DNA from: a virus
Taxonomy: Duplodnaviria > Heunggongvirae > Uroviricota > Caudoviricetes
Strand: one strand, 5' to 3'
Virus record (IMG/VR): IMGVR_UViG_2706794673_000010
DNA: 4,507 nucleotides
Part shown: piece after piece, positions 1 to 4,507 of the stretch
Layout: each line of letters starts with the position of its first letter
Position numbering within the stretch: position 1 is the first letter of the stretch
Program-made: the position numbers and the translations under genes
The notes under the pieces: generated by a model
Seen by the model: the letters and a program-made list of their open reading frames with translations, nothing else
Databases searched by the model: none
Told to the model about the DNA's origin: nothing

Positions 1-50
1 GGGAATATCTCCCCGGCAGCCTTCAGGGAAAAATATCATCAGATGGCTGC

Positions 51-404
51 TTAAAAAAAGAACAAATGGTAGTGTCCGCTATTGCCAGTACACCTCAATT
101 GCTCTGCGGCTTCGCTCAGAGCTGGCGTATGTTCCCGGCCTACTGATTCACACAGGTAATCAACGAAACCGGACACCAGTTTTCGTTCGCGAGGCGTGAT
201 CGCCCCACCGACCGGAGTCCAGTAATCGAAACCCAGTTGCAGGAGTTTGAAAAAACGCTTGTGGAATGCGTAGTTACACACACGCTTAAAGTCTGCGTGT
301 ATCCACTCACCTATTTTGATTTGATGCAGAAAATCGCAACTCTCCGGCGTCGCCGGGAGAAGTAATCCGGAAGAGGTTTGTTTGACCAGTTGTATATGTG
401 CCAT
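51..404 (-). CDS. hypothetical protein, 117 aa from ATG at 404..402 (ORF track extends it to a TTG at 446)
   Basis: Open frame ending TAA at 53..51. The ATG at 404 is preceded by GGAG about 7 nt upstream, whereas the TTG at 446 overlaps the upstream stop and has no such site. Product begins MAHIQLVKQTSS; no family recognised. Confidence 0.55.
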   Translation of the reverse strand: MAHIQLVKQTSSGLLLPATPESCDFLHQIKIGEWIHADFKRVCNYAFHKRFFKLLQLGFDYWTPVGGAITPRERKLVSGFVDYLCESVGREHTPALSEAAEQLRCTGNSGHYHLFFF

Positions 405-442
405 CGGCTTTCTCCGGTGGCACGGTGTTACACAGCAGGAGT

Positions 443-730
443 TCAATCCTGCTCAAGATTGTAGATGAGTTTATTCTTCAGCAAAAGCAGAAAACCAGCC
501 TTAAAACCAATCTCTTTCAAAACCCGTAATGATGTGACAAATTCGTCCTCACGCAAAATAAAACCGTCCGTCAGAAGTCCATTACAAAAATAAAATAACA
601 CAGCACCGCTCTTCCTTTGTTGAGATTGCAAACATCTAATGCGGCAATGGCTGACAATCGCTCCATTCTCAACGCGCACAGCATAGAGGCCATTTTCACT
701 AAAAATTTCACGCAATTCTTCGATTTTCAT
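443..730 (-). CDS. hypothetical protein, 95 aa
   Basis: ATG at 730..728 preceded by GGAAGGA about 9 nt upstream; stop TGA at 445..443. Same strand as, and 38 nt upstream of, the 51..404 gene, suggesting a two-gene operon. No family recognised. Confidence 0.55.
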   Translation of the reverse strand: MKIEELREIFSENGLYAVRVENGAIVSHCRIRCLQSQQRKSGAVLFYFCNGLLTDGFILREDEFVTSLRVLKEIGFKAGFLLLLKNKLIYNLEQD

Positions 731-805
731 CTTCAGAATCCTTCCAGATAAATAGCTCTCCCCTGTTCGGGGTCCATCCCTCTTCTCCCTGCGCGCTACT
801 TAAGT

Positions 806-841
806 GAGTCGATTCTATCTGCGAAGGTGCGCGAATCAAAT
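806..841 (-). promoter_or_regulatory. candidate sigma70 promoter for the 443..730 / 51..404 operon
   Basis: On the minus strand: TTGATT (plus 834..839), a 16-nt spacer, then TAGAAT (plus 812..817), directly downstream of the terminator and about 80 nt upstream of the ATG at 730. Hexamer match only. Confidence 0.3.
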
Positions 842-849
842 TCACCGGA

Positions 850-904
850 AATAAACAACAAAAAACCCGCCGAAACGCTGAGAGATCACAGCGATGGGCG
901 GGTT
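850..904 (-). terminator. rho-independent terminator (minus-strand transcript)
   Basis: On the minus strand: ACCCGCC (plus 897..903) pairs with GGCGGGT (plus 865..871), with an inner CGCTG/CAGCG stem in the loop, followed by TTTTTTGTTGTTTATTT. Lies about 35 nt after the stop of the masked ORF at 936. Confidence 0.55.
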
Positions 905-935
905 AAGTGCGGGTGCGTTGAGGATGCCTGACACA

Positions 936-1277
936 TCAGAGGTGGGCGGGGATGGGATCAGCTCCCCGCCCGGTCACTCTTACTTCCTGGNNNNNNNNNN
1001 NNNNNNNNNNNNNNNNNNNNNNNNNNNNNNNNNNNNNNNNNNNNNNNNNNNNNNNNNNNNNNNNNNNNNNNNNNNNNNNNNNNNNNNNNNNNNNNNNNNN
1101 NNNNNNNNNNNNNNNNNNNNNNNNNNNNNNNNNNNNNNNNNNNNNNNNNNNNNNNNNNNNNNNNNNNNNNNNNNNNNNNNNNNNNNNNNNNNNNNNNNNN
1201 NNNNNNNNNNNNNNNNNNNNNNNNNNNNNNNNNNNNNNNNNNNNNNNNNNNNNNNTGAAGCAGATAGCCTCAAGCAC
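936..1277 (-). CDS. hypothetical protein, mostly masked (only about 7 N-terminal and 17 C-terminal codons visible)
   Basis: ORF-track frame with GTG at 1277 and TGA at 938..936; visible C-terminus QEVRVTGRGADPIPAHL. The masked length (265 nt) is not a multiple of 3, so frame continuity across it is an assumption. Start is uncertain: a well-placed GAGGT + ATG at 1287..1285 hits a stop after 5 codons. Confidence 0.3.
   Translation of the reverse strand: MLEAICFXXXXXXXXXXXXXXXXXXXXXXXXXXXXXXXXXXXXXXXXXXXXXXXXXXXXXXXXXXXXXXXXXXXXXXXXXXXXXXXXXXXXXXXXXQEVRVTGRGADPIPAHL
944..971. repeat. GC-rich perfect inverted repeat (9-bp arms, 10-nt spacer)
   Basis: GGGCGGGGA (944..952) and TCCCCGCCC (963..971) are exact reverse complements around TGGGATCAGC. 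Sits in the last codons of the masked minus-strand ORF. Confidence 0.6.
991..1255. other. run of N (265 nt): masked sequence or assembly gap
   Basis: Contiguous n characters; nothing can be inferred inside. Confidence 1.
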
Positions 1278-1336
1278 CCGCAGTCATTCTACTTACCTCG
1301 CCAATATGAAATCAATCAGAAAGGTGCCCCATAAAA

Positions 1337-2023
1337 TCACTCCTTCTCTTCTTTACCGTAGTGGAGTTGACCAATTTTGATAAGAGGGCGTCCCTGAGAT
1401 TTGCGGTGTAGATTGGTATCGCGCAGAGAATACACACAGCCACAATATTCCTGCTGATAGAATTTTTCGCGCTTGCTGATTTCAATCATACGGGACGAGC
1501 CGCCCTGCTTGCGCCAGTTATAATCCCAGTACACCATGCCCGGATAATGCGCGACGGCTCGCCGCCCACAGTCGTTAACCTGCTGCATATTTTTCCAGCG
1601 TGAAATGCCCAGTGAACTGCTGATCACACTGAAACCATTTTCAGCGGCGTACAGCGCTGTCCGCTCAAAACGCATGTCAAAACACATGGTGCAACGGATC
1701 CCTCGTTCGGGCTCCCATTCCATTCCTTTGGCTCGTTCAAACCAGTTGTCTGTGTCGTAATCAGCATCAATAAACGGCACGCCGTGTTGTTCAGCAAAGC
1801 GAATATTCTCATCCTTACGAATTAAATACTCTTTCTGAGGATGAATGTTCGGGTTGTAGAAAAAGATGGTGTAGTCGATTCCCGAGGCCTGAAGCGCCTC
1901 CATCACCTCACCGGAACATGGAGCACAGCAAGAGTGCAGTAGTAGTTTGTTTGCCCCGTTTGGGAGCTCCAATTTGGGCCGTTTGAAATCAGCAACTGTC
2001 ATAAATATGTTTATTGGGGTCAT
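1337..2023 (-). CDS. queH: DUF208 / QueH-like protein (epoxyqueuosine reductase family, Fe-S), 228 aa
   Basis: Uninterrupted 228-codon frame with TGA at 1339..1337. N-terminal [14 protein letters not shown] matches the cysteine motif I recall for DUF208/QueH, with further Cys at RCTMCF and YCGCVY. No clear Shine-Dalgarno before the ATG at 2023 or the alternative ATG at 2002 (MTVADF). Confidence 0.75.
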
Positions 2024-2170
2024 AAAAATATCAAAGAGTGTAGCATTAGAACGGGGCTATCGGAAACAGATGTGTGACTGCTCCCCGCCCTTTCGGGTGG
2101 TCTCCTGATGATTTGAGGGTGCAGAAATCCCTCCGGTTAAGGATTAAATTTTTAACAGTGCTAAATTTAA

Positions 2171-2584
2171 TTATTCAGTTCTGGATTTTGTCGCCCTGCG
2201 TATCCGCGCTTTCGCGTTACGCTCAATCTGTATCAGCTTTTCTATATTTCTCCGCCTTTCCTGTTCCTCCTGGCGCAATAGCCTTACATCATCTGCCAGT
2301 CTGGTTTCTCTTTTTGCCACAGAGAGCATCCAGTCAAACGGCTCCACAACCGCACCGCAGATTTTACAGCGGACCTGACGCTCTTTTTCGTCAACCCGTA
2401 CAGAGGCGTGATGGCAATATGGTCTTTCCGATGGCTCATAAAGAAAATTAACCTGATTACGAGGGTCATCCTCTTTTACCGGAAATAAAACGATATTGCT
2501 TAACTCATCTTCTGGTTTTATTTCCATGCTCCTCTCCTTTGATGCGAATGCCAGCGGTAATTGAAGCCTGATAGCTAATTTCAT
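2171..2584 (-). CDS. hypothetical zinc-ribbon-like protein with basic coiled-coil C-terminus, 137 aa (or 118 aa from ATG at 2527)
   Basis: The ATG at 2584..2582 directly abuts the upstream stop (TGAATG), with AGGAGG 11 nt upstream; an internal ATG at 2527 has GGAGAGGAG nearby. Contains C-H-H...C-x2-C (YCHHASVRVDEKERQVRCKICG) and a charged heptad-like C-terminus. Stop TAA at 2173..2171. Confidence 0.6.
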   Translation of the reverse strand: MKLAIRLQLPLAFASKERSMEIKPEDELSNIVLFPVKEDDPRNQVNFLYEPSERPYCHHASVRVDEKERQVRCKICGAVVEPFDWMLSVAKRETRLADDVRLLRQEEQERRRNIEKLIQIERNAKARIRRATKSRTE

Positions 2585-3007
2585 TCACAGTATCGCCTCC
2601 TGAAAATTACCCTGATAGAAAGCCAGTACACGCTGCATAGCTTCGCTCTTCCGGCACTCGCGACAGATTATATTCAGGCGCCTGTCGTAGCGGCGTATTT
2701 CTCCGTCAGGTAATGACCAGATAAGGTCCGGATCAACAACAACCGGTTTCCTCACCTTTACTCTCGAGAGTTTTTTGCGGGCGCTTTGCCAGTCCTTGCG
2801 AGCCTGTTCAGACGGGAATAAGCCGTAGCCAGAATTATATACATCACCACTTGCGACCAGTTCTATGCATAAGCGACCGACAGACGCACGACTGATACCT
2901 GTTTCATCTGACAACTGCCGAATCGTGACCCGACCGTCCTGATGCACGAGTTCCACAATTCGCGTCTTCAGTTCTTCCCGCTGTTCGGGAGTAAAAGGTT
3001 TCGCCAT
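2585..3007 (-). CDS. hypothetical helix-turn-helix protein, 140 aa
   Basis: ATG at 3007..3005 with AGGAGG 4 nt upstream, 14 nt after the DnaC-like stop. N-terminal segment TIRQLSDETGISRASVGRLCIELV looks like a winged-HTH DNA-binding helix pair; C-terminal CRECRKS. Stop TGA at 2587..2585. Confidence 0.65.
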   Translation of the reverse strand: MAKPFTPEQREELKTRIVELVHQDGRVTIRQLSDETGISRASVGRLCIELVASGDVYNSGYGLFPSEQARKDWQSARKKLSRVKVRKPVVVDPDLIWSLPDGEIRRYDRRLNIICRECRKSEAMQRVLAFYQGNFQEAIL

Positions 3008-3021
3008 AAATCCTCCTGAAA

Positions 3022-3699
3022 CTACTTAACAACCCTCGAATGGCTAACATTCGGACGCCAGCTCTCCCAGTTAAAATTCACCCAGCGNNNNNNNNNNNNN
3101 NNNNNNNNNNNNNNNNNNNNNNNNNNNNNNNNNNNNNNNNNNNNNNNNNNNNNNNNNNNNNNNNNNNNNNNNNNNNNNNNNNNNNNNNNNNNNNNNNNNN
3201 NNNNNNNNNNNNNNNNNNNNNNNNNNNNNNNNNNNNNNNNNNNNNNNNNNNNNNNNNNNNNNNNNNNNNNNNNNNNNNNNNNNNNNNNNNNNNNNNNNNN
3301 NNNNNNNNNNNNNNNNNNNNNNNNNNNNNNNNNNNNGATAGCTGCCGCTAAGTGATTCTTCCCGGTACCAGGTTTTCCGCTGAACGCAAAATTTGTACAC
3401 CCGGTCATCAGTTCATCGGCGATGGATTTCGCCTGGCTTAACGCGTATCGCTGGCCGTCGTTCTGCACCTGGTAATTCGCAAACGAGCATTTACGGTGCA
3501 ACGGCTGGATGCCTGAGCGATTCAGAATTTTTTCCACCCGCAACTGGCGATTCAGGCGGTTGATCTCCTCGCTACGTTTCTGGCCTTCAGCAAGTTGCCA
3601 CTCGCGCCACTCCGCTACCGTTCTGAATGGGGCGGTTACATGTGGCGGGGTCAGTCGGCGGATGCGTTCCAGAACGCCGCCTGTCGCAATATTTTTCAT
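3022..3699 (-). CDS. DnaC-like replicative helicase loader (phage P/DnaC family AAA+ ATPase); central part masked
   Basis: N-terminus MKNIATGGV...RSGIQPLHRKCSFANYQV and Walker A FSGKPGTGKNHLAAAI resemble E. coli DnaC as I recall it; C-terminus RWVNFNWESWR resembles the DnaC tail. The 249-nt N-run is a multiple of 3, so the frame is maintained. ATG at 3699, 6 nt after the upstream stop, preceded by AGGGGG. Confidence 0.85.
   Translation of the reverse strand: MKNIATGGVLERIRRLTPPHVTAPFRTVAEWREWQLAEGQKRSEEINRLNRQLRVEKILNRSGIQPLHRKCSFANYQVQNDGQRYALSQAKSIADELMTGCTNFAFSGKPGTGKNHLAAAIXXXXXXXXXXXXXXXXXXXXXXXXXXXXXXXXXXXXXXXXXXXXXXXXXXXXXXXXXXXXXXXXXXXXXXXXXXXXXXXXXXXRWVNFNWESWRPNVSHSRVVK
3088..3336. 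other. run of N (249 nt): masked sequence or assembly gap inside the DnaC-like gene
   Basis: Contiguous n characters. Confidence 1.
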
Positions 3700-4053
3700 G
3701 GTCCGTTACCCCCTGAAGCCTGGCGGGATCGCACTGTCCGGCAACGAGACGGTGTTAACCTGTCGGAGCAACGTCTCAGGCCGAACACCTTTCGGCGCGA
3801 ACAGGCCCTGGTATTCATTGGCGATGCTGTGTCGAATCACCTGCTCAGGTGTAAAACCCTGCTGACGGAATTTTTCCAGTTCCCGTATCGCCCCGTTAGC
3901 GCCCTGCTCCGTTCGAATCGGTTTTCGCAATGCCTGTCTGAACCGGACCCACTCATGCCAGAGTGTTTCCGGCAACCAATCGGGCAGCTCAATAGCCTCC
4001 GGCTCGAATTTTTTAGACGCTCGTTTTTGGCGAGGGGGAGATCAGTATTTAGA

Positions 4054-4074
4054 TCTTCCTCTTCCTCTTCCTCT
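4054..4074. repeat. hexanucleotide tandem repeat (TCTTCC)3 plus TCT, encoding a poly-Glu tract on the minus strand
   Basis: Plus strand tcttcctcttcctcttcctct; minus-strand codons GAG GAA x3 give EEEEEE in the initiator linker. Confidence 0.9.
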
Positions 4075-4180
4075 GGTAACGCTTTTTGATCCGTTTGTGT
4101 AACGCTGGCAGCGTTACCTTTTCGTTTCAGTTCGCGTATTTTTGTTACTCGCTCGTTTGTAACCGCCCGTTTTTTTTAGA
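4075..4180. other. candidate phage replication origin inside the initiator gene (palindrome, iteron-like repeats, T-rich tract)
   Basis: 19-bp perfect palindrome GTAACGCTG-G-CAGCGTTAC at 4099..4117, with a further GGTAACGC at 4075..4082. CGTTT-containing motifs start at 4092, 4123 and 4154 (31-bp spacing). T-rich stretch 4120..4190 includes T8. Lambdoid origins are known to lie within the initiator gene. Confidence 0.3.
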
Positions 4181-4382
4181 GCTTTTTCCGTTATGACGTT
4201 CAAAGTTAGGTAGAGAAAGCCCTCCGTCATTTTCGACCAGCCATCCAACCTGAATTAACGCATCAGCAAAACCAGACATAAAAGTGATGCGATCTATTGC
4301 ACTTTTTGTAACGCCGCGAGCGTTACAATCTGCATTACCGTCTATCATTTGTTGATCCGCCCATGCCCAGAAGCGAATAACC

Positions 4383-4507
4383 TGAGGTAGCCTGAGTTTA
4401 ACGGACACTCCTTCCTGAAATAGAATGGCATCAGAAGGAGCTAATAATGAGCAGAAAAACCCAACGTTACTCTAAAGAGTTCAAAGCCGAAGCTGTCAGA
4501 ACGGTTC
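4383..4507 (+). mobile_element. left end of an IS3-family insertion sequence (IS600-like), running off the window
   Basis: Begins TGAGGTAGCCTGAGTTTAACGGACACTCC, as expected for an IS3-family inverted repeat (TG...); the orfA start lies 64 nt inside. The boundary is estimated to within a few bp. Confidence 0.7.
4447..4507 (+). CDS. IS3-family transposase OrfA, N-terminal 20 codons (partial)
   Basis: AAGGAG 7 nt upstream of the ATG; translation MSRKTQRYSKEFKAEAVRTV matches my recollection of the IS600 OrfA N-terminus. Confidence 0.7.
   Translation, partial: MSRKTQRYSKEFKAEAVRTV

Follow-up and report, generated by a model that had tools for sequence, protein, structure and literature searches.

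A QueH-type epoxyqueuosine reductase carried as a cargo cassette in the early region of Escherichia lambdoid prophages

The prophage DNA analysed here (the window, 4,507 nt in all) carries on its minus strand an ORF of 228 codons plus stop (1337..2023) that encodes QueH. Our explanation, which as a whole we consider very probable, is that this gene is a functional QueH captured from a bacterial chromosome, and that it travels as a cargo cassette which would give Escherichia a B12-independent way of completing queuosine.

The assignment to the QueH family is secure, as the profile, the alignment of the ligands, the predicted fold and the gene context all agree. The match of the ORF to the Pfam family PF02677 (QueH, formerly DUF208) reached 220.6 bits (E = 1.9e-65), which is far beyond chance for a cut-off of 23.5 bits, and was full-length, covering profile positions 1-174 of 175. 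An initial annotation made from the sequence alone had proposed a QueH/DUF208 Fe-S enzyme in a prophage early region, on the strength of an 11-residue cysteine motif (residues 27-37 of the 228-aa ORF, window 1913-1945) and of later cysteines, and this proposal was borne out by the profile search as well as by the alignment of the cysteine ligands. Indeed, the conserved cysteines are kept, and all seven metal-site positions align between the prophage protein and the crystallised QueH of Thermotoga maritima, whose entries were the only matches among solved structures (7lc5, E = 5e-22). Cys25, Cys26 and Cys29 fall on Cys9, Cys10 and Asp13 (CCAPD) of the T. maritima enzyme; since C9S and D13N mutants of the latter are deposited in the PDB, the Cys9 and Asp13 positions have been functionally probed. 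The cysteines of the CCAPC, RCTMC and YCGC motifs (Table 1) are invariant in 87 prophage copies and in 24 homologues. An AlphaFold model, built from a shallow alignment of 24 homologues, was of moderate confidence (pLDDT 73, pTM 0.77), and with this model Foldseek returned T. maritima QueH entries as its top five matches (probability 1.0, rmsd 2.4-2.8 Å, target-normalised TM 0.82-0.85), the next fold being that of TtuA-type PP-loop proteins (E = 6.5e-5, TM 0.3-0.4). A search of the QueH protein against NCBIfam gave zero matches. The identity of the protein was already known, since its family, structure and name stand in public resources; RefSeq lists WP_012421537.1 as "epoxyqueuosine reductase QueH". 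Phage annotation misses the function, probably because the phage family concerned, phrog_3217 ("unknown function"), begins past the Fe-S motif, at residue 41 of the 228-aa ORF (window 1337-1903), and so omits CCAPC.

Table 1. Positions of the main features in the window; cysteine numbers refer to the 221-aa protein unless stated otherwise.
Feature	Position	Strand	Remarks
IS600 3' end (transposase gene)	1..97	+	Truncates the DUF1367/NinB-like gene
Run of N over the hokD (hok/mok toxin) locus	991..1255	.	Corresponds to L001 19709-19999; just downstream of QueH
QueH CDS	1337..2002	-	221 aa from the conserved ATG, most likely start; stop TGA 1337-1339; PF02677, RefSeq WP_012421537.1
YCGC motif	1436..1447	-	Cys187, Cys189; aligns with YCGC of T. 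maritima QueH
RCTMC motif	1682..1696	-	Cys104, Cys107; aligns with RCERC of T. maritima QueH
CCAPC motif	1916..1930	-	Cys25/Cys26/Cys29 (32/33/36 in the 228-aa ORF)
Seven in-frame codons after ATG 2023	2003..2023	-	Probably 5' leader, non-coding
Conserved leader	2024..2066	-	Travels with queH; start of homology among loci with unrelated upstream genes
Candidate extended -10, TGCTACACT	2037-2045	-	Seen by eye; conserved
Weak -35-like TTTCCG	2061-2066	-	18-nt spacer to the candidate extended -10
Small zinc-ribbon protein, phrog_1621	2171..2527 (region to 2584)	-	Upstream neighbour, outside the QueH cassette
DUF977 protein ("Ren-like" in PHROGs)	2585..3007	-	PF06163 E = 1.1e-33, phrog_142; backbone gene upstream of the QueH slot
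IS600 5' end, second copy	4384..4507	+	orfA from 4447; interrupts the O-like replication gene

The true start of QueH is most likely the second ATG, at window position 2002, as judged from eight annotated loci that were aligned and then from 87 copies in total. This codon is invariant in the 87 copies and is the start used by RefSeq, which gives 221 aa. The ATG at 2023, taken as the start in the initial annotation and probably 21 nt too far upstream, is ATT in one locus (L006), and in another (L076) a 1-nt insertion removes it from the reading frame. The lack of a Shine-Dalgarno sequence that had been pointed out is real: none precedes either ATG (CTCTTTGATATTTTT-ATG, CCCCAATAAACATATTT-ATG), and the leader is A/U-rich. 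Within this leader, TGATGCTACAC is invariant across 11 distinct upstream variants. A consensus scan of the QueH strand of the window called no sigma-70 promoter and no terminator. Possibly, the cassette has a promoter of its own, for which the conserved TGCTACACT with its poor -35 would be the candidate. Given that no Shine-Dalgarno sequence, promoter or terminator was recognised, QueH may be read only from the early operon after induction, and from its position the gene would be transcribed with that operon. A riboswitch or other RNA element upstream of QueH was also considered and was rejected, as an Rfam search of the window at E <= 1 matched no family and the fold of the leader is unremarkable (z = -2.2).

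By ancestry, QueH lies in prophage DNA of the lambdoid or Rac-like type, namely in its rightward early/nin region. The genes lie on the same strand in the order O-like replication gene, DnaC-like ATPase ydaV, DUF977, zinc-ribbon ORF, QueH, hokD (masked), phrog_340 ORF and DUF1367/NinB-like gene. A DUF977 gene is found upstream of QueH in all annotated loci; the zinc-ribbon gene is confined to the locus type shared by the window and FDAARGOS, and is absent at other QueH loci. The product of the latter has a CxxC...CxxC core, with a weak match to the Pfam family Zn_Ribbon_TF that stays below threshold. Besides the run of N over hokD, a second run (3088-3336) masks the middle of the DnaC-like ydaV. 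Since both runs are shorter than the matching stretches of the near-identical locus L001 (265 vs 291 nt and 249 vs 318 nt), the lengths of ORFs that cross them are unreliable.

At 99.8% identity, the window matches a prophage that E. coli FDAARGOS_944 carries between ybhA and pgl. This prophage has four tRNA genes (Gly, Thr, Arg, Ile) upstream of its lysis genes, with no queuosine tRNA among them (L001 17182-17492), and, towards its distal end, ipaHb, which codes for a type III effector (L002 8761-10587). In the window itself, a 4.3-kb prophage fragment lies between two IS600 copies of the same orientation. Bracketing by IS600 in the same orientation is a pattern typical of Shigella-like genomes. 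Species-representative genomes, searched for an exact match to the IS600/prophage junction, yielded none. The left copy has cut the DUF1367/NinB-like gene (window 87-404), of which residues 1-106 are left. At the other end, the O-like (YdaU-type) replication gene (window 3709-4390) is a pseudogene: IS600 has taken the place of its first 32 codons, and two frameshifts spread it over three reading frames, whereas L001 holds an intact version of 262 aa. Given these IS600 truncations and frameshifts, the prophage is here a decayed remnant that has kept QueH intact.

The limits of the cassette emerge from comparison of the loci. Homology begins about 65 nt upstream of the ORF and ends about 10 nt past its stop, and since these edges are shared despite unrelated upstream genes, QueH moves as a compact cassette. 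In some loci, of the type found in the phage HannyBb, the cassette is bordered upstream by a truncated gene for a DNA methyltransferase (L005 5762-5968, L007 3268-3453), which suggests that recombination brought the cassette in and removed the rest of the methyltransferase gene. While backbone DNA of the query region matches 4349 genomes, the QueH gene is present in 995 of the 5426 complete E. coli genomes (18%), almost always as a single copy, and in 985 of them at >=80% coverage. In this respect QueH is a moron-like cargo of variable presence, which occupies a fixed slot with short flanks of its own. In E. coli it always lies within the replication/nin region of lambdoid or Rac-like prophages, for instance at the ybhA site, at the Rac site adjoining trkG in strain 042 and in an O157:H7 strain; Escherichia albertii also has it between DUF977 and hokD. 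Among viruses, 189 IMG/VR contigs encode a relative. In the phage collection, 25 records match, and the lambda-like HannyBb is the only one that is clearly an isolated phage and has a close copy, there annotated as "hypothetical protein"; the rest comprise faecal contigs that lack annotation, as well as records that are very large or fragmentary and possibly bacterial DNA. A prophage copy of this enzyme had been called unexpected; with the name QueH already in RefSeq and the gene in 18% of complete E. coli genomes, it is less so.

As to the origin of the cassette, its nearest copies outside Escherichia share 80-92% amino acid identity with the prophage protein and come from Scandinavium (92%), Kluyvera (91%), Enterobacter (89-90%), Erwinia (86%) and Providencia (84%). 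None of the phage neighbours seen in the window was found within 4 kb of these non-Escherichia queH copies. The four neighbourhoods examined (Erwinia, Providencia, Scandinavium and Enterobacter) consist of ordinary non-phage chromosomal genes: queH adjoins purL and a two-component system in Erwinia, adjoins tmcA in Providencia, and lies among metabolic genes in Scandinavium and Enterobacter. Because these close relatives lie among ordinary chromosomal genes, we infer that the phage gene is a captured housekeeping queH. QueH is conserved to an unusual degree across Proteobacteria at large, with 75-80% identity to Sphingomonas, Stenotrophomonas, Pseudomonas and Rhizobium-type copies (loci L096-L175).

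QueH converts epoxyqueuosine (oQ) into queuosine (Q) at position 34 of tRNA-Asp, -Asn, -His and -Tyr. E. coli has no de novo synthesis of cobalamin, which it needs to import, and without B12 it accumulates oQ. To our knowledge, no difference in decoding between oQ and Q has been established. QueG and QueH catalyse the same reaction from oQ-tRNA to Q-tRNA (PMC9508795, PMC4646009); QueG is a cobalamin-dependent oQ reductase (PMC4646009), and QueH performs the step with iron only (PMC9508795, PMC13443448). As QueG depends on imported cobalamin, a phage QueH would allow Q synthesis to be completed regardless of B12. Moreover, queG was present in 5426 of 5426 E. coli genomes, and the best reading of the prophage gene is therefore that of an accessory reductase, which would turn oQ into Q without B12 on the four tRNAs of the host that have GUN anticodons. 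One of the two roles offered by the initial annotation, a change in the queuosine status of tRNA, fits well here, given the 80-92% identity to housekeeping queH. In the scenario we propose, the gene would encode a functional QueH, i.e. a cobalamin-independent iron-sulfur epoxyqueuosine reductase; a single-gene cargo cassette, made of a leader of about 65 nt and the ORF, would have its origin in a chromosomal queH elsewhere in the Enterobacterales, and would now sit between the DUF977 gene and the hok/variable-cargo slot in the rightward early operon of Escherichia lambdoid/Rac-like prophages. The phage copy might then free the last Q step from the B12 supply, in the lysogen or during phage growth. 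That the protein is a functional QueH appears almost certain, its catalytic activity being deduced; whether B12-independence is the selective rationale is, in our opinion, an evenly balanced question.

Several published observations bear on this rationale. E. coli has four cobamide-dependent enzymes, including QueG, and takes up cobamides through the outer-membrane transporter BtuB; it apparently has not evolved for maximal cobamide uptake, and BtuB doubles as a phage receptor (PMC11841063). Against the rationale, deletion of queG in the same study left the growth of an E. coli metE mutant unchanged with either cobamide tested (PMC11841063). Staphylococcus aureus has both QueG and QueH, differently expressed, which its authors ascribe to cofactor supply (PMC13443448). 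The balance of oQ and Q also shifts in phage-infected Shewanella (preprint 10.64898/2026.03.05.709803), and both cases lend the reading of an accessory reductase indirect support. A rationale based on codon usage, i.e. a need of the phage itself for Q, was rejected, since the share of NAU among NAY codons in phage late genes (0.55-0.56) equals that in a sample of 18 host genes (0.57).

The DNA next to the cassette raises another explanation. The slot directly downstream of QueH is a variable cargo site (L008 306-2316; L009 653-2292; 0-4 kb past QueH in the viral loci L015-L094). Among 79 viral-contig loci, hok/mok fills it in 57, and a cytosine methyltransferase accompanied by an NgoMIV-family restriction enzyme in 12. 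The latter combination also occurs in the O157:H7 strain, one strain has a Kiwa KwaB-like pair, and several further small cassettes are seen elsewhere. Such a neighbourhood, with hok/mok, NgoMIV-type restriction-modification and Kiwa, is what might be expected if QueH were itself a gene of conflict, through which an altered oQ/Q state of the four host tRNAs either shields lysogen or phage against toxins or defences that target tRNA, or shifts translation so as to exclude other phages; however, this adjacency may merely reflect a shared insertion hotspot. We know of no toxin that tells oQ from Q. Phage infection of Shewanella raises Q at the expense of oQ and affects resistance (preprint 10.64898/2026.03.05.709803), and queG frameshifts arose in phage-resistant Vibrio isolates (preprint), both of which would be in line with a role in conflict. 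In contrast, the PADLOC defence profiles gave no family at E <= 0.01 for QueH, and its near-identity to housekeeping queH argues against a novel activity. We therefore regard a role in conflict as unlikely, and keep to that of an accessory reductase.

The accessory reductase is also the reading that agrees with the maintenance of the gene. QueH is intact in 87 of 87 copies, at 221-222 aa and with the seven cysteines invariant; an eighth, Cys145, is Ser in one lineage. Among eight prophage copies with the same leader, pairwise dN/dS was 0.02-0.04 at dS values up to 0.45, and the phage-borne lineage is thus under strong purifying selection. This leaves very little probability for a neutral passenger, acquired by illegitimate recombination and of no benefit to phage or host, even though the host already has queG, no Shine-Dalgarno sequence, promoter or terminator is recognisable, and a truncated methyltransferase abuts the cassette in some loci, as accidental capture would predict. 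Indeed, besides the low dN/dS and the intactness of every copy, the spread of the gene over different prophage backbones and its survival in an IS-riddled remnant both speak against it.

We know of no epoxyqueuosine-type base in DNA. The second role offered at the outset, that QueH belongs to a phage 7-deazaguanine pathway of DNA modification, which in this reading would protect DNA from restriction, is not supported and is the most improbable of all. In its favour, bases derived from preQ0 are known in the DNA of phages (PMC6884629), and restriction-modification or other defence genes are often present in the slot that QueH adjoins. However, neither DpdA/TGT nor the preQ0 genes (FolE, QueC/D/E) were found by annotation and Pfam scans of the larger unnamed ORFs in the whole FDAARGOS_944 prophage or in the full HannyBb sequence of 45 kb. 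Furthermore, QueH has tRNA-bound oQ as its substrate and follows QueA in the pathway, and the protein shares 80-92% identity with housekeeping enzymes of tRNA modification.

The phage context of QueH seems to be undescribed: in the literature searched for QueH or DUF208 together with phage or prophage, we found no description of a prophage-borne QueH, and a 2019 survey of viral deazaguanine genes reported zero homologues of QueA, QueG or QueH in the viruses analysed (PMC6884629). With no prophage QueH described and a negative survey, the context presented here is a small addition rather than a discovery. It could nonetheless be of use. Given that it combines a duplicated host function, another cofactor and strong conservation, the prophage gene provides a simple natural experiment on whether, and when, the conversion of oQ to Q limits fitness in B12-poor conditions. 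A bolder proposition, which we advance tentatively and consider rather doubtful, is that, among viruses, only the lambdoid phages infecting Escherichia and Shigella are known to carry a queuosine-specific enzyme acting after insertion, and that this enzyme is kept by strong selection since a cobalamin-free conversion of oQ to Q, independent of BtuB uptake and of competition for corrinoids in the gut, gives the lysogen or phage translation a measurable benefit. If true, it would provide a first genetic means of asking why the last step, the reduction of the epoxide, should matter.

In conjunction with known systems, prophage QueH can be placed as follows. Like the phage clusters of DpdA with FolE, QueD, QueE and QueC, it is a phage-borne gene of the queuosine/archaeosine pathway; these clusters comprise the early, preQ0-making steps and a DNA transglycosylase, whereas the FDAARGOS_944 prophage and HannyBb carry the last, tRNA-specific enzyme alone. 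QueG, in contrast, belongs to an unrelated protein family, needs cobalamin and is universal in E. coli, in which QueH is accessory. Chromosomal queH of the Enterobacterales (also of Photorhabdus) matches the prophage protein over its full length, at 80-92% identity, and differs in its location, the prophage copy sitting between DUF977 and hok. With T. maritima QueH (PDB 7LC5/7LC7), finally, the prophage protein shares the same CCxP(C/D), RCxxC and YCGC positions and the fold (TM 0.84). It differs from this enzyme, which is chromosomal, in being carried by a prophage, in having about 19 additional residues at its N-terminus and 25 additional basic residues at its C-terminus, and in having Cys where T. 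maritima has Asp13, a substitution that is shared by 24 of 24 aligned proteobacterial homologues.

Follow-up and report, generated by a model that had tools for sequence, protein, structure and literature searches.

Closeness of a Ren-like DUF977 gene and a zinc-ribbon gene in a Rac-like lambdoid prophage as the probable leftover of a deleted Ea22-like gene

Small proteins of the exo-xis and nin regions modulate early development. In Stx phages, as in other lambdoid phages, the accessory genes of these two regions are poorly understood. Lambda Ea8.5 is a zinc-binding protein, encoded after ea22. The Rex-escape phenotype of lambda Ren, which Toothman and Herskowitz are said to have described in 1980, is known from genetics only. 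Phage operons are also known for stop-start coupling, in which an ATGA or GTGA joins the end of one gene to the start of the next. Finally, lambda Ea22 (Pfam Ead_Ea22, PF13935) is a pro-lysogenic exo-xis protein (PMC7093339, PMC10834534).

We compared these systems with a locus in a stretch of 4,507 nucleotides (hereafter the window; IMG/VR record IMGVR_UViG_2706794673_000010). All features considered here are on the minus strand, with a first gene at 3007-2585 (gene 1, or the DUF977 gene) and a second at 2527-2171 (gene 2). The gene order, running from the replication genes (ydaU-like, then ydaV/DnaC-like) through DUF977, an Ea22 relic and gene 2 to QueH, is best explained as the early rightward operon stretch of a defective Rac-like lambdoid prophage. 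An earlier note, made from the letters of the window, had proposed that the two genes form a regulator-plus-partner pair, translationally coupled through a TGAATG. The geometry behind this proposal is correct: open reading frames (ORFs) 3007..2585 (140 aa) and 2584..2171 (137 aa) adjoin each other without a gap and share a frame, the TGA at 2587-2585 abutting the ATG at 2584-2582. The pair itself was not supported by comparison. The closeness of DUF977 and gene 2 is very probably a leftover of the near-total loss of an intervening Ea22-like gene, and not the mark of a working pair. Both are ordinary accessory genes in a prophage that is an ordinary mosaic. The result is mainly cautionary and of use to annotation; it leaves current understanding unchallenged.

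Gene 1 (2585..3007, 140 aa plus its TGA stop) is recognized by sequence comparison as a long homologue of lambda Ren, combining a winged-helix domain with the Ren C-terminal motif. Residues 1-136 align with positions 1-134 of the 134 in the Pfam profile DUF977 (PF06163) at 116.5 bits, for a cut-off of 22.1; the protein matches phrog_142, ‘Ren-like exclusion protein’, with E=2.7e-44, and its RefSeq counterpart is WP_001118169.1, a ‘DUF977 family protein’. Profile comparison by hhalign with lambda Ren gave a probability of 95% (E=3.6e-8, 88 columns), while BLASTP aligned the C-terminal 20 aa only (E=3e-7). The helix-turn-helix (HTH) protein of the earlier note thus stands as such: residues 7-64 (2816..2989) exceed the Pfam cut-offs for HTH_24 (26.0 bits against 21.9) and HTH_IclR (23.1 against 22), the AlphaFold2 model has a winged HTH with pLDDT above 90 for residues 10-75, and Foldseek matches this model to GntR, MarR and IclR winged-HTH domains. 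Gene 1 is accordingly modelled as a winged-helix HTH protein and is a putative DNA-binding one. Only weak matches of the winged-HTH type were returned by the anti-phage defence HMMs of PADLOC, and the literature yielded nothing relevant on DUF977 or on the accession numbers. Translation would start from ATG 3007, which AGGAGG (3017-3012) precedes by 4 nt within the Shine-Dalgarno context TTCAGGAGG (3012..3020).

The likeness to lambda Ren extends to position, as gene 1 directly follows a ydaV-like gene for an ATP-binding replication loader, just as lambda ren lies right after P in the pR operon. The two proteins share the same PHROG, and their 88-column homology spans both the winged HTH and the C-terminal ECRxSxAMxRVLAxY motif; in gene 1 the invariant form, common to the lambda Ren C-terminus, reads LPDGEIRRY...NIICRECRxSExMQRVLAFYQ (2612..2713). 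They differ in length (140 aa against 96 aa in lambda Ren), in an extra basic insert of approximately 30 residues (70-95) in gene 1, and in an invariant CxxC (C115, C118) where lambda Ren has one Cys. On this homology, gene 1 may act as Ren does, shielding lytic growth from Rex-type exclusion, a reading to which we attach moderate to low confidence.

The junction at the DUF977 stop holds a second copy of TTCAGGAGG (2596..2604), which encodes F-Q-E near the DUF977 C-terminus. Two copies, at 3020-3012 and 2604-2596, are more than the 0.07 expected, and none of 200 shuffled sequences held two or more. The shared AGGAGG context described in the earlier note is therefore present, but not with the role given to it, since the second copy serves a GTG at 2588 and gene 2 uses another site. 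Indeed, GTG 2588, in another frame, follows the AGGAGG at 2601-2596 after 7 nt, and ATG 2584 after 11 nt. This arrangement is general in the family: a start codon overlaps the stop at -1 ([G/A]TGA) in all 79 DUF977 genes examined, with the next ORF in the -1 frame, and most of these genes present AGGAGG or a one-base variant, then 7 nt, then GTGA or ATGA. The genes that follow the 79 stops are diverse (the relic, DUF4406, a methyltransferase and others). From these comparisons, the best explanation is that the AGGAGG-7nt-GTGA end of DUF977 would couple translation to whichever gene comes next; the end of the DUF977/Ren-like gene is a module junction, beyond which lambdoid phages are seen to carry differing genes. 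The AGGAGG-7nt-[G/A]TGA end, universal in DUF977, and its -1 frame ORF are what this junction has in common with the stop-start coupling of phage operons; the difference is that the coupled ORF in the window is a relic of 27 codons, not gene 2. The conserved signal at the DUF977 stop thereby leads away from the frame in which the TGAATG coupling had been placed.

The relic ORF (VNEISYQASITAGIRIKGEEHGNKTRR, then a stop; 2505..2588) begins with a GTG that overlaps the DUF977 stop as GTGA, and ends 21 nt inside gene 2. Its termini match those of lambda Ea22, which starts VSEINSQAL and ends DAGIRIKGE before the stop: the start V-S/N-E-I-x-x-Q-A and the tail AGIRIKGE are both kept. At the DNA level too, its ends match those of full-length Ead_Ea22 genes, and Pfam Ead_Ea22 ORFs of full length that share its 3' end stand before gene 2 in other loci. 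Full-length family members precede gene 2 in further prophages of E. coli, as well as in Stx phage ArgO145 and Enterobacter phage Tyrion. The adjacency of Ea22 and gene 2 is thus found in two diverged lineages, ArgO145 and Tyrion (33% identity; P22-like). The Ead_Ea22 domain (PF13935) is absent from ORF 2588-2505, of which 27 codons are left; since only these remain and their ends match Ea22, sequence comparison establishes the ORF as a relic of an ead/Ea22-like gene and not as a member of the PF13935 family. Compared with lambda Ea22, the whole coiled coil and C-terminal domain are deleted in the window, leaving a scar and not a functional Ea22.

The start of gene 2 was judged by the same kind of comparison. 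The homologues place it at the internal ATG 2527, giving a protein of 118 aa (2171..2527, TAA stop included), and not at the ATG of the TGAATG (2582..2584), which the earlier note had taken as the start. Of 53 loci with the relic junction, 21 have ATG at position 2584, 27 have GTG and five have GTA, a non-start codon; ATG 2527 is kept in all 53. Most alleles read GTGAGTGAA (MSE...) at the junction, where a G-to-A change creates ATG 2584, so that this codon is allele-specific and not a conserved start. The match to the phrog_1621 profile sets in only at residue 20 of the 137-aa ORF, RefSeq/PGAP gives a 118-aa protein (WP_001343130.1), and 22 homologues, with identity down to 46%, all start at the position of 2527. 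Homology of the gene 2 cassette begins approximately 29 nt upstream of this ATG, in at least eight unrelated contexts, with the Shine-Dalgarno kept; this site, AAGGAGAGGAG (2529..2539), lies 6 nt before ATG 2527 and doubles as the codons for ...IKGEE in the tail of Ea22. Stop codons were found one to four codons upstream of the gene 2 start in four loci from distant genera. Within gene 2, diversity is 0.074 at third codon positions and approximately 0.01 at first and second ones; the 57 nt between the genes do not have the third-position excess in the gene 2 frame that gene 2 itself has. A diversity figure for the 3' part of DUF977 was set aside, as fixed offsets mislead where alleles differ by indels. 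No RNA structure occluding the gene 2 start was found, the local RNA being unstructured (z=0.42). Nor did the coding strand, inside the two genes or in the gap separating them, yield any promoter-like or terminator-like site, in keeping with their co-transcription, and no Rfam family was found at the junction. The earlier note had named an internal start at 2527 together with a separate promoter as what would speak against its pair: the start is indeed there, and the promoter is neither needed nor seen.

A functional regulator-partner pair, with a 137-aa gene 2 translated from ATG 2584 and TGAATG-coupled to the HTH gene, can point to the TGAATG itself, to an ORF open from 2584, to the 137-aa form annotated in phage submissions (e.g. 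ON470612) and to a direct junction in 975 E. coli genomes. However, the 19-codon extension is missing from all diverged homologues and has no coding-type substitution pattern, a start at 2584 is denied by GTA in 5/53 loci and given as GTG in 27/53, and the Shine-Dalgarno spacing of 11 nt to ATG 2584 compares with 7 nt to GTG 2588. This model is thus largely refuted, and we regard it as very improbable. For annotation, the comparative evidence favours the 118-aa form of RefSeq over the 137-aa form; more generally, a stop set against an ATG, with AGGAGG nearby, can be what remains of a deleted gene and not a coupling device.

Conservation of the adjacency argues in the same direction. Among E. 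coli genomes, the direct junction occurs in 975 of the 1,679 that carry gene 2 (approx. 58%) and in 975 of at least 3,617 that carry DUF977 (approx. 27%), while no DUF977 was found near gene 2 in the homologue loci sampled from Klebsiella, Serratia, Erwinia, Pantoea, Photorhabdus, Phytobacter and Kluyvera. The adjacency on which the pair had been founded is therefore real in E. coli but facultative and, among the loci examined, confined to Escherichia/Shigella; with co-conservation only partial and the start misplaced, a dedicated regulator-plus-partner pair is not supported. Overall, the DUF977-relic-gene 2 arrangement was present in 975 of 5,426 genomes, and so common an arrangement could owe its frequency to selection and not to hitch-hiking. 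The two proteins also share no homology: a domain apparently common to them, seen as a MAFFT overlay of their C-terminal halves, was rejected as an alignment artefact (hhalign probability 1%). Three candidate Rosetta-stone fusions (P0041, P0043 and P0063) were likewise set aside. Each joins an N-terminal part of gene 2 to a C-terminal part of DUF977, so that the order is reversed, and at 90% identity each forms a cluster of one sequence, for which reasons they look like rearrangement debris.

Our preferred reading, the loss of an intervening gene, can be put as a sequence of events. The ancestral order would have been DUF977, an ead/Ea22-like gene and gene 2, the last codons of the Ea22-like gene (...AGIRIKGE) carrying the gene 2 Shine-Dalgarno and overlapping the gene 2 start. 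One internal deletion would have taken nearly all of the Ea22-like gene, leaving the 27-codon ORF (2588-2505) and bringing DUF977 to only 57 nt from gene 2. A later G-to-A change in the allele of the window would then have produced the in-frame ATG at 2584, gene 2 presumably being translated from ATG 2527 via its own Shine-Dalgarno site.

The relic could also have been kept for a task of its own, namely to pass ribosomes from the DUF977 stop, by reinitiation at GTGA, to the gene 2 start region; the output of gene 2 would then be tied to DUF977 translation although the two ORFs are not adjacent. Such a role would account for the GTG at -1 in 53/53 loci, in most alleles preceded at 7 nt by AGGAGG (a minority carry weaker forms of this site), and for an ORF that is 27 codons long and unbroken in 49/49 relic junctions despite a variable peptide. 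Adhin and van Duin are said to have found in 1990 that bacterial ribosomes can reinitiate backwards, and the relic stop, 21 nt downstream of ATG 2527, is within such a range. Yet the ORF is only 81 nt, 29 of which are already constrained by the Shine-Dalgarno and start of gene 2, so that its intactness is weak evidence, and all copies of the relic probably derive from one deletion event. Moreover, gene 2 has a strong, unstructured Shine-Dalgarno of its own and is found behind many other genes, and roughly one in three positions of the relic peptide is variable. We consider this role unlikely. UGA read-through of the TGA at 2587-2585, giving a 278-aa DUF977-linker-gene 2 fusion, would make use of the common frame of the two ORFs and the lack of any further stop between them. 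That frame relation, however, follows from a single deletion event; no signal for read-through was identified, no natural fusion in the DUF977-gene 2 order occurs among the homologues, and the linker shows no coding constraint. A fusion of this kind is, in our judgement, scarcely credible.

With the deletion as the preferred origin of the junction, gene 2 is best explained as a self-contained mobile accessory cassette, whose protein comprises a disordered N-terminus, a zinc ribbon of the CxH...CxxC pattern and a basic helix. It matches phrog_1621 over residues 1-117 with E=3e-56; 68/68 diverse relatives match this profile too. A conserved short motif, E-x-E-L-S-N-V-V-x-F-P (residues 6-16, 2480..2512), lies in the segment modelled as disordered. 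The Cys/His cluster noticed earlier holds up as the zinc-ribbon module (residues 36-62, 2342..2422), with the ligand codons C38 at 2416-2414, H40 at 2410-2408, C54 at 2368-2366 and C57 at 2359-2357; the pattern is C-x-H-x13-C-x2-C (C57, H59, C73 and C76 in 137-aa numbering). In 68 diverse homologues, C38, C54 and C57 are invariant and H40 is at least 90% conserved. AlphaFold2 places strands at 43-46 and 51-54 and beta-hairpins in the ribbon. From four Cys/His ligands on two modelled beta-hairpin knuckles, gene 2 has a generic zinc ribbon that is predicted to bind metal. The charged, heptad-like tail was also borne out. Residues 63-117 (2177..2341), with the near-invariant core NIEKLIQIERNAKARIRR, form one long basic helix in the AlphaFold2 model, the C-terminal half of which has pLDDT above 90; 45% of the 55 residues are charged (16 K/R and 9 D/E), and in the best heptad register 62% of the a/d residues are hydrophobic, compared with 35% overall, a value reached in 214 of 5000 shuffles (p approx. 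0.04). This helix probably forms a coiled coil.

The remote homology and structure searches suggested for both proteins thus led from gene 1 to Ren and the winged HTH, and from gene 2 to a zinc ribbon and a helix. The best Pfam and Foldseek match of gene 2 is the TFIIB zinc ribbon (PF08271), which shares the four-ligand beta-hairpin module; the Pfam score of 21.5 bits is below the cut-off of 29, 10/68 family members match weakly, and the Foldseek hit to 1pft is not significant (E=0.19, probability 0.84). The first knuckle of gene 2 is CxH, not CxxC, and is followed by a 55-residue helix, not by cyclin folds. The comparison concerns the fold module alone, and RNA polymerase binding forms no part of it. 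Fold searches in PDB and BFVD gave no significant match, and a PDB sequence search, NCBIfam and PADLOC gave none. Lambda Ea8.5 resembles gene 2 by its position after an Ea22 gene, by a local CxHHxxVxVDE similarity and by the C-x-H...C-x2-C ligand pattern, but the ligand spacing is very different, and homology was not supported (hhalign probability 2.7%). The label ‘LygF’ comes from the Salmonella Enteritidis Sdf-I region and is a name only, which says nothing about function.

From its architecture alone, one may tentatively suppose that the helix lets the gene 2 protein oligomerize and that this protein modulates early development by binding some macromolecule of the host or the phage, which we think rather doubtful. 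The start of gene 2 lies inside the Ea22 tail in lineages as distant as Stx phages and Tyrion, and its real partner might instead be the pro-lysogenic Ead/Ea22 protein, the two acting jointly on the choice between lysis and lysogeny or on host takeover. To this we assign a low probability; were it true, the cassette in the window would be one whose partner is gone. In any case, a family that recurs beside Ea22-like genes is a candidate for studies of exo-xis/nin accessory genes in Stx and other lambdoid phages. The gene 2 family is a widespread, unnamed and uncharacterized phage family, which comprises 1,473 clusters at 50% identity and is found in approximately 31% of complete E. coli genomes.

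The sequence facts on which the earlier note was built stand, and the error lay in the genes to which they were assigned. Every feature is on the minus strand of the window. The TGA stop of a 140-aa ORF (3007-2585, gene 1) immediately precedes an ATG at 2584, which opens a 137-aa ORF ending at 2171, in frame with ORF 3007-2585. The paired AGGAGG context is present as two copies of TTCAGGAGG (3020-3012 and 2604-2596, minus strand; expected 0.07, two or more copies in 0 of 200 shuffles), and the second protein (gene 2) does carry the Cys/His cluster and charged tail described. The two are real accessory genes, independent of each other, in a defective lambdoid prophage of mosaic structure, and public databases already carry annotations for both families. 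The stop-start coupling proposed between them is an artefact, resulting from the deletion of an intervening gene and an allele-specific point change.

The second AGGAGG lies at the optimal 7 nt from a GTG in the third frame (2588), versus 11 nt from ATG 2584, and this GTG overlaps the stop of gene 1, a DUF977 gene (cTGTGA). It opens a 27-codon ORF (VNEISYQASITAGIRIKGEEHGNKTRR*) that runs on the minus strand to a stop (2507-2505) lying 21 nt within gene 2. ORFs of 153-239 aa at other loci share the ending ...AGI[R/H]IKGEEHGNKTR[R/G]* and the same overlap with gene 2; many begin with MSEI[N/D]YQALRE..., and of the eight that were tested, five match Pfam Ead_Ea22 (E between 6e-12 and 2e-39). Lambda Ea22 itself starts at a GTG (VSEINSQAL) and terminates in DAGIRIKGE*, and in its DNA the window retains the first ~22 nt and last ~52 nt of a full-length Ea22-like gene. 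Because the ends of the short ORF match both full-length Ead_Ea22 genes and the lambda Ea22 termini, the 57-nt spacer is the scar of an ead/Ea22-like gene after internal deletion. The majority of alleles read GTGAGTGAA (MSE...) at the codon 2584 junction, and a G-to-A change in the allele group of the window, giving GTGAATG, creates the in-frame ATG that the earlier note picked up. In two database homologues, P0007 (202 aa, Escherichia marmotae) and P0042, the N-terminal coiled coil of an Ead/Ea22 protein is naturally fused in frame to gene 2 from its residue 3; PGAP labels both ‘ead/Ea22-like family protein’.

Five concordant lines of evidence place the start of gene 2 at ATG 2527, for a predicted product of 118 aa, rather than at ATG 2584. 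The PHROG 1621 profile match starts at residue 20 of the 137-aa ORF, and PGAP calls the gene at 118 aa (WP_001343130.1), 57 nt after DUF977. Every homologue down to 46% identity, whether of Klebsiella, Kluyvera, Serratia, Erwinia, Salmonella or Yokenella, begins at the position of ATG 2527 (MxxETExELSNVVxFP). Among 95 related loci, similarity of the gene 2 cassette begins ~29 nt 5' of this ATG regardless of the upstream sequence, of which at least eight unrelated contexts exist, and stops lie 1-4 codons 5' of the start in four loci from distant genera (L008, L010, L012 and L014). Finally, in the 53 loci with the same junction, ATG 2527 is always kept, codon 2584 being GTG in 27, ATG in 21 and GTA, not a start codon, in five; gene 2 displays coding-type substitution there (diversity of 0.074 at third positions versus ~0.01 at first and second), a pattern not found in the 57 nt read in its frame. 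Of the case that the earlier note named as refuting it, an internal start with its own promoter, the start thus holds; a search of the coding strand revealed no sigma-70-like promoter or terminator. Since gene 2 also possesses its own Shine-Dalgarno sequence (AAGGAG, 6 nt 5' of ATG 2527) in locally unstructured RNA (z=0.42), the two genes are probably co-transcribed and separately initiated. In three loci (L037, L083 and L007), the usual start junction (...AAAGGAGAGGAGcATG) is replaced by ...AAAGGAGAGTGAcGTG, where an Ea22-like gene ends in IKGE* and a gene 2 GTG follows one nt later, a tight stop-start.

The coupling architecture at the end of gene 1 is nevertheless genuine, because each of the 79 DUF977 genes from loci L001-L110 has a start codon overlapping its stop at -1 (GTG in 76, ATG in 3). 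In most of them AGGAGG, or a variant differing by one base, stands 7 nt 5' of this overlapping start, a minority having weaker sites. The next ORF in the -1 frame is the 27-codon relic in 49 loci, a DUF4406 gene in 21, a methyltransferase in two and others in seven, suggesting a generic, conserved junction for module exchange and coupling, irrespective of the downstream gene. In the window it leads into the relic and not into gene 2. The relic could still relay ribosomes from DUF977 to gene 2, as its ORF is unbroken in 49 of 49 cases; it is, however, short and partly constrained by the region where gene 2 starts, and its peptide sequence varies, which makes such a relay unlikely.

Linkage of the two genes is also facultative only, which speaks against their acting as a pair. 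Among 5,426 complete E. coli genomes, the gene 2 cassette occurs in 1,679 (2,138 copies, of which almost all are 95-99% identical) and the DUF977 3' half in at least 3,617, with the direct junction in 975, i.e. ~58% of gene 2 carriers and ~27% of DUF977 carriers. In viral contigs, the relic and gene 2 block follows DUF977 alleles of 55-100% identity, and elsewhere DUF4406 and full-length Ea22-like genes stand between the two. The adjacency, conserved to this extent in E. coli, was not seen in any other genus examined: no DUF977 lies within 4 kb of gene 2 in Klebsiella (YbcO, gene 2, YlcG, Q-type antiterminator), Serratia (RusA or NinG, gene 2, small ORF, Q) or the similar contexts of Erwinia, Pantoea, Photorhabdus, Phytobacter and Kluyvera. 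In Salmonella it lies 2.2 kb 5' of gene 2. Stx phage ArgO145 and P22-like Enterobacter phage Tyrion, whose gene 2 homologue is just 33% identical, share the order PAPS reductase, Ead/Ea22-like, gene 2, in which the ends overlap. An Ea22-like gene is thus an older and more widely seen neighbour than DUF977, yet not a universal one. Several prophages carry gene 2 twice, as near-identical copies (L034, L045 and L079) or with a highly divergent paralogue of 25-29% identity 1-3 kb 3' of the first copy (L056 4976-5302, L057 6793-7125 and L078 5059-5304).

The AlphaFold2 model of gene 2 (mean pLDDT 74, disordered N-terminus) displays two short beta-hairpins bearing C38/H40 and C54/C57, then a single helix (63-117) whose C-terminal half exceeds pLDDT 90; fold searches returned no significant match. 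An exhaustive profile search retrieved 1,473 representatives at 50% identity, 217 with E<=1e-10. When 68 of the best-scoring representatives are aligned, they keep an N-terminal NV[V/I]xFP, the ligand pattern C-x-H...C-x2-C, DPFD where the helix begins and a basic segment E[R/K]NxKAR[I/L][R/K]. No Pfam family scored above threshold (weak TFIIB zinc ribbon matches only), NCBIfam, PADLOC and PDB sequence searches gave no match, and the corresponding PHROGs (1621, 4865 and 8538) bear no functional annotation. Architecture and neighbourhood tentatively suggest a zinc-stabilised adaptor that would oligomerise via its helix and, early in development, bind a macromolecule of host or phage. Lambda Ea8.5 (locus L118, 575-856), whose SPCRHHEGVYVDEG is similar to PYCHHASVRVDEK of gene 2 (2393-2422, minus strand), shares with gene 2 the position after an Ea22 gene and the C-x-H...C-x2-C pattern; homology is not supported, the resemblance not being significant (hhalign probability just 2.7%). 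Only modest leads emerge, namely the repeated pairing of Ea22 with gene 2 and how large this uncharacterised family is.

Gene 1 (3007-2585, minus strand) encodes a full-length Pfam DUF977 protein (116.5 bits) matching phrog_142, ‘Ren-like exclusion protein’ (E=2.7e-44). Lambda Ren aligns with 88 columns of the profile of DUF977 alleles (hhalign probability 95%, E=3.6e-8), spanning the winged helix and a C-terminal ECRxSxAMxRVLAxY motif, DUF977 having an additional basic insert of ~30 residues. The helix-turn-helix noted earlier is borne out as a confidently modelled AlphaFold2 winged helix (7-64) followed by a helix (67-84), with a low-confidence C-terminal third; Foldseek matches are generic winged helices of GntR, MarR and IclR. 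The near-identical annotated locus of E. coli FDAARGOS_943, a Rac-like lambdoid prophage, reads YdaS/YdaT-type regulators, replication protein, ydaV (DnaC-like), DUF977, hypothetical protein, QueH, hokD, DUF1367. By this order, DUF977 occupies a place equivalent to that of lambda ren, directly after P and transcribed from pR within cro-cII-O-P-ren (PMC3640518). Within the Ren-like motif, C115 and C118 (2653-2664, minus strand) form an invariant CxxC (ICRECR), of which lambda Ren (FKECR) has the second Cys alone; a metal or redox site is possible.

Directly 3' of gene 2 lies QueH epoxyqueuosine reductase (1337-2023, minus strand; PF02677, E=2e-65), a tRNA-modification gene that the prophage carries as cargo. 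In an alignment to L001, the masked N runs correspond to the hokD/sok toxin-antitoxin region (991-1255) and the inside of ydaV (3088-3336). The replication-initiation (ydaU/O-like) gene (3706-4408, minus strand) gives a gapped alignment with the intact L001 copy and is split into two ORFs or more (4408-4145 and 3975-3706), and the prophage is therefore replication-defective. Both window ends match IS600 (IS3 family) at 100% identity in the same orientation, namely its 3' end at 1-97 and its 5' end, including the start of orfA (MSRKTQRYSKEFKAEAVRTV, from 4447), at 4383-4507, so that the 4.3-kb prophage fragment lies between two direct copies of IS600 that truncate the DUF1367 (NinB-like) and ydaU-like replication genes.

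Follow-up and report, generated by a model that had tools for sequence, protein, structure and literature searches.

Background

The origin of phage lambda consists of iterons and an AT-rich tract in the middle of the initiator gene O (PMC7466680). The record NC_001416 annotates four iterons between +349 and +433 of O; downstream of them the sense strand has an 18-nt purine run (AAAAGAAAAAAGAAAAGA) at +453, and P is the next gene. Rac, whose replication module in E. coli K-12 comprises ydaU and ydaV, has been reported to carry an active origin, oriJ (PMC3945230), and the activity of oriJ in Rac is credited to Potrykus et al. 2000 in a paper citing that work (PMC11014345).

The DNA analysed here is a stretch of 4,507 nucleotides from IMG/VR record IMGVR_UViG_2706794673_000010, referred to below as the window. 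Its minus strand carries a Rac-type prophage replication module. An original prediction, made from the letters of the window, placed a candidate origin of replication at 4020-4200, in the part of the initiator gene that encodes an acidic linker. That location was borne out, with the gene on the minus strand, and the comparisons described below leave a candidate origin in the linker-coding region as the best-supported, and probably the correct, explanation. The predicted extent was too small: one palindrome (the L-site) lies within it, but the element also takes in a second palindrome at 4308-4326 (the N-site) and, in intact relatives, a site upstream of the gene (the U-site). A search of the literature gave no description of these sites, nor of initiator binding or origin activity.

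The replication module and its lesions

The features of the window are collected in Table 1. The product of the initiator gene matched PHROG 2509, 'replication initiation protein' (E 1e-89). Its linker-coding region could be identified as predicted, but the gene is broken by a +2 frameshift, a frame-shifting 10-bp deletion and an IS3-family insertion, and a three-frame translation is needed to read the remnant. Lesions were defined against intact genes of 789 bp and 262 codons (L001, L002 and L003); the intact relatives aligned were a prophage of E. coli FDAARGOS_944 (NZ_CP065613, 4295238-4296090; 98% identity), 'phage Rac' MN652886 and phage vB_EcoS-666R9. Relative to the intact genes the window has a +2 frameshift, a run of eight T's at 4170-4177 in place of six. 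This run is the T-rich tract which the original prediction had counted as part of the origin; the tract exists, but two of its T's are the frameshift mutation. The insertion sequence, from about 4383, replaces the first 35 or so initiator codons together with the U-site, and 4380-4437 matches hundreds of places in E. coli that carry an IS3 family transposase annotation. Because of the two frameshifts and the insertion the window initiator is a pseudogene, and the origin in the window is therefore most likely a fossil. Without a matching initiator provided in trans, the window copy is probably inactive. A Shigella flexneri copy (L008) has initiator lesions that differ from those in the window.

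A loader gene lies immediately downstream of the initiator both here and in phage TL-2011b. An intact homologue of YdaV matches the Pfam family PF01695 (IstB_IS21, E 1e-19), and the TL-2011b loader is a homologue of lambda P (PF06992, E 2e-55). At the DNA level only 3700-3963 of the window matches genes of the K-12 type.

Table 1. Features of the window and of homologous initiator genes. Strand is given where one applies; loci are counted among 25 homologous loci (exact; within 2 mismatches).
Feature	Position in window	Strand	Position in homologous genes	Loci	Remarks
QueH	1337-2023				gene of the window
DUF977 winged-helix protein	2585-3007				two genes downstream of the initiator remnant
YdaV, IstB/DnaC-like helicase loader	3022-3699	-			directly downstream of the initiator; middle N-masked
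YdaU-like replication initiator remnant, pseudogene	3706-4383	-			codons ~36-262 of 262
10-bp deletion site	4033-4034				one direct-repeat copy lost (AGGGGGATTT / AGGGGGAGAT); shifts frame
21-nt all-purine tract, AGAGGAAGAGGAAGAGGAAGA	4054-4074	-			sense strand (pyrimidines on +); codes EEEEEE
Extra half-site, sense GCGTTAC	4076-4082	-			codes K-A-L-P; directly abuts purine tract
L-site, linker palindrome GTAACGC-N5-GCGTTAC	4099-4117		+367 in intact relatives; about +337 to +412 in the loci	14/25; 18/25	putative core initiator-binding site
Decayed half-site, sense GAAACGA	4122-4128	-			5/7 matches; 11 bp from palindrome arm
Conserved segment, sense AAAAAA-CGGGC-GGTTAC-AAAC in intact relatives	4155-4177	-			codes KKRAVTN
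N-site, second perfect palindrome GTAACGC-N5-GCGTTAC	4308-4326		about +148/+160	18/25; 22/25	209 bp from L-site
Near half-site, sense GTAATGC	4332-4338	-			6/7 matches; 12 bp upstream of N-site
IS3-family insertion sequence, left end	4383-4507	+			homology to intact initiator genes ends at ~4383
U-site			about -45 to -33	8/25; 10/25

Palindromes and half-sites in the window

The L-site (GTAACGCTGGCAGCGTTAC) is the perfect 19-bp palindrome that had been predicted, with 9-bp arms flanking a central G. The consensus GTAACGC-N5-GCGTTAC occurs twice in the window against 0.01 expected, and two copies were reached in 0 of 200 shuffles, so that the pair passed the comparison with shuffled sequence which the original prediction had proposed. 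The half-site GTAACGC was found six times (0.34 expected). The N-site codes for C-N-A-R-G-V-T, a loop of the N-terminal domain of the initiator, and both coding palindromes share one frame, x-N-A-x-x-V-T; the frame of the half-site at 4076-4082 is a different one.

That half-site is the exact one of two further GTAACGC copies predicted between 4020 and 4200; the other is imperfect (GTAACCGC at 4160). The decayed half-site next to the L-site aligns with an intact GCGTTAC in phages ZX5 and TL-2011b, where it falls on a 12-bp grid of half-sites. The counterpart of the near half-site beside the N-site is an exact direct-repeat half-site in most homologues, and in most Enterobacterales half-sites stand at +148, +160 and +172. 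In the conserved segment at 4155-4177 the A-run is 2 nt overlong in the window, which shifts the frame; codon entropy is low at K104, R106 and L108, and the segment may act as a weak site or belong to an A-tract.

Copies of CGTTT at 4092, 4123 and 4154 had also been predicted to belong to the origin. Their 31-bp spacing is real, but they do not belong to the element. The period lacks conservation and is incidental: the window has 15 copies of CGTTT where 11.9 are expected, which is no enrichment, the 4092 copy lies in a 12-bp segment absent from the Uetakevirus-type homologues, and the 4123 copy is the decayed half-site.

Conservation in homologues

A scan of genomes with the protein, in which each species was represented by a single genome, yielded 27 loci; of these, two near-identical copies from E. 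coli/Shigella were left out and 25 kept, several with truncated genes. The protein scan of IMG/VR returned only near-identical E. coli copies, and the diversity described here comes from the genome scan and a motif scan. Hosts of the loci include Mixta, Erwinia, Yersinia, Serratia, Pantoea, Rahnella and Samsonia, and further Planctomycetota, Saccharibacteria and Ignavibacteriae. In homologous initiator genes the repeats keep their position across a range that extends from E. coli to Planctomycetota; their absence there had been named beforehand as grounds for discarding the prediction.

Over the N-terminal part of the gene the nucleotide identity to the Uetakevirus-type phages BUCT554, ZX5 and TL-2011b and to Klebsiella phage ST11-OXA245phi3.2 is 66-69%. 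In these homologues the two coding palindromes lie 209-210 bp apart, and their arms are invariant while the spacers vary. A third palindrome, TGTAACGCTGCGAGCGTTACA, is present in the intact close relatives of the window. This U-site is non-coding; its end lies about 13 nt upstream of the ATG, and it overlaps the ribosome-binding (Shine-Dalgarno) region. It is the least conserved of the three (Table 1), and is missing where the upstream gene abuts.

The same arrangement of sites was found in a 41-kb circular phage-like replicon of Pusillimonas (Betaproteobacteria). Among plasmid records two carry the protein. The Pusillimonas record, examined in full, is a whole phage genome, and the E. coli 'plasmid' record has a phage-like gene neighbourhood; a minimal replicon was sought among the plasmid records, and only these two phage-like records were obtained.

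Arrangement of the half-sites and association with the N-terminal domain

Exact half-sites fall on a 12-bp grid and are always convergent (-> -> <- <-). Pairs in the same orientation are 12 bp apart (18 cases), inverted pairs 12 bp (43 cases), 24 bp (19) or 35/36 bp (12), and trailing pairs 23 bp (8); divergent pairs at 12 bp were found in 0 cases. The spacings between N-site and L-site were 189, 195, 207, 209, 219, 231 and 264 bp, differing mostly by 12-bp units. They do not consistently correspond to full helical turns, and we make no claim for helical phasing.

Palindromes with up to two mismatches were mapped in three phage genomes of 38.7-44.8 kb and in the Pusillimonas replicon. All of them lie within the initiator gene or at its immediate side, and the frequency of other half-sites is close to chance. 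In the reverse direction, the palindrome pair overlapped a homologue of the N-domain, at 30-99% identity, in 120 of the 120 IMG/VR contigs returned. The N-domain was the only gene region found with the sites in every case examined.

Rac of K-12 is of the same prophage type, with the same gene order and a DnaC-like YdaV, and the C-terminal 119 residues of its YdaU are shared with the present protein (about 82% identical; hhalign E 5e-47). Its N-domain is different, being annotated as YdaU/DUF1376 family, and the gene has no GTAACGC; the linker has repeats of its own, (A/G)TGTTCAAAC, and copies stand at +147, +391, +425 and +448. The oriJ of K-12 Rac may lie at these repeats. Two Planctomycetota homologues (L026 and L032) have CTAACG..CGTTAG at both N-site and L-site, and a Paraglaciecola homologue (L033) has TGTCACA at both. 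The sites change together with the N-domain in K-12 YdaU, the variant arms of L026, L032 and L033 change at both sites together, and the 120 pairs all lie in N-domain homologues. Such concerted and symmetric variants fit a putative dimeric DNA-binding protein co-evolving with its sites.

Constraint at the DNA level

The arm codons scored were GGT, AAC, AGC, GTT and TTA. Codon entropy was compared over 25 non-redundant homologues: where the third base belongs to an arm, the median normalised entropy was 0.22, and over 65 other columns in which the amino acid is conserved it was 0.87 (Mann-Whitney p = 2.6e-5). Synonymous positions in the arms are therefore nearly frozen, and the suspicion that the repeats exceed what coding alone would demand proved justified. 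At the half-site at 4076-4082 the codons L136 (TTA) and P137 (CCA) had normalised entropies of 0.0 and 0.13. The same 7-mer is read as N-A or V-T in the palindromes, as A-L-P at 4076-4082, and is non-coding at the U-site, and the bases of the arms are retained where the flanking residues vary (G, C or S; S or G). The palindromes are real, conserved DNA signals, constrained beyond coding need.

The opposite view, that coding constraint alone produced the repeats, through a recurring peptide motif (NAxSVT) and an acidic linker, could draw on the shared reading frame of the palindromes and on the presence of NA..VT in 114 of the 148 cluster representatives retrieved; it is effectively excluded, as the identical palindrome is found outside coding sequence too, a half-site is translated in a second frame, synonymous positions are frozen, the arm is kept where flanking residues differ, the purine tract is kept where its translation changes, and the coding sites map to a loop modelled with low confidence and to the disordered linker.

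The initiator protein

In the AlphaFold model (mean pLDDT 68) a confident N-domain and a confident C-domain are separated by a disordered linker. The N-domain has helices at 16-25, 29-48, 61-68 and 73-80, followed by a beta-hairpin at 84-91. The coding sites fall in the poorly structured parts of the model: the N-site encodes a low-confidence loop, residues 54-57, and the L-site lies in the linker, residues 96-159.

The N-domain had no match to a Pfam or NCBIfam family, and the intact Rac-type protein had no Pfam hit at E below 0.1. In BFVD, fold matches were to phage proteins named 'replisome organizer' and 'putative DNA replication protein' (E 1e-4 to 1e-5) and to DUF1376 proteins; a Foldseek search of the N-domain against the PDB gave nothing below E 0.2. 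The N-domain could not be placed in the YdaU/DUF1376 family, since the alignment between the family profile and K-12 YdaU covers only the C-terminal 119 residues. The C-domain is DnaT-like: a profile search of the PDB hit DnaT chains (E 4e-6 to 1.5e-5), and PF17948, the DnaT C-terminal domain, was matched by the homologues in TL-2011b (E 1e-18) and BUCT554 (E 3e-17). The loader-recruiting parts differ among carriers of the N-domain, and therefore N-domain and linker recombine as a module.

With a 70-residue N-domain query and an E limit of 0.001, 3951 representatives of clusters built at 50% identity were matched. The motif NA..VT occurs twice in 58 of the 138 retrieved representatives of at least 200 residues, and is then usually followed by ALPEKRREEK or ALPEEEEEE.

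The purine tract

The tract at 4054-4074 is the longest purine run in the initiator gene. The order of linker cluster, GCGTTACC and GA-only tract recurs across homologues of 38-99% identity. The tract takes the form (GAGGAA)n or (GAGAA)n on the sense strand, from 15 to more than 45 nt, and was present in 18 of the 25 loci, at +330 to +520. Its length is polymorphic, with at least 10 units in one homologue (L187). Its translation is EEEEEE in Enterobacterales, whereas Planctomycetota, Pusillimonas and many environmental phages have EKRREEK or REEKEK; because the tract is kept while its translation changes, it is the purine DNA that is conserved and not an acidic peptide.

The A+T content of the linker-coding DNA is only 43-57%, and with the adjacent tract GA-rich there is no clearly AT-rich unwinding element. 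We propose that the purine tract at 4054-4074 is a putative unwinding or R-loop-prone element. H-DNA based on mirror symmetry was rejected: by inspection (GAGAA)n is a mirror repeat and (GAGGAA)n is not, so that H-DNA is not a general property of the tract.

Discussion

Comparison with ori-lambda and other initiators

The original prediction drew a parallel with the position of the iterons in lambda O, and the layout found here does parallel the annotated lambda origin, although the protein is not an O homologue. In both systems the origin, or candidate origin, lies in the linker-coding part of the gene, between a DNA-binding N-domain and a loader-recruiting C-domain; symmetric and repeated sites of about 18-19 bp are found there, as expected for a lambda-type intragenic origin; and a purine run on the sense strand comes next. 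In L001, an intact homologue, the L-site together with its half-site spans +367 to +408, the 21-nt purine run starts at +411 (+453 in lambda), and the loader gene is next, as P is in lambda. In TL-2011b the gene immediately downstream is a true lambda-P homologue.

There are also differences. The family of lambda O, PF04492 (Phage_rep_O), is unmatched here, whereas lambda O itself matches it with E 6e-36, and hhalign of the family profile against lambda O gave a probability of 0.4%. Lambda has four tandem iterons, in contrast to one full palindrome with half-sites on a 12-bp grid; the site sequence is different; and here there are two extra clusters about 200 bp away, one in the segment coding for the DNA-binding domain and the other upstream of the gene. 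In place of an AT-rich tract there is a GA-rich one, the C-domain is DnaT-like and the loader here DnaC-like. The element is best read as a putative functional analogue of ori-lambda in an unannotated family, and not as a member of the lambda O family.

Other known initiators resemble single parts of the system. Replisome organizer and DnaD-like initiators, such as G38P of phage SPP1 with oriL, have the origin within their own gene, as proposed here, and the BFVD fold matches include replisome organizer proteins; membership of that sequence family was not detectable, however, and the sites and the tract are others. The C-domain matches E. coli DnaT and the partner is DnaC-like, but DnaT has neither an N-terminal winged-helix domain nor origin specificity. 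The Rep proteins of iteron plasmids (RepA of pPS10, RepE of F) are winged-helix initiators whose element is used as direct and as inverted repeats. As in those plasmids, an inverted repeat at the start of the initiator's own gene would serve autoregulation; in contrast to them, the present sites lie inside coding sequence, and there was no sequence match to plasmid Rep families.

Proposed mechanism

The repeats are probably the core of a prophage replication origin located inside the initiator gene. The initiator would consist of an N-terminal winged-helix domain, a disordered linker and the DnaT-like C-terminal domain. Dimers of the N-domain would bind GTAACGC-N5-GCGTTAC, and the convergent half-sites on the 12-bp grid would extend the complex at the L-site cluster. 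The N-site and U-site clusters, about 200 bp apart, could join the same nucleoprotein complex, or the U-site could add autoregulation. The helix would then open at the GA-only tract past the last half-site, a step that transcription of the gene may favour, since the purine strand is the one present in the mRNA. Finally, the C-terminal domain would bring in the loader (YdaV, or the lambda-P homologue in Uetakevirus-type phages) and the host DnaB. Initiator binding, opening at the GA tract, firing of the origin and recruitment of the loader by the DnaT-like domain are all inferred steps. Several points speak against an origin: a clearly AT-rich unwinding element is lacking, the sites form three clusters about 200 bp apart and not one tight iteron array, the overlap of the U-site with the ribosome-binding region would equally suit a purely autoregulatory operator, the palindromes with their variable loops and symmetric variant arms would equally suit an RNA hairpin, the structural matches of the N-domain are modest, and the initiator of the window is inactivated.

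A bolder version, which we regard as possible but doubtful, is that the family represents a distinct design of origin spread across phyla. The convergent array on the 12-bp grid would be locked to a GA-only tract on the sense strand, an R-loop formed by the initiator mRNA, a stable hybrid of purine RNA with pyrimidine DNA, would open or prime the origin, and the signature peptides (NAxSVT, and ALPEEEEEE or ALPEKRREEK) would be by-products of the DNA constraint. If this design were true, a binding site would be written into the coding sequence of the DNA-binding domain itself.

Alternative explanations

The palindromes might be autoregulatory operators only, bound by the initiator or by a phage repressor, with the true origin elsewhere. 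The position of the U-site, just before the ATG and over the Shine-Dalgarno region, is what an operator would call for, as is the confinement of the sites to the initiator gene, and in iteron plasmids inverted repeats are known to serve as Rep operators. The U-site is, however, the least conserved of the three, exact in only 8 of 25 loci and lost where the upstream gene abuts, while conservation is strongest at sites 150-400 bp into the coding region, next to a conserved purine tract for which an operator has no need. No sigma-70-like promoter was found nearby, and the linker position, together with the exchange of repeats along with the N-domain, parallels lambda and K-12 Rac. We consider an operator role alone unlikely.

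It is quite improbable that the sites are bound by a different host or phage protein and not by the N-domain of the initiator. The window itself encodes a possible binder, the DUF977 winged-helix protein two genes downstream; against this, it is the N-domain that accompanies the sites in all 120 contigs, neighbouring genes and C-domains vary, with loaders either DnaC-like or homologous to lambda P, and in the Uetakevirus-type and Pusillimonas genomes no DUF977 protein was annotated or seen. A host factor is argued against by the spread of hosts over several phyla.

A role in RNA, as mRNA hairpins controlling stability or translation or as an intrinsic terminator on the antisense strand, seems highly improbable. 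Stems of 7-9 bp with variable loops could form, and the variant arms of L026, L032 and L033 keep their pairing, but the arm sequence itself, beyond pairing, is frozen across phyla, and many of the extra half-sites are direct repeats on a strict 12-bp grid that have no pairing partner. The L-site with CTTTTCGTTT scores as terminator-like on the plus strand; the terminator was nevertheless rejected, as one such structure was found where 1.6 were expected on that strand, and the T-run is not conserved in homologues.

Significance

Because the module has decayed, the biological consequence for the window itself is small. For the family, the reading of the repeats as an intragenic origin provides a testable candidate origin in a large group of phage and prophage initiators for which there is no Pfam model. 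An annotation signature follows from the sites, two copies of GTAACGC-N5-GCGTTAC about 190-265 bp apart and then GCGTTACC and a GA tract. The palindromes are a clear case of a protein sequence shaped by DNA signals, and if they are origin sites as proposed, the rule from lambda, that the origin sits in the initiator linker and travels with the N-domain, would extend to a non-homologous family across phyla.

Decay of the initiator gene

The YdaU-like replication initiator gene of the window is a pseudogene, and its lesions (see table) are private to this copy. The homologous gene of Shigella flexneri (L008 2501-3269) carries other lesions, namely a deletion of 11 bp and a GA tract (the purine-only stretch encoding the acidic residues) that falls 6 bp short. 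Because the lesions differ between the two copies, their sequences indicate that the initiator decayed independently in separate lineages.

Features of the window and of the K-12 Rac ydaU gene
Feature	Locus	Position	Strand	Remarks
Masked N run 1	window	991-1255		
Epoxyqueuosine reductase QueH (DUF208) gene	window	1337-2023	-	
Masked N run 2	window	3088-3336		middle of ydaV loader gene lost, including part of ATPase domain
10-bp deletion	window	4033/4034		in initiator
Two extra bases	window	4170-4177		homopolymer run in initiator
IS3-family insertion	window	about 4383-4507		5' end of initiator lost
Repeats (A/G)TGTTCAAAC	L115 (K-12 Rac ydaU)	2507-3364	-	gene positions +147, +391, +425, +448

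Other features of the window

The linker palindrome GTAACGC-N5-GCGTTAC followed by CTTTTCGTTT (4099-4127, plus strand) scores as intrinsic-terminator-like, antisense to the initiator gene. An intrinsic terminator at this position was rejected, the count of such sites being within chance and the site not being conserved. A lone GTAACGC half-site is found at 2214-2220 (minus strand), within a 137-aa ORF at 2171-2584. Outside the initiator gene, one copy in the window is no more than chance would give. The QueH gene belongs to the early region of the prophage and is located downstream of its replication genes, a placement shared by the FDAARGOS_944 prophage.

Variation at the GA tract

The GA tract varies in the manner of a microsatellite, as seen downstream of the linker palindrome in an IMG/VR contig (L187) and also in L005, L022, L024 and L033 (Paraglaciecola). 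Genes that are otherwise similar have as few as about 2.5 GAGGAA units in the tract, or as many as 10 or more. In the 376-aa homologue of a Gallionella MAG (L031) the tract lies far downstream, at gene position +676, and is preceded by an inserted segment with a Cys-rich CxxC motif; the second palindrome (N-site) of this gene is degenerate. In many homologues from E. coli and Salmonella (P0013 and some 45 proteins like it, of 374-380 aa) the acidic/GA tract is immediately followed by an inserted segment of about 114 residues. A Pfam search of this insertion gave no match; the segment may represent a domain, mobile or accessory, that was inserted beside the putative origin.

Related initiators

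In the Uetakevirus-type initiator (TL-2011b, L117 6617-8189) an N-terminal domain of the window type is joined to a PF17948 DnaT domain, and the next gene encodes a lambda-P homologue. The C-terminal tail of this initiator, LDWNNTDWIEGV, resembles that of lambda O, LDLTNTDWIYGV (L239), and BLASTP of the pair gave an E value of 0.003. The tails may represent a shared P-docking motif.

The ydaU gene of K-12 Rac has repeats of its own, (A/G)TGTTCAAAC. Three of them, two direct and one inverted, lie in the linker, and a fourth lies within the part coding for the N-terminal domain. This layout mirrors that of the window-type initiator gene, and the repeats are candidates for the iterons of oriJ, the origin of Rac.

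Follow-up and report, generated by a model that had tools for sequence, protein, structure and literature searches.

Shigella genomes undergo reductive evolution, in which pseudogenes arise through the expansion of insertion sequences and through small indels. Runs of adenine have also been described as places where the reading frame is changed during expression: programmed -1 frameshift sites include A_AAA_AAG in E. coli dnaX and those of the IS3-family orfAB genes, and slippage of RNA polymerase on long A runs is established, for example in Shigella mxiE. The locus described here belongs with the ydaU-ydaV module of Rac, whose order (a cro-like gene, ydaT, ydaU, the dnaC-like ydaV and a DUF977 gene) is shared with the window, as we call the whole 4,507-nucleotide stretch of DNA that was analysed. 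In its intact form (FDAARGOS_944, COL60J and phage Rac), the ydaU-family gene is 789 nt long, encodes 262 aa and sits between ydaT and ydaV, and the order of ydaU and ydaV is the same in the E. coli, phage Rac and S. sonnei loci. The ydaU region is present in 1421 of 5426 complete E. coli genomes (90-98% identity by megablast), and E. coli genomes annotate it as a single CDS followed by ydaV. A 2023 paper counted ydaUVW among the genes of undetermined function (PMC11014345), and our literature search on YdaU found no functional study.

Set against these systems, the minus-strand region 3706..4382 of the window is best read as a pseudogene of a replication initiator (so named at the level of annotation), lying in what remains of a Rac-like lambdoid prophage in S. 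sonnei and carrying three independent inactivating mutations. We assign this reading a probability of about 0.93. The features on which it draws are the following:

3022..3699, minus strand: ydaV, gene of the DnaC/IstB-like ATPase partner (PF01695/PF00308), partly N-masked, 7 nt past the ydaU stop codon.
3706..4382, minus strand: ydaU-family (PHROG 2509) remnant, nt 105-789 of the 789-nt gene, from alignment, PHROG matches and conceptual repair.
3706..4032, minus strand: segment 3, in the third frame, with the C-terminal helical domain and the DnaT-like tail PDSAIPPGFRG; stop codon at 3706..3708.
4009..4014, minus strand: A6 run without a lesion, unchanged relative to intact homologues, encoding the Lys-Lys of ...ASKKFEPE...
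4033..4039, minus strand: lesion 2, the single TCCCCCT left by a 10-bp deletion, seen in the alignment with intact genes; second frameshift.
4040..4169, minus strand: segment 2, in the second frame, a disordered basic/acidic linker (codons ~106-149).
4054..4074, minus strand: 3.5 copies of the hexanucleotide GGAAGA/AGGAAG, which code for the Glu tract within the linker.
4170..4177, minus strand: lesion 1, an A8 homopolymer that is A6 in intact genes (AAA AAA, Lys104-Lys105); expansion by two.
4178..4382, minus strand: segment 1, in the frame starting at 4408 (codons ~36-103), with most of the conserved N-terminal domain.
4380..4382, minus strand: one of the two GGT copies (coding strand) of the 3-bp target-site duplication that IS600 produced on inserting after nt 107 of the gene.
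4383..4507, plus strand: left end of IS600 (IS3 family), with terminal inverted repeat TGAGGTAGCC... and the orfA ATG at 4448.

The remnant preserves 86% of a prophage replication-initiator gene of the ydaU family (again an annotation-level name), namely its 3' part. As the original prediction had proposed, its protein-like reading steps through three frames, and the pieces are different parts of one family: the two longest ORFs in the window match PHROG 2509 ('replication initiation protein') at profile positions 34-102 (9e-37) and 193-277, and an intact homologue matches it over positions 1-277 (E 2.2e-89). Membership of the family is thus established by full-length profile similarity together with the identity of the repaired gene (see below), and the remnant lies directly upstream of the ATPase gene ydaV. 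In place of an uninterrupted ORF, the window holds three frames, an internal stop nine codons past the A8 run and an IS600 insertion. The remnant is therefore a pseudogene of the ydaU family and no working member of it.

What the intact protein does can be read from names: one RefSeq record labels it 'phage replication initiator YdaU family protein', and some phage records 'DNA replication protein O'. Scanned against Pfam and NCBIfam, the intact protein was assigned to no family, the sole match being a weak one to the C-terminal tail of DnaT. An AF2 model built from 26 homologues (mean pLDDT 66.9) predicts two confident domains, an N-terminal one (~11-97) and a helical C-terminal one (~160-240), separated by a disordered linker (98-159, pLDDT <50), and Foldseek comparison of this model with the PDB gave nothing significant (best E 0.62, to winged-helix-like parts of methyltransferases). 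Because the Pfam/NCBIfam, PDB-profile and fold searches all lacked significant matches, we take the label 'initiator' from the PHROG and RefSeq names only, and the protein would be an initiator by annotation. The C-terminal 124 residues are 81% identical to a 285-aa DUF1376 (PF07120) protein whose gene neighbours ydaT and ydaV in a different Rac-like region found in S. sonnei assemblies, whereas the N-terminal domain of the window gene belongs to a 262-aa subtype without a Pfam model and is not DUF1376. Separately, the last ~19 codons (3706..3765, minus strand) encode a family tail, ...VN.VS.PD..IPPGFRG, that is similar to the very C-terminal end of DnaT, a primosomal protein of the host. This is a weak match (E 0.06-0.19 in the PDB profile search, with 0.06 for 2ru8 and 6aep, and 0.002-0.006 for NCBIfam PRK02854), and the tail could be a short shared peptide that docks to a replisome-loading partner.

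Read along the coding strand, the first frame runs ...QVIRFWAWADQQMIDGNADCNARGVTKSAIDRITFMSGFADALIQVGWLVENDGGLSLPNFERHNGKSSKK and stops after NGRLQTSE, the second gives RAVTNERVTKIRELKRKGNAASVTQTDQKALPEEEEEEDLNTDLPL, and the third gives ...PPRQKRASKKFEPEAIELPDWLPETLWHEWV...PPGFRG followed by the stop codon. All three frames are traversed because the two indels (+2 and -10) shift the frame equally modulo 3. The middle segment (4040..4169) lacks its own start codon (ATG, GTG or TTG) and is therefore no separate gene; together with homologues that are single ORFs, this disposes of the possibility, raised in the original prediction, that two genuinely separate genes lie here. Conceptual repair, in which IS600 was excised with one copy of GGT, the A8 run was shortened to A6 and the 10 bp were put back, yielded a 789-nt ORF that differs from that of E. 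coli FDAARGOS_944 by one synonymous change (788/789 nt, 262/262 aa). The repaired window sequence is thus identical in protein to an intact E. coli member of the ydaU-family initiators, and what distinguishes the window copy is its inactivation by IS600 and by the +2 and -10 lesions.

Both homopolymers to which the frame changes had been assigned, A8 at 4170..4177 and A6 at 4009..4014, are present on the coding strand. The first of them is indeed the site of a frameshift, leading to a stop nine codons on, at 4145..4147, but the ancestral length of A9 that had been proposed for it does not hold: the three intact genes that we aligned (from E. coli and phage Rac) all carry A6, so that the window has two extra A's and not one missing. 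Across Enterobacterales the family consists of single ORFs of ~255-315 aa, in which K104, R106 and A107, flanking the run, are invariant. A8 was absent from the 5426 complete E. coli genomes, where the best matches to a 71-nt probe (97.2%) represent the A6 state. A9 at this site was seen in sister pseudogene alleles only; since these alleles exist, A9 may have been the state from which the A8 of the S. sonnei pseudogene lineage directly arose.

The second lesion, in contrast, is not at the A6 run to which it had been attributed. Intact E. coli homologues have the same run (AAAAAA, against AAACAA in alleles of the Rac type), and the supposed ancestral A7 was never seen there. The frame is instead changed ~20 nt upstream, in the coding direction, by the loss of 10 bp (written as TCCCCCTAAA or, with the same outcome, as AAATCCCCCT) between two 7-bp TCCCCCT direct repeats, which reduces TCCCCCTAAATCCCCCT to the one TCCCCCT at 4033..4039 (intact genes read GATCTCCCCCTAAATCCCCCTCGCC, the window GATCTCCCCCTCGCC). 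The deletion is absent from complete E. coli genomes: an 80-nt probe gave 549 full-length matches there, each of them with the 10-nt gap. From the window by itself this lesion could not have been placed, since neither frame is closed between 4041 and 3837. We also considered an A7 run combined with the 10-bp deletion (net -9) as a compensated in-frame allele, and rejected it: stops interrupt the intervening frame, and an allele of this kind was not seen. According to the AF2 model, both indels lie in the predicted disordered linker.

The third lesion is the IS insertion, which had been recognized in the original prediction and is confirmed here: homology to the ydaU gene ends at 4382, and from 4383 onward the sequence is that of an element whose full length is 99.8% identical to RefSeq-annotated IS600. 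Near-identity, the terminal inverted repeats TGAGG...CCTCA and a 3-bp duplication all identify it as IS600. It splits the gene at codon 36, leaving the 5' 107 nt beyond the IS and outside the window. In S. sonnei locus L006, these 107 nt are found on the far side of a 1.26-kb IS600, with GGT duplicated at both junctions (called by comparing the two L006 junctions with the uninterrupted gene).

IS600 also marks the other border of the window, which is flanked by two IS600 copy ends in the same orientation (1..98 and 4383..4507), a composite-transposon-like arrangement that encloses ydaU', ydaV, DUF977, queH, hok and rem. The left-end copy cuts a DUF1367 gene (ORF 51..446), of which profile positions 1-102 of 198 remain. 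In several S. sonnei drafts (L010, L013-L015), the sequence upstream of IS600 is another Rac-like module (ydaT, the 285-aa DUF1376 ydaU and a truncated ydaV), the 5' end of the window's gene is absent there, and one of them (L013) has the remnant twice; this structure reflects either an IS600-mediated rearrangement or assembly joins across IS copies. Within the prophage remnant, 1337..2023 (minus strand) encodes a full-length QueH, an epoxyqueuosine reductase (PF02677, E 2e-65), and thus a queuosine-pathway enzyme carried by a lambdoid prophage. Two runs of N are shorter than the corresponding S. sonnei sequence (991..1255, 265 vs 291 nt; 3088..3336, 249 vs 318 nt), and coordinates and frames across these masks are therefore not length-preserving. 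The first masks a hok/gef-type toxin gene (PF01848, L006 9312..9524) and the second the central part of ydaV.

Over all unmasked bases, the window is 100% identical to two S. sonnei assemblies, and ten of ten S. sonnei assemblies, ranging from drafts with contigs of 55-985 kb up to contigs of ~4.8 Mb, carry the A8 run, the 10-bp deletion and the unchanged A6 run. In addition, the exact 87-aa product of ORF 4145..4408, which has an IS-derived N-terminus and a frameshifted tail and so requires both the IS600 junction and the A8 frameshift, is encoded on 492 contigs in 481 collection blocks, with S. sonnei names such as FORC11_0721. Because the ten assemblies agree and the frameshifted product recurs on 492 contigs, the lesions are inherited in S. 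sonnei and are no miscalls; their inheritance, like their absence from intact relatives, is a direct observation.

To place these lesions among other alleles, we tabulated the length of the A run at site 1 in three collections:

GTDB representative genomes, 2 loci: A6 2, A7 0, A8 0, A9 0.
Metagenome contigs, 16 loci: A6 15, A7 1, A8 0, A9 0.
IMG/VR contigs, 75 loci: A6 61, A7 4, A8 8, A9 2.

Pattern scans found the 10-bp deletion in every A8 or A9 allele and in no A6 or A7 allele. Four IMG/VR alleles combine the deletion with A8 (L059, L108) or A9 (L073, L104) and have no IS600 at nt 107. Over 1046 nt, three of them (L059, L108 and L104) show 1-2 substitutions relative to the window, variable-repeat lengths aside, and the fourth (L073) is equally close over the 5' part of the remnant and diverges downstream (95.6% over 726 nt). 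Since these alleles bear the deletion and the long run without the insertion, the indels predate this IS600, an order of events that is directly visible in the alleles. Another S. sonnei-labelled allele (L016-L018) has A9, no IS at nt 107 and a separate IS600 after ~nt 411. Intact relatives being A6, the run within the S. sonnei lineage changed either from A6 to A8 to A9 or from A6 to A9 to A8. The A7 alleles belong to three or more unrelated backgrounds, although errors may account for some of these calls, and the run is therefore a recurrent slippage site.

The same gene has decayed elsewhere by other routes. S. flexneri SFBU1023 (L004, ~6850..6870) and the E. coli-labelled ECMA0423 (L005) retain A6 and carry an 11-bp deletion of their own (CTAACGGGGCG), between GGGCG repeats and accompanied by a shortened hexamer repeat; this deletion and the separate IS600 of L016-L018 are cases of parallel decay. 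Within S. sonnei the hexamer repeat is itself polymorphic, an in-frame VNTR: the window has ~3 copies and other S. sonnei assemblies have 6 or 7, and the IMG/VR alleles range from 2 to 8.

We propose that replication slippage would have lengthened the coding A6 (Lys-Lys) to A8, a change of +2, that slipped-strand mispairing between the 7-bp TCCCCCT direct repeats would have removed the 10 bp; IS600 later transposed into codon 36, leaving its 3-bp duplication. Slippage is here the probable mutational mechanism, and the decay would reflect relaxed selection, the prophage being defective and its Shigella genome rich in IS elements. The idea of real slippage mutations in a decaying prophage, one of the options of the original prediction, therefore stands insofar as the mutations are real and inherited, and fails in its detail of two single-A losses, site 2 being a 10-bp deletion. 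The locus agrees with what is described for Shigella reductive evolution in having several independent lesions in one dispensable prophage gene, in the IS600 with its 3-bp duplication, in the fixation of the lesions across the examined S. sonnei assemblies, and in the parallel but different lesions of S. flexneri; it differs in nothing substantive.

Among the other readings, an improbable one sees in the Lys-Lys A run a slippage hot spot that repeatedly silences prophage replication, as a crude on/off switch, where RNA-polymerase slippage on A8 or A9 might still give some in-frame transcript. In a stricter form, to which we attach a very low probability, the run would be a contingency tract that reversibly switches the prophage initiator off and on by phase variation. 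Run lengths of A6, A7, A8 and A9 all occur naturally, A7 with three or more separate origins on unrelated backgrounds, and A8 and A9 coexist in near-identical alleles, as such a switch would have it; however, 61 of 75 IMG/VR and 15 of 16 metagenome alleles are A6, a length that is short for a phase-variation tract, some of the A7 calls may be sequencing errors, and the 10-bp deletion, which is irreversible, accompanies A8 and A9 without exception, so that changes in run length there have no effect on coding.

Two independent single-A losses from an ancestral A9 and A7, whether by slippage or by under-calling, are barely credible. Adding one A to each run does open a single ORF, as had been claimed, and A9 exists at site 1 in sister pseudogene alleles. 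The resulting protein, however, is non-native over a patch of 8-9 residues, reading LPLAKNERLKKF where the native sequence is LPLNPPRQKRASKKF, and has one extra Lys. In intact genes, moreover, site 1 is A6 and not A9, the second run is A6 (Lys-Lys) with A7 never seen, and the true second lesion is the 10-bp deletion.

Recoding, in which programmed -1 frameshifting or transcriptional slippage at the A runs would yield a full-length initiator from the broken frames, is excluded for practical purposes, since the homologues are single ORFs. The two runs share with dnaX, orfAB and mxiE the A-rich X_XXY_YYZ heptamers, A_AAA_AAC at A8 and A_AAA_AAT at A6 in the incoming frame (a pattern that any A8 run satisfies trivially), and long A runs can provoke RNA polymerase slippage. 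Unlike those systems, the window has a frame change that is not conserved, no structure at the right spacing and a real second lesion that is off the slippery site. The four full-length DNA homologues that we aligned with the window and 20 full-length protein homologues are single ORFs, the homologous run being A6 and the frame unbroken, and the broken arrangement is limited to one recently decayed lineage. No stimulatory RNA structure was found 5-9 nt downstream of the runs, where the folds are unremarkable (z -1.86 and -1.81; 10-11 of 200 shuffles fold as well), and the sole strong hairpin, which begins 52 nt past the A8 run, is too distant to stimulate; the original prediction had already judged programmed frameshifting unlikely and seen no stimulatory structure, rightly on both counts. 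Furthermore, IS600 parts the remnant from its start codon and promoter, and a shift at the A6 run would not restore the native protein.

Homopolymer miscalling in one assembly, the under-calling option of the original prediction, is refuted and left with a negligible probability: homopolymers are error-prone and a few contigs from IMG/VR and metagenomes have single A7 variants that could be such errors, but the identical A8 run and 10-bp deletion are found in ten of ten independent S. sonnei assemblies of very different contiguity and not confined to one assembly or platform, the frameshift-dependent product recurs on hundreds of contigs, and a 10-bp deletion is not an error of the homopolymer type.

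Apart from its lesions, the gene contains perfect 19-bp palindromes, GTAACGC-N5-GCGTTAC, at 4099..4117 and 4308..4326 of the window, and a third copy lies 14 nt upstream of the ydaU ATG (L001 1366..1384). There are thus two in the window and three in the intact locus, spaced by 192 and 207 bp, where shuffles predict 0. The two intragenic copies encode (N)A-x-x-VT motifs that are multiplied in some family members, and the motif residues (N55/A56, N124/V128/T129) are invariant or nearly so. Because this holds even in the disordered linker, the conservation suggests a constraint at the DNA level, and the palindromes are candidate initiator-binding sites or may form an origin inside the initiator gene. 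The lambda ori lies in the O gene, a candidate likeness to the ydaU palindromes within their own putative initiator gene. In the window's lineage, IS600 now parts the first palindrome from the other two.

For the reading of single sequences, the locus holds a lesson: with two frames open (here 4041..3837), one sequence cannot place the point of frame change, and suspicion falls easily, and wrongly, on a homopolymer close by. It was the comparison with intact homologues that relocated the second lesion, now a 10-bp deletion, and reversed the first from the loss of an A to a gain. The A8/A9 run, the hexamer (3-8 copies) and the two alternative IS600 sites are possible markers for strain typing in S. 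sonnei. The two residual ORFs have already been deposited as hypothetical proteins (e.g., S. sonnei FORC11_0720 and FORC11_0721), and the gene is an ordinary pseudogene, of a kind already known, in an IS-bracketed S. sonnei prophage remnant. Its biological weight is small, that of a further prophage gene lost in the decay of the Shigella genome.

Follow-up and report, generated by a model that had tools for sequence, protein, structure and literature searches.

The closest described systems to the locus reported here are the ydaU-ydaV replication module of Rac and the O-P module of lambda. All three share the same gene order, in which a repressor gene, cro and ydaT precede the initiator gene and the gene for a DnaC-like helicase loader. 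In contrast to the Rac and lambda modules, the initiator gene of the present locus is broken in three places. Related phages annotate this gene as 'DNA replication protein O', and the literature library that was searched has no paper combining ydaU, ydaV and replication.

Elements of the IS3 family move by copy-out, paste-in transposition with a DDE transposase. The usual target duplication of IS600, a member of this family, is 3 bp (ISfinder). A paper on IS600 in lacZ of O121 does not state the size of the target duplication. In Shigella, IS1, IS2, IS4, IS600 and IS911 are the five IS that have expanded in all species, and IS600 is an important source of pseudogenes in the genus (Hawkey et al. 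2020, PLoS Genet, PMC7373316). Each of the Shigella reference genomes holds at least 199 pseudogenes, that is, CDS inactivated by IS or by other mutations, and S. sonnei has the highest recent IS activity among the three species compared (PMC7373316). The emphasis of that study is on metabolic and virulence-related loss, and the word 'prophage' is absent from its main text, whereas the gene lost here is a prophage replication gene.

The window, by which we mean the whole stretch of 4,507 nucleotides that was analysed (IMG/VR record IMGVR_UViG_2706794673_000010), is a 4.3-kb prophage segment between two direct copies of IS600. It looks like a whole short-read contig that was broken at IS600 repeats. 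Our main reading, to which we give a probability of about 0.93, is that a complete IS600 transposed into codon 35/36 of the ydaU-like initiator gene of a Rac-like prophage in an S. sonnei chromosome, with duplication of ACC and loss of the initiator. The analysis demonstrates which IS is involved, the exact position of the junction, the duplication of the target, the in-silico restoration of the gene, the extra lesions and the host. The right edge of the window falls within the IS, and the window itself contains only one junction of this insertion. The features at this edge are as follows.

4383..4507, plus strand: left end of IS600, with the imperfect terminal inverted repeat, the 5' leader and the start of orfA (125/125 against pWR501 and pCP301)
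about 4383-4411: imperfect terminal inverted repeat of IS600, with its TG at 4383-4384
4447..4507, plus strand: first 20 codons of IS600 orfA by translation, MSRKTQRYSKEFKAEAVRTV, with the ATG at 4447-4449
4380..4382, strand not applicable: left copy of the 3-bp target-site duplication ACC, from the flanks in the S. sonnei locus L004 against the intact target

The initial annotation had proposed an IS3-family, IS600-like end at 4383, and its start coordinate proved exact to the base. Positions 4383-4507 are identical at 125/125 positions to the left end of IS600 in Shigella and E. coli plasmid records (E 1e-58, at least 359 records), where the matching region is annotated as 'IS600 ORF1' or 'IS3-like element IS600 family transposase'. 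The copies of the Shigella virulence plasmids pWR501 and pCP301 are both among these perfect matches. Pairwise alignment with the pWR501 copy gives identity from T4383 (TGAGGTAGCC...), and the sequence to the left is unrelated except for a chance match at C4382. The two sequences quoted in that annotation, the IS terminus and the start of OrfA, are also correct. In the window and in pWR501 alike, the orfA CDS begins at nt 65 of the IS. Judged by this identity, the element at the right edge is IS600 itself, beyond merely an IS600-like one.

The flank beyond the window was retrieved through an exact look-up of the 87-aa ORF that crosses the junction (described below). Eight S. sonnei loci from independent assemblies were fetched, including L004, L005 and L009, and several of them lie on contigs of 4.8 Mb. 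Both L004 and L005 are 100% identical to all unmasked bases of the window. The IS600 copy in L004 begins at the base equivalent to window position 4383. It is complete at 1264 bp, has TG...CA ends, terminates in ...ACCTCA, and its left and right terminal inverted repeats match at 20/29 positions. It encodes OrfA of 100 aa and, in the -1 frame, OrfB of 272 aa; the two ORFs overlap, with an A7G slippery site at nt 317. OrfA matches NCBIfam transpos_IS3 and Pfam HTH_Tnp_1, and OrfB matches NCBIfam transpos_IS3 with 334 bits (cut-off 160) and Pfam rve, the DDE domain. The full element differs from the pWR501 copy by 6 mismatches over 1244 positions. The L004 copy is thus complete and apparently functional. 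Nothing notable sets it apart from the IS600 copies on pWR501, pCP301 and the Shigella chromosomes, and it is another chromosomal copy.

The same assemblies supplied the right end of the IS, the 3-bp duplication and the 5' portion of the initiator gene that the IS displaced, for which the initial annotation had advised a search in flanking sequence. These three lie outside the window and are known only from the matching public assemblies. L004 reads ...GCGAATAACC, then the IS from TGAGG... to ACCTCA, then ACCTTCCC..., and the intact target is GCGAATAACCTTCCC, so that ACC is duplicated. The longer right flank after the IS in L004 is ACCTTCCCTAATG.... ACC stands on both sides of the IS in L004 and five further loci, and both junctions are present in 6/8 loci. 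The first 35 codons of the initiator gene lie directly beyond the right end of the IS in L004. Removal in silico of the IS and one ACC gives a continuous gene that, together with its upstream region, is identical to the intact E. coli allele at 829/842 positions. The 13 differences consist of one substitution, the 10 bp of a deletion and two extra T, the last two of which are described below.

The far side of the IS differs in two of the loci. L005 has a further rearrangement: it lacks the 5' initiator fragment, ydaT, cro and the repressor gene, and has another IS3-family element in their place (7700-8800). In L009 (GCA_001248565.1, 8765-10264), N follows directly after the IS, and then comes the 3' end of a different ydaV (95% identical) in a Rac-like prophage. 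L009 was considered as an identical junction in a second prophage context and was set aside, since the N sits exactly at the IS end and may reflect scaffolding. The join on its far side is possibly a scaffolding join or the product of IS600-mediated recombination.

The interrupted gene and its downstream neighbour are placed in the window as follows.

3706..4382, minus strand: 3' remnant of the ydaU-like initiator gene, which begins at nt 105 of the intact 789-nt ORF and runs to the stop (98% against the intact E. coli allele)
3022..3699, minus strand: ydaV, gene for a DnaC-like helicase loader directly downstream of the broken initiator gene (phrog_50, 2.2e-32)

Hundreds of E. coli chromosomes have an uninterrupted 789-bp gene that shares 97-98% identity with the minus strand of 3700-4383. 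Identity is 98.1% to the intact allele of E. coli FDAARGOS_944, and 93% at the nucleotide level to ydaU of 'Escherichia phage Rac' MN652886. All of these matches end at 4382/4383, which bears out the proposal that the IS interrupts the minus-strand initiator frame. The insertion lies at ORF nt 105-107, in codons 35/36. It splits the gene 13% in and leaves 87% as the remnant, which three-frame translation shows is now read in three frames.

The intact allele encodes 262 aa, all of which align with phrog_2509, 'replication initiation protein' (1.2e-89, residues 1-262 against profile positions 1-277/277). One RefSeq record names the intact product 'phage replication initiator YdaU family protein'. 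The order of the genes here is repressor, cro, ydaT, the ydaU-like initiator gene and ydaV. Taken with the PHROG family match, this order makes a replication initiator the well-supported, if predicted, assignment for the YdaU-like protein. No Pfam family matches the intact 262-aa protein at E up to 0.01, DUF1376 (PF07120) included, and there is no NCBIfam match above cut-off. The name 'YdaU' is therefore taken here from annotation and not from Pfam DUF1376 membership. The 285-aa protein at the ydaU position in the Rac-like prophage of L009 does match DUF1376, in contrast to the present protein.

Several further observations concern the C-terminal part of this protein. Its last 19 or so residues (3706-3765, minus strand) have a weak likeness to the DnaT C-terminus (NCBIfam NF002770, E 0.002-0.006, far below cut-off), and residues 118-262 match phrog_6451, 'primosomal protein'. 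These matches hint that the tail may recruit the helicase-loading machinery. A hexamer repeat, (CTTCCT)n at 4055-4074, encodes a poly-Glu linker of the initiator and is a variable-number repeat inside the pseudogene. It has three copies in the window, L004, L005 and L009, six in four other S. sonnei assemblies and seven in L011.

Perfect palindromes with 7-bp arms, GTAACGC-N5-GCGTTAC, occur in three copies spaced about 200 bp apart, compared with a chance expectation of 0.01 per window. Two of them, at 4099-4117 and 4308-4326, are inside the initiator gene, and the third is located just upstream of its ribosome-binding site (L004 8624-8642; L001 3309-3327). The arms are invariant, and the loops vary between sites and among E. 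coli, Rac and S. sonnei. These palindromes could serve the initiator as origin or operator sites, or could form RNA hairpins. With IS600 in place, the upstream palindrome is parted from the other two. A search of the window with Rfam at the gathering threshold found nothing.

The remnant carries two further lesions.

4170..4177, strand not applicable: run of T8 (A8 on the coding strand), T6 in the intact allele, giving a +2 frameshift (alignments with intact alleles)
4033..4039, strand not applicable: scar of a 10-bp deletion between direct repeats AGGGGGA, giving a second frameshift; the intact sequence is AGGGGGATTTAGGGGGA

Both lesions are found in 8/8 S. sonnei loci, including those on 4.8-Mb contigs, which rules out errors of a single assembly. 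Among complete E. coli genomes, no match to the 151-mer of 4100-4250 reaches 99% identity, and the best matches span 149 nt as against 151. A 37-mer across the deletion scar has no match in the same genomes. A 60-mer across the 10-bp deletion gives two-piece matches spanning 70 nt, which are undeleted alleles. Neither frameshift was found without IS600. With these two frameshifts, the loss of the gene is irreversible even after precise excision of IS600. The initial annotation had not remarked on the 10-bp deletion, the expansion from T6 to T8 or the second IS600 copy at 1-97.

The junction has also produced two reading frames that are annotated as proteins in their own right. The one contained in the window is the following.

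4145..4408, minus strand: chimeric 87-aa ORF from a GTG at 4408, starting with VSVKLRLPQ (exact match on 492 contigs)

The first eight codons of this ORF and two bases of the ninth are IS600 sequence, in agreement with the claim of the initial annotation that the codons for VSVKLRLPQ belong to the IS. They are followed by YdaU residues 36 to about 105 and then by a frameshifted tail, NGRLQTSE. The exact 87-aa sequence is found on 492 contigs under names such as 'putative bacteriophage protein [Shigella sonnei]'. In most collection blocks holding it, the longest carrying contig is 2-5 kb, and in 14 blocks it exceeds 1 Mb. The displaced 5' part of the gene appears as a 41-aa ORF, MASNWIKLEV...ALGKVEVYWQ, which combines 35 native residues with 6 from the IS sequence and is likewise named as an S. 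sonnei protein (344 contigs). The chimeric ORF belongs to a cluster at 90% identity, and the other members that were read are contig-end fragments of uninterrupted alleles, except for one 67-aa alternative call on this same pseudogene. As ends of uninterrupted alleles, such members are of no help in ordering the lesions.

The exact chimeric ORF and the exact 41-aa fragment, both named as Shigella sonnei proteins, confirm the earlier suggestion of a Shigella-like host. The IS600/ydaU junction is present in 0 of 5,426 complete E. coli genomes, and genome_contigs, which has one genome per species, gave no exact match to the 39-nt junction. The same suggestion had described the host as rich in IS. 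Other IS copies are spread throughout the prophage in L004. Besides three copies or fragments of IS600, this neighbourhood contains an element of the IS110 family and further ones of the IS3 family, and its only integrase gene is truncated. The prophage is Rac-like and lambdoid, and it is heavily degraded apart from the IS600 lesion.

The other end of the window is formed by the second copy of the IS.

1..97, plus strand: final 97 nt of a second IS600, which points the same way as the copy at 4383 (0 mismatches against the end of the L004 IS600; BLAST)

This copy cuts short a DUF1367 gene (ORF 446..51 on the minus strand, matching profile positions 1-102 of 198). It is flanked by AAC and ATT, with no target duplication, and on its far side in complete assemblies is a 160-aa integrase fragment adjoining modC. 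Since it joins the integrase fragment to the truncated DUF1367 gene, this copy appears to mark a rearrangement or deletion. The segment between the two copies contains the ydaU remnant, ydaV, a DUF977 gene, queH, hok/sok and rem. The gene for epoxyqueuosine reductase, queH, at 1337-2023 (minus strand) is intact prophage cargo (Pfam QueH, 1.9e-65). Its neighbours are the DUF977 winged-helix gene at 2585-3007, a zinc-ribbon-like ORF at 2171-2584 (phrog_1621) and a masked hok region.

Masking affects two parts of the window, with runs of N at 991-1255 and 3088-3336. By comparison with the 100% identical L004, the former covers most of the hok/gef toxin gene and the region just upstream, with 265 N in place of 291 nt. 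The latter covers the interior of ydaV, with 249 N in place of 318 nt. Because the runs are shorter than the sequence they replace, window coordinates are offset from those of the real locus, and the ydaV ORF seems 23 codons short. The unmasked ydaV product of L004 has 248 aa and matches Pfam IstB_IS21 and Bac_DnaA.

How the gene was lost can be read in more than one way, and the order of the lesions is the only live alternative to the main reading. By the time IS600 arrived, the 10-bp deletion, the T8 run or both may have turned the gene into a pseudogene, and the insertion would then be neutral and not the inactivating event. Both frameshifts accompany the IS in all eight S. sonnei loci, the data give no order for the three events, and the surrounding prophage is extensively degraded, all of which leave room for this sequence of events. 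However, the deletion scar and the T8 allele are absent from complete E. coli genomes and are never seen without the IS, which gives no sign that they predate it, and after any one lesion the remaining ones would accumulate neutrally. We regard a pre-existing pseudogene as possible, and lean towards insertion as the inactivating step. It is very unlikely, on the other hand, that the right-hand copy arose from an IS-mediated rearrangement, such as a deletion or inversion between two copies, rather than by simple transposition. The left-hand copy appears to have such a history, lacking a target duplication and joining an integrase fragment to a truncated DUF1367 gene, and the sequence beyond the right-hand copy differs in L005 and L009. 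Nevertheless, ACC is found on both flanks in 6/8 loci, removal of the IS rejoins the gene halves exactly, and the L005 and L009 variants are best read as later events or scaffolding.

An assembly artefact, in which a contig end collapsed on the IS600 repeat was misjoined to ydaU, is effectively refuted. It would fit a window that starts and ends inside IS600 (97 and 125 nt), the usual pattern where short-read contigs break, and the N immediately after the IS in L009. The junction is nonetheless also present in assemblies with 4.8 Mb contigs, the chimeric ORF recurs on hundreds of contigs, and a complete IS, the duplication and the matching 5' gene fragment are present across the junction in many independent assemblies. 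Equally remote is the idea that the ORF from GTG 4408 is a functional, N-terminally altered fragment of the initiator transcribed from an outward promoter at the IS600 end. Gene callers do report this ORF, and many genomes have it annotated as a protein. Against this, it keeps only about 70/262 residues, has lost the first 35 and the whole C-terminal two-thirds, ends in the frameshifted tail and matches no family model, and its start is disputed among callers, with a 67-aa version from an internal ATG. The 87-aa product is an artefact of ORF calling that begins in IS sequence. Finally, the segment between the IS copies might be viewed as a composite IS600-bounded unit that was moved or kept as a block, with the insertions that disable replication and integrase functions selected because they lock useful cargo (QueH, the Hok/Sok addiction module) in the S. 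sonnei chromosome. We consider this improbable compared with neutral decay.

Under the main reading, the insertion of a complete IS600 into an initiator gene, the element transposed into the gene and duplicated its ACC target. The promoter, the ribosome-binding site and the first 35 codons, all outside the window, are thereby cut off from the remaining 87% of the gene. The transposase genes of the IS, on the plus strand, are directed away from the 3' remnant, and transcription from the cro/ydaT side has to traverse 1.26 kb of antisense IS before the remnant and ydaV. Split 13% in and carrying two further frameshifts, the gene can yield no full-length initiator. Its loss probably abolishes autonomous replication of the prophage, and it is consistent with neutral decay within the known IS expansion of Shigella.

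This is an ordinary and already documented kind of gene loss in sequenced Shigella genomes. It is also a textbook IS600 insertion, in which the element is complete, 3 bp are duplicated and the gene is restored exactly in silico. The finding is mainly of value as a correction of annotation and has little importance otherwise. The 'bacteriophage proteins' of 87 aa and 41 aa annotated in hundreds of S. sonnei genomes are the two parts of a single pseudogene that IS600 has split. The case illustrates how IS expansion grounds Shigella prophages and fragments short-read assemblies.
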